A DNA stretch of 64,000 bases from Styela clava (taxonomy: Eukaryota), in contig NC_135259.1 in NCBI RefSeq assembly GCF_964204865.1, forward strand, positions 5,642,001 to 5,706,000, in the 5' to 3' direction. Every line of letters starts with the position of its first letter. Position 1 is the stretch's first letter. Below are positions 1 to 64,000 of the stretch, piece after piece. Both the position numbers and the translations under genes were made by a program. The notes beneath the pieces were generated by a model. It was given only the letters and a program-made list of their open reading frames with translations. It was not told the origin of the DNA and did not search any database.

Positions 1-291
1 TTGATCAGCACAAACACTCCGTGAGCTGGCATAAGGGATGAGTGAGCGATACTCCTGAATGAGTACAAGTGACCTTACTTTAAAAAAATTATCTAGAGAT
101 GCATATTCAAAACATCTGACTATGTGTGATTGTAAAGGCACACGGAAGCAGTCGAATGAGACCTACCAATGTGACATTAAAATTATATGTGAAATTCCTA
201 CAACATTACAAAACAACTCTTTATCCATTCATTATAATGAAAAACTTATTTGATGATTTGATGAAGATTGTGAAATTAAATAAATTTCGTC

Positions 292-1251
292 TTATCTTGA
301 ATATTCTGGACACAAGTGAGATGTGGTTTTCCATATATTATTGATGACAGCAACAACATTATCATCCAATGGACCTTTCTTGGCATAAGATAAATTTTCT
401 TCAAGATGTTTTGCAGTTGAGGAACCAATAATAACACCATCCCCACCTTTGAGTGCGGAATGGTGATACAACCACCTTATGGCTGCTTCTGGTACTGTAA
501 CTGATTCACCATATGCTGTTTTGAGAGATTCACGGATTGCTTCAACAGCATCAAAATATTCTTGTTTCCAATATCTATTTCGATATGCGGTCACCCATTT
601 TCCACTTCCAAAAAATCTCCCCGGTTCGTTCTTTGAAAGATCATCAATTTTATGCTTTCCAGTTAAAAATCCTCCACCAAGAGGACTATAGCCATAAAAT
701 CTTATATTATGATACCTGAGACAAGGAAACAGCTCTTTTTCCACCATCCTTGTGAGTGCACTGTACATACCTTGGTACACTGTTGGCTTTATCCATCCGT
801 TTTGCTTGCACACATTAACAACTTCTGCCACAAGCCAAGACGAATAATTAGACAGGCCAAACTCTTTAAATTTTCCTTCCTTGTATAAAGTATTCACAGT
901 TTCCAAAGTTTCCAGCAAGGGTGTATTATGATCGGGTGCATGGAGGTAGAATATATCAGCTTTATCTCTTTTCATATTTTTCAGTGATGTTTCCAACTGA
1001 GATCTCACACTTTTTGCTCCCAGACCTTTTCCATCCCATGGATTTGCCTTTGTAGCATATTCAAAGTCCTTACTGATTCCATCTTTCAAATTTCCCAGGA
1101 AAACTTCTGTTTTACCACCTGCGTACATATAAGCTGTGTCAATTTCAATAAATTCTTCTTTTTCAAATATTTTCAACATCTTTTTGCCCTCTTCCATATC
1201 AGCCCGCCTGCCAATTTCCATGGAGCCAAAAATTGTTCGAACCTGAGACAT
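292..1251 (-). CDS. AKR7A: Aldo-keto reductase family 7 (aflatoxin B1 aldehyde reductase-like), 319 aa, intronless CDS
   Basis: ORF has the AKR catalytic tetrad contexts IDTAYMY, ATKANPW and FYLHAPD, plus AKR7-type motifs GLSNY, PTVYQGMY and YSPLGGG. ATG is at 1251-1249 (the ORF-track start is a GTG). A splice acceptor TATTTCAG lies at 1301-1308 just upstream. Confidence 0.93.
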   Translation of the reverse strand: MSQVRTIFGSMEIGRRADMEEGKKMLKIFEKEEFIEIDTAYMYAGGKTEVFLGNLKDGISKDFEYATKANPWDGKGLGAKSVRSQLETSLKNMKRDKADIFYLHAPDHNTPLLETLETVNTLYKEGKFKEFGLSNYSSWLVAEVVNVCKQNGWIKPTVYQGMYSALTRMVEKELFPCLRYHNIRFYGYSPLGGGFLTGKHKIDDLSKNEPGRFFGSGKWVTAYRNRYWKQEYFDAVEAIRESLKTAYGESVTVPEAAIRWLYHHSALKGGDGVIIGSSTAKHLEENLSYAKKGPLDDNVVAVINNIWKTTSHLCPEYSR

Positions 1252-1834
1252 ATTCACTGTTATCACTGTATCAGCAGTAGAAAACTGATTATTCTACAAT
1301 CTGAAATATAGAAACAATGTTTTTTTTCCATTAAAAAAAATGAAACAATTATGATCATAGGAGAAGTGATAAAATCTATTCACCTAATCCAACCTTCCAA
1401 CGTTTTTGAGACTTGCATTTGTAGAGTAGGCCTACTTTAATTAGGTATTTCAAAAGTGTGTGTTCCTACATGACTTTAGTGCGATCACATTTCTTATCAC
1501 ATTACCGAGGACCAATGCCAATATTACTCTAAATCTTATAAAGATCTCCTGTTAAAATTATGATTCTTTCGCGTGCAAGTATTTGAAGTTTCAGCATTGT
1601 AATATGAGATATGACCTACTTTATGGATCAATTTACATACTTAAATGCAACTGTGCTATACTCATGGATAGGCTACTGCATTTTAATAGTGTGTCTCTGT
1701 TTTAATAGTATAATCTCTTGCAGCGCATTGGAAAGGCATTGGAATTATTTGCGCATACTACTGTACCAGATTAAAATAAATTAGAAACTTGTTTCAAAGG
1801 CACGGCATTCAAAAAGGGCACTTCTTTCCCCATT

Positions 1835-1890
1835 TTTTTTTGTAGGCCGCATTTGGCCCACGGGTCGCACTCGCAGGTTGCACACCCCTG
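1835..1890. mobile_element. Isolated hAT-type MITE end
   Basis: GGCCGCATTTGGCCCACGGG...GTTGCACACCCCTG, the same terminus as the element ending at 40807. Confidence 0.55.
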
Positions 1891-2106
1891 GTGTACAGTA
1901 TATAGTTTCTACAGTATACACATATAGCATGTAAGAAGGAAAACATAAGTCTGGACACCAACACTTGGGCTTTTCAGCAGTAATCTAAAATCAGGAAAGA
2001 CAGGAATATAACATTTATCGTGACATTGTGAACATCACTATCAGTACGGTACCGTTATAAAATGTCACAACATATTACACACGGGTCTCATGTACTTTCT
2101 TACCTG

Positions 2107-2330
2107 AATAACTTCTAGTGGGCGTGGCGTAACAATTTTTGGATATATGATTCCTGACCCCCACCTGATGACGCCATCCAAAAATTACGTCACTGCGACG
2201 TCACAATAACGAAATACAGCTTGCCAAACTATAGCGACGGTCACCCGTAACGGCGCCTACGAGTATGTCAACACACTCAATACGTCAGCGACCTCTCTCT
2301 TATCGGGGTCGTTGTGCAGAGCTCAAAATA
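2107..2330. repeat. Partial copy of the long-TIR MITE family seen intact at 29903-30944
   Basis: Shares TTCCTGACCCCCACCTGA...CATCCAAAAATTACGTCACTGCGACGTCAC and the downstream CTCTCTCT...GTCGTTG segment. Confidence 0.75.
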
Positions 2331-2684
2331 AACAAGGATCACAAGCGACTAAATTGTCGCCAAAGAACGTTCACGATATCCAATTCTGACCAATTTCTGT
2401 TCAGCAATAGCTCATGTATCATGCTACAATCTAATAGAGCGTTATACGATACAACTCTAACCAAGGCTTTAGACAAGCAGAAAGTACATATTATTTTACG
2501 CAATGGTTGGTTGGGTACCACACACATAAAGCCTTATTATTTTATGTCCAGCAATAGCCCATGTATCTTACCTCAATAACTTCTATTAGGCTTAGCGTCA
2601 ATAAAGCGACAATAAAGAACTCGTATTACTGTATTAATGACGCCCGTGTGTATACGCTACCGTTACCGGTGTAGTTTCGTATCT

Positions 2685-2825
2685 CAATAACTTCTAGTAG
2701 GTTTAGCATAAGAATTTTCGCATATATTATTCCTGACCCCCACCTGACTTGGTCATCCAAAAATTACGTCAATGCGACGTCACAGAAACAAAATCTGAAA
2801 ATAGAGCTGATCGCCCGTAATCAGC
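2685..2825. repeat. Second partial copy of the same MITE arm
   Basis: AATAACTTCTAG...TTCCTGACCCCCACCTGAC...CATCCAAAAATTACGTCAATGCGACGTCAC. Confidence 0.75.
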
Positions 2826-3181
2826 GGCTTCCCTACCACACACACATAAGGAAGGACTTGTTATTTTATGTCTAGCCATAGATCATACATGGTATAGCTT
2901 ACCATTTTGCACTACGGTACGGGTACCGTACTCTTTATATTGCTGTATCGTACCGGTACGGTAACAGTCGCTATAGACTATATACGGTAGTATATAGTCT
3001 ATATAACGCTACTTTAACAGTCGAATTCCGGTTCATTGCATAATCCAATACGATAATCGGAAGTTCAAAGCATTGCATTCCTCCCAAAAAATGTGCCCAC
3101 ACGCCTTGTATTTCTGTATTTTAAGACGGATTGTAAGACTATGGTTAATCACTAAATAAATCACCTATGAATTGCCGAGTC

Positions 3182-3447
3182 ATACGGTAGCATCTGCACA
3201 TGTAAACTGAACTCGGGGCATTTGCACTTGCATACCGGTACCGGTACTTTTGCACCCACCGACACCCGCGAAAATTGGCACCCATGGACGTTTTCACTGG
3301 TGTGTGTTTCACTGGTCCCCCCCCCCCCCCCCCCGCCATAAAAAAAAACAAATTTGCGCCTCCCCACATCCGCACCCACGTAAATTTGTACACCCGTACA
3401 TAAATGTGACGTAATTGATTGGGTGCTAATTCATGTGACCTACGCGG
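3182..3447. repeat. Degenerate TTTGCACCC minisatellite-type repeat element
   Basis: Several TTTGCACC-like units; related to the array at 11445-11690. Confidence 0.55.
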
Positions 3448-3724
3448 ATGAAAATTTATACAAGAGAGCAATGCTCAAATATATGGACACGCAGACAATT
3501 CCCTAAAAATCATATGCGGGGACTTGCCAGTACTGTATCGAGGTACCGTGGTACCAATGATCATTTCTTCTTGAATATATTGAAACATCAATTGAAATAT
3601 CTCGTGCTATGAGTCAATTATATACCATATCAAGTACCACAGTCAAACATTTCACAAAAAAACGTTACTAAATAACATGCGTCAACTTAACACAACCTGA
3701 ATCGGGGTACAACTTTCGGTAAAG

Positions 3725-4076
3725 TAGGATAGGATAGGATAGGATTTACATATTTATCCCGGGGGAGAGGAAAGCCGATAAGACGGCTTATCCATATGGC
3801 GAACCACGGCCTCTCGTCCGGTTACCATTCCAAGTCGGGTATGGGATTAGTTTTTACTGTATTGTTTGTTTTCGGAAGCATGGACTTGGTGGTGGAGGAA
3901 GCCGTAACCGACCAGCGGTTACGTGAACCACCCAACGACGGCGAGGAGTCCAGCAATCCTCTCGCACATAACCATCCCTGCATGGGATTCGAACCTGCGA
4001 ACCCACGCAGAGTAATTAGAGGTGCGGGGGCGAGCGTATTCTTAACGCTTAGCCCGTTGGGCCACACCGCCGCGCC
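3725..4076 (-). mobile_element. Full-length tRNA-derived SINE
   Basis: Head with A box (GTGGCCCAACGGG) and B box (GGTTCGAATCCC), central GGCTTCCTCCACCA segment, (ATCCT)n tail. Near-identical to 13147-13484. Confidence 0.9.
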
Positions 4077-4416
4077 TGACTGTCATAGCCGTATAGGGCC
4101 GATGGACATCTCGACTTCACGGACAACTTACCAGGCCTAGCTCATAGTTTACTAAATATAGTTCGCTCACGGCTCGGTTTGCTACTCATGACTCATGAGT
4201 GATGCGTTACTACGTCATCAGTTTAATATATTTTGAAGCTCACAGAAGAGGATTTCCACTTGAATTCATTTGCGTATTTGGATTGGTTTTGTTGGTTGAA
4301 TGAAATGAAAAGATACACTGAGCATTGGGATAAAGTAGGAGATCGTGACATCTGCAAGTCATCTCTGCGTCGGTACCATAAGTTATCAAAGTGGAGTAAG
4401 GGCAGAGTAATTCTAC

Positions 4417-4795
4417 TGTTCTGTGATTGCATTTATTGGATAGTAATTAAAAATTTATCAGATACTCCCAGGTAAGGATGGACGGTATAGAATACTCTCA
4501 CGGATTTTATTATCAGTGTGTTTTGGACTAAGTTGTCTTTTTATATTTGCCTATATTCTTTTCGAGGACCCTTAATTTGGATATACTTCATCCGAGTCCG
4601 GTTACTGTGAAACTCCGACCACCATCGAGTCGTGAGAAAAAAAGAGCTCCCCGCCTCTTCTTCGGTCGCCGCGCTGCCGGCCGGACATGTTTTTCTGTGT
4701 TCTCCGTTTTGTGCTGTTTTAACTATGAAGTTGCCTCATAATAAACCACAAATCCGGAATCTGAGTCTTCTGATTCAATACACACGGTAGCAACA
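4417..4795 (+). mobile_element. Possible solo LTR
   Basis: TGTT...AACA termini and AATAAA about 50 nt before the end. Flanks TCTAC/TCTTA match only partly. Confidence 0.35.
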
Positions 4796-5439
4796 TCTTA
4801 AACCGTGATAATACCAAATCCAGAGGATTCGAATCCCTATTAGGACTCGGTTTCCGCCTTTTCGGCGCCGTGCGTCAATTTCTGTATTTCGGATTTATAA
4901 TTTACTAATCAGAAACGAGCATTATTCTCTTGCGACGAGATCTGTCTCGTGTGATTATACTTGTGCTTTCTCGCAAAGAGCTCGCAAAAGCGACATCAAA
5001 CACCATAATCCCAGCTTGAATATTCAGAACTCGAAGATGGCGTTATTGCACCATTTCATTTATTATTATTGGTGCCGACTGCCATCTTACCTTCGATTTT
5101 CCGAATTTTTGGAATAGTGAAACATTCTTTATTTTGAATTAAATTACTTTTTGAGTTCTCCCGAAAAATTGATGAGTACCCGACGTTAGATGATAAAACA
5201 TTATTTGCGATTGATTTAGATCAAATTTCACTTTTCACGACACACGGTTTCCGAAAATACGAAGTTACAACGCAAAACAATTCGTTTTGTTACATTTATT
5301 TTGCGCTCCCAATAAAACACATATATCTTTCGAGTCGCTGTTGAATCCGTTCCTATCGCCCAAGTGCGACACATGCCTAGTGGAGTGTCGGGCGGTAATT
5401 TAGTCGACGATAAATTAAAAAAAAGTTGCCACCCGTGGT

Positions 5440-6005
5440 ATGTAGGCTATAACGAAGATAACTGCAAATTTGGTAACAAAAATGAATTTGTCTCAAGATA
5501 GTGCGTGATTGCCACCAGGTAAACACATGTTGATAATAAATGAAGCACAACCGGTGTTAGCAAAACGATGTAATTTGCAGACGTTTCGAATTTCTATACA
5601 GAAAAACTTCATTAGGGCATGATATGGAAAGGACACAAGTGAATATATATAGAGCAAGAAAAAGAAAAAAATTATCATGGCGTCAACTCTAATCTAAAAG
5701 AGTGATGATAAGATAATATGTATAAATAAACAAAAAGGGGACTATTTAAACAATGATTTATATACAGGCGGGAAAAGTGTGGTTTCTTTGTCATTCATCG
5801 AATTCTTCTCTTTATTTATGTGATAAGATTCGAGAAATAGTCTTCTCCTGTATTGAGTTTCTTTTTCTAGTACCCTGCTGTTTTCCCAGTCGATGCTATG
5901 GTTATTACAAAGGGCGTGTTTCAAAAGGGCCGACTTGTCAATTTTCTTTTGTTTACTATCTCGTAGATGTTCCTTGCTGCGAGTTTCCAGGCTTCCAGTC
6001 TCAAG
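5440..6005 (-). mobile_element. Penelope-like retroelement 3' fragment (GIY-YIG endonuclease C-terminus plus 3' region)
   Basis: Translates ETGSLETRSKEH...KSALLKHALCNNHSIDWENSRVLEKETQYRRRLFLESYHI...MND...FPPVYKSLF, typical of the PLE GIY-YIG end. Confidence 0.85.
5575..5620 (-). ncRNA. Degenerate minimal hammerhead ribozyme motif in the Penelope 3' region
   Basis: Minus strand reads TGCC-CTAATGA-AGTTTTTCT GTAT AGAAATTC-GAAAC-GTC-TGCA. The core CUGAUGA is mutated to CUAAUGA. Confidence 0.55.
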
Positions 6006-6115
6006 ATGTTATTTTATGAGTTTTGCTCGCCGAAGCAATCGATTTCTGTCAAAGGCACTAACATTGAAAAAATATAAAACGATATCATATCAGTCCGATT
6101 ACCTACATACGCATT

Positions 6116-9100
6116 AGACATCGGCTACAGCCAGATAGCTAAGGACCACACGCGCCACGATATCACGTTGGGAGAATACCACGACGCATCACTCAAGCGT
6201 AACGAGAGAACTGTCTAACCAATTACATTAAACAACATGATGCGCAACTCCGGCATTTTTGTCCGAAGATCGTATTCGATACCACGCTCCAATGCACATA
6301 CTTGACGAGACGAAAACGAGCGGATGTGTGCTGCTTTCAAGGCGTAGCACGAATGGTGTTCGTGCCTGCTTTGACAGTTGTTGTCGATTTTAATGATATT
6401 TTGGAAAGTTAAGGTAAAAAGAAATCGGAAAAAGGTAAGGTAAATACTATTGTTGTATATCACACCCGGGCATCGCACTGTTAAGTACATGTGGGAAAGC
6501 CAGCCTTTGTCAAATACTACGAAGTTATTAATTCAGTACGGTACGTAGTTGCCCATTTGCCGAAATTACATATTTACTTACCCCTTATGGTTTCGAATAG
6601 TTCATGCACCTCCAGTTAGATTTTTTTAATCAGTGAGGATATATACTCATTGTTGATTGCTGCTTATTGTAACATACTATTGCGCATTCACTTTTATTTG
6701 CGTATTGAATCAAAGTGTTAACAAGTTCACCTAACATTTCACTCATACCGGTCTATATTGTATAGTCTGATCTCTCAAGTATTTGGAGCCACGAATGCTT
6801 GTAATTTTCTGACTAAACCCTTTTATTAGTTGGTTTATATACCAAATTCAGTAAAATATTTTTTACATAAAACATGAGATATTGGATTTGTTAGCTTTTC
6901 CATTCTAAATCATATAAACTGCTTTATTTATTCTTAACGAAAAACAATAAATCTCCTCTCTTTCTTCAGATGTGAAAGTTGTGGACAAACCTGTCTAAGC
7001 ATTGTGAGACTCCTGCAGCACAAGAGGCATATCAATCAAAAAATTAAGCCGACATAAAGCAAAACTTTCAACTATTCGTCTAATCTCAATTTCCTATTAT
7101 TTATTCACAGGACAACTATAGCAGAAGGGGAGATATCAGAAGTCTGGCGACATATCAGTGACAATGTGATTCCAATAAATATAATTAGAGTACTCCATAA
7201 ATGTTTGCAATAGAAAAACAACCTGTGGAGGCATGCAAAGACATTTGACCCTCCGGTAGAGTTGTGTATGGCCCCCACATCCTGCAGGACTTGAGGAAAA
7301 TAACTAAAAATTCCAAAGCGTAAGATTGCATAAGCGGTATTATTCGTAAAAAGGCACAAAACACGCCACACATACTTAAAAACAGCTTTGGAAAATGAGA
7401 ATTACGGGTAACTCACTGCACCTGTGTTATATTCGGTTCATCAACTTTTGGTAGTACTATAGAAGAAATTCCGGAAGGGGTATAATAATCATTCATGATA
7501 AAATACTATCATATATTTTTTGGACAACTTCAATCTAGACCAGGGATCTCAAACTCGCGGCCCCAGAGAACTTCCAGTGCGTCCCTCGAACGCTTAACAA
7601 TAATTGTAATAGTATTTTGGATTTTTTTTTTATCTAAATGTAATAGATTTTTCAAACCTTTTAAAGTGAAATTGATTATTCACACAAAAAACAATTTACT
7701 GAAAGTAGTTTTGGAATATTAATTTTTTTTGTCCACATTTTGACCCAATTAAGAATACACATCAAGCTAGCAAAAGAATACTTGAATAAAACACTTGAGT
7801 GATTAAATTAAACGCAAAGTACATGAAGAAGGTGACATTTTCGAAGAAAATGGGAGTTGCAACATTTCTGCTTTTCCCAAAATTCTGAAGCACATTGCTT
7901 AATTCGTCATATTTCCATCAATACAATGAAAAAACACAATAAGCTCAGCAGTCAATATGACAAATTCGAAGACCAACTTCGAACAGAAAATTTCCATGTG
8001 CTTGTATATTAATATAATTATACAACGACTTAGTTACTAAAAATCAATATCAATAATAATTCAAGCAATCCTATGCCACGCAATGTGGTGCAAAATGTCT
8101 TGTCGAAAAAATCTGTGATTTGTTTTTTTACTGATCTATACATGAAATGATAAAAGTAACTTTTTTGCATTACTGGAATTAATTAAACATTCGCAAAGAT
8201 CCAGATTAACCCATGATCATGTGGCCTCATTAGTTAGAGTTGGTACTATAAAATCATTTCAGCCTGGCCTTAGTATGCTGGTGACACAAAAAATATGCCA
8301 AACGTCAGGACAAATGTAATTATTAAAACATTGAGTTTATGTTGTAGTATTTTTGTTAATTTTAGGTTCATATATTAAGATTAAGTATTGTTCTTTCCTT
8401 ATTCAAATCTTGTTCAAAAATGATTTTGATGGTTGTACATAGAATTTTATGATTTTTATAATAAATACAGTAACTTGCAAATGTTGCAATAATAGTGGAA
8501 TGCAAATATTAATATGTAATTGCATTTGAAATTGAAGAAAATAATAAAACTTCATCCAACTGTTTAGTTGCATCACAATATATGTCACAAACTAAAATTA
8601 TCTTAAAAATATCTTTTAAGTATACATTATCATAAACTGTTTGCTGCTCTTTTTACAATTTCCAAAATGCAATGCGGCTCTCGAAAACCCACGAGTTTGA
8701 CACCACTGATCTATTCTAGACGATTCAAGCATTGCTTTGGGAAATAATATCACTTTAATTAAATTGAAATAATCTTGCTATATTAAATACAAAATCGTTG
8801 CTATCATAAAGGTAAACCAATTCAGCCACTCGAAATATATTGGCCTTCACAAAGCAATGGAGGCAAAATTGAGAGTTCATGAGCTATGAACATTTGTACT
8901 TTTCTTTGTCTTGAACTTTTCATACTCCACAGCCGCTATTAATTTTTTTTTAATTTTAATTACCATGTGATGGTCATACATATCTTTAACTTGTATTTTC
9001 TGTCATGATGTATTATCTCAATGTGCCAAACTATTAATTAGTGTGCATATTTTGCTTCCAGATGACATAAATGTATTGTCTTGTTTATTACCTCAGCTTG

Positions 9101-10075
9101 GAGTATTGACAAGAAAAAGATGCCAGTAAATTAAGTAAAATAACTCTTTGTTATTATCAGAATTCACAATCAACAGGAATTATAAACATCCAACAATCAA
9201 TGAGAATTATATGCGGAATCCCTCAGAATAAATTTGTCTAAAATCGGAGGAAGGCAAAAAATATAGGTAGTTTCCATCCACACAAGCATTTCAAGAAGAC
9301 TTGCTCGAGCCAAACTAAATGAGCATCGTCAGGTGATCGGTAAGGCTGCAAGTTGAATTCAGCCCTGCAACCTCCTGCATAGAAGATAATATTAATTAGT
9401 GGGCTATGAGCTAAATTCCTAAATTTAAACAAACCTATCTACGATGCATTGTGTACCAGCAATGTTACCTACGATTAAATGAATATGTAATATGTCTAAT
9501 AAATTCACCTACAAAAGCAAGTTCGATAGGTGCAAACTTTGTGTTATGGAATTGTATCACAGCACAGTTTTGTATGACACCCTCTTTAAAGGAAATTTTA
9601 ATGATTAAGCGCAAACATTAAAATTACTAACTTTGAACTTTGTCATTATCTGCAAAATGTTCCACACAAATCTTTCCGCTATCGCGTTTGTAATCTTCTC
9701 TGATAAAAAAAAACGTCTATGATGTCCAGAATTGCTCTTTACAGCTTGCCCGCCATTCCAGCTTTCCAAGTGAGCAAAACTTCTTAGATATAGAGATTAT
9801 TTTGTTTCGTTACATGCGCAAAAAGGCAGGTACTACTCGTAAAAAAGACGCCGAGTAGCAAAAGCGAGCGGAAAACGGACGCGAAAGGCGACGAGAAATA
9901 TGTGCATTGGAGCGTATCATGAAATACAATCTTTCGCCTTTAGTCTTATGGAGTGACGTCAGAGTTGCCTATCATGTTGTTTAATGTCATTGGTCTAACA
10001 TAAATAAACAAAGCGAAAAAAGCGTGAGCGAACTATATTAAGTTCACCATGCCTAGCTGTAGTCAAGTTGTCTCT
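6116..10075. mobile_element. Decayed DNA transposon with subterminal inverted repeats, P-element-like remnants (-) and a C2H2 finger remnant (+)
   Basis: Inverted matches 6219-6250 vs 9962-9993 (29/32) and 6284-6300 vs 9899-9915 (17/17). Minus strand gives KICVEHF...FKEGVI (THAP-like) and LQPYRSPDDAHLVWLEQVFL...WK. Plus strand gives CESCGQTCLSIVRLLQHKRH at about 6970-7030. Confidence 0.5.
7541..8708 (+). mobile_element. hAT (Charlie/SPIN/Buster-type) non-autonomous element with a transposase N-terminal remnant
   Basis: TIRs CAGGGATCTCAAACT / AGTTTGACACCACTG, flanks ATCTAGAC / ATCTATTC. A frameshifted KRKVHEEGDIFEE.WELQHFCF...AHCLI BED-finger relic lies at about 7810-7990. Confidence 0.82.
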
Positions 10076-10419
10076 GGTGAGTTGCCCATGTGTAGTCGAG
10101 TTGTCTGCCTCCCATTTCACATGTCCCGTGACAATGATCTATTCTTCTCCATTCAATTGCAACAGGAATTGAAATACTAAATAATCCGTGTCATCCCCTT
10201 CTTCATTATTGGAACAAAATTAAAAAAATCTCTTCTAGATATTCACATGCGGTACGGTACGTTAACATACCAATATACCTGTAATGTCAGATTCTTCTTC
10301 TTTGCAAGACCAACTAATTCGATTTATCACGGTACAGTATTATAACAGCATATACCACAGTCTAGAAATATATTCACACCAAGCGAAGCAGTGCAGTACG
10401 GTTTACCGTACCTTTAGCA

Positions 10420-11101
10420 CAGGGTCGGCCAACCTTTTGGCCGACCGGCCCCACTTAGTTTACTAATAATTGCGCGGGCCACTTAACATGGTAATTATGT
10501 TCTAGTTTTGCTACACTGACCAAAAGTTAATGAAAAACAAACAAAACCCTCGCACCAAACTTTCTCAATAATAAGAACAATAAAAAAACGAAGATACTCT
10601 AAAGTCAACAAAGTTTTTTCTACACGTAGACATTTTAGTGTGAAGTTTGACACTGTTTTTCGCTAACAAGTTTGTCAATATTCGCTGAAAAGGACGATTT
10701 AGCAATGTGAAGCGAATTTTCCATATGACTGTCAGAAATTAGTGATCTCACAGGGGATTTAACATGGTTCATCTGTGAAAAAACTTGCTTGTACGAGTAC
10801 ATGCTGCCAAATTATGAGGACAATATAACTGCCATTCTGCCCAAGTGTGTGAGCTACTATTTATGTATCTATATCTTCCAGTTGGTGATGACACTCATGG
10901 CTCGTTTGAAAGGGCTAGCAGAGCGCATTTCAGGAAAATGAACAAATTGTTTGTATCAAATCTTCATATTAACTACATCACTCGAAAAATAAAAGTTTTA
11001 CTCAATTTTATTTTTATTTAATTTCGAAAATACAGCGCGGGCCACTCGAAACTCCTCGGCGGGCCATACCGTTACCGCGGGCCACGAGTCGGACTACCCT
11101 G
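10420..11101 (-). mobile_element. hAT (Charlie/Buster-type) non-autonomous element with a transposase C-terminal remnant
   Basis: CAGGG...CCCTG termini and perfect 8-bp TSD CTTTAGCA (10412-10419, 11102-11109). Minus strand gives FGSMYSYKQVFSQMNHVKSPVRSLISDSHMENSLHIA...IDKLVSEKQCQTSH*. Confidence 0.9.
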
Positions 11102-11444
11102 CTTTAGCATCACCGGTAACCTCAAAAAAACTTACAATTTTTGCGTAGCAATTATTTTCAGAATCCGCCTTCACACCGACGTTCGATGGCACGTGATCAT
11201 GCGTCCGCAGAACGTTCGGTGTCGTCATGGCAAACAAAAAAAATTTTCACAGAGCTAACAGAAATATTCGAAATAAATAAAAATAATAGCCCTCTGAAGA
11301 AATTTTTTTTATCTGTAACCACCGAAAATTTCAGAGCAATTGGTCCAGTAATCAAAGAGAAAACCACTAGGTGTCCAAAAACGTGTCAAAGAATAACGAC
11401 AACATAATATTGAAAAGATACATAGGTCCACTACGTGTCCAATA

Positions 11445-11690
11445 ATTGCGGGTGCAAATGCATATGGGTGCAAACTTGCAAATGTTCCACATTTGCACCC
11501 ACTTACATTTGAACCCGTGAATTGCACCCAAGACATTTGTACCTACATACATTTGGATCCACCGACATTTGCACCCACAGACATCTGCACCCCATACATT
11601 CCTACCTACAGATTTTATCACCCGCAGACCCATAGACATTTGCATCCGCGTATCTTTGCACCCTCGAACATTTTAAAAATATACCGGGCA
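11445..11690. repeat. Minisatellite array of about 15-16-bp ACATTTGCACCC units, with inverted units at the left end
   Basis: About a dozen degenerate TTTGCACCC units in tandem, preceded by GGGTGCAAA copies. Confidence 0.75.
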
Positions 11691-12109
11691 TTTCGAACTG
11701 TGTGATTTATCGAGATTCGGTGTAGTGTAGAAATATTGCAGGATTGTAGTACATCGGACAAAATGAATTATGTATGGGAAGTATTAGTCAGTCAGTATTT
11801 AATGGTATTTTTACAATCATGCTGATCCAAATTTTTTCTCATTATAGATACTGCACTACAAAAGAAAACGACAATGTTGACAAACGCGGGCGCTAATCCG
11901 TGGTGCTATCAGCGCAATACCTGTAAGAATGAAATTGTCCGAAAAGGTATATGAGTAGATAACAGTTGCAGAAAGCTTAGATAGGCTATTCATATTGAAA
12001 TACTTTAATGGCACTTTTCTGCAATTGAAACTGCTCATCAAACTGATGTTGGAGAACTTCATTGAGTTTTTCAATTCATTTTTTTCTCTCAACTATGAAG
12101 ATCTTCTGA

Positions 12110-13099
12110 GGTTAACGAGATAAATAAAGCTGAGGAATTTGTTTGTTCACTGTATGAAGAAGATAGGAAGAATGTAAATGATACCAAGGCAAGAGAGAGA
12201 TTAATTATTTTGTCAACCAAAAACAAACAGTCATCAATACGAAAAAAAACATAACACAAATAAAATAGCTTTGGTATTGACGAGAGCGAGCGATACGACC
12301 ATGAGGTCAACTCCCATAAAGTCTTTACAAAACTGGCAAACATATGGATTATACTCTCCACCCAACAGTGATTCACTGAAGAAGAATGTTCGAGGGCAAA
12401 TTACCAGGCAGGACTTCATCACGGTCGTCTAGAAACAAGGTCAATTACTTTCCCACCCATTGACCATGATGGTGTTTGCGGGGTAAATTGATGGTTCTAC
12501 TTCAAACCACCAAAATCAGTTCTTGAGTTGGCAAACTGCAAGTGTAAGAAAATTAGGTGTCAAAATAATTTATGCACGTGTGCCAAAAACAACCCAAATT
12601 GCACAGATTTTTGTATCGACGACAGTACATTTATAGAAGAAAAGTCGATGTTTGAGAGTGAGGATTTCGGAAGCAATTCAGAGGAAGGAAGTTAATTTAA
12701 CAAATATTGTTTATTATTTTTTTTTCAGACATCTGTTAGTGTCAGAGGTCCTGTTTCTATAAATAATATTCCTTTGTTTCAAATACACGACTACCAAAAC
12801 TGAAAAAACTAATTGTAAACTGCTTGTCTGAGGAAGTCTGATTTTACGTCACAGAAATACATTTGTGTCAATGTGCAGCAGGGCTCTTGAATTGCATAGT
12901 TCTTATGCTGTGTTGTTGTAAACCTATGGTTATTGATTTTCTGGGAAACCCCTAATATTTAATTTCGCATCAGGATTGCGGAACAAGCTGTAATGCGTTC
13001 ACTATATTCATTTTCATACCAAATTAAAGAATTTAAATAGTTTAGATGTGCATATGAAACTCATTTCTAGGCGTTTTTCAGGGCCTCGTCTCACGGCCT
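12110..13099 (+). mobile_element. Academ-like DNA transposon 3' remnant (XPG-linked region plus Cys-rich finger)
   Basis: Broken reading AEEFVCSLY...RANYQA...KSVLELANCKCKKIRCQNNLCTCAKNNPNCTDFC with an acidic tail. The element end is placed tentatively at CTCGTCTCACGGCCT. Confidence 0.55.
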
Positions 13100-13146
13100 G
13101 GTAGGGTGGTTCATGTAACTGCTGGTCGGTTAAGTTTTTCTATCGC

Positions 13147-13484
13147 GGCGCGGCGGTGTGGCTCAACGGGCTAAGCGTTAGGAATATGCTCGCCACGGCA
13201 CCTCTAATTACTCTGCGTGGGTTCGCAGGTTTGAATCCCATGCAGGGATGGTTATGTGCGAGAGGATTGCTGGACTCCTCGCCGTCGTTGGGTGGTTCAC
13301 GTAACCGCTGGTCGATTACGGCTTCCTCCACCACCAAGTCCATGATTCCGAAAACAAACAATATAACTAATCCCATACCCGACTTGGAATGGTAACCGGA
13401 CGAGAGGCCGTGGATCGCTATATATGTATAAGCCGTCTTATCGGTTTTCTTCTCCCCCGGGATAAATATGTAAATCCTATCCTA
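13147..13484 (+). mobile_element. Full-length tRNA-derived SINE, inserted into an older SINE copy
   Basis: Same family as 3725-4076. It is flanked by SINE mid-part sequence (about 13100-13146) and a second SINE 3' end (13485-13640). Confidence 0.9.
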
Positions 13485-14933
13485 AGAACAAAAACTGGCT
13501 AACCAATCTCATACCTGGCATGGGCTGGTAACCAGACGAGAGGCCGTGGTTTGCCATATGATTAGGCCGCCTTATCGGCTTTCCTCTCCCAAGAGATAAA
13601 TACATAAATCCTATTCTCATCCCCGGGATAAATATGTAAAAACAAGAAATTTTCGAAGGTTAAGGGTTGTCGAAGCTCAACATGTTTTCGCTGTAGTGAA
13701 AACTGTGTTTTATCTAGTAAACTTCGTTGCTGGGGTTTAGCGTTCAGGCATTTTCAATATTCGGTTTGAATCGCTCACTTCAATCTCTTTTATTTTATCG
13801 TCGACCATCTCAGTATGGAAATACATCGTAAATTGATACCTAAATATAATCAAGTATACTCATAATCAGACTAGTGTTTAGCTCACTGTTCACTGATTTG
13901 CCTGTAACCTCTAAACCTGGAAATGTTTTTTTTTAGGTGGACCTGCATTTAGTTACAGATATTCATGGCACAGTAGCTTATTTCAACTCTTATATTACAA
14001 AAAGGGAAATAAATATACAAGGATTAACGTTAAAACATTCCTGCATTTTTTCACTCCTCAGATATGATCTTCAATCGTCGCTGGGTGACATATTCACAAA
14101 ATTTGGTTTGTATCTTCATATTAGCTTTGTAGTATAATTCTATTGTAAAAACATGGCATTTAAACATACCTAATAGCTTAGTTTCTACATATCCCTTCAA
14201 TCTTCATGTATCGAGGATCTGTGTACAGGTATAGTATAGATGGGTGGATGCCATTGTTTACTTAGGATAGGATTTACATATTTATCCAGGGGAGAGGAAA
14301 TAATAAATATATAATAATAATAAATGAATACTTCAGTATTTATTGTAGCAGAGAGCAATTACTATTATCATAATAGGCCGACACCATATCTGCAGTTGGG
14401 ATTAGGTCAGACTAACTTCCTATTCCACTATCTTTGTGCCAGTGGATCTAAATAATGCAAGGATATTGTAGCACGAATAAAGAAGACTATACTCTGATAC
14501 TACAGTTACTATGTACCCCCTCTTGCCCCAATTATATTTTCATAACATTGTTGTATCAAAATTTCTTTTACTAACAGGAAAAACATGTAGGATAAATTTC
14601 TGTGTTCCTAACTTGTATAAATAAAATGAGAGCTTGCTTAATTTTTTTTTTTAAGAATATTTTCAGAATTTTTAAATTTAAACTTGAAATATTTATCAAG
14701 CAGTTTTTCCCTATTTGATTCAATTCCCAATAAAGAAAAGAAGGTACATGTTCATTTTTACTTTTTTTGTCATGAAGAAACTGAAAATAAATTCACCCCG
14801 ATCTATAGTTTATTTGTATTATTTTACAGATTTTGTTTGCCATTGTCGTTCTTGCGTGGAGTTACATTTTATATGCTGGTGTGCTCAATGCTCAAGTTAT
14901 TCTTCAAAATCGATAAATATCTAAGTAAGAAGA

Positions 14934-15839
<906 letters not shown>

Positions 15840-16393
15840 CATGTAGTCTATGGCATTGAGCGCCAGTACGAAAGCATTAAGCATGGAAAATGCGGAAGGG
15901 TCAAACAGGACAGCTTAGTAAAAACTGTGTTTGAAAAAAACATCCACAAGTACTATATAGTTAGTTGCCTTTTATTTATTACTTTTATATGTCACATATC
16001 TGATTCATCATGTAGTCTTTAGTTGACTGCAGAACTTCATACAACTTGCATTAATGGCCTCTCTCTTCCATGGTTGTCAGCTAAGAATTGCATTGAAAAT
16101 AAAAAATATCTCATTGTGTATTTTGGCTATGAGGCATACAGAAAGCAACGGTGCAGAGGATTCTATTCTGATGCGAGACTAGCTTGTCAATGGGCAACAA
16201 AAAAATATAGCTTTAGATAGGCGGTGCACTGAGATTTCTTGTGATTAGATTCATATAGATACAGTCTCAACTTCGTGTTGCAGGGTAGAGTCACGGCTGT
16301 GCAAATGAATTGAAAAACACAATTTACAACATTGATGCAGTGACCCATATAGACAGCTTGAATCGTATATTCTTGCTTGAAATTACCAGTGTG

Positions 16394-21249
<4,856 letters not shown>

Positions 21250-22141
21250 TCAAAAACAAGTGTGATTCGATGCTGTTTTGAATGAATTATGTGCATGTAG
21301 ATTCCGACAAAGTTAAGAGCATATATTTGTATGAGGTTTATTGATCTATATATTTCATTATATTTTTTATTCACTTTTTGCTAGTTGAAACAAACATATA
21401 TATAGAAATCTTACGCCTTTTAATCGTTTCCCGGATGGTATTTTGAGAATATGCCATTGGTCTATAGATAAATCACAACAGCTGAAGTTGTAAAGTATTC
21501 GTTATCATTTTTTACGTGTTCGTAGTAACATGTCCTACATGATTTCATTTTTTCCTAATAGTCTCGACATGACTCAAATTACATTTCTGAATTCAATTCG
21601 TCTGCATTTGAAACCTTACAACAAACACATTCGAGTTTTTATACTTGGTGTACATGTTAAGCTATAAAACATGTTGGCTGTTGATTGGTGAACGCAGTAC
21701 AAGATGATAAATTTACGATTTTAACCAAGATAGTGTTAAAGAACTTGAACAGCTTAATGTTATCTAAGCGGATGACGTTGTTGCGTTTATCTACTTCTAA
21801 TTCTTCACGAAGATAGCCTACCATTATTATGCTGCTTAATTTCGATTGTGGCACTCAACTTGAGTTTTTATATATATAACTGTGAAATTAAAAAATCGAC
21901 TTATGCGTGTGAAAGCAGCTTTACGTAAGGGGCAGAGACAATTGGAAAAAGTTTAGGAAACACAATAAAAAAAGAATTTACTGTCGAATACAAAGCATTC
22001 AATTACACAAGAAATAGTCTGAGCACTTGTAGAGAATACACAAAAACCGTTTCTAGTTAGCAAAATCTTTATATCAAATTATTAATTTTCGCCACCAAAT
22101 GGCTTCAGTAGGAATGTTACAAGCTCTTGCAAAACACAGCT

Positions 22142-23909
22142 TTACACTTCGCACAATGCTCCTCTTCTCATAAAATACTGATCATAATTCATCAGACCGA
22201 TGGACCCAGCATCGGTTGAATTATCTATGTAGAGGTTCATTGTTGCATTATTTGTAATCGGATATCCTGTCAGAGTCGGTAGATCTTCAGCAATTGCGCC
22301 ATTAGACAAAATGACATACCTTCTCTATAATACAAACAAAACAGCCTAATAATTGCGGGTTACTCACAAGTCATAAAAAACAGATTGAGTAAAACTATGA
22401 ATACTACGTGATATTGTGAATTTACAATTCTAACATTTATTTTAATTAAATCTTAAATAACAAGCCGTATCATATCTACATCTATAATATATATATAAAA
22501 ATATTGGTACTCCCGTATAGTGTGTGTACCAGGTTAGGGTTAGTCCATAATTTTTTCCGATTTTCTTTATTTCAGTTCTACTACGAGTTCGGGGACTATC
22601 TGTGTTAGCCAAGTGAATATACCCCCTGTCCGTAGGATTCAGTCCCTTTACACAACTTGATGTTAAGTAGCCGAAGAAAATTAGTTACATCCATATTGGT
22701 ACACACACTTCTAGAGCGCCAAAATATTATCATTGTCATAAATTTACTCTTGATTAAGACTGGCAAGTGATTGATAGAAGGAAGGTATTACTCAGCCATG
22801 TGTTCGACATAGCTTGCCGCAATTCAATAAATATATATATCATACACGAGGGTGTGGGTTGGGAATTGAAATCACCTCGGTAATTGCATTGGGACCCGGC
22901 TATTAAAAACGTTTAACACAAAATCCTAAATAGTATGTTGTGTTAAAGATTTATAAAAATAATTATAAAATAACATACTCTGTGATCCCATCTCATTGCA
23001 ACCCATACAGTGACATAATTTGTCGGTTCAACAAGAGTGAGAAGATATTTTTTCAATTTTTCAAAATGTTCTATTGAATAAACATTAGCCAGCTTCCATC
23101 CTATTTTATGGCATAGATTTTTCCCCTCCTCATAATCTACATCTTGCTTTTCGTGCAAGATCGCACGATAGCACTTTTCCTCGTACCGCACAGGACACGT
23201 ATCTATGGTAAGTAAATTATTCGCAAATAAAAAAGCAATTAGTCAATTATAAAATATATGATAAAAAAGTCATTTACTTGAAAAAAAAAAAATAGTATTG
23301 AATTTTAGCCAACCTCGAGTGATAGTTTCCGATTCATTGACTTTTTTGTTCAACAATTTTCCAAACCTCTCCTCCATATTGATCAGTTTGTTTTCCAGAA
23401 ATGTAATTCCTATTAGAATTCCATATAAATTAGATACACATAAGCAATATTGGATACTAATAACCGGGAAAAAGCTTTCCATGCAAGGAAGAATTGCTCA
23501 AATATTTGGACCTATCACCGGGCCCACTGCATAGAGTCTATAGTCTGTCTGTAGCGAAATTTCTTGCCAACAACGATCGGCACGTTTACATGATGGAAAA
23601 TTGTTTCTTTAAAACTGAAAAACTGAAAAATTCAGCAAAACTAAATCCTGTATAACTTAGTTTGCATTACTAGATTATAAGTATTAATGAATTCATACTT
23701 TCTGCTAGATCTTCATTGATAATTTCAAAGTCCGCTTTCACAGAAGAATCATGTAGCGCCTTCATTACAGCTGGTTCTCCAGGCTTTGACATATCTTCGC
23801 ATTCGGACGCAAACAGTTCGCTTATTTGCTGACAGAGATGTGTTTTTGTGGCATCGCTAAACTGCCAAATAGCTGAGAGCAACAGAAGTATACGAGTACA
23901 TCTATTCAT
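22142..23909 (-). CDS. Secreted C-type-lectin-domain protein, 237 aa; exons 23909-23699, 23409-23314, 23202-22979, 22324-22142
   Basis: Signal peptide MNRCTRILLLLSAIWQFSDA, a helical neck, then a CTLD: CPVRYEEKCY...YEEGKNLCHKIGWKLANV...VWVAM...GALCEV*. All junctions are GT-AG and in phase. Confidence 0.8.
22506..22720. mobile_element. Merlin-like MITE (second subfamily) in lectin intron
   Basis: GGTACTCCC...GAGCGCC termini and perfect 8-bp TSD AAAATATT. Shares GGTTAGGGTTAG and TTCTA.TACGAGTTCGGGGACTA with 19962-21120. Confidence 0.8.
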
Positions 23910-24280
23910 CGCGATTAAGTCTATACAAAATTTATAAAGTCAAGAAAATACTTTCAATTATGATTGTTCATGCCTGAATATACGCAAAAAGTGGTTTAAT
24001 TTGTATATACACAAGCTAACCAGAGCTACATACAATTTTACAATATATATATATAGTAAATGCCTGAATACACTGGCGAGCACGTTCACTGAGTGTTTGT
24101 GGAAAGTTACAGAAATTGCTATGTTAAACGCACCTCACGGAATTTACGAAACCGGTATTTTCGCTTAGAAAAACTTCCTTCTAATATATATATGGTTACC
24201 TCGGGCGTTTCCATAATTTTTTTTTTCGTTTACACGGTGTTAACCAGTTTTACGATAGTTTATTCAAAAACGTTTATTAA

Positions 24281-24392
24281 CAGGCTTGTCCATGAAACAT
24301 ATTTTTCTGTCTCATTCCATCTCATACCAATTTATGACTGTCCCGTCCCATCACCTGGGACGTTTACAGCAGGATTCCCATGGACGAGCATA
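24281..24392. mobile_element. Short MITE with CAGGCTTGTCCATG-type ends
   Basis: CAGGCTTGTCCATG...CATGGACGAGCATA; related to 25463-26057. Confidence 0.55.
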
Positions 24393-25462
24393 GCAATCAA
24401 AGCGCTCATACACATAATAGGGAAATCGCAATGTAACTATATATATGGTATCCGAACTCCTAAATTACCATACTCTCCCCTTAGGTCAAAGTTGGATTCA
24501 AATTCTAAACTCAATTCATTTCAAATCGTAGCAGATTAGGTTTAATATTAAGGTTATACTCCAACCCTTAACAAATATGTTACGATCAACTCTAGAAATA
24601 AATCAAATGAAATCGGGAAAATCAAGCGATTTACCGTTTTAATCATTAATCTTCACATCGTGTGACTTGAATTTTACTGGTTCAATATAAATAACTAATG
24701 GTATTAAATCAACTAATGGTAATAAACATTCACATGCCTAAGGCATCCTAACGCTTTGTATTACGTAGGTCGCATTCTCGCATGTCTGTTTTTTCTGATA
24801 CTAATGAAATAAAATCATGTAATATTTGATATATATTGCATATCTCTATGATCAAATTAATGGTATCGACAATCCCTTCTTTCCTCGGCAAATGTTAGAT
24901 GAAAATGATATTTTATCACCCCAGCGATTTGCAAAACTGCGCAACTGTGACATATAGATTACAACATCAGCAATAACTTATATTCTTTTCTTACATAAAC
25001 TGCGCTATGCTTTTTGTCGCAAAATGAAAATATTGTCTGATCCCATTCAAAATTAAAAAAAGCATTGTTGGTAAAAATGCCATTTCATCGCTGCACGATT
25101 TATTAAATATCAAGTTTCATTTATTTCAATTACTTCTTTGCGGCCCAGACGATATATATACAAACTCAATGATAAAAATGTTGATAACGGATGGTATTTG
25201 TTATTTCATGAGATTTTACTCATATATGGTTTTTCGGCATGACATTATCTCGAGGGTTAAGGTATTAATAGAACATCTACAATAATGTATGATTTTGAAA
25301 ACATGATTCAAAAAGCAATTGAAAAATATTTTCTTGTAAATTGTTTTACAAAAACAACAATGAAATATATTTGCTTTTTAAATCTGTTTGTTATTTTTGG
25401 CGTGTACGTACAAAACAGAAATCAAGCATCTATCGATCCATACCAGCTCTAGTACATATCTC

Positions 25463-26057
25463 TAGACTTGTCCATGCGAATGGGATTGGATGTGACAGCA
25501 CACATTTTTATCACGCATGGGACGTACACGTAAGACAAGTGGACTCGTGGGGCAAGCGGGACACGGAAGACGATTGGGACGATTTTATATAAGATTACGT
25601 TTTCTGTACGTCAACAAAATTAACATTATGTTCTGGCGGGCCGATATGAACAAAACTTGGCATGTGAGTCGGGGATGGTGTCAACGTCATTGCGATCGGG
25701 TCAGAGAAAGAGGATTTTCGTGTTTTGGTGGCGGGTAGGCTACCTGTCAATCAAGCCATCAATCAAGTTGCACTCGAATGATTTTGTGGTTTGAGGTCGT
25801 TTCCGAGGAAGGAGAGCGTTTGATGGTCACTGGGAACTTTTTCAATTAGTTTAGCTGTGGGGACGCGCCCCGCGCCCCGCCCGCCTGGTGTTGACATAGA
25901 AGCACGTCGCCGGACGAATTTTCGCGCCACAGATTCGACTCCCCTGGTTGCAACGCAATCTGAATTTTCCTAAATTTTATAACTTTTATTGAAATGTATT
26001 ACAATGGGAATCCCATGAAATGAATGGGCAGAAAAACATGTCTCATGGACAAGCCTG
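25463..26057. mobile_element. MITE with (T/C)AG.CTTGTCCATG TIRs and ATGGGA subterminal motifs
   Basis: TAGACTTGTCCATG / CATGGACAAGCCTG; no TSD visible. Confidence 0.6.
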
Positions 26058-26741
26058 CGGGTATTTACATCTTGATTTGAGCGATGTTGTCAATAGCTGA
26101 CTAAAGCACGCTACGAACCAGTGACAATTGAAATAGGGGAAACAATTGATATCCGCTAAATTCTGAGAGGCAGTCGAAAGAATAGTTTTTGTACGAGGGT
26201 CGAAGTTTCCATTTATTCTAAGAACTTCCAACATTCCATCAAATAGATAAGATAATTTATTTTTAAATTCGACGTGGTACGAAAATGATAGCGGACAAGA
26301 CTAACACACAGAATGAAATTCACAAAAGATGGCTGAACTCCAATGGACGTTTTGCCGACCCTTGATCCACGCTTGAATATTTATCTGAGCGAAAGAAGTG
26401 TCTGAACGTCGGCATAAATTCCAATTGTTACGTTATCGTTAACTTATTGCTGATTTGTAATTGTTACAAAAATGACCAGGAAAATTGATACTAGGGGAAA
26501 CATCTATTGGGTTTTAAACTTGACACATAAAACAAGAGAGCAACGCTCAAATATATATGCGCAATATGCCAGATTAAATATAAGCAAAACTTTTGTAGAC
26601 AAGGTCAACCTTTAATGATATAGAGGACTTGTACGGGTCACGTGACCTTGTTTACTGGACGGCAATAAAACAAAAACGTCCATTTGGCTCCTGTCAGTTG
26701 CAAGTCGGATTATACGTTTCCGTTTTGTTTGGCTGTTGAAA

Positions 26742-27750
26742 ATGGTTATTTCGTATTGTTCCGCTGGCTGTGCGTATGGTATAGACAACGAAACGGATCT
26801 TCAGTTATATTCCACTGTTTTCAAAAGATCCGGAACGTCGCGCAATGTGGATATCATCTATTGGCAAGACTGCTTGGTGTCAAGTCCAGAAGCCATCTCA
26901 CTTGTGTTTCACTGTTTGCCGACAGCTCTTCGTTGATGGTGAGTCATAATGTGCCGTAATCAATTTTTTTAAATATTCATAAGCTCCCTCATTTCGATGG
27001 AAAGCAGATGACAAACTACTGTTATTGGTAGGCCTAGGCGTAGACCTACCTGCAGACTTGACTCGTGTAAGGTATTAATCAATAATTGCCATAAGGTATT
27101 GTTTCCCTAGTTAGCAGGTAATCTATTAGTAAGTGTGAAAAGTTGAATAGATAACTAAAGTTTGAATTCTCCATCTAAGAATACGCTCGCCACCGCATCT
27201 CTGATCCCCCTGGGAGTTTCACAGGTTTCAACCCCATGCGGGGATAGTTATGTGCGAGGGGATTGCAGGGAGGGAGAGATTGGATCTCCTCCCACTGAGG
27301 GTGGTTCACACGACCGCTGGTCAATTACGACATCCCCCACCATCAAGTCCATGCTTCTAAAACAAATAACTGGCTAACTAATCCCGACATAGAATGGTAT
27401 TCGTACGATGTTGCACCTTGCAATCTGTCCCCAACCACAGATAAATTCTATCCTAAAAACTACTCACATTGGTAGGCATAGTTGCGTTTCAAATTGAAAG
27501 AAATCTTCATTAATGGTCAGAAGGTGTTGTCTGATTGTTTTATTAGTTAGCAGGTAATTTATTACTGATCTGATATACAAACTTGGCACTGTCAAATGAT
27601 GATTAGTGTTTAATTTATTTTCAGGAAAAAGGGAAGATAACCCATTATCAGCTGCTTATATGTCCCATCGATATTTGAATTTTCGCCATCTCCAGAGTGG
27701 AAGAGAATAGTTGGTAAAAGGGGAATTTTGAAGAAAGGCAAAAGGCAGGA
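26742..27750 (+). pseudogene. THAP zinc-finger pseudogene (exons about 26742-26938 and 27625 onward); inverted copy of exon 1 at about 29063-29253
   Basis: Combining both arms: MVISYCSAGC...IPKDPERRAMWISSI...TVCGQHFVDG|GTGAGT intron|KREDNPLSAAY/VPSIF (THAP C2CH and AVPTIF box), with frameshifts. Confidence 0.8.
27175..27455 (+). mobile_element. 5'-truncated SINE in left arm
   Basis: GAATACGCTCGCC...AAGTCCATGCTTC...GATAAATTCTATCCTA. Confidence 0.8.
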
Positions 27751-28099
27751 CCATTTCAACAAATTCTGCTAACTTGTATGCGTTGCAATATTACTTTGCA
27801 GTTGTTAGCATAAACATTTAATGTGTCTTTCGACTAGACCTACCACACTTTAAAAGAAGCCGCCTACACCCCTTTTCACTAGAACTATAATACTGTATAA
27901 TATTTGATAGAAATTACCCCCGAGGCATCATATCTTCCATTTGAAAGGGATGTGGAGGCAGATACATTTTTTACTCTAAATTATGAAATGTTACTTCCAG
28001 GTTATCTTATCCTTGCTTATAGATATCTTGAGGTCAGTGACTCCAACTGACCCATGCATTTTAAACAAAATGTTGCGGCTAGCCGGTTACCCATCAGAA

Positions 28100-28350
28100 T
28101 TTTCTTTCAGATCACAAAGTCGCAATATTACGCCTCGCTAAGTTGCATTGACAACTGTATCTCGTTGTAGTATCGGTGTCCAACTTTAGACTGAAACCTT
28201 CACTACCAGGCTCACCGAAACAATTTTTTTTCTTGATAGGGTCGTCTTGAAGTTGCTTTCGTTAAAGCACGATGGACACTTTATCTCCACCAATCCACAG
28301 TAATCACAAGTTACTTTGTCATTAGGATGTATTATCAAGTCTCGCAAGCT
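28100..28350 (-). pseudogene. YqaJ/lambda-exonuclease-like pseudogene remnant
   Basis: LIIHPNDKVTCDYCGLVEIKCP then, after frameshifts, HRYYNEIQLSMQLSEA*YCDFVI*. Confidence 0.8.
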
Positions 28351-28598
28351 GAGGTCTTGTGCCACTGTGGTCTTGTTGCAACTTATACTTTGCCATCCAT
28401 CTATTCCATGGTCGCACCCATATCTGTAAGATAATGGATACAGATAGAGTTTTCATAAAATCTAACGATCAAAGAGTGTGGAATTTATGTCCATATCCCA
28501 CCACAGCCACTAGTCGTAAATGAATTTGATTCCGGGTAGCATATCTTTTTTACCAATGACAATAAAAAGACATTTTTGATCAGTTGTTCAAGCACCAT

Positions 28599-28808
28599 TA
28601 GGATAGGATTTATCTGGGGGGGCGCCAGTTATTTGTTTTCGGAAGCATGGACTTGGATGGTGGGGAATGGTCGTAATCGATCAGCGGTCATGTGAACCTC
28701 GGTGGGAGTAGAGCTGCAATCCTCTCGCACATAACTATCCCCGCATGGGATTGAAACCTGTGAAACTATCAGGGTGATCAGAGATGCGTTGGCGAGCGTA
28801 TTCCTAGA
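28599..28808 (-). mobile_element. 5'-truncated SINE in right arm (same insertion point)
   Basis: Same truncation point and flank as 27175-27455; TAGGATAGGA tail. Confidence 0.8.
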
Positions 28809-29902
28809 TGGCGAATTCAATTGAATTCTGGGTATTTTTTCCAGGCCCCATGGTGTTAAACTTTAGTTATCTATTCAACCTTTCACACTTAATAATAGAT
28901 TACCTGCTAATTAGGAAAACAATACCTTACACAAGTCAAGTCTGCAACTGCAGGTAGGCCCACTAATAACAGTAGTTTGTCATCTGCTTTCCATTGAAAT
29001 GAGGGAGCTTGTGAATATTTGAAGAAATTGATAACGGCACACTATTACCACATTATCACTCACCATCAACGAAGTGCTGTCCGCAAACAGTGAAACACAA
29101 GTGAGATGGCTTCTGGACTTGACACCAACACCAAGCAGTTCTGCCAATAGGCAATAGATGATATCCACATTGCGCGACGTTCCGGATCTTTTGGAATCAG
29201 TGGAATATAACTTGAGATCCATTTACGAATACGGAACAATACGAAATAACCATTTTCAACAGTCAAACAAAACTGTAACGTATAATCCGACTTGTAACTG
29301 ACAGGAGCCAAATGGACGTTTTTGATTTATTGCCGTCCAGTAACAAAGTCACGTGTCCCGTGCAAGTCCTCTATACGTATATCCGGATCAAAAACTGCTT
29401 TTTGCTTAATTGACACAGCGACTCCGTCTACTGCTACATTCATGTTGTAATTTGGGGGGTTCCCACGGTCTTCACGTGTCGCAGTGTTTCTTTTTCTGTG
29501 TTTGGTGTTTGCTTTACTGCTCAAGTTTTGAAATGCGGGCATGGAGACACGAGAAATATGGTGAACGGAATTCGATATACAAGAACGGACTACCGTACAT
29601 CCGTAAATGTTTAAAATAGACACAATGTGAACGTTACATAGGGAAAGGCAAGCAGCATAAAGACGACATGAGATCGGTACATACCGGTACCCGGTACAAG
29701 TGTTGGATCCAGTGAATAAACTTCAAAATGACCAGATTGTGGACCAGATTCATGGTTAAAAAATTCTTGCCAGACTAAAGGAGTATCAGAATTGAGAATA
29801 TCATTTTCAAAATTTTAATTTTAACTCGAGGTCGATGAAAATTTAGAATCAAACAATTGTGGAAAACAAATTTTAGTAATACTGTAATATTGACATGCAG
29901 AC

Positions 29903-30944
29903 GTACGGGGGTCTAGTATAGTTTAGTACCACAAGTACTTCTGTTGTGCGTAGGAATTTTACATATGTTATTCCTAACCCCCACCTGACTATGTCATCCA
30001 AAAACTACGTCACTACGACGTCACAATCACGTCATAGAGCTTGCCCAGTATAGCTACCATCGTCCGGGATGGCATCTGCGCCGACGATACCAAACTCATT
30101 ACGACGCAAGAAATCCAAATTGGGCTAAGTCCATTTTTCTAGTTTTGAGAAAAACCAAAAAACGTTTTTTTTTTGTTTCTTTTTTTTATTTCTTTAATAC
30201 CTTACATCGAGGATGTCTAGTTTTTATGGTCCACCAAAGTTACAATGAAGGCCATATTTTGATGGTATAAAAACATTATTGCTCCGCCCCAATTTTTTTG
30301 GGGGGTTTTTTTTTGGACTTAACCCTTTTTGGCTCTCAATTTTCTGGACCAGAAACAATTTTATTGGACTTAGGGCCCCTTTATTATGTTATTATAGAGG
30401 CTGGTATGGACTTAGCGCTTTGTATTATATTTTTTGAGAGGAGCTATGTCCAAAAAACGGACTTAGCCCCAACTTGCAATGCAGTTATCCAGAGCTAAGT
30501 CCACTATAGTAGACACAGCTCTGTTTAGTTCTCAAATGCCCTAAAAAAAGCAGGGTTATGTCTATAGCTGTCTTGAGATCTAGAGCACCTAGAGATAAGG
30601 CAAATAGACCAAAATTTAGAGCTAAGTCCAGGAAAATCAGCAATTGAAAAATGTCATTTTTTGGAAAAGTGGACTTAGCACTGTTTGGTTTTGAGGTGTC
30701 GATTAACGCCAGCCCTCTCTCTCATGTCGGGATCGTTGCGACGAGAAAACGAGAGAAATAGCTTGATCGATTTCGGTTGATACTTCGTACACTTCGGAGA
30801 TATTTATTACGCCAGTGTGGTGTCGTAGTGACATAATTTTTTGGTGACATAGTCATGTGGGAGTTAGGAATAACATATGCAAAAATTGTTGAGCCAGGCC
30901 AACTAGAAGTGCATGTGGTACTAAACTATACCAAACCCACATAC
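29903..30944. mobile_element. Long-TIR MITE upstream of DDX10, interrupted by a second element
   Basis: About 120-bp imperfect TIRs (GTATAGTTTAGTACCAC...CATATGTTATTCCTAAC.CCCAC.TGACTATGTCA...CACTACGAC). Confidence 0.8.
30102..30701. mobile_element. 600-bp MITE with 4-bp TSD ATTA and repeated GGACTTAG motifs
   Basis: CGAC...GTCG termini, about 39-bp imperfect TIR, ATTA at 30098-30101 and 30702-30705. An empty site is visible in the host copy near 2275-2300. Confidence 0.8.
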
Positions 30945-31297
30945 AGTACCAACTTATACAACCCTACTTTCTGTCAGCCTGTCTTTGATAGACTGTTTTG
31001 AACACTTTTTTAGTTTCTGCAAAAAAAGTTTTCTCTGGTCTTTAATTTTCATCATTAAAGTCTAAAATTCTGACTCCAGGGAATTCAAAATTTTGATTTT
31101 TGATTTTAGGAAGTTTGAAAATTCGCCTTGCTTTGATTCCAAAACAAAATGCCAGAGTCCAACTTCATAGAAGTGCTCTTATTTTATTCTTCATGTTATG
31201 TCGTTGAAAACATAAAACACTTGTTAAAATAGGTATGACATTTAATTTTTCAATTCAACAGCATTGTATAGATATAAAAAAAAATTCTAATCTGAAA

Positions 31298-34200
31298 ATG
31301 AGCAACGACATTGCAAGCTTTGAAAAATGGAAGGAAAAGAAAAAGAAAAACAAAGAAATGGGTGGCAAAAAGAAAAAGATGTTCGTGAGAAAAAGACAAT
31401 GGGAAGTCGAAGTTGAAAAAATTAAAGATTTGGAAAAGTTGTATGAAGAGGTGGGTTGCATCTTTTTACATCTTGCCCATTTCACATTTAGGGATTTGAT
31501 AATCAGTGGTTTGATTTTCATATATTTTATGAGTGTATCTAACTCATTATCTGAACAAAGCCAAGCACCCACTTAGAAATAGAGATTTACAGTGCACTTT
31601 ATCTGCTCAACAATATGGGACTGAAATTCATTTAAAACCTCACTTTCTGTTTAGGTATGAGTTTACCAAAATCTTCAGTAATCTAAGACGCTTTGCATGA
31701 AAGTTCTCTCAAGAATATTATGTTCTAATTTACCTAGGTTCCATTTTTGAGTCACACTGTGAGAAATGACTAATTTTTAAATCCCATTAAATGGACAATA
31801 ATTTAATATTTTATTTGTCAAATTCTGTGAGACCGTATTACCATATTTGTTTTTAAATATTCTCCAGTTTGATGTTACTAAAGCAGAGACCTTTGAAGAA
31901 TTTCCTTTGTCTGACAAAACTAAAAAAGGTTTGGAAAAAGCTGGATATTCTAAACCAACAGCGATTCAACAGGCTTCATTTACACCTGCTATCAAAGGCA
32001 GGGATATACTTGGTGCTGCAAAAACTGGATCAGGGAAAACACTAGCGTTTTTAATTCCGGTAAATATTTTTAAAAGTTGTGTTATTTCTGTAATTTTTCA
32101 CGATGCATATTTTAGTATTTTTGCAAACAAGGCTTATTATTACGATAGTATTATTATCGTAAAAACACATGATCTGACGCTACGTTATGCCACACAGAAA
32201 TCATGTGTCGCTATATATTGGAATATTTCCTAATTACTAAATTTCTAATAAAATTTCAGGTACTTGAATGTTTATTCAGACAACGTTGGTCATCCATTGC
32301 TGGACCTGGTGCTCTTATCATATCACCCACCAGAGAACTTGCGTACCAGACTTTCGAAGTTCTTAAAAAGGTATATTTATTAACTCCTCTCTAAAAAGTC
32401 AATTTTAAAATTGCTATTATAGTTTTATAGATATATGAGTTTTCTTTGAATTTGAAAAAAGTCTGAAGAAAATGTGGAAACAACTTTTTGTTTGTTTCCT
32501 ATATGGCGCTCAATTTAGATGTGTCGCTTCATCCAAGACCATGTATAACAGCCACTCATATCTGAAGATAAGTAAAGGGCTATCAATTTTGGAAGAAGCG
32601 AAAACTTCCCAGTTACACCCTGGGTGAGGTGGTAGACATGGGATTTGAACCAGAGATGTTCAACCTGCGAATCCCGGCACATTCAAGTAACACTTTATTG
32701 GGCAATCACATCAACAATAATAAATTTGGTGGCTTATGATAATGCCTCAACAACTTCAATGACTTGCAATTTGATCATGATCGTTCCAGCAATTACAGGA
32801 TAGTACAAATGGTAGTTTAATGATTACAGAATATCATTTTGTTCAATAGATTGGACAATTCCACGATTTCTCTGCTGGACTTGTGATCGGTGGAAAAGAC
32901 GTTAAATCAGAATCATCTCATATGTCACGAACAAATATATTAATATGTACACCTGGTAGATTATTGCAACATATGGATGAAACTTCCTATTTTGATGCCT
33001 CAAATTTACAGGTTTTAGGTAAAATAATTTATTGTGTGATCATTTCTGATGATATTAATGTTTATAAATGATACATCAATACTTTAATTTTTGTTCGACT
33101 TGACAAAGTCTGATAAGTTATCAATGACACAGGCAGCTCCATCTCCAATCCAACATTATTGAATGTTTAATAAGTGCTGTTTATTTTATAACTTTAACAG
33201 CTAAGCTAGAATTTAAAGTTTTAGATTGTGTATTTCAACATTAAAATATCCATGTTACGATTGGTGTTTCCACTGCTCTGCTGACAAGGTCATTGAAGTG
33301 ATAGAATAACATAATCTCTTTCTACAAAATAACAAGTATTTTAGTGGGCTTTGGTCAGATCATAGTCAATCTTTTTCAAACAATACAAGATATAGCCGTA
33401 TTATTTAAACAGCAATTGTTAACAATGTTATTCTGGTTTTACTTGTCCAATATTTGTCAAGATAGCTCAGTTCTCAAATGTTTTTGACTCTTTTAAAACA
33501 TAACCATTTCATTTCAGTACTTGATGAGGCAGATAGAATACTGGACCTTGGCTTCAAAGCTACACTGAATGCTGTGATTGAAAACCTACCTACAGAGAAA
33601 CAGACTTTGTTATTTTCTGCTACACAGACAAAGTATATAGGCTATTATATATTTGCAAAAACAGATTATGTACTGATTCAAAAACCAAGAACTATGCTTT
33701 GATGACCAATTTCAGTTTTCAGAAATAAAATGAAGACCTTTTTGGTTATGTGTAATTTAAGTCGTTGCCAAATGATTCAAGCCGAAGTCATAGGTTTAAT
33801 GACTGGTATAAAAGAATCATAAATATGATAATGAGAGTGTTCGCAATTAGTTGTCCAAAATGTTGATAATTATTGTTGAGTGAGAGAAAGTATCTTTTTT
33901 TAAATTGGACTTGGTGTGCATTCAATGCAATTTTCATTATTTCTCAGATCAGTAAAAGATTTAGCAAGATTGAGTCTTCGTGATCCAGCTTATGTGTCTG
34001 TTCATGAAAAATCAAGAAGCAGTACCCCTGCTGGTAATTTTGGATTAGTTATATAAAGTTCACTTGCAACTAAACTTATATATGTTATTGAAAAAGTCGG
34101 TTAGGTAATAGGAATTTCCAAAGTCGGGAGGAAAAATTAAAACAGCTCTTGTAATGAATTCAAATATTTAACTTCGTTAGTGATAATATTATTATTCGTT

Positions 34201-37200
34201 TATTAAATGGTTAATGAATTTGTTATGATTTTAGTCGGACTTGATGTTTGATTTTCATCATGCTTCGCTTTAGGAAGATCTCTGTGAAGGATGGTTATGT
34301 GTGAGAGAATTGCCCTTCTCCTGACCACTGCAGGGTTTTTTGCATATTTGCTTCTTGGCTCACGCTATTATCCAGGTTCAAGCTTAAACTGGTTAGGAAT
34401 TCCCATATTTTATCTAGACTGGTCATCATTCTTTAATATTAATATTATACTACTGATTTTCATCTTCACCATTCCATTCATACAGGTCTAAATCAAAAAT
34501 ATGTTGTCTGCAAACTTGAAAATAAACTTAATATGTTGTTCTCATTTGTCAAAACTCATCTGAAAACCAAAACGCTGGTTTTCTTAAGCTCTTGTAAACA
34601 GGTCAGTATTTTTCATATGTTATAAGAAAATTTTAATAGGGAAATTTTCATCATTCAAAATAATAGGTTTCCAGACATGCAAAAATTTGTTATAATTAAT
34701 GATATGCTACATACTAAATACTATTGTGTTCAATGTTCATACGCATACATATAACCGTGTCCAGGAAATTTTACAGCGTAGGAAAATTCGCTGCGTGTGA
34801 TTTTAGAAGATTTTTCGATGACATATTTCTCATAGATGTTGTGGCCTCTGATTGTGATCACGGATCACCAAAGCTGAATAATTCTGAATGCCTTCTAAAT
34901 AATATCTTTAAATATGGAATATTGAATATATTGTAAATGTAAATTCTGTAGTAGTCTATGCAAATGGGAGAAAGTTACATAAAGAGTGCTTTGATTGGTT
35001 CTAGATTTATTATTTATACCATAGTTTTCAGACATTGAACGAATGCCTTTTCAGTCATACTGTGAGTCTACAACCTTTCAGAATGAAAATTTTTCGAAAA
35101 AAAATCTATATTTTAATTGGTTATCAGGTATTAGAATCGCTTTGTACACCCTTTTGATTGTTATCGTATTGTTCAGGTTCAATATGTCTTTGCTGCATTC
35201 TGTAAATTGCGTCCTGGAGTTCCGATCTTGATGCTGCATGGTAAAATGAATCAAATGCGGAGGATGGCAGCCTATGATGAGTTCTGTAGAAAACAATTTG
35301 CACTTTTATTTTGTACTGATATTGCAGCAAGAGGATTGGGTATGACTGAATATTTGTGATTATATTTGACCAATGTAGTTCAAACCATGCCATTTCAAGG
35401 CCTGCTATGAATCTAATTATAAAAAAAATGAGATTGAGTAAAGCTGTCAATATTAAGCATTTCAGTTCAATAATGTTGGATTAAACAGATAATATCAGAT
35501 ATTACTTTTCATTAGACTTTCCATCGGTGGATTGGGTGCTACAACTTGATTGTCCAGAAGATGCTGAAACTTACATACATCGGGCTGGTAGAACGGCTCG
35601 TTACCACGGTGAGGGACATGCTCTATTAGTTTTATTGGAGTCTGAAGAAGAGGCCATGGTACAACAATTGCAAGACAGAAAGGTAATTTGCTTGTTTTAT
35701 TGACATACGATGTACACAGTGGCCAGTAAATTGAGTTGCAATGCAATATACAATTTATTAATTTCAATCAATTTATCTCTTTTATTTTGTTATCTAATTG
35801 TCAATTTCTTTTTAGGTTCCAATCAGTAAAACTGAAATAAACACTGAAAAATTCACAAATATCAATTCACGTTTGGAATCATTTTGTGCTGCTGATCTTG
35901 AACTTAAACAAAGAGCACAGAGGGTTTGTTTTCTATTTTGTATTTTTATATTTAATCTCCTACTATGCTTATGATATAGTAGGATTCTTGTCTATACCAT
36001 TTAAAAGAAATATCAATAAACATAATGAAGAATCTGAGAAAGGTTTCATCGTACTCAGAGCTTGCCTGAATCAAATACCTTATTTACTATTTGAAAAAAA
36101 AATTTGGGAATGATATTTAGAATGGAGAGTATTGAATATATTTTATATGTAGCTCTAATTCTGAGCTAATAATAATTGACAGTAACGAAATTAAATAATT
36201 TCAACCTGGACAACCAGTGAAGAATCCCTTCTATTGGCGGTTTGTTAATGTGGTGCCAATTAATCTGGGAAAAAACTCACGGTGCACTTACACCATAAAA
36301 TTGCTGCCTTTAAATAAAACTCTGTTCTGTGATCGTTATTGTGTACTTTTGAAGTTTGTAAACATTAGGCCTAAAGAATTAAAGCAAATGGTCAACCAAT
36401 GATTCTTCCTCATCTCTGCGTGATTTTTCTTTGAAATACTAAAAAAAGCACAAGTAGTGTCTACCCTTACTGGTATGTTACAGTCACAGCATTTAAAATA
36501 AGAAACAGTAAAACATAAATATAATATGTAAAACATTCAATAATATATTAGTTACGTTCAAAACAATTCTGTTAAATTTCGAAGCGCACTCAGCAAATTG
36601 TGCCCCCACTGCCTTTTTTTTTGGTTAACAATTCATTAATGGTACATGAAAAATTAGCCATTGTAACTGTAAGGTCATTTTGCTCCGAGATGATTCTCTT
36701 TCATATATTAATTATAGAGTGAGTACACCCGATCTTGCTTTAAAAGAATTCAAAAAATTTATGGACCTAGAATGTGGAAATATAGCTGGCAATTGATTTA
36801 TTGATTATTTCATATTGCAGTGTTTTGTCTCGTATATCCGATCTGTGTTTTTGATGAAGAACAAATCAGTATTCTCCGTTCAATCACTACCTCTTGCTGG
36901 ATATTCACAATCACTCGGACTTGCAGTCACACCCCGAGTTCGATTCCTACAGAAACATGAAGCAAATAAAAATAAGGTATCCTTGAAGAAATAAAAACTT
37001 TTTGGGCATTGGTTTCAAAAAATGATGTCATAAAGTCAGACTGTAGTCTCTACTGTCGAAGTTTTGCATAATTCTTTCGATATTGATGTTGGAGGTGCCA
37101 CTATAAACTCCTCTGTGTTGAAAAATTAGAATTTTTTGTAGTCAAAATTTCATACTTTTATGGTTACAATCGAAGCTTAACTCAAAGAGCATCAAGCATT

Positions 37201-40200
37201 CGGGGCAGATAATACAGGAAAGCCTGCATTTGTGACAGCCTTCACTATCAAAATTTTTGTCTTGAAACTAGAGTCAAAAATGAAAATGTCATGCAACCTG
37301 AAGTCAAAAGCCAAATTTAAAATTTTTGTAACCAAAATCTGGAGCTGTTTCCAAAAAGGCTTGGAGTTTGAAGTCGGTAGTCTGGTGTAAGTTTTCCATC
37401 TCCATGGCGTCATAAAAATGTTGTTCTGTTTCAGAATAAAACAAGTGTTGACGAAAATTCCAATATGATAATATCGAACAATAATCATGAGAAAGAAGCA
37501 TTTAGTGGACTGGACACAAGTGAAAATGATGTTGGCGATATGTTCCAAGTCAAGAAAAAAGATGTTTTCAACCTTGAAGATGATGATTCGGAGAATGGAG
37601 AGAAAGTAAGCTTCGAATATAATTATTTACTTTTATTTTTGGGAGGCATGATATGTTAAACAGAAAGAGAAATGATAGATTAATTTCAAGTTGAAAATTC
37701 AAATAATCTTGTTTTTGAGGAGTACTAAAAATCTGTGTTGAAATTTCTTTTCCAACTCAGGACGGCAAACCATCCAAAGATAAAACGATGACCAATGTTG
37801 GTGCCATCAAGAAGCTTTTGAAGAAAAAATACAAATATAATCAAAAGATTCTTTTTGATGAAAAAGGAGAGGTAATATGCTCAATATATATTTATCTTGA
37901 GCTGTCTTTTTTTCAATGACTGTTCTTGGCAGGGTTTCGAAATCTGAGCATGCTGTAAATGATACTGGATTTGGAGCCGGATTTGTATTTTTAAACTTTA
38001 AACCGGCGTCAAACGTAGTCTTGAATTCTAGACTTCTATTACTAGTGATTTTATTTGTATACGACGCTTATCACACTTTCATTCAGGAATGGCAGCCACT
38101 GATATCAGCAATATGAGAGGAGCTACTATTATTTGGAAGGACCAATATCTTTCTTGTTCTTACCCAATTTGGGGACATATAATTTGAACCTGATATTGGT
38201 AAACTGCGATGCCGTCACAGTTTAGTCATAATTCCTGATGTAGTCGAGAGCTGGAGTCAGAGTCAATATTATTTTTCACTAGATGTTTAAATTTAAATGG
38301 TTTAGAGCAGCGGTTCCCAAACTATGGCTCGCTACTCACTGGTGGGTCGCAAAAGGAATCTTAGTGGGTCGTGAAAAGATGTAGAAAGCTTTGATCAATT
38401 ATACTGATTATTAGTATCGGTGGCGACTCGAATACGTAAATCTTAAAAAAAACAAAAGAAATTAAATTGAATTTAAATTCTAATCTGTGAGAGTTTCCTT
38501 TTTACGATCTTCTCAAAGGAACAAAAATTTGCTACACCAAGAATGACCATGTGGCTTAACTGGCTTTTTTACGCATAGCAGTTTTGTACACTGTACAGTA
38601 AGTAATTCTTACAGTGTTTCCCGAAATTTAGACAGGATTTAGATTTATTTTTTTGTGAAGAATACCACTATGATTTTTTTTAATTTATTTTAAGGGTAGG
38701 GTTTAATTAAAATTATTTTTAAAATTCGAATTAGGTCTTATTTTCAAGCCAGGTCTTATTTTAGGGAAAACAGGGTAGTTTTGCGATAATTAGCCATCGC
38801 TGTGTTCTGTGTTATGTCATGAAAAGTTAAATGGGTCGCCATAAGATGTGGTAATAAATAGTGGGTTATTATTATTATAGTCAAGCCCAATAATTTTAAG
38901 TATTTTAATACTGAACAGCCATGAAGTGTTTTCATGCGTTTTCAGCTCGTGCAATAATCAAGAAACGTTTCAGAACCAAAAACATAAGCAATCAAAACAT
39001 TGGTAAAATTAAATTGTTTTCACTGATCGCTTCGCTGTATTTTGAATATTCTCATATAGATGAATATCTAATGAAATTCAAACTTTATATTTATAAGGAT
39101 TTAATTTTTTTTCTTCTGAATATGTGTTTATTTACAGCTGGTTGAATCTTGGCCTCCGGTTGATCCAAAAATTTATAGTGAAGAAGGTGTAGCTGATGAT
39201 GGTAAGAAAGTATTTATATGTAGAAATTTTATAATTTTTGAATAAAAGTCTGTATGAACTGCAAATAGACAAGAGTTTCAATATGAAAAGCGTTGCAATT
39301 ATTTTGAAGTTTTGAATAGGTTGCTTACTTAGAACCAAAGTTTTTAAAAATAAAAGTTCAAAATAAAATAATTTCGGTTTTCACTTCAAACCTGGTATGT
39401 GTTTCAAATCAGCAATTACTTTTATCGGAATTCTATCACATAGCACAAAATTTAAAAACATATTTAGGTTGCACAATATATGCCAGTTCCCTACAGATTT
39501 GAATGCCATTAGGACTATATCTAGTTGAATAATAAATTTAGTCAAATAAAACCTCATAAATTCTCAATGTCTTGTAGACAATTCTGAAGGTCTTGATATT
39601 GAAAAAGCCAAAATAGAAATGCAAGAAAGGGATGCTGTGGACAGACAACGACATAAAGAGAAGGTTAAGTTAAAACATCAGGAGAAACGACATAAAGATA
39701 AAGAAATGAGACGACAGTTACAGGCGAAAAAAGAAGGGGTGGGTAGACTATTTCTAATATTAAACTTTTTTGGAAATGCCGCTTATTCGAACCATTTGTT
39801 TTGAATTTGGCCCTATGCAAGCTGCCACTGATATCTAAGGAGCTAATATTTGAACGGACAGGAATCGTCTCAGTTCTGTATTGCACACCCAATTCTATTA
39901 CACCCCGGGTGGGGCGGGGACGTGAGATTTAACTTGAGATGTGTCATCTGTGATGCTAACTTAGTTAAGTCTAGCACTTTAACTGCTACTTTATCGGGCA
40001 TCTATATAGTGTACAATGGTTGGGAAATCCAAGATATTTAAGAGATATTTATTGGGTCAAAAAAATCTATGTGCAAGATTAGGGTCTGAAATCAATTCGG
40101 TGAAATTTATACATTTTCATAAATTTTCTGCACTTCCACATACTGGAGGTACAAGTTGACCCAAAAACGGAATCCATACAGAATGTTTACCACACCTAGA

Positions 40201-41212
40201 TTATATTTAATGAACTGTTTTTCAGTATATCAATCCAGTACTTATTCACTAGTTTTACTCTATATTCTGATATGGTGGGTTTTTGTTTTTAAATTTCATT
40301 TCTAAATTCTACCATTATAATCAAATTATATACATGATATTCCATTCATCATAATTTTATATAGTATGATGATTATGTTTGTAAATTATTGGAAAAGGAA
40401 TGGTTGGTTGTAAAACACTTAGCGAGTCATCCAGTCATTTCACATGTCAATATTGTTATGTTTTGAGTACCGGGGTATAATCTAACTAAATCATTTCTAC
40501 GAATTGAAATGGTATATTTGTATTTAATTGAATATACAAGACTATTATACCAGCCAAAATCAAGTATTTATTGAACGCTCTAAATCAGGGTTGTGCAACT
40601 TTTTTTTTCGGTGGTCCATAAAATCAACCAAACAGCGAAATATATAACACGGCAATAAGAGCAAAAAACATGTATTTTTACCCATGTGAGAGCCTTTTTA
40701 CACATAAACTGTCACATAAGATTTTATGATGGGGCAAATCTAAGTGTTGACAAGGACTGCACTAAATGGCTTAGCCCGCAGCGCGGGCCACCTGTTGCAC
40801 ACCCCTGCCACAACTCAAACCTCTTTATGCCATAGAAATGTTTTCTGCATATGAATATATTCAAATGATTATCCGAACCATGTATCCATCCTTATTTCTA
40901 ACTTAAATTTTTAACATATTTCAGAGATCATATAAGAAAGATGAAGAGGAGGTAGTTGCTCATTTGGGAGATTCTCAACAATACGACGATTCAGAGGATG
41001 AAAACAGTGATCTGGCCGAAACATTTAGTGTTGATGCTGATATTGAGGAACAGTTTTCTAGAAAGAGGACTTTGGATGATTTCAATGACAGACAAAATGA
41101 CTCACCTAAGAAAACAAAATTAAAAACAAACACTTTGTCGGACATAATGATTGATTCAGGGTTTTCTTTAGAAGATGATGAACAATTAGCGTTACATTTA
41201 TTGCGGAAATAA
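31298..41212 (+). CDS. DDX10: DEAD-box RNA helicase DDX10/Dbp4, about 776 aa; exons 31298-31450, 31868-32059, 32260-32370, 32850-33018, 33518-33632, 33948-34033, 34486-34601, 35177-35339, 35516-35682, 35816-35923, 36821-36976, 37435-37605, 37761-37871, 39138-39201, 39578-39738, 40925-41212
   Basis: Q motif, [65 protein letters not shown], and C-terminal [15 protein letters not shown]. Exon lengths sum to 2331 nt, in frame. Confidence 0.95.
38308..38840. mobile_element. hAT-type MITE remnant in DDX10 intron
   Basis: CAGCGGTTCCCAAACT start with GGGTCGC subterminal motifs; right terminus eroded. Confidence 0.55.
38612..38775. mobile_element. pogo/Tigger-like MITE nested in the hAT remnant
   Basis: TA|CAGTGTTTCCCGAAAT...ATTTTAGGGAAAACAGGG|TA; same family as 20687-20998. 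Confidence 0.7.
40586..40807. mobile_element. hAT-type MITE in last DDX10 intron
   Basis: CAGGGTTGTGCAAC / GTTGCACACCCCTG TIRs; TSD not preserved. Confidence 0.72.
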
Positions 41213-41750
41213 AATGCTGGTCAAGGAAATCACTCAATGCACTGTGTACTGATCCGATTCTTTACATTTTGCATGGATTAGGACTAACACATAACATTAC
41301 TTATTCATCTTTTTGGAAATTTGTAATGGACTTGGGTGGTTGTTTGGAAAAACAGTTATAGTTAGTTTTCATTTTGGGCAGTGTTATTGACTTACTTCTT
41401 TTGCATTGCATGATTGCTACCAGCTATATTCATGTTGCGGATAAATGAAGCACAAGTAATGTCTTTTCCATATCATGTGCCCGGATGAAATTTTTCTGTA
41501 TAAAAATTCGAAACAATGGTAAATCACTTTGTTTTGATAACACGTGCTGTGCTTCATTTATCCTCCATACTTTTCGGTCTTTGCTTGAAAATCTTGACAC
41601 TGTAGTTACCACAGAACAAAACCTAACATGCCTATGAAGTGGACTTAACTTTGGAGTATTGATTCAACATATATACATGTATACCAGCAAAGACTTCACC
41701 CGCAAATGAATCAATTCCATTTTTTATTGTTTTCCGATTTAAAAAAATAG

Positions 41751-41756
41751 AATAAA
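41751..41756 (+). promoter_or_regulatory. Probable DDX10 polyadenylation signal
   Basis: AATAAA about 540 nt after the stop, followed by T/GT-rich sequence. Confidence 0.45.
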
Positions 41757-41873
41757 GTAAACACAAGTCTTCTTTCGATGGTTTTCATATGTTTCTCATA
41801 CCTGTAGCTAGGTGGGAAGTATATATGAAGTGGCCATATATTATCTTTGGGCGGATATCGCGCGCCTCCGGAC

Positions 41874-41972
41874 CTGACCTAGACTGGTGACCGGATGAGA
41901 GGCCGTGGTTCGCCATATGATTAAGCCGTCTTATAGACTTTCCTCTCCCCGGGATAAATATGTGAATCCTGT
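41874..41972 (+). mobile_element. SINE 3' fragment
   Basis: GAGAGGCCGTGGTTCGCCATATGATTAAGCCGTCTTAT...CCCCGGGATAAATATGTGAATCCT. Confidence 0.8.
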
Positions 41973-42799
41973 CCAGACCCGCTGGCGTAGGAGTCGTATT
42001 TTGAACCTTCACGGGGCTGAAACCCAAATCTCCGGAGTCTAATTTCAGACTTTCAACGGTGATAAGAGGAGAGGGAGAGATATTATTTCCACAAAACAAT
42101 GTTTTAAATAAATTAAAAAAGAACCGACAATATTACAGATTTTTTATCAAAATACAGTGCAGTGGATAATTTAAACGTTTAGTTGTGTAGGTCAGTATGC
42201 AAGACATTCGCAGGTCACCAAGGCTCCCGATCCCGACCATTTTGTTCACCGTGATTAGGCTTCAATAAGGTATTCATTAGATTGTGACGGTATAAAATAA
42301 AAATACAGAAAACGAGTCGAACAATTTTATTTCATTTTTTCTATGATTCGACAATATATAATCATGTTTATTGTGGAGTTCATGTGTGAAATTATACTAC
42401 ACTGTGATCTAGTACAATACTGATCACTTCCACAGAAACCTGGCTGGATATAAAAAATGAATAAACAGTATGGCGATAAGAATATCACAGATTCAATCAT
42501 TGAACAAAACTAGAACTTTATTACACCAATAATAATGTAAGTCATATTAATGGTATATATAAACGATTAAACTCCGCTGATATACAATCAGAAGTTGAAA
42601 ATGTGATGCACTACAGGTAAATATTAATACATGTTTTACCCTCGGGATATATATGTAAATCCTATCCTATCAATAATATTATTAATCGATCAGAAGGCAA
42701 TTATTTTGAGTATTGTGAGCTAGAGTTTTTTCATTTTCTTATCTTAGAAAACAATGACGGAGAGGAATTTTTTATTTCGAATGGGACATAACCCCAAAC

Positions 42800-43530
42800 C
42801 TGGACAGCATTATTTTTTAAGAATTTTTACCCAATATCAGTTGTACCCTGAGATAGGAAATAAGACCTGGTTTTCTTCGATCTAGTACCATATTTATGTA
42901 CCTCTTGTGTAAAATAGTCCCTAAAGGCAGGGGGAAGAAAACCATTTTCACATAAATTTTGACGTATAAGTTATGACGCATAAATTTTGCTATTTCCGAA
43001 GTATGCATTTTTGACATCTGTAGAATTGCATGCTGACAATAAAGTTGGAGGTTGGTTGGGCAACTTTTCTCAGCAAACGATATGCACCTTAGACCTTGGT
43101 ACTTTATATTTTAGAACTTGGATTGTCTGTAATGAAGACTTAGATGCTGATCCCCAACTAAGAATTCCATATTGCAATCGCGAGTGAAACAGGCTATTGT
43201 AAACTGCTTTTAGAGTTTTAAAATTCAAAATGTGTCTTAAAAAATACCAACGGATGACATGTCATCTGCAGATAGCGTTGAATGAAAGGAAGATGCAGCT
43301 GGTAGATCAGTTATACAACATGAAAGTAGCAAAGGGCCAATTGTGGAACCCTGTGGAACTCCGCATTTGATAAAGCCCAGTTCAGAGACATATTTGCTAT
43401 TCTCAACGTATTGCTGTCGCCCGCTCAAATAAGACGCCATGAGATTAAAAGAATTCTCTCTAATACCGTAATGGCGTAATTTATCAAGTAAAATTGAGTG
43501 GGTAACGTATTTCGTGCGATCTCCCCGCAC
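42800..43530 (-). mobile_element. LINE (CR1/L2-type) reverse transcriptase remnant
   Basis: VTHSILLDKLRHYGIR...SYLSGRQQYV...CGVPQGSTIGPLL...ITDLP...SADD. Confidence 0.85.
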
Positions 43531-44160
43531 GAAAATTTTATATTAGTGAGTTCATTTTACCTCTGTATTTACAACACTACCCTCTGGTGCGTTACATGGG
43601 GAGAAATTCCTTCCGTTTCTGCCGAGCATGAAACCTGATAATTGTAGCAGATTGAGATTTAAAAAAAAAAATAGAATGTCTAGTCTTCAGCTTTTTTTGA
43701 GACTTGTTGGTAGAACACCACGACTTTTCGTATCTATCCAGAGAATTTTTATCTGTTAATTTCTGAACTGAATCGGATGCAAAAATAACCCGCGGGCATT
43801 TTGATAATTATGCTGTTAGTGTTAGGTACCGGTAAATTGACCGGAGTGACACGTTGCACTAGATTACGGGAGGGAAATTTCGAGATATCTGTAATAGGTA
43901 GTTATATTTTGATTTGGTTTATTTATAGGAGAACATCGAGGCAACATATAGTGCTCAACTTAATATTCGGAAAAACTTACGCAGTATAGCTCGCCTGCCT
44001 CCTTTAAATTCAGTAGCAGCTAGGTGTAATTTGCGTTGTTTTGCTCCTCTCTTTCAATATACCCAATTAAACATCTATATTTTAAATATATTAGTCCAGG
44101 TAGCTGCGTGTCGTATTTGTTATTCTTTATGCGTGAGTTTAATAAGGTCGAAATTTAAGC

Positions 44161-47100
44161 ATGAGACTGATCGTCGTTTGGCTTTCGTCTTTTATTCTTG
44201 TCTGTGCTGAAAATATAGATGAAAATCCAAAGCGATATCTTCTCTACGATTGCAACCCAGGAGAGGGATTTAATTTACGAAGAGATGTGTATATAAGAAT
44301 GTCAAATTTGGTTAAGGCATTGAGGTAAGTTTGCACCAAACTTGAACTTTTTTTTAGAATGCAGAACTCGAAATTAAAACAGAAGACATAGCAAAATGTC
44401 GATGGCCGGATCGTGTAGTTCCTTTATGTGTCTGTGGTCCGAAATCTAACGTTTCATGTCAATATACTTGGTCAGCGTGCTGAAGCTGAATACTAGACCA
44501 TTTGTATCCTATGAAATGGGTTGCCATAATTTATTTTAGAGATGACGGCAAGAAAGACCAAAACTGGGTTTTGGTGTTACCGCCATGGGGCCGAATCCGA
44601 TATCATTGGGACGAGGAAGAAATGGAAGAAAGTAAAATAGCATGGAAATCTTTCTTCAATGTAGAAAGTTTATCATATCACGTTCCCGTAATGGAATACG
44701 AGGATTATGTCGAAGAAATCGGGGAACCGAAAGTAGACGAAATTTGGTATTTACAGGTAGGTCTCGCAATCGTATTATTGAATCTCGTTGTATTATTAGA
44801 TTGAGATCATCAGCCATTAGGTATAATTTTAAATCTTCACTTATTGACCAATCATTCATTAAGGGTTTAAATACAATCAATATTATTGCGGTTACTAGTT
44901 GATTGCTGATCAATCATAATGATGTTGTTTAAAACTCGATTGTTATTTCTATTTTGATTAATTGCTGTGATTTTCGTTCAATTTACAGTGCTGACATCGT
45001 ACACCGTTAGGCCGCAAATACGCAATACACCTTTTTCTGCTTTCAATTGAATAATTTTCTGTTTATATCAGTAAAAAACAAGTATTTGCTTGAACTCGTG
45101 AACGAACCCTGTCATTTTTGCGTGATTATCATGATTTGCGAGATTCAAGACTCTCGCTGCACGCTAACACAAAACTCTTGGGATCGCATACCAACATTTC
45201 ATGCTAGCAGTATAATTAGTTTATCACATCCCTTCTATTGGTAGATTAGGAAAGTATTTCATAATTTTATTTCGTATTTTGTTCGCAGAGATTCAAGGAA
45301 GGTTGGAAAGACGGTAAGTTTGAAGAAAAAATACACGAAAGAGAATGCAATGATCCTGCCGTGTATGAATCGGACAACGAAGGAAAGATTCGTGGATGGT
45401 TCTGGGGATATTTTGAAACCTATGCTACAAAATTTAAATGCGTTTCTTCCCAAGGTACATCAAAGTAAGTGAAACGTCATTGCAGTTTTTTACCCCTCTG
45501 TAGTACTCTATGCAACTATCTGCCGTGAATGAGTCAAATCACGAAACTTGTATTTCTTACTTTTTTTTAGTATCAACGTCGGCAATTTATTCCGCTATTG
45601 TAGTTAATTTATTATTTGTTTTAAAAGTACAACATCGACAAAATGCCGGATTTCCTTTATTATTACAGCCCGCTATTGAAATGAATTTACACTATGCTTT
45701 TATTATGACATTTAGAACTTGACTTGTATTTAGAATTAATTAAAAAAAATAATTTATACGATGAAAAGGATGAATTCATTATTTGTATGAAGTATTAGAA
45801 AATTATGAATGTGAAAAAACAATCAGATGGTTAGGATCTGGACCGACTAAAATTCGGCTTTAGCTCCTGCGCCAACTAAATGTCTCGGCTCCTCAGCCCC
45901 GCTGTTAAATTAATCACTTGTGAACAATCGATACGCAAACCTAACCAGAATCTCACCAAAAAGTGTCAGAAATTAAGCGTTAAGAAATTAACTTTTTATA
46001 ACCGTCGATTAATTGAATCTTCGTTTTCGAGTCCCAAAAATCTCAGCATTGTAATCTGAAAATGTATTAATAAAAACCGTACTAACATCTTACATCATAT
46101 TTTGTAGAGTTTTAATACGCCCTTTGAACGGGGGTAACACAACAGCAAGATCTGTGTTCCTGGATCGTGGAGAAACCGTTATGCATGAAATGTTTGGCGG
46201 AAAAAATTACTGGGACTCTAGAAGAAGCATGGTATTTGCAAAACACTTGCGACAAGAAGCTGCTGAAATTAGAAAGAAGTATCTAGATTCCGACGACGAG
46301 AGAGACAACACTTACAGGCCTGACGATTGGAGAACGCCAAAGGTGACGACCCCCCTCCCTGTTTTTCCTCCAATTTACTTTAATAATACATGATGGCCGA
46401 AAAACAGAGCTCATGAATTTCCTAATTACTTCTACGAAAATGACAAAAATTTACTCAACACTCGGAACTTCTGTTTGTATATGATTGTACCAAAAAGTTT
46501 CAGTAATCTAGGACGCTTTTCATAACGTCTAGAATATGTTCCAAATGGCCTGGGTTCTATTTTTCGAGGTCACACTGTACCACGTTTTTTCTGCTCGGTG
46601 TTTCCGTCGGACCAACAGTTTAAAATAGCCCTCAAGATGACGATTTTATCTTTTAGCCGAAACAATGTTTTTATGTAGACAATAAATCCACGTTTGATTT
46701 CTGAAATAATGATCATGGTCGAAGATTATGCTAATCCGTTGTAAATATATTTGATAAAATTCAGAATTTTAAATTTTGACTTCTCTTTGACTTAAAATTA
46801 CTTTTCAGATTGAACCTGGCACTGCCAAAGGAGGTCCATATATAGCAGCACACCTGAGACGGAAAGATTTTCTTTATGCAAGAAAAGAAAAAGTTCCTTC
46901 GATCGAAAACACTGCTAAGAAGTTGAAAGAACTCATGAAAAAATACGAGGTACCGGTATACATATTATACCATTGGGTCATAATTACCAGTCAGAAGCAT
47001 GTACAAAGTGGATTAGAAGCCTTTATATACATTGAATGTTGGTTTTGCCAATATTTTTATTTCTGTATTAAGTATTCTGATGCGATTTAAGCTAATTTTA

Positions 47101-48439
47101 TTGTGATTTGAAATTCGTCGGGTTGACCAATAATGGCCATCATAAAGCGTATAAGATATTTCAACAGAAGGTTTTATCATCATATACCAGCCGATTATAT
47201 TCATACGAACGCGTGTTCGTGTTGACCTTACTCTTGCGATTAAAATAATTTTGAATTTGCTTTCATATACACTGGATCACGACATGTATGTTAAGCCCTA
47301 GCTAGAGACTTTGCTGTACTAGGGCTTACCATACATGCCGTAATCAACATTGTTTCAGAACTAAACTTCAAAACTAAACTCTAGGTTTCCAAAGTATTCG
47401 TCGCTTCAGATGGCACCAAAGAAGAGATGAGCGAATTAAAGGAACTTGTACCTGAAGTAGTTATGTACGAAGGCACAAAAGAACGGGAAAAACGATTAAA
47501 GAAAGGCGGAGTTGCAATTGTTGATCAAATCATATGTTCATATGCAAGGTATGATTTTCTTATGTTATTTGCAGCCTGTTGGCTTTGTATTTACAATATT
47601 TTAATTATGATATGTATGCTTCTATGCCTAGGATAAATAGCCCAAACAAATTAGTTTAATTTTAAAGGCTGCAAATTCTGTAAGTCGAGAAATACGGCTT
47701 CCTCAGAATCTCTGACTGGGGTCTTGCAATTTCCTGAAGTTTCATATATATATCAGACGTCCTGGTGTTGCGAGTCGAAATTCTGAATTGTCGGGAGTCG
47801 GAGACGTACATGAGACTTTCAGTGTTGATAAAATAAGTCGTCGAAACTTTCCATTAAAACATCCCGTTGAATGGGTCTTGTTTTCGTCATCAATATTATT
47901 TTTTGGATGCTGTAGTCGGAATCAAAATTCCCCTCAACCCGGACTCGGGGGTCAGATTCGATAGTAAATCATATCTGACTCAAATTCACCCATCTCTTAA
48001 AAGTACTTCTAACCCTAAAATTACCTTTTCAAAACCGCTGCAAATTCAAATTTCCTTACAAAATGAGTACCTCATCAAATCAGGATATATATTGTGAAGT
48101 AATGAATTTACTCAAATAGTGTGATATTGCAATTTGGGATGAGGAAATAATTTAATCTAAACGCATATGCATTAATGCCATTGAAAACGTCCAATACTAA
48201 TATCCCAATTCACTGTTTTTATTGGGCCTTCCCCCCTTTTCTCAATACAATTCAGATATTTCATCGGAACAAGTGAATCCACATTTTCCTTCCGTATTCA
48301 AGAAGAACGAGAGATCATGGGGTTCGACAGAGATACAACATTTAATAGGTTATGTGGTGACGAAGAAGGTGACGATTGTCAACAACCGAGCAGATGGAAA
48401 ATTGCTTGGGAAAGCGATAGAGAAATTTGGGAGAGATAG
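44161..48439 (+). CDS. POFUT2: GDP-fucose protein O-fucosyltransferase 2, 426 aa; exons 44161-44324, 44540-44756, 45289-45464, 46108-46342, 46809-46949, 47385-47548, 48256-48439
   Basis: Signal peptide, [97 protein letters not shown]. Confidence 0.95.
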
Positions 48440-49364
48440 CAATTCTAATTTCATTTTGATCTCTGAATCTGCACAATCTACTATACTACATCGTTATTAT
48501 TACGTAACAAGCAAATCACGCCTCTGGAGATAATCTGCAATACGTTTATATTCTTAGCTCAATTTATAATAGCCTATCAGGTATTTCTTAAAAAGTAGAT
48601 GTACTTTATTGCTACAAAGAATACCGTCACAGTTGGTTTTCTATTTCAAGTGATGGGGTTTTATTAGAAGAGGGCGAGAAGTGAAGCGCGAATATATCAT
48701 ATAGGTTATAATTCTGGACTTGAGTATTTGGCAAATATGATGTCACGATCGAGTTGAGCAATATAGTAGAAATTCTCTTCACACGTCGATGTATTTGCGC
48801 TGAGATGTACCTTTTCGTTTTTGAAATATGCATTTGTTTTGGGAGTCTTCGTTCTCAGCATTCATTGTTGTGAAACGCAGTAAAGAAAAAAATAGCCCCC
48901 ACGAGAAATCTTGACTGTGTGCAGCCAATTCCCCGCCTTTAAAAGTTCATGCGACGAATATGACCATTTACCTGTCTCTACCGGCTGTTTAACTAGAAAT
49001 TGGAAACCAGATTCCTGGAGTATTTTTTAAAGCACGATTTTGTTGACATCATTTTACTCTAACAACTCTTTTTCCACGCTGGGTCATGGAACTGCCCTGG
49101 TTCATGGTGACTGACAGGTATGAAAAGAATCAGCTCAATAAAATGAAGGAAATAAAAATTTCCGTAAAATGGCTTGTGGAACGATTGACAGCAAGCAATT
49201 AATATTGGTGTGGCACTATGGGACCAGAGTTATATTTCTAAACTATCAGTCGAAATTGTGAAGTTTAATTTTTTTAAAATACAATAGTCTAAATTTCCTT
49301 CAGATGATAAAAAGACATCTCGCATTGAAAACTTGCGTTCATGACAAAAGTACTTATGCTGTAT

Positions 49365-52080
49365 TCATCGACCAAGGGGGTTGTCTATAGCTAATGGTTT
49401 TGCTTTCCTTTTGGGATAAGGCTTACGATAGAATTCTCCTTCACGATAAACAAGATCTGGCGATCCAAACAATGCAATCCTTGCCGCTTGTCCATAAATC
49501 GAATCAAATGTGCGAAGTCTCTCGTCGTCCCAATCATCTAACTTTATATCATATTCGGTTTCTAGAATAGCTTTTGGGTGAATGTGAAGAAAATAATTGT
49601 CTTCTACAGAAAAATGGGCGCTCGTTGTTGAATCGAGGCCGTCAAGATATGGGTTCGGACGATTAAAGAGAATTTCGTCCATGTGAACAATATTCGTTTC
49701 CTTGTTTTCTAAATAAATGCTGTATGGAACCACAAGACCCCAGAATGCAAGACTTCTTCTTTTGACTGGATCATATGATTTGTACATGTTTATCCACACA
49801 TTGATAAAAGTTGAATCTTGCTCGCTGAATATAATTCCGTTGCTTGCTTTGTCGCTTTTCGATCTGTTTGAAAGATGACAAAATATAAAAATGCCGAAGA
49901 AACAGCCAATAACCGTCGAATTCGAGTAATAATTCAACATTCTTCTTCAATTTGACCTCAAGACTCGAAGTTTTAAGTGGACACAATTGTGATAAAAGTT
50001 AGCGACATGGTCTCGTAGTCAGATTTTAATATAATATTTGTGTTGGCAACGCAGGTTACGGATCTCGGGCGGACGTTCGCCAGCAAGCTTTGGTAAATGG
50101 ATACACAACGACGTACCGGGAATATTCTATAATATAAATAATAGCTTATTACTTATAGGTGGATGCCCCCCGTGCCTCCCGCAAACGCCCAAAATAAAAA
50201 GAAAATAGTAATAGGGTTAGAGATGCAGATTTCGCTGAAAATTCAATTTTTTAAAATAATCCCAACCTGATGATTACTAATTTGTTATTAAAAAACGTGA
50301 CGTTTTTTGCATGAGTGGCGGGGACTTTGTACAAAAGATCCAAAAAATGTTGAGTACAAATGAAGAATTCAGTCAAGCCACTCGCATTTCAGAAAAGAAA
50401 TCCCAAGCGCAAACTCTAAGAAATGCGCAAAAACCTTTTACGGGTATGATTCGTTCGAAGATATATTTTTCCGTAAACGGAATTTTCAAAAATGTAATTC
50501 TGGGAACTTTACCTATTTTAAGTATTGTATTTGTTAGGAGTAAGCGGGGGTAGTTATATTCGCTAATGATGTAGTTTGCAGCGAAGATCTTCCCACACAA
50601 GGCTGATTTCGACAACTGTGATCCAAGTGCGAACTCTGCTCTTGATTGGGCTATTCTGTCAAACTGTAAAACCTCAATAATATTCACACTTACCGCCCAA
50701 CAGCTGATTGGTGAATACGAATCGGATCCAGAGATTTCAAAGTTATGACGTCGAAGTCAAGATAAATTCCACCTTGTTCTTTAAGTATCTGAAGTCTTGC
50801 AACATCCGATTTGAAGAGATCTTTATCGATCTAGAAAATCAGGATTGATATAGTGTTTAGAGTAGAAAATATGAAAAGTTAAGAGAAGATTAATACTGAT
50901 TAAATTAAATAATATTTCATCAAAAAACAGAAATGCCGACCATAAATCGATTTTTTTCCTTCAAAATATAAATCACCAAAACGTCAAGTATTCGTCAAGT
51001 ATATATATATATTTTCTATTTTTGCGTTTTTTATTCTTTAATCGGTGAAGTTGCCTATTGATGCTGTTGACTAGATTTAGTTTTCGACAAAATTGTTTAT
51101 TATTAGAGAAGAGGCAATTTCTTCAAAAGAATTATTTTATAGAGAAGGGGCAATTTTAGCAACGTTAAAAAAATTTCCTTCATTTTTTATTTATGTATTG
51201 GAAATTGAGTTATTAAACTTATTTGTTTTAGTGAATTAGGCGAACTTGCATATAAGAGAAAGATTTTATGGTACAGTGTTAGGAAATTTTAATTTGTGAT
51301 TGGTTCCAACGGCTTAAAATCGTTTGTGGCGCACAATTTTTGTTTTAAAGAACGTTAAATTTAATCCCCTAATATCTCACCAAGCATTAAATTTCGCACG
51401 TCACAATTCATCTTATTTTACACTAACAATCTGCTACGTCCGTGCAATAGCTGAAGCAAATTCTAATCATATATATAATATTCAACGTATCTTGCCTGCT
51501 TTTCAAATACATCATCTGGAGCTCTCATCTTTACCATTTCAATGCACGGTATTTCACGTCTTATTCTTTCCCATATCTCACCTGAAATAAAACGAAATAA
51601 TAGTTAATTCGCATGTGTTGTATACGCACTTAGAATCTTTTATAACTTCTCACCTCCTTCGAATACATCTGAATTATAATGAATTTGGATGACGCTCGGT
51701 CTTTGAATACTTGCAACAGATCTGAGTGCGAGGTATTGATAATACTGTGATACATTGAATTTAGGTCCAAACCAAATGAAGTGTACTATGTCCGGGACTA
51801 AATAATGTTTTCCAGAAGGGTCCGCAACTGGGCATCCTTTTTTGCAGCCACCACAAGATATATCCGTGTACGGCAGTCTATCACAAACAACATAACCTTC
51901 AGCTGAATCAGGTTGTCTGCAGCCTGCTCTTTGTCGTGCCCTTCGCACAAGTTCGTTATGGTACGTTAAATTATGCGATGCCACATCGCGATGGTGTTTT
52001 TCAGTGGGAACCATCAAAAACTTTACAGTAAATCCACATATGAGTATAAAGAATATAGTCTTTTTTATGATTTTGTACAT
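49365..52080 (-). CDS. GT32-family DXD glycosyltransferase (A4GNT/A4GALT-like), type II membrane, 382 aa; exons 52080-51654, 51581-51496, 50830-50694, 49863-49365
   Basis: N-terminal TM segment, VPDIVHFIWF, LALRSVA, KSDVARLQILKEQGGIYLDFDV (DXD), and ASNGIIF. Intron 2 is best explained as GC-AG. Confidence 0.87.
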
Positions 52081-55000
52081 CTTCCAGCGTGGTCGGAAAT
52101 ATCTACGATACCAATTTATGTACAGTTTTTTGATGGTTAGAATTAACATTTCAAAATAATTCTATATATAACAGTCATAAAAAAATAAATATAAACTATA
52201 ATCTGGCTAATAAACTATATATATAACATATATATTGTATATTTGACAATATATATTAACTTTTATAAACTTGATTTAAGAAAACTTCCGGTTGAAGCAC
52301 AATTACTGTTGTGTAGTTTTGCCGTTTAACTCTTTTGGTTTTCTCAATTTATCGGATTCACTATACCTTCATTTTTAAACTCATTGGGGAGTACAAAATG
52401 ACGGTTCAGTGGACAAAATGCACCTATACTTGTCCTCGTGCCAGTTCGCTAATTGGTTACTTCATTGCTATCCTTCAAAAATTTCTTTAGTTGATTGACG
52501 CAAAAGTTAATTCTGATAACGCCAAAGTAATTAGAAGGAACAGAATGCCTGTCTCAAACCGTAAGATAAATGCAGACATGTCCTTTAAATTGAATCCCAA
52601 CTGCAAACCTTTAATGCGGTGTGCATAAAATATAGTGCCTATTACAATGTATCTATTTACAAAATACATTTCCGTTTACACGCCGTTACCAATGATACCT
52701 AGAATAAATTTCAGTCAGAGCGTGATTCTGTTGGAAACATCCAAGCATGTATACTCAATTTAACAGTATAGCAGATGCAAACTTCGACTATACGAATCAT
52801 CCCTGCTGTAATTTTTAGATATACTGTAATTATTCATGTATGCGCAGCTCTTCAAATAATGCTATTAATTTATGCATATATATAGCCTATAATCTCAAAA
52901 ATATATAATACGCATATCCAAGAATGTTTTTTTCTACAACAAACTGATTTGCTTCGAATCGCAACCGTGTTGAAAAGGGTGAACTGAGAAAATTTCGAAA
53001 GGGTTGACTTTGTAGTTTACATTGGAACCTGCATCCAATGAGCATAGGCTATGCTTTGTTGACGTTTTTATTTTTTTCATTTTTTATTTATTCAATTAAT
53101 ATATGCTTTGATGTGACAATATATTGCCATATTTCTGAAAAATATTGTGTTTTCGACTTGATTTCTATTCCGCCTACGCCTGTCGTTTACTAGTCCAATC
53201 AGAGTAAACTCAGTAAAATGGACGGTTTTCTTATAACTGGTGTATATCTTATTTCTATATAATGATAGAATAGCAATGCCACCATTCATATTTGAAGAAT
53301 TTGAATATATACCGGTATATATATGAGGCCAATCAAATGTTGATGTGCATACTCAGCCAATAAAATATGCAACTACGGCGATGTGTTTGATATCAGAGAT
53401 ATACATAAGAACCAAACTCTTGAAACTCTATTTCAATTTAATTTTAAAATAAATTTCTATATCACACCAGGCAACAACACGCGGTGAAGTTGCTTTCATA
53501 TTTGAGAAAGGGAATATTTATGAATAGTGCCTATAAAGCGAAAAAGGGTCTGTAAAAACGCTACGATTTATTAAAAGCCCGATGTTTGATGCCATTGTGG
53601 CATCATTCAGTACATACTTCTGCTTGTTTTGCGCGTGGCTGAATATGCATGTACACCCACGCGCACAAAATACATATCATAAGTTTAAAATCTTAGCAAC
53701 TCAATATTTTTCACTTGTGATTAGTCACTCGTCATGCTATTTATAAATAACGCTGTTGCTGTGTAGCGCAGGGTCGTATGAACCATCAATGGCAAATGCC
53801 CAATGAAAACAGTCAGGATGGTTTTGAATGTGGGCCCCTGATAAATTTAAAGTTGATAAAATCACAGCTATGGTCCTTGGAAGCGTCACGCTTTAATGTC
53901 ACAAAACTATGGTAACCCTATTTATAATGTACGTCACGTAACCAACCCCAATCGTTGAAATTAGTCCATAATAACTTAACGAGGATGCTTGCTGATATTT
54001 GAGATTATATCTAATTTGCCACATGTAATTTATCTATTTTAGTGGAATAATGCAAATTATTCAGCAATAATTATATTTTAAATGGAATAGGCTCGAAACG
54101 ATGGGAAATAAAATTCTAGCTGGATTGTGCGTTAACAATTTTTATGATCTAAGCATGCGCTTCTGTTTCATTGTTTACACTTTAAACTCTTGTTTGTATA
54201 CCGTGCACCGTTAAGACTGGTGACGGATTTTATCATTGTACCGGTCTCCATGTTCACTTGATCATTGACATTTTTTCATTATTTACACTGTACCTTTATT
54301 CTGCTTCGTTGTTTCATTGCGACAAAGGCAGGTCGAAGCGTGATTCCATTTTGAGAAATACCTAAAACAATTAAAGTAATTTTGTAAGCGAGAATCAGAA
54401 TTAATTATGTGCTCTTTATTTTTGTTCTCAAACTTAAATTGAGCAAACAAACGAGCAATAATCGTTCGTAGTTATCTTCTTGTTGAGATAAACAAATACG
54501 AATCGGCAAAGATTAATGCTATCTATTTTTTAATCAGGTTACGTATCTGAGGAGCTTACTTCAGAACATTATATCAAATTGTTCAGGCTCAGACCAGGTA
54601 AGATCAAAGAACAGCTGTTAAATTGATGTCAGATAGTAATCAGACAGAGTAAGCACATTCTAATATAATTTGCTTATCAATACATCGCTGTATGTATTCG
54701 ACAAAATACACACTAAATAAATATATTCCCATACAACATCGACATAATATCCCATCATGATTATATTCGTCGTTTTTAAATTGCGAATGCCTTTTCCAGA
54801 GTAAAACCGGTTTAAAATTTTCTAAAAATGATATTAGTTTGATTTTTTTAATCGGGCTAATAAATCTTGTCCCAAATATTTACCGTTTAACTTAAAGGGT
54901 AAAAAATTAAAATACGATAAAAAATATGACTTTGTATAAATTGGAAACACGTTAACCTTAAAAACAAAATTGATCTATCTGAGTAAAAGAAAATCTAAGA

Positions 55001-55822
55001 ATAATTATAAACTTTACTTTCGAATATTTTTTGTCGTAAAATCATCTCCAAATCGTAATAATAATTTGATTTATCAGTAATGTTTCATATATCAGTATTT
55101 GGACCCCCATCTCCAGCGACTAGAAACGAGTATTAAGACTTCGATTTTTCTGGTGCAATAAAGTTTTTTTTACAAAATTAAGTTACCGAATAAAGTTTTT
55201 TCAAATGCAGGCGGCTATAAATTATGAAAAAAAAGTTTTCATCATCAACAACATTTTTTCAACTTCGTTTTTTATTCGCCAAATTTTCTCAGTCCCAAAG
55301 CCCGCAGTTTCAATATTCTGAAATACGTCTGGCGACGTTAGGTTATAATGAACTTATAAAATAGTTTGCACTTCTGATAACTCAGACAAATAATAATGAC
55401 GTCATGAATTGTTTGCATGAATGTTGTTCACGTATTTTGCACGTGGCCCTCAGTAAATATCCGATACATCTCCGTTCGATGTAAATATGTTTATCGGAGG
55501 CTTTCGCCGATATTCTATCAACGTTCAGACCAATCCTCGGAACATATTATACTCCATATGCATATGGTACAATATTTGCTGCCATTTTTAAAGTTGAAAA
55601 GAAAGAAATTTGAAAAAAATAATTTGAGATATTCATTTAAAAAAGTAGAATGGTACTATGACTTCTTTTAGACAAAAATTTGAACCCGTAACCATAGGTC
55701 CGAACTTGGACAAACTCCAGAACGATGTTTCAAGTGGCTCTGAAGTTAGGGTCAATTAAATAGCATTAATCACCTTCGACGGCTTACGTTAAACACGCTT
55801 GAAAGTATTTAGTGACTGTCTC

Positions 55823-56394
55823 GCGTGCACATACCGTGTTCACGAAGTTCTGTCGTGCGTGTTCCCAACTTAAACTTAGTAAAGTTAGTGAATCTGATAT
55901 TTTCTTACACTTAAGTTTGCACACGCACACATGCGTACTTTGCGCAAAATTTTTATATTCTAGTAAATATTTGTTCTTTTGCGAACCAACCCCACAAAAA
56001 TGATAGTTATTTCATGTAATGTTCGTCTAAAATGGGTAATGCAGTTTTCTGGGTAATCTGAAAAATATTTTTGACTCTTTCATTAACATACGTTTTAAAT
56101 CTGTGATGTAGACTCCAAATACGATCACGTTATCTGTTGGCAGCAATTTTATCAAAATTGATCCACCATGATATAACTCTGTCCCAAATCAGAAAACGTT
56201 TTCAGATTTGTTAAGACAAAGAAGGAAAGCGCTTGGACCATTGATGGCCGTACTAGGTTTATGTTAAATTATATTAGTCTCGCAAGAAACACAAAAGTCT
56301 GTTCATTGTCAGAAATTTTCCTCTATTGCGGGTGCCTTGCGCAATGTTTGCGCAAAATTTTTGGGTTAAATATACGTCTTGGACATTTGCACAC
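55823..56394. promoter_or_regulatory. Cluster of metal-response-element cores (TGCRCNC) upstream of ZnT1
   Basis: TGCACGC (-, 55823-55829), and TTTGCACACG at 55916-55925 and 56386-56395. Confidence 0.5.
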
Positions 56395-57855
56395 GCGCAC
56401 ATGCGTGCTTCTTGCAAAATTCTAAATCTAATCGGATAAAAATGCTCAGCTTTTTAGCTTCTGCTAAAAATCAGAAATAATGTTCAATTTTCGATGTTTG
56501 AATCGGAAAATAATCATTCAAATCTAAATCGTAAGTAGCCACAGGCTTGTGATTATCGCACCAATATTCGACTATTTGAATAAATATACACGGAACACCA
56601 CTCTATTTCGTTGAGTACGGTAAATAGCCTAAAATGACAGGATGAAAAAATAAAACTAAACCTTGCTATAATGACAAAGAGCCATTTTATGTCCTAGAAT
56701 GGCTCAAACAATAACAGAAGCTCTCACTCCGATGTGAGAAATTACCTAGCAAAAAATAGATCTCTGACATCTTGGAGAAATATATAAAAATTTTGTTACA
56801 AAATCCCAAAAAATATCGTTTACGGCAAGAAAATATTTGTCCTAATTATAAATGGGTAAAAGAAATTCGCGAGATTGAAGCAATTTCGTCAGCGAAGAAA
56901 GGTAATCATCGAGGAATAAACAAAATAATAAATATCCTGTCACGCGTTCTTCACCAACATTGTTAACAAAACTGCATGAGTATGTCCTTGGGCTAAAGTG
57001 TGTGTTTGTTGCATATTTTATCAGTAAAAAGTTTGGGAAATGTAATGGTTATAAAATATAGGATTAGGTGAAATTGCGCAAAACCCAACAAACAGATGGG
57101 TTCCTTGGGCTAAAGTGTCGGTTTTTACAGGTTTTATCAGTAAAAATCTCATGAGAGCGGAATGCTTACAAAATATGGCATAACATGGAATGGCACCACA
57201 AGCAAAACTAAACGCAAAATAGCCCAATGTTATTGCAATTGGTTCCGCGTTGAGTTGTTGAGCTTATGCAACATGTCCACTGTTTCATTCGTTGTTTCAA
57301 CTTGCTGAACACCTACATTGATTGATGCGTTATGGTGTTCAATATAAAAATTGATGACATGTTGACGATGCCATTTGTCTGATATTGATATGACATTAGC
57401 ATGATGTTTGAGTAGCAAGTACCACGTGGGTATACTTTTCTAGGTGGTTATTAACTGACGCTTTGTCTGTTGGTGTTTTCAATGACGTGTCGACTGTCTG
57501 TCTCTCTTCGAGTGCCCAGTGCAAAATCAAATTGCATTTTTTCCCAAGAAAATGATCAGAAGATAACGAACGATTTGTCTATATATTCACATAAGGTACA
57601 GGTACACAAAGTCGAAGTCAAGAGTTTTGTGAGAAGAAGAGATCGCAGACGTGTAGTTCGCTGGTAGTGAAGTACAGAACTATATTTATAAGTAATTGTA
57701 GAGGTTAGATTACAAAGAATTAATCGTTAATGAATGCATGATTTTTAACATCCATAATTTCGAATCCATTTTCCGTCATTACAAATGCAGGATGAAGTTT
57801 TGTAACTGAAGCTAATACTGTGTTCACAGTTTCATTTGATAAAACTAAAATTGTT

Positions 57856-58097
57856 GGTACTCCCGAAGTATGTGAACCGAGTTGGTGGGCACCGGAACGT
57901 AGTAGCCTATGTGTAACAGGTTAGGGTTAGGCCATAATTTTAGGTACAATTACTACGGGATTCACTTGGATAGTCTCCGAACTCGTGATAGAACTAAAAT
58001 AAGGAAAATCGGTACAAAGTTATGTCCTAACCCCAACCCGGTACACACACTACGTTCCGGTGTCCGCCATCTTTCGTTCACATACTTCGGGAGTACC
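57856..58097. mobile_element. Intact Merlin-like MITE (242 bp)
   Basis: GGTACTCCCGAAGTATGTGAAC TIRs; TSD AAATTGTT / AATTTGTT (7/8). Confidence 0.85.
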
Positions 58098-59250
58098 AAT
58101 TTGTTTTAGTCGCTGCCGATGGGATTTTATAGATAACCTCCGATATGTTGAAACATTAACTGAATATGAATATTATAGCTGAGACTAAAAGTTTTTCGTA
58201 ATTAAATATTAATACGGTGATTGTTTATGACACAGTATCTTCAACCTAAAACCTGCAAAGCTCTTATTTGTTTTTCATTTGTTAGTCTTTAAAACAGTTT
58301 TTGACAGCAGAATTTTATTTTTATAAAACACATTTTGCTGCTCCTCTAATAGAATGCCCATTGTTCAGTAATTGTTAGGTATATTTTTTTTGCGACTGCG
58401 AAAGCTACAATGACCCTATCATCTGGCCCCAGGCACTTACAAGGCAGTGATTAGCAGATAGAAGCTATTTCGTTTAATCCAGCTGATGTATTTCTGTCAA
58501 AGATTATGGGCGCGTCGTCATGCTCACTACACACGACGTAAACCAAAAGTAAAAAATGTTGTTATTTTATAAAATTTTGAAAATCAGAACAATTAACACT
58601 TTGTCACAATCGACAATTTTTCAGTGTTTTAAACAAAAATAGCTCAAAATGATTTTGTGTTTCGTCTTTACCTTTAAATTAAAGTTGTACAATTATTTTG
58701 GTATTTGAAAAAGGAAATGTCGAAATTTCTCTTTTCTTTTCGAAGCTATGGAAGTTTAAATATATTTAATATATAAAATATATTAATATATATATATATA
58801 TATAACAACTTACAAAACCCTCCGACAAATAGTACTGGTACAACGAACGAAGATGAAATATATTCATGTCTCACCAAAAAGCACGAGAGACAAACTTTTT
58901 GCACTGATATGCAAAATACTAAGCTACTCTATAAATAAACAGACTAAAAATAGTGAGAAAAGAGAAAGGAGATGAACTAAGCAGTTTTGTCAGTAAAGTT
59001 CAGTGAGTCAGTCAATCGGGTACGACATCGCAAAGCAGTATCTTAATTTGAGCAATTAGCTGTCAATCGCTATAAACCATAAATCAGAGTGCCAGAGTAA
59101 AATACGAGCTTGTTCTGTCCAACATATTTGTATTTGTAAGTCTGATGTACCGTTAACGCAATGTTTGCGATTCAGTCCATTAGTAGCGACATTGAACTAA
59201 TTGTGCTAGCATAGTGTTGAAAACATTTTGTAATCGAGATTAGTCTACAG

Positions 59251-60677
59251 CAGGGGTTCTCAAACTTTTGGTGTTGCGGAGCCCTTGGAAAGGTTGACTA
59301 TTATTCACGGAGCCCCAAAATAAACGTAAAAATTGTTACTTTCCGATTAATCTTCCTGAGTAAGTTAAACGTACTTTACTCAATTGAAATACTAAACCCT
59401 TTCAATAGGGTTAATACAAGTCATAAATAAATCTAAATTTCAAAGATAAATTGTATATATTAGGGCTGTAAATTAGGGGTCGATTCTTTTCTCCTCTTGA
59501 CATTTTTGGAAGACTTAAAAGGCCGCTAATAACGTGCGCGATTGCATTTTGTTACAATCGCCGATTGTTTTCGTCAGCATGGCGTGTTTTTACACCTCAA
59601 ACATCTTTACGCCGGTGTTTATTCTCCCTAAATCAAAAATTTCCCTCGGCATATACATGTTTTGTTCCACAATGACGACGATAAATGCTTTTTCGTTCTC
59701 GTGGGGAATTATGAGTTCAATGTGAAAAACATGTTACCATAATATAATCATCGGCGACGAAATACAACAAAATAATAGTTAATAAAGAGGTAAATCCGCA
59801 ATTCAAATTTCTTGATTGAAAAGCGGCGTTCTAAAATATTAGAACTAAAACTTAAAATGGAAGATAACACTATAAGTTTTGTTTCAGCAGACTCACATCA
59901 GAATAAAAACGCTTTTATAGACATTGTAAATCACAAAATTTGGTGTTATGTTAGGTTTTCTTCGGTTATTCATCGTAGTAACTGCGAAATTGAAACACAG
60001 TCAATTAATTATGCGCACGATGTACCATTTTTCCATTCTGAAACTACCTACGGAGCCGCATGCACCAAAATAAATTTTGCCAAGACCTTGTGATTTTTCA
60101 AACGGCGATATCTTGCTTAAAAATAATCTCGAGGCGAAAGAACAAATCAAATTTAACAAATCCCAAGTTCGCAAAAATACGACTCCAATTTATTTATAGT
60201 TGGCAGTTTATCACGCAGTTTATGTTATTTTACAATAGTATTTTTTCATTTCAGTAATCCTAATGGTAGTCTCGAACGTGAGTAACGATGAGCACAATTA
60301 AATTATTGCGACAAGACACTTTAAATGCTCGCAACGGTAATGAATTGAACATTTTACGCAACAGAAATCTCCTTATTCGTTTTTTTTTTAATCGCAAAGA
60401 ATGTTGCGCTGAAATTTCCGATTCCAATTGTGAACCTCCTTCCTCTTAAGAATCCTGGCTGCGCTCCTGCTTATAAATAATGTCATTTTAATTCCGTCAC
60501 TTTGCCATATTTCGAGGCTATATTGTTGTCAAATTTTATCAAAGCTGTTATTGCTTCTAGGAAAAGTTTTGAATTAGCCAAGTCAGTATTTTGAAAAGTA
60601 ATAGAATAGCTCGCGGAGCCCCTGGTTTTCTCTCGCGGAGCCCTGGGGCTCCGTACGGAGCACTTTGAGAACCTATG
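59251..60677. mobile_element. hAT (Charlie-type) non-autonomous element with probable nested insertion
   Basis: CAGGGGTTCTCAAA / TTTGAGAACCTATG, perfect TSD GTCTACAG (59243-50, 60678-85), GCGGAGCCC subterminal motifs. An internal second hAT-like end ATCCTGGCTGCGCTCCTG lies at about 60452-60469. Confidence 0.88.
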
Positions 60678-61125
60678 GTCTACAGTACACTCTACCCTCT
60701 ACAATCTACATCAACAATGTTCAACCCAATCACCTATCACTCGACGTGTATTGGAATACTGGTTGCGCCAGGCGCAGTGATTTCGATACTATTCAGCCCC
60801 ATATATTTTAGTTGGTAAGCAAATGATTTATGCAGTGTTGTTTTGGAGTAAAGATGTTTATTGGACACGAAATGTACATATGAATCGTTTTGTTTTTCTT
60901 GTTTTTCATTTCATTGTTAATACAGTATTTCGCTTCTATGAAAAATCGCTTCTCTTTTTAACTAATGGGCTCATTGCTTTGAAATTTTCATTGGGGGAAG
61001 ATTATATTTTCTACTAGAAGGGTATTACTTTTATTTATTTTAAAAATGTCTGTGGGCTCTATGAAATTCGTTTTGTGTGTGCGATTACGTCATCAAATTA
61101 GAAAATGCGAACGGTGCCTTGAACT

Positions 61126-61636
61126 TAGGGAGGGCGGAATCGAGTCTGGATTCGATTACAGAATCGATTCCCCGCGGAATCGACTAGAATCGATTCCGAT
61201 GCATTGGAATCGATTTTCAAAGTTTAAAACTTGGATTGCAAACAATGTGTAACGTTCTGTGACAAGTCCTCCACATATGTAAACTGCTTTACTGTTATGC
61301 TAAGCTCATACGACACCGCAAACTTCACTATATATATATTTTTTCTTTTTTCTAGAAGCTAGAAGGCTGTTACGTTTATTTGTTTCAAAAATCTCTGTGG
61401 GTTCCGAGGAATTTTTTTTTGTTGTTGCGATTTTGTATACTGTGACAGATTAAATACCCATACTACTTAGTTTTGGCCTTCTTGTCCGCCCATATATTTG
61501 AACATCGCTTGCTTGTTTAATTCCACGTGGTATTGTTAAGTGGGTATGCTTTCTCGGTCGAATATTATGCCGAGGAATCGAGATTCGGAATCGGATAAGA
61601 ATCGAATACTTGTAAGTAGTCATACTTGGCATCCTA
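61126..61636. mobile_element. MITE with GGAATCGA repeats just 5' of the ZnT1 start
   Basis: TAGGGA...CATCCTA termini and several GAATCGATT motifs near both ends. Confidence 0.5.
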
Positions 61637-61869
61637 AGGCCGCCCGTGGTACCGTGACCGCATTTTAGAGATTTCGTGGTCAGATTACCAGTTCTGTAAA
61701 AGATTTATTGCCACTTCGTTTTGGCCTTCGTGTACATATATTTGAGCTTTGCTCTCTTGGAATTCAGACGAGAAAATGCTATTCGGATTTTTTTGTAGAT
61801 GAATTTGTGTTTTTTGATTTCCAGTATATATTTCCAATATATATATATATTTGTAAAATTGCCAGCACA

Positions 61870-63608
61870 ATGGAATACGGAAATAAAGCCCGTCTTATCA
61901 CAATGCTTGTAATGACAGGCTCTTTCTTTTTGGCGGAAATCGTTACGGGATACATGACAAATTCCATGGCACTGGTGGCGGACAGTTTTCACATGTTGTC
62001 GGATGTTTTAAGTATTCTGATCGCTTTTTTAGCTGTTCATTATTCCGGCAAGAAGAGCAAAACGAACACATACGACTGGGCCAGGGCAGAAATCTTGGGA
62101 GCAATGGCAAATGCTGTTTTTCTCATGGCGCTTGTTTTCACAATTGTGGTTGCTGCGATACAGAGGTAGGCCATACATTTTTCTTTTATTATTACTTTTT
62201 TTTTATATTTTGGTTGAAGTTGAGGAGAAGCAGCCACGTGTTTGGAGTCTTGTCCCAACTATAGGCATCGAAGGCTACAATATCGAACTACGAAGGAAAG
62301 AAGTATCACATAGGATAAGATTTTTATATTTCAATCGGTGTAAATGTGAGCAACCATGGCCTTTTGTCCAGTCACCAGGTGACGACTATAACCTAACCAT
62401 AGTATTGATTACTTATGTATATATATACATATACAACCAACTCATATACAAATAGAACCCATGTCATAGCCATATGTGGTCAATCATAGAGTGTGCATAC
62501 ACAAGCAATCGATTTTATATGCGTGTATATATCTTGACTTTATACTTTACCACCAAATTTGCAGATTGATCATAATCGAGCCTATCACACAGCCGTTACT
62601 CGTACTTGGAATTGGAGCTGCCGGACTTGTAATCAATCTCATTGGATTAGTAATTTTCGGTTCACACGGACACGACCATGGTCACTCGCATGGACATTCA
62701 CACGGACATGACCATGGTCATTCGCACGGACATGACCATGGTCATACGCATGGTCACTCTCACAACAGTGCTAAAGATTCTCATGGTAAATCTCCCAGTC
62801 ACGCACACGATGATGACCTCGTGACAGTAACCACCACAATTGCGGAAAATAAGCAAGAAGAAGTCGATAACGCAGGTATATTATGTAAACAAGTTTTATG
62901 AAAAATAACACTGACATTGGGATTATATTTTATATATATGTATAGATATACAAACCAATACACGAACAAAGATTTTGGTTTTCTCTGTATGAGAGGAAAA
63001 TTGATCAAATTTATACCAAAGTCAAATTGATACAAAAGTATCCCCTCAGAAATTTGCTTGCTTTCAGTGGTTGAAGATTGTTGTTGTCCTAGTAAGCTAT
63101 TACATTTATTTATTTCATAACTTTCCGTGGGCTCTTTGGGATTAGTTTCTTCACTTCAATTAAAGTTTTGTTTGATGACGTCATCAAAATTGAAAATTGC
63201 GCACCGTGTGGCTGTTCCGCGATCGCATTTCAGCGATCAGATGGTCAGACTACCGGTACTTTTTAAAAGACCTGATACTACGGTAGGCCTACTTCGTTTT
63301 GGCTCTCGTCCATATAGTTGAGCATGGGTCTCTTGTTTTTTTTTATTTTTCTGAAAAAATAGAGTGTCTGAATCTGGATAATATATTATATGAAAAATAA
63401 ATTCAATACTCCCATAACCTATAAAGCCTTTTCTTTACATTCAAATGATTTAGAAAAAAATAATAATGTTGATCAAACGACAAAGAAGAAAAAGAAAAGC
63501 AAATCTGCTGCTCAGATGAACATGCAAGCTGTGTTTTTACATGTACTTGGAGATGCTCTCGGTTCCGTAGTTGTTATCATCAGTGCTTTGATTATACACT
63601 TTGTTGAA
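61870..63608 (+). CDS. SLC30A1: Cation diffusion facilitator, ZnT1-like zinc exporter (partial; continues beyond window); exons 61870-62165, 62565-62875, 63454-63608
   Basis: FFLAEIVTGY, ADSFHMLSD (TM2), NTYDWARAEILGA, (HX)n loop, QMNMQAVFLHVLGDALGSVVV (TM5). Confidence 0.88.
62664..62763 (+). repeat. Coding tandem repeat for (His-X)17 in the ZnT1 loop
   Basis: HGHDHGHSHGHSHGHDHGHSHGHDHGHTHGHSH, encoded by CACGGACA.GACCATGGTCA..CG units. Confidence 0.9.
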
Positions 63609-64000
63609 GTAAGACGTCGTAAAATGTACTATTTAATTTCAAACCTTGTACATAAGTACTTTCTACTCTTTAAATTGAAGAATCGTGTATGTGAAACTAC
63701 AATATATTCTATATCCGTATTCAGGGATGCAAACAGGGATGATATTTTCTGTCGAACCCGGTCGAGAACAGACTAGAAACTGAAATTACGTGCCAAAGAA
63801 AGCTCTGCGCAAACTAGGCCTCGGTTTCACGCCGAAGCTTGAAGCCGGCGCAGTCGCGCTCTCTCTAGTCATCGAGTAAGATAAGATGAATGAAAATAGG
63901 TCTATAACGTGCGATTTAGAAAGCTCAACGATATGTTATTTTTGGCAAGGAACCTCGGTGTTTCGTTCATATATTCAATAAAACATGTATGTTTAACATA

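Follow-up and report, generated by a model that had tools for sequence, protein, structure and literature searches.

The sequence at 26622–29372 of the window analysed here (the whole stretch of 64,000 nucleotides from Styela clava) represents a single copy of a DNA transposon that derives from ISL2EU, is non-autonomous and occurs dispersed in the genome. Its transposase-side end is present twice, facing inward, each time with the terminal inverted repeat (TIR), THAP exon 1, the intron and one truncated SINE. The reading developed below, to which we assign a probability of nearly four in five, is that this is a dead copy of a multi-copy family that inserts as a unit at TATA sites, and that one arm was first gained on the right and afterwards copied to the left.

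Structure, dispersal and target site of the element

Both ends of the window copy read AT followed by AGAGGACTTG, as an earlier note on this DNA had stated and as is seen directly in the sequence. Self-BLAST of the window pairs 26619–27374 with 29375–28624 as inverted arms (E = 0), and global alignment of the two arms gives 631 matches and 53 mismatches in 15 ungapped blocks, with six perfect runs of 26–46 bp. These comparisons bear out the description of each arm as THAP exon 1, intron and a SINE cut at the same point: exon 1 with its GTGAGT donor and the intron are found in both, and the SINE begins at the same 5′-truncated position (27176 and 28806). The exon 1 donor is GTGAGT in 151 of 183 distinct contexts. 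The left copy of the SINE is 72–74% identical to free SINE copies at window positions 3862, 13179 and 20109; a free copy yields no match in Rfam, and the SINE is presumably of tRNA origin, judging by its look. Similarity between the arms had been described as stopping at the (ATCCT)n tail, and both arms do finish in the same ATCCT tail (27454 and 28600), but continuous similarity already ends at 27374/28624 because of an internal deletion in the right-arm SINE. The description of the centre was likewise right as to THAP exon 2 on the plus strand and a YqaJ remnant on the minus strand, but overlooked a decayed piece of DDE transposase between them (Table 1). Relative to most copies, the window copy lacks ∼470 bp, and the deletion endpoint 28059 is common to it and a copy on C14; a further ∼265 bp after THAP exon 2, retained in older relatives, is also missing. 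Divergence of the window copy from the family consensus is 2.7% in the left arm, 3.2% in the centre and 4.8% in the right arm.

Table 1. Features of the window copy (positions in the window; strand; basis of the assignment).
Feature	Position	Strand	Basis
Left AT, probable target-site duplication (target T|AT|A)	26620..26621	.	sequence; empty sites
Left arm module: terminus AGAGGACTTG, THAP exon 1, B-type intron, SINE to its tail	26622..27454	+	arm comparison
THAP exon 1, left copy, frameshifted; donor GT at 26939	26742..26938	+	Pfam THAP E=0.014
5′-truncated SINE with ATCCT tail, left copy	27176..27454	+	similarity to free SINE copies
A-type (old left) intron resuming past the SINE tail	27455..27624	+	repeats part of the pre-SINE intron (direct repeats D1, D5)
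THAP exon 2 remnant	27625..27749	+	translation; spliced loose end at 27624 in run X7
Decayed DDE transposase core; ∼470 bp deletion at 28059/28060	27750..28059	+	similarity to relatives
YqaJ exonuclease 3′ exon remnant; acceptor AG 28424-28425	28060..28423	-	tblastn with P0002, P0003, P0005; joint at 28423
YqaJ intron with part of the upstream exon (KKICYP motif), truncated at the SINE tail	28424..28599	-	
Same SINE, right copy, internal deletion of ∼70 bp; tail joined to YqaJ	28600..28806	-	
Right arm module (inverted left-type end)	28600..29372	-	
THAP exon 1, right copy; donor GT 29063-29062	29064..29253	-	
Right AT, probable target-site duplication	29373..29374	.	

The element belongs to a family of a few hundred copies rather than being a one-off. 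A search with the arm-centre junction (28480–28720), which the earlier note had proposed as the way to find further copies, matched in all 40 places scored (the best 40 of 239 candidates), and 26 of the 40 fetched stretches contain a clean two-ended copy with unrelated flanks; in the remaining stretches an end was absent within the stretch or the copy was truncated. The terminal 25-mer occurs exactly 311 times, against 0 for the reversed control. A unique rearrangement, or an independent insertion of the right arm, is ruled out by the junction matches together with the full copies, and the shared junctions and dispersed two-ended copies make it nearly certain that the unit moved as one piece, as had been suggested. 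After three of 29 end pairs (L096, L114 and L130) had been left out before alignment as miscalled or truncated, a family consensus of 3341 bp was derived from 27 copies, the window copy included. Its arms, of 778 and 811 bp, are apart by 44 substitutions and 8 gaps, and the divergence of copies from the consensus has a median of 1.7–2.0% and a minimum of 0.3–0.5%. The consensus is itself frameshifted, indicating that the unit was already non-coding when it was amplifying. Movement has been recent, given that one copy lies inserted in another DDE family, empty copies of which agree with its flanks at 97–100%.

TA precedes the end at 66 of 76 left ends and 36 of 38 right ends. The 30 entries tested for paralogous empty sites (29 pairs and the window) yielded such sites in 6 cases, and in these the flanks meet without any remainder; the empty-site sequence is TATA or AATA, with insertion into T|AT|A. 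A TA duplication is ruled out by these empty sites, and a 4-bp (TATA) duplication by the five of 26 copies that have AA on the left and TA on the right. An AT target duplication fits the observations, and blunt insertion of a TAGAGG..CCTCTA element gives the same sequence. Asymmetry between the left and right flank bases is not significant (p = 0.09).

Coding remnants and relation to ISL2EU

ISL2EU elements, of the PHIS group, are described in the accessible parts of three sources as combining a THAP-DDE transposase with a YqaJ gene, with AT duplication, TIRs of 6–259 bp and the preferred target A|AT|T (PMC4482050, PMC4122938, PMC9179366); a TIR start of GG is usual and not required, and the role of the second ORF is stated there as unknown (PMC4482050). 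Domain support in the window copy taken alone is weak to moderate: THAP reaches a Pfam E of 0.014, which is under cut-off, and there is no direct Pfam match to YqaJ or to DDE. Relatives extend this picture. THAP is the top Pfam match in five of six relative stretches, all under cut-off, the best having E = 9.6e-5 and 23.5 bits (cut-off 23.9); three Pfam-positive YqaJ proteins align to the window element with E of 1e-13 to 9e-11; and PF13359 matches above cut-off at C9:478743 (relative L245), in sequence 82% identical to family consensus positions 1334–1911, and with E = 0.013 in relative L313. The HTH region is deleted in the young family, and the extra 265 bp of the old copies gave no clear match to an in-genome transposase profile. 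The HMM check proposed earlier for THAP and YqaJ gave THAP as a sub-threshold top hit, and YqaJ was recognised through Pfam-positive relatives but not by a direct match. The gene content of ISL2EU, that is THAP, DDE (DDE_Tnp_4) and YqaJ, is present as remnants, and an ISL2EU origin is supported. The two intact ORFs of an autonomous ISL2EU are absent; stops and frameshifts interrupt both the young consensus and the old majority.

As far as the ISL2EU sources extend, the Styela family agrees with those elements in its THAP-DDE and YqaJ remnants, its animal host and a target compatible with AT duplication. It differs in that the two-left-end family is non-autonomous and has arms of several hundred base pairs that include a coding exon and a SINE, and in that its target is T|AT|A rather than A|AT|T and its start AG rather than the usual GG. 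An intact ISL2EU family in the same genome likewise starts with AG.

Several searches were directed at an intact parent. None was found among 85 DDE/YqaJ loci, and searches through PF09588, PF13359, old DDE DNA, the segment lost from the young family (see below) and protein P0003 returned, among the top candidates scored, no more than distant families or decayed relatives. A degenerate pattern written for the native YqaJ continuation that was expected had 0 matches and a word-index protein search gave nothing; a phmmer protein search gave 5 matches. The genome contains intact ISL2EU families with THAP, HTH_Tnp_4, DDE_Tnp_4 and YqaJ, and those seen start with AGACC or GGAGGG, against AGAGG in the two-left-end family. 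Non-autonomous DNA transposons are mobilised in trans by related transposases, and the present family was likely moved in this way by a related ISL2EU transposase.

Origin and order of the two arms

A 301-bp segment lost from the young family was used as a query and found at 14 places. In all ten of these that retain the right side, an inverted left-type (B) arm with the same truncated SINE stands there, a count that overstates independence because some of the old copies are grouped on C6 and C18 and may have arisen by segmental duplication. The SINE is absent in all eight that retain the left intron site, and no native right end was found among these old-lineage places. The proposal that the YqaJ-side end was lost and an inverted left-type end put in its place is supported. 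The direction of the later copying is another matter. In the older relatives the left arm is without the SINE and the right arm has it; the SINE arm therefore most likely originated on the right, with a later copy made to the left, and a left-to-right copying of the shared SINE, which the earlier note implies, most likely did not take place.

The majority sequences of the arms differ by 50/563 between B and young, 73/543 between A (the old left type) and young, and 72/554 between A and B. A and B may represent either sister families or arms that drifted apart, and their exon 1 differences (see below) fit either. In a tree of 32 arm rows the old left arms, the old right arms and the young arms of both sides each form a clade (support 100/99, 95/89 and 100/99, respectively), but, being unrooted, the tree gives no direction by itself, and the order rests on structure and distances. 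As far as the SINE tail, the present left arm of the young family is of right type; there it passes, across three A bases common to both, into the old left intron, and this mosaic explains direct repeats D1 and D5. The in-element SINE tail, common to both arms, is without a stretch present in 12 of 12 free-SINE tails; the presence of this derived tail in both arms indicates that one SINE copy was duplicated.

From these comparisons we infer the order of right arm first, then copying to the left, which would have proceeded in three steps. An ISL2EU element would first have lost the YqaJ-side end, acquiring instead an inverted left-type arm with a SINE at its inner limit; the resulting form, with left arm A lacking the SINE and right arm B bearing it, would have spread as the old lineage. 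The left end would then have received a copy of the B arm, through a DNA template switch or a deletion between neighbouring copies, with rejoining that picked up the old intron three bases beyond the SINE tail, so that the direct repeat was left behind. Internal deletions, drift of the arms to ∼5–6% apart and recent amplification of the unit would have followed.

The opposite order, in which the SINE first entered the left intron, the left end was copied over the right, and the SINE-less old left arms arose later by direct-repeat recombination, is unlikely. The lack of a root in the arm tree would accommodate it, and D1 and D5 do flank the left SINE and are able to recombine. However, it requires a target duplication of ∼170 bp and a crossover within the first ∼20 bp of the repeat, the old left introns being A-type from the repeat start, and it requires later homogenisation of the arms as well; moreover, none of the eight old left introns has the SINE.

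For the first step of the right-first order, several routes to the initial right arm can be considered: recombination between SINEs, a break bridged by a SINE, or an inverted duplication with a subsequent deletion. That the arm arose by recombination of two separate SINE insertions, one within YqaJ and the other within a left intron belonging to an inverted neighbour, or through a SINE copy that bridged a break, is possible at somewhat below even odds; it touches the first step only and is compatible with the order given above. In old and young copies alike, the SINE occupies the exact border at which left-end homology gives way to YqaJ, and its tail faces YqaJ; the SINE is abundant, with three free copies in the 64-kb window and another in the YqaJ intron of relative L281. 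On the other hand, no relic with just one of the two insertions was found, and for the left arm the same process is disfavoured by the derived SINE 3′ end and tail that both arms share.

It is very unlikely that the arm-plus-SINE module was copied via RNA, with a LINE enzyme primed on the SINE tail reverse-transcribing the upstream arm and so creating new ends. The junctions of both arms fall at the SINE tail or no more than three bases from it, and unspliced arm sequence occurs in RNA-type contigs, as such a route would have it. The copied module has nevertheless retained its intron and extends to the very end of the element, with a 10-bp loss near base 35 that is common to both young arms, and a transcript from an internal promoter would not be expected to cover that stretch.

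Copying at the DNA level, right arm first, remains the order that we prefer. Ongoing arm-to-arm conversion is not supported in young copies, in which 10 of 677 left-arm changes are shared with the copy's own right arm, and mixed arm patterns in these copies resemble subfamily states. An opposed end within 60 bp, as in end-to-end dimers that might be a source of hybrids, is present at 3 of 145 ends, too few to weigh.

Transcription and comparison with known systems

Transcription was assessed in contigs of runs (X1, X2, X3, X5, X6, X7 and X10) that are presumed to be of RNA type, none of the runs listed being recorded as RNA and the contigs being unstranded. A joint from 28423 to 29064, connecting right exon 1 to the YqaJ exon with GT..AG ends, is present in contigs of X1 and X2; its depth is 0 in X6 and also in X10, a larger run. 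At 28424, identical exon-1 letters are found in four of four runs (X1, X3, X5 and X7) from three studies, and the left splice, exon 1 to exon 2, is present in run X7. In the fetched DNA the joined form occurs 0 times for the right splice, against 62 unspliced contexts, and 0 times for the left, against 66. Arm sequence is also present unspliced in RNA-type contigs. The dominant exon-1 contigs in X1 and X3 carry states absent from the window copy, so the expression evidence applies to the family and not to the window copy. At the family level, splice contigs, from several runs for the right arm and from one run for the left, make inward transcription from both arms likely, as the two inward-facing promoters proposed earlier would predict. 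The promoter region of the transposase and its first exon are kept in both arms, so that convergent non-coding RNAs that undergo splicing are likely products of some copies. Exon 1 is common to the two spliced RNAs and has the same sense in both, and they are thus not complementary there; double-stranded RNA would require central overlap or read-through into the far arm. A candidate splice of exon 1 to a host exon was rejected, the loose end being genomic, a 38-bp capture in another repeat.

The right splice also bears on the parent. A parent that naturally had TIRs of ∼575 bp including THAP exon 1, and that made a THAP-YqaJ fusion from its right arm, would account for the joining of right exon 1 to the YqaJ exon, and an intact ISL2EU family in the same genome has TIRs of ∼305 bp. 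Such a parent is highly improbable, however: the splice breaks the reading frame (a phase 1 donor meets a phase 2 acceptor, and a stop follows after six codons), no THAP domain is present in three YqaJ relatives, and exon 1 shows no significant synonymous excess between A and B (4 synonymous and 7 non-synonymous differences, p = 0.26, a comparison of low power). Replacement of the YqaJ-side end is the preferred account of the right arm.

No two-left-end ISL2EU family was found in the literature searched, Repbase and paywalled papers lying outside its scope, but similar end duplications are known from other transposons, with precedents in Galileo and Mu killer as far as the accessible text of those reports extends. 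The 2RT copies of Galileo, a P-superfamily element of Drosophila mojavensis, are non-autonomous and number 22 in subfamily E; as in Styela, their TIRs are lengthened by an inverted copy of sequence inside the element, in this case TIR1, and chimeric copies occur, and conversion and ectopic recombination have been proposed to account for them. In contrast to the Styela arms, the recruited F1 lies upstream of the coding segment and contains no SINE, and the accessible text does not report splicing from two arms (PMC3573991). Mu killer of maize, in the corresponding portion of its report, is likewise a partial inverted duplication of a transposase with two copies of one TIR and a proposed source of hairpin RNA, but it is one locus, read through from a flanking gene, for which silencing was shown, whereas the Styela family consists of hundreds of mobile copies (PMC3440606). 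Symmetric left-end/left-end constructs of piggyBac also place two left ends on one element; these were engineered, and in the part of the preprint available the wild-type enzyme needed asymmetric ends and an altered enzyme alone moved symmetric ones (bioRxiv 10.1101/2022.09.26.509586). The Styela family is by comparison a natural two-left-end substrate that spread.

The mechanism of ISL2EU has been little studied. The present family indicates that an ISL2EU transposase can accept two transposase-side ends and spread such a unit to hundreds of sites, and hence that the native YqaJ-side end is dispensable in cis. Intermediate stages of the end replacement are preserved together with a SINE marker, and the order of events can thus be read. 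By analogy, the family might be a mobile, self-amplifying animal counterpart of Mu killer, in which convergent or fold-back RNA, made by hundreds of copies from two captured transposase promoters, would direct small-RNA silencing against the host's main SINE as well as the cognate ISL2EU transposase and would have contributed to the extinction of the parent; we consider this unlikely. Without double-stranded RNA and small RNAs, the family would be a well-documented but expected kind of transposon decay; with them, it would be a natural test, in an animal, of self-silencing by inverted derivatives.

Structural variants of the two-left-ended family

Copies of the family represented by the focal element, a non-autonomous ISL2EU-derived transposon with two inverted transposase-side ends, occur in several further arrangements. 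Some have inserted immediately at the end of another copy, and in one such case a young copy, with a SINE in both arms, adjoins an old-lineage copy whose left arm lacks the SINE; at these end-to-end insertions a TATA target is recreated by the element ends themselves. In other copies the centre lies in the opposite orientation with respect to the arms, the outcome that arm-arm recombination would be expected to give. The short derivatives, which consist of almost nothing but the two arms, are near-perfect foldbacks of ∼1.5–1.8 kb.

Features observed (L-numbers denote stretches from elsewhere in the genome; numbers after a colon are positions therein)
Feature	Location	Details
Copies at ends of other copies	L344:318-4898; L289:3155-3156	
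Centre inverted	L285; L288; L344:932-1660	
Short derivatives	L013; L020; L022	
Intact-looking ISL2EU family	L230:8-8380; L226:1256-9501	THAP + HTH + DDE ORF; YqaJ ORF
Free SINE copies	window 3735-4076; 13147-13484; 20102-20311	abundant; (ATCCT)n tail
SINE 3' unit alone	window 13500-13617; 41872-41974	
THAP exon 1 piece in another repeat	L351; L353; L354:1531-1568	38 bp; host repeat has 7 matches
Second inverted-end element	window 29903-30944	arms 29903-30036, 30805-30944; 79% alike
DEAD-box helicase exons	window 31208-32230	+ strand; PF00270, E=2.9e-9

Neighboring features and free SINE copies

The second element with inverted ends is probably a MITE unrelated to the focal element; related repeats lie at 2091-2238 and 2669-2794 of the window. 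The helicase exons begin ∼1.8 kb downstream of the focal element. A free copy of the SINE had no match in Rfam.

Related sequences elsewhere in the genome

The terminal inverted repeats of the intact-looking ISL2EU family are ∼305 bp long and begin with AGACC, and one end contains a SINE fragment. The THAP exon 1 piece found in another repeat derives from the two-left-ended family and stops at the splice donor, beyond which the DNA continues into other sequence, and this piece was possibly captured or retrocopied.
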